From: Naegleria gruberi | Taxonomy: Eukaryota | DNA length: 1,705 nucleotides | Direction: 5' to 3' (one strand) | Assembly: GCA_000004985.1 (NCBI GenBank) | Contig: GG739342.1 | Part shown: piece by piece, positions 1 to 1,705 of the stretch | Numbering within the stretch: the first letter of the stretch is position 1 | Layout: each line of letters starts with the position of its first letter | The notes under the pieces: model-generated | Databases searched by the model: none | Told to the model about the DNA's origin: nothing | The model's input: the letters and a program-made list of their open reading frames with translations, nothing else | Program-made: the position numbers and the translations under genes

Positions 1-1
1 C

Positions 2-175
2 AACACGAATGTGGTAGCCGAAACTGATCTTGTTTCGAATGCAAGTACTCTTCCAACTGTACATCCTTTCTTCATCACCAATGGAAAAATCAAATTACAA
101 TGCAGAAATTTATTGTTGCGATCAAAATTCCGATCCTATCAATTGTATGACGAAAATAGATTTCACAGCATGTGA
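2..175 (+). CDS. Possible 3' portion of a protein-coding ORF entering from the left window edge (frame 2, 57 sense codons, no start codon in window, ends at TGA 173-175). It may belong to the same gene as the 172-561 ORF if an intron or frameshift joins them.
   Basis: Frame-2 translation from position 2 is open for 57 codons (NTNVVAETDLVSNASTLPTVHPFFITNGKIKLQCRNLLLRSKFRSYQLYDENRFHSM*) in AT-rich DNA where stops are expected every ~14 codons. It overlaps the start of the frame-1 ORF by 16 nt. It uses some codons that are rare in yeasts (CGA x2, TCG), so it may partly be UTR or intron rather than coding. Confidence 0.22.
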   Translation, partial: NTNVVAETDLVSNASTLPTVHPFFITNGKIKLQCRNLLLRSKFRSYQLYDENRFHSM

Positions 176-561
176 CGTTATGTCAAAGAATTAGTGGAAC
201 AATTTTGGAATTGGAATTAAAAACTCACAAATTTGAATTTACAACTCCAAATTTCTATAATTTGGAAATTAATGAATCTCATCCAGTTTTGTATCAATTG
301 ACAAGATTTGAATTGATTTTTCACAATCCTATTGCAGGAGATTTACTTTTGGAATTGAAGAAAGGTGAATTTGTAATTATTCCATTAATTTTGACACTTT
401 CTAATAGAAGATTCTTCTTTGATATTCAAATGAAAGTGGACGAAACTGGTGTAATTGATACAAACATTGAATCAAGAATTCCTTTTGGTAAACCAAATTC
501 TGATTGTGTATTACATTTCTCACAAATGGCGACTAGAACCAATGATAATCAATTATTCTAG
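172..561 (+). CDS. Hypothetical protein; a 129-codon open frame with strong yeast-like codon bias. The true 5' end is unresolved: the GTG at 172 is not a plausible eukaryotic start and the first in-frame ATG is at 430.
   Basis: Six-frame ORF track. Codon usage matches ORF2 (TTG/TTA Leu, AGA Arg, GAA, CAA, GGT, CCA, TCT). The amino-acid composition looks globular, with alternating hydrophobic patterns. In-frame stops lie upstream at 148-150 (TGA) and 157-159 (TAG). It ends at TAG 559-561 and is followed by AT-rich 3'-UTR-like sequence containing TAGTAT and AATAAT motifs. Confidence 0.42.
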   Translation: MTLCQRISGTILELELKTHKFEFTTPNFYNLEINESHPVLYQLTRFELIFHNPIAGDLLLELKKGEFVIIPLILTLSNRRFFFDIQMKVDETGVIDTNIESRIPFGKPNSDCVLHFSQMATRTNDNQLF

Positions 562-611
562 ATATTCAAATTATAATGAAATGAGAAAGTTCATTCACTA
601 TTATTAAATTG

Positions 612-650
612 TGAATAGTATTTAAATTTCAAATTACAAAAATAATGTAA
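612..650 (+). promoter_or_regulatory. Putative mRNA 3'-end formation signals downstream of the 172-561 ORF (TAGTATTTAAATTT and AAAAATAATG).
   Basis: A TAGTAT efficiency-element-like motif at 616-621 and A-rich AATAAT motifs lie about 55-90 nt after the TAG stop. Confidence 0.2.
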
Positions 651-795
651 TTCGTTCACTTTCGTCCCAGATCAAATAATACCTAAAACAATTTATTAAA
701 ATATTAATTTCATTTACTTGAATATCATTTGTTCGGTGGAGATAAAAACGGTCCTTTTGCTACTAGGTCCCGAATCTCTTTTGATTGAAATTTCA

Positions 796-806
796 TATTT
801 TAATAA
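796..806 (+). promoter_or_regulatory. TATA-like AT-rich element (TATTTTAATAA) at about -18 to -8 relative to the 5S start. Possible upstream Pol III promoter element.
   Basis: Seen directly in the sequence. Upstream TATA elements are required for 5S transcription in some fungi (for example fission yeast). The position here is slightly closer than the usual -30, so this is speculative. Confidence 0.2.
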
Positions 807-813
807 CAATGAT

Positions 814-932
814 GGCTACGGCCATATCACGATGAATGCACCTCATCCCGTCCGATTTGAGAAGTTAAGCATCGTCGAGCCACATCAGTACTGAGGTTGG
901 AGACAACTTGGGAACCTGTGGTGCTGAAATCT
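814..932 (+). rRNA. 5S: 5S ribosomal RNA gene (about 119 nt), eukaryotic fungal-type, dispersed (not embedded in an rDNA repeat within this window).
   Basis: Conserved 5S blocks are present in the correct order and spacing: GGCTACGGCCATATC (5' end), GCACC, TCCCGTCCGAT, AGTTAAGC, AGTACT, GGTTGGAGACAAC, TTGGGAACC and GGTGCTG near the 3' end. ACGATG (830-835) and CATCGT (870-875) form a perfect 6-bp complementary pair where a helix is expected. A T5 run follows immediately. The start could be 811 if the preceding GAT is included. The comparison to fungal 5S sequences is from memory, not a database search. Confidence 0.85.
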
Positions 933-936
933 TTTT
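932..936 (+). terminator. RNA polymerase III terminator (T5 run) at the 3' end of the 5S gene.
   Basis: TTTTT at 932-936 directly after the GGTGCTGAAATC 3' helix-I strand. Runs of 5 or more T on the coding strand are the established Pol III termination signal. Confidence 0.6.
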
Positions 937-999
937 GTCTTAGAAAAATCTACAGGAGGCCTTTAGGTTTACAAAATTGGAGTTAAAAGGATTTACCAC

Positions 1000-1082
1000 A
1001 TTTTGAATTGTTTGTTTCTCATTTTCTCTTCAATTTGTTTTGTTGATTTGTATTAAATTTCCTTTCATCAAAATATTAATAG
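1000..1082 (+). promoter_or_regulatory. Putative Pol II promoter region for the 1225-1515 ORF: T-rich polypyrimidine tract (about 1000-1065) followed by a TATA-like ATATTAATAG (1073-1082).
   Basis: A long T-rich coding-strand tract (tttgtttctcattttctcttcaatttgttttgttgatttg) fits poly(dA:dT) nucleosome-excluding promoter elements in yeasts. The TATA-like element lies about 145 bp upstream of the ATG. Confidence 0.2.
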
Positions 1083-1096
1083 AAAAATTCAAATTC

Positions 1097-1125
1097 TTGT
1101 GATGCACTAAAAATCGGAATCACAA
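1097..1125 (+). repeat. Inverted repeat TTGTGAT-N15-ATCACAA in the ORF2 upstream region. Candidate transcription-factor site or small hairpin.
   Basis: Perfect 7-bp arms at 1097-1103 and 1119-1125, separated by 15 nt, seen directly in the sequence. Confidence 0.3.
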
Positions 1126-1224
1126 AATTAGTGGAAATCATCTTGTAAATAAATAGATAACTGATCGGATGATGATATTTCCACAACAAAACAAAATAAC
1201 TAAATAACAAACACTAAGAGCAAA

Positions 1225-1515
1225 ATGCCAGCTAGAAATACTTCATCAAATTCTTCCGAAGATAGAATTCCAACAAAAACAGTCTGGTCAAGATCTAAAC
1301 CAATTGATTTAACTAAAAGATTACCATTATTTGATATTGATACTTCAAATATTATAAGTGGAACTAGACATCGTAATAATATTGATTATCATCATGCAAA
1401 TTTAAATGGTAAACAAATTTCAGTGAAAAGATCTTCTAAAAATTCAATTGAAAAGAGAGCTAAACAACAATCAACCACCACAACAAAGAAGATTACCAAA
1501 TCGAAAAAGATGTAA
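1225..1515 (+). CDS. Hypothetical small basic Ser/Thr/Lys-rich protein (96 aa). No recognisable domain, possibly a nuclear or nucleolar protein.
   Basis: Six-frame ORF track. The ATG at 1225 is the first in-frame ATG after a TAA at 1201-1203. Start context is A-rich (gagcaaaATGcc, A at -3) with an A-rich 5' leader, typical of yeasts. Codon usage is yeast-like (AGA, CCA, GCT, ACT, TCT, GGT, CAA). TAA stop at 1513-1515 is followed by TGTAAATAA and AAATAAAATAA motifs. Confidence 0.5.
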   Translation: MPARNTSSNSSEDRIPTKTVWSRSKPIDLTKRLPLFDIDTSNIISGTRHRNNIDYHHANLNGKQISVKRSSKNSIEKRAKQQSTTTTKKITKSKKM

Positions 1516-1560
1516 ATTACAACTTGTAAATAATTCAGTAAATTGTAAATAAAATAATGT
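1516..1560 (+). promoter_or_regulatory. Putative mRNA 3'-end formation signals downstream of ORF2 (TGTAAATAA x2, AAATAAAATAA).
   Basis: AATAAA-like and TGTA-containing motifs lie within 45 nt of the TAA stop. These are established yeast efficiency and positioning element types. The assignment is heuristic. Confidence 0.25.
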
Positions 1561-1659
1561 GTTTTGAAATAGATGAAGTTTCAATTTAGAATTGATGCAG
1601 AAAAAATCAAACCAAAATTTGCATCAAGCAATTAAACTTGTCTAGTTTTCAATAAATTG

Positions 1660-1675
1660 AAGGTTGATTAACCTT
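1660..1675 (+). repeat. Small perfect hairpin: AAGGTT-GATT-AACCTT (6-bp stem, 4-nt loop).
   Basis: Seen directly in the sequence. It lies about 145 nt downstream of the ORF2 stop, near where a possible minus-strand ORF entering from the right edge would end (about 1642). Confidence 0.25.
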
Positions 1676-1705
1676 ATCAAATTCTTCAACAACCTGTTAT
1701 TTAAA

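Follow-up and report, generated by a model that had tools for sequence, protein, structure and literature searches.

A full-length 5S rRNA gene with an imperfect terminal helix in the dispersed 5S family of Naegleria gruberi

Results

The 5S gene lies between two protein-coding genes

The stretch of DNA analyzed here, to which we refer as the window, is a complete 1705-bp scaffold of Naegleria gruberi with a GC content of 29%. It carries a 5S rRNA gene with coding genes on both flanks (Table 1), as described in the original prediction, which had been made from the letters of the sequence. The product of the upstream gene is 100% identical to XP_002668086 ('predicted protein, partial', Naegleria gruberi). 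Given that N. gruberi is a heterolobosean amoeboflagellate (Discoba, Heterolobosea) and not a fungus, this identity does away with the label 'fungal-type' that had been attached to the 5S gene. A counterpart of the upstream gene, XP_002678169 (237 aa), is found on a 467,654-bp scaffold and shows about 2% amino-acid differences as well as a 1-nt indel near position 166, where CAACAG of the main scaffold reads CACAG in the window. Positions 145-194 are either a 50-nt GTATGA...TTAG intron, the bounds of which are in the correct phase and the excision of which restores the frame of the gene, or a frameshift due to a 1-nt deletion relative to XP_002678169. If the segment is an intron, the indel may be harmless; its reading as a definite intron was downgraded because the gene model of the main scaffold reads through it. 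On both readings, the window represents a second haplotype, a recently duplicated copy or the low-coverage remnant of a locus that the main assembly also contains.

The downstream ORF matched the Pfam CHZ family with 25.6 bits (cut-off 23.3) and its best homologue was N. fowleri FDP41_002142 (60% identity, E = 5.7e-25). It has homologues of equal length, and an exact look-up of the 96-aa ORF in the protein collection did not return it. Positions 1225-1515 are probably an unannotated small Chz1-like gene of N. gruberi.

Table 1. Features of the window and of the Naegleria 5S genes used for comparison
Feature	Location	Strand	Remarks
Upstream protein-coding gene, 3' part	2..561	+	N. gruberi 'predicted protein'
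TATA-like motif TTCATATTTTAATAAC	792..807 (-22 to -7)	+	Counterpart upstream of both N. fowleri 5S genes
5S rRNA gene, full length, 119 nt	814..932	+	RF00001; 7 differences from the N. lovaniensis/N. fowleri 5S
Helix I, 5' strand GGCUACGGC	814..822	+	Identical in N. lovaniensis and N. fowleri
Helix II (827-834 with 870-878), loop B, helix III (838-847 with 854-865), loop C	827..878	+	Every pair canonical
Box A core GTTAAGC	864..870 (gene +51 to +57)	+	Internal control region; consensus from PMC3369914
Helices V and IV, loops E and D	879..922	+	Every pair canonical
Box C-like element GGTTGGAGACAACTTG	895..910 (gene +82 to +97)	+	Single match, 2 mismatches to consensus
Helix I, 3' strand GCUGAAAUC	923..931	+	A927, A929 and U930 against sister-species U, G and C
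T5 run, Pol III terminator	932..936	+	First T aligned as last 5S residue
Downstream 96-aa gene, CHZ (histone-chaperone) motif	1225..1515	+	Orthologue of N. fowleri FDP41_002142
N. lovaniensis 5S	L004:10102-10220		Sister-species comparator
N. fowleri 5S copies	L007:14370-14488; L007:10540-10658	+; -	Sister-species comparators

The Rfam covariance model for 5S rRNA (RF00001), the check that had been suggested for this gene, matched with 96.4 bits (E = 2.9e-21) against a gathering score of 38 bits. The match lies inside the span 811-940 claimed originally and covers model positions 1-120, so that the gene is not truncated. No second Rfam match was obtained at E <= 1 anywhere in the window, hence no 18S or 25S, in agreement with the claim that the 5S gene is unlinked to other rRNA genes, and ARAGORN found no tRNA in the window. 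Loops A (CCAUA), C, E (AGUAC) and D aligned to the consensus at posterior probability 1.0 and their sequences were invariant in a 6-sequence alignment. Positions 814-932 are a genuine 5S rRNA gene.

Comparator genes and the changes in helices II-V

We compared the gene with four full-length or near-full-length 5S genes, one of N. lovaniensis, two of N. fowleri and one on an ENA contig. The N. lovaniensis and ENA genes were found beneath spurious ORFs by comparing a six-frame translation of the 5S gene with the protein collection, and the N. fowleri pair was found at the locus carrying the orthologue of the downstream gene. The four genes come from four unrelated loci and are mutually identical save one C>U in helix II of one N. 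fowleri copy, which still pairs as G.U. Their RF00001 scores are 101.7-104.9 bits. The window gene is identical to the N. lovaniensis/N. fowleri 5S at 112 of 119 positions (94%), the remaining seven being four in two swapped pairs of helix V and three on the 3' strand of helix I. Like the window gene, the sister-species genes are located among protein-coding genes, and they have in common with it the loops, helices II-IV, the 5' strand of helix I and the T-run terminator; they differ from it in having a perfect 9-bp helix I, other helix V pairs and genomic positions that are not syntenic with the window. As outgroups we used three 5S genes of non-Naegleria eukaryotes, the sole returns of a degenerate-pattern scan of metagenomes. 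Scans for exact patterns in the collections of prokaryote genomes and of viruses, run with host contamination in mind, gave no match.

In the metagenome contigs of the three outgroups (L001-L003), which are GC-richer, the 5S gene is in tight linkage with further genes for small RNAs: 10 clustered tRNA genes in L001, genes for U1, U2, U5 and SRP RNA in L002, and genes for U2 and U5 in L003.

Mapping of the Rfam structure onto the sequence revealed that all 25 consensus pairs of helices II-V are canonical (27 pairs when the extras A829-U875 and A882-U919 are counted), and these pairs are also present in the unconstrained minimum free energy (MFE) fold. In the 6-sequence alignment standard pairs make up 98.6% of the pair cells, 19 pairs change on both sides, and two of the three non-standard cells are those of helix I of the window gene. 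The original prediction had drawn on the pairing of ACGATG with CATCGT in helix II. The pairing is real and CATCGT is indeed at 870-875, but ACGATG is located at 829-834 and not at 830-835. Covariation of this helix, which had been taken to argue for a functional RNA, does exist across eukaryotes, where 6 of the 8 pairs show changes on both sides. It is nevertheless uninformative on this particular copy, as the window gene has the same helix II as the clade of N. fowleri and N. lovaniensis. Judged from the alignment, the covariation that is informative on the lineage is that of helix V at 881-920 and 882-919, which had been missed: C881-G920 and A882-U919 stand where N. lovaniensis and N. fowleri have U-A and G-C, both swaps being compensated. 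Seven random substitutions would include two or more compensated double changes with a chance of about 5e-4, which shows that structural selection acted along the lineage. Loop B had been called unusual on account of GATGAATGCACC, which we located at 831-842 as predicted. The loop-B string GAATGCACC is common to N. lovaniensis, N. fowleri and the three unrelated environmental eukaryote 5S genes; being present in all comparators, it does not make loop B unusual.

The 3' strand of helix I carries uncompensated changes

The strands of helix I had been placed at 814-822 (GGCTACGGC) and 923-931 (GCTGAAATC) with about two mismatches in nine pairs. These coordinates are right and the number of non-canonical pairs is exactly two, C816·A929 and A818·A927. 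Two further pairs are G·U wobbles, including G815.U930, so that counting wobbles 7 of 9 pairs are standard. All four comparators carry a perfect 9-bp helix I, GGCUACGGC/GCUGUAGCC, and end in GCUGUAGCCU, whereas the 3' end of the window 5S RNA reads ...GCUGAAAUCU. The three changes relative to the sister species (T>A, G>A and C>T) are all toward A/T and confined to the 3' strand; none is compensated and two of the three break pairs. Uncompensated stem breaks, one of the marks of a pseudogene or relaxed copy, thus amount to three one-sided changes, two of them pair-breaking, with the sister species as the reference. Among the outgroups, the environmental 5S gene of L001 has a G.G mismatch in helix I.

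Since two of the substitutions break pairs, the terminal stem is predicted not to form alone. Helix I pairs with a predicted probability of <=0.002 in the window RNA as against about 1.0 in the N. lovaniensis RNA, and the energy of the isolated helix I duplex is -3.9 kcal/mol as against -15.1 kcal/mol. For N. lovaniensis the canonical 5S fold is the MFE fold (-44.2 kcal/mol), while that of the window RNA (-30.1 kcal/mol) lies 5.1 kcal/mol above its MFE (-35.2 kcal/mol). Pairing of helix I matters for 5S stability. A literature search for experimental mutagenesis of helix I returned nothing usable. The imperfect helix is consistent with the earlier suggestion of a variant or relaxed copy. Outside helix I there are no uncompensated changes in 110 nt, which is unlike a long-decaying pseudogene.

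Transcription signals

According to PMC3369914, the 5S genes of N. gruberi have an internal control region and an upstream TATA box, and TFIIIA is not identifiable in this organism. The window gene carries box A, a box C-like element and a T-run as consensus matches, the set of signals of a type 1 RNA polymerase III (Pol III) gene. The short core of box A alone is statistically indistinct and its relevance lies in its place within the gene. The box C-like element is expected 0.10 times by chance, and its two mismatched positions are those of the compensated pair U898-A905. The T-run is T5 in the window and T6 at the equivalent place in N. lovaniensis and N. fowleri. Upstream, the pattern TTCAT-N2-TTTA-N-TAAC lies at -20 to -5 of both N. 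fowleri 5S genes (L007 14350-14365 on the plus strand and 10663-10678 on the minus strand) and nowhere else in about 80 kb of compared loci. The pattern was derived post hoc from these same sequences, so its specificity is suggestive only; it is a candidate for a conserved upstream (TATA-like) Pol III promoter element, and the motif agrees with the TATA box reported for N. gruberi 5S (PMC3369914). A bacterial promoter and terminator scan of the window returned nothing relevant. With upstream motif, box A, box C-like element and T5 all present, the copy looks able to be transcribed, and probably it is.

The window gene in the 5S family of N. gruberi

In Naegleria, the 18S, 5.8S and 28S genes are carried only by a multicopy extrachromosomal circle (PMC5805870 and related announcements), and the 279 putative 5S genes found in the JGI assembly of N. 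gruberi are not located with the rDNA units (PMC3369914, PLoS One 2012). One would therefore expect a 5S gene on a chromosome to have no rDNA in its vicinity, and the framing of the original prediction, in which yeasts and filamentous fungi set dispersed 5S genes against those of the rDNA repeat, is inapplicable here. A search of the literature on the sequence string and on Naegleria 5S found nothing beyond PMC3369914. Its set is of the same organism and family as the window copy, and the paper is silent on helix I and on variation between copies.

The entry 'scaffold_816 817-933' in Table S1 of that paper is very probably the window gene. We matched it by coordinates and scaffold size, and the 117-nt BLAST span as well as the size rank of a 1.7-kb scaffold fit. 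BLAST spans in Table S1 start 3 nt inside the gene and end 1 nt into the T-run. The similarities listed fall into classes, of which the modal one (0.75) holds by our count about 161 copies and that of 0.7417 about 40 copies, including scaffold_816. The window copy hence very probably does not have the modal sequence and, unlike the bulk of the set, belongs to a minor class. Spacing between the listed copies is mostly tens of kilobases with occasional neighbours at 1.5-5 kb; the arrangement of N. gruberi 5S genes is dispersed with loose clusters.

The same paper scores the 5S arrangement as 'tandem' despite the copies of Table S1 being mostly tens of kilobases apart. It also describes an RNA of 118 nt with a T as +1 (Figure 2 legend, Table 1 of PMC3369914); this +1 appears to follow the BLAST start T817, whereas the covariance model sets the 5' end 3 nt further upstream, at G814.

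We then have the positions of 5S genes in the sister species. The 662-aa gene next to the N. lovaniensis 5S (L004) has an orthologue in N. fowleri (L006) that lies in a different gene neighbourhood and has no 5S gene within 10 kb on either side, and no 5S gene lies on the contigs where the downstream gene has its more distant homologues. At the CHZ-like gene, N. fowleri has a 5S gene 237 bp downstream on the opposite strand, while in the window the 5S gene is 293 bp upstream on the same strand. The N. fowleri pair (L007) is inverted and 3.7 kb apart, with protein-coding genes between the copies. Its two members have in common a 325-bp unit (-32 to +293, 99.4% identity) made up of 32 nt of upstream sequence, the gene and 174 nt of downstream sequence; of this unit the window has in common only -22 to +123. 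The pattern fits duplication at the DNA level and loss of small promoter-plus-gene units. Across the loci compared, 5S positions and local synteny are not conserved even between N. fowleri and N. lovaniensis, as fits turnover.

Discussion

The most likely reading, which we consider somewhat probable, is that this genuine 5S gene is a probably transcribed but minor and mildly degenerate variant of the dispersed N. gruberi 5S family. The copy is a nuclear gene, presumably transcribed by RNA polymerase III, and one of about 279 copies scattered among protein-coding genes in a dispersed family that would evolve by duplication and decay. It has retained its transcription signals and helices II-V while its 3' terminal strand carries three A/T-ward substitutions, and the variant RNA may be less stable than the RNA of modal copies or poorly built into ribosomes. 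Taking the sister species as the reference, we infer that the defects of helix I are specific to this copy. The helix is perfect in 4 of 4 Naegleria-clade comparators, the copy is not in the modal class and the one-sided, A/T-ward changes occur in a window of 29% GC. Truncation and loss of promoter or terminator, as in a pseudogene, are not seen: the gene is of full length with all signals present. Against a degenerate variant stands the similarity in Table S1, which is only 1/120 off the modal class, a gap that also fits a modal gene with most of the features of the window gene and possibly one of its mismatches too. Moreover, a protonated wobble is possible for C.A, and the stem might gain stability from proteins that bind 5S rRNA.

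The small gap to the modal class would also suit a normal, fully functional N. gruberi 5S whose mismatched helix I, or most of it, is typical of the species and held by ribosomal proteins in the 5S RNP, a reading that we regard as unlikely. Compared with a deeply diverged sister clade, the remainder of the gene shows perfect conservation or compensated changes, its promoter and terminator signals are all intact, and the environmental 5S gene of L001 tolerates its G.G mismatch. However, the stem is paired in every comparator, including the four Naegleria-clade copies, its predicted pairing probability in the window RNA is negligible, the copy falls outside the modal similarity class, and changes toward A/T on one strand are the signature of relaxed constraint, not of covariation. 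That N. gruberi ribosomes wholly or partly use a 5S with a C.A and A.A helix I that is unstable alone, either through the modal gene or through heterogeneous variants that are expressed and incorporated, we hold to be decidedly doubtful; if true, a stem that is universally paired would have been relaxed in an unusual way. The mismatches might, quite improbably in our estimate, stem from faulty sequencing or assembly of a 1.7-kb leftover scaffold of low coverage, with the real locus being normal. The scaffold nearly duplicates part of the 467,654-bp scaffold with its about 2% amino-acid differences, the 1-nt indel disrupts the neighbouring reading frame should the segment around it be coding, and the three changes lie within 4 nt near mid-scaffold, where the low-quality ends of two Sanger reads would presumably meet. 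Yet the changes are all substitutions, the 119-nt gene has no indel and is otherwise free of anomalies, and the indel of the neighbouring gene lies inside GTATGA...TTAG, where it is perhaps a harmless difference in intron length.

We weighed two further readings. A 5S-derived SINE-like mobile element or a retroposed pseudogene would accommodate the dispersal and high copy number of the family as well as the 325-bp unit of the N. fowleri copies, which is larger than the gene. We give it a very small chance, as the window gene covers the full 5S model and ends in a T-run with neither an appended body nor an A-tail, its upstream motif at a fixed distance points to DNA-level duplication together with the promoter, nothing of the downstream flank of the N. 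fowleri copies is found in the window, and a repeat scan found no repeats flanking the gene. That the locus is a dispersed fungal 5S gene, be it of a fission yeast, a filamentous fungus or a basal budding yeast, is practically out of the question. The flanks are AT-rich and the helix IV/V sequence GGUUGGAGACAAC presumably resembles that of fission-yeast 5S, but a fungal origin is refuted by the identity of the flanking protein to that of N. gruberi and by the N. fowleri gene that is the top homologue of the downstream gene, and the 5S itself is 94% identical to that of N. lovaniensis and N. fowleri.

In Neurospora, other filamentous fungi and Schizosaccharomyces, 5S genes likewise form dispersed families that evolve by birth and death and include variants and pseudogenes. 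As in N. gruberi, single copies lie there among Pol II genes, a modal type is accompanied by variants and decayed copies, and an upstream TATA-like element exists besides the internal control elements. The lineages are unrelated (Discoba versus Fungi) and the large rRNA genes of Naegleria, unlike those of the fungi, are non-chromosomal. The correction to the original prediction is one of taxonomy, the host being an amoeba and not a fungus, and dispersed 5S genes are the known state of Naegleria, where a family of about 279 copies has already been catalogued. With a helix I predicted not to form but its promoter signals and remaining structure intact, the window copy offers a modest, clear-cut case of incipient decay, or of variation that is tolerated, among dispersed 5S genes. 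If variants of this kind were expressed and incorporated they would bear on ribosome heterogeneity; nothing here suggests that they are.

The comparison also touched on the annotation of N. lovaniensis. The 'Kelch' gene model C9374_006095 (L004 10001-10933) overlaps the 5S gene on the opposite strand, and part of this model is probably spurious. The same 5S gene has an assembly gap of ten N bases at 21-30 nt upstream.
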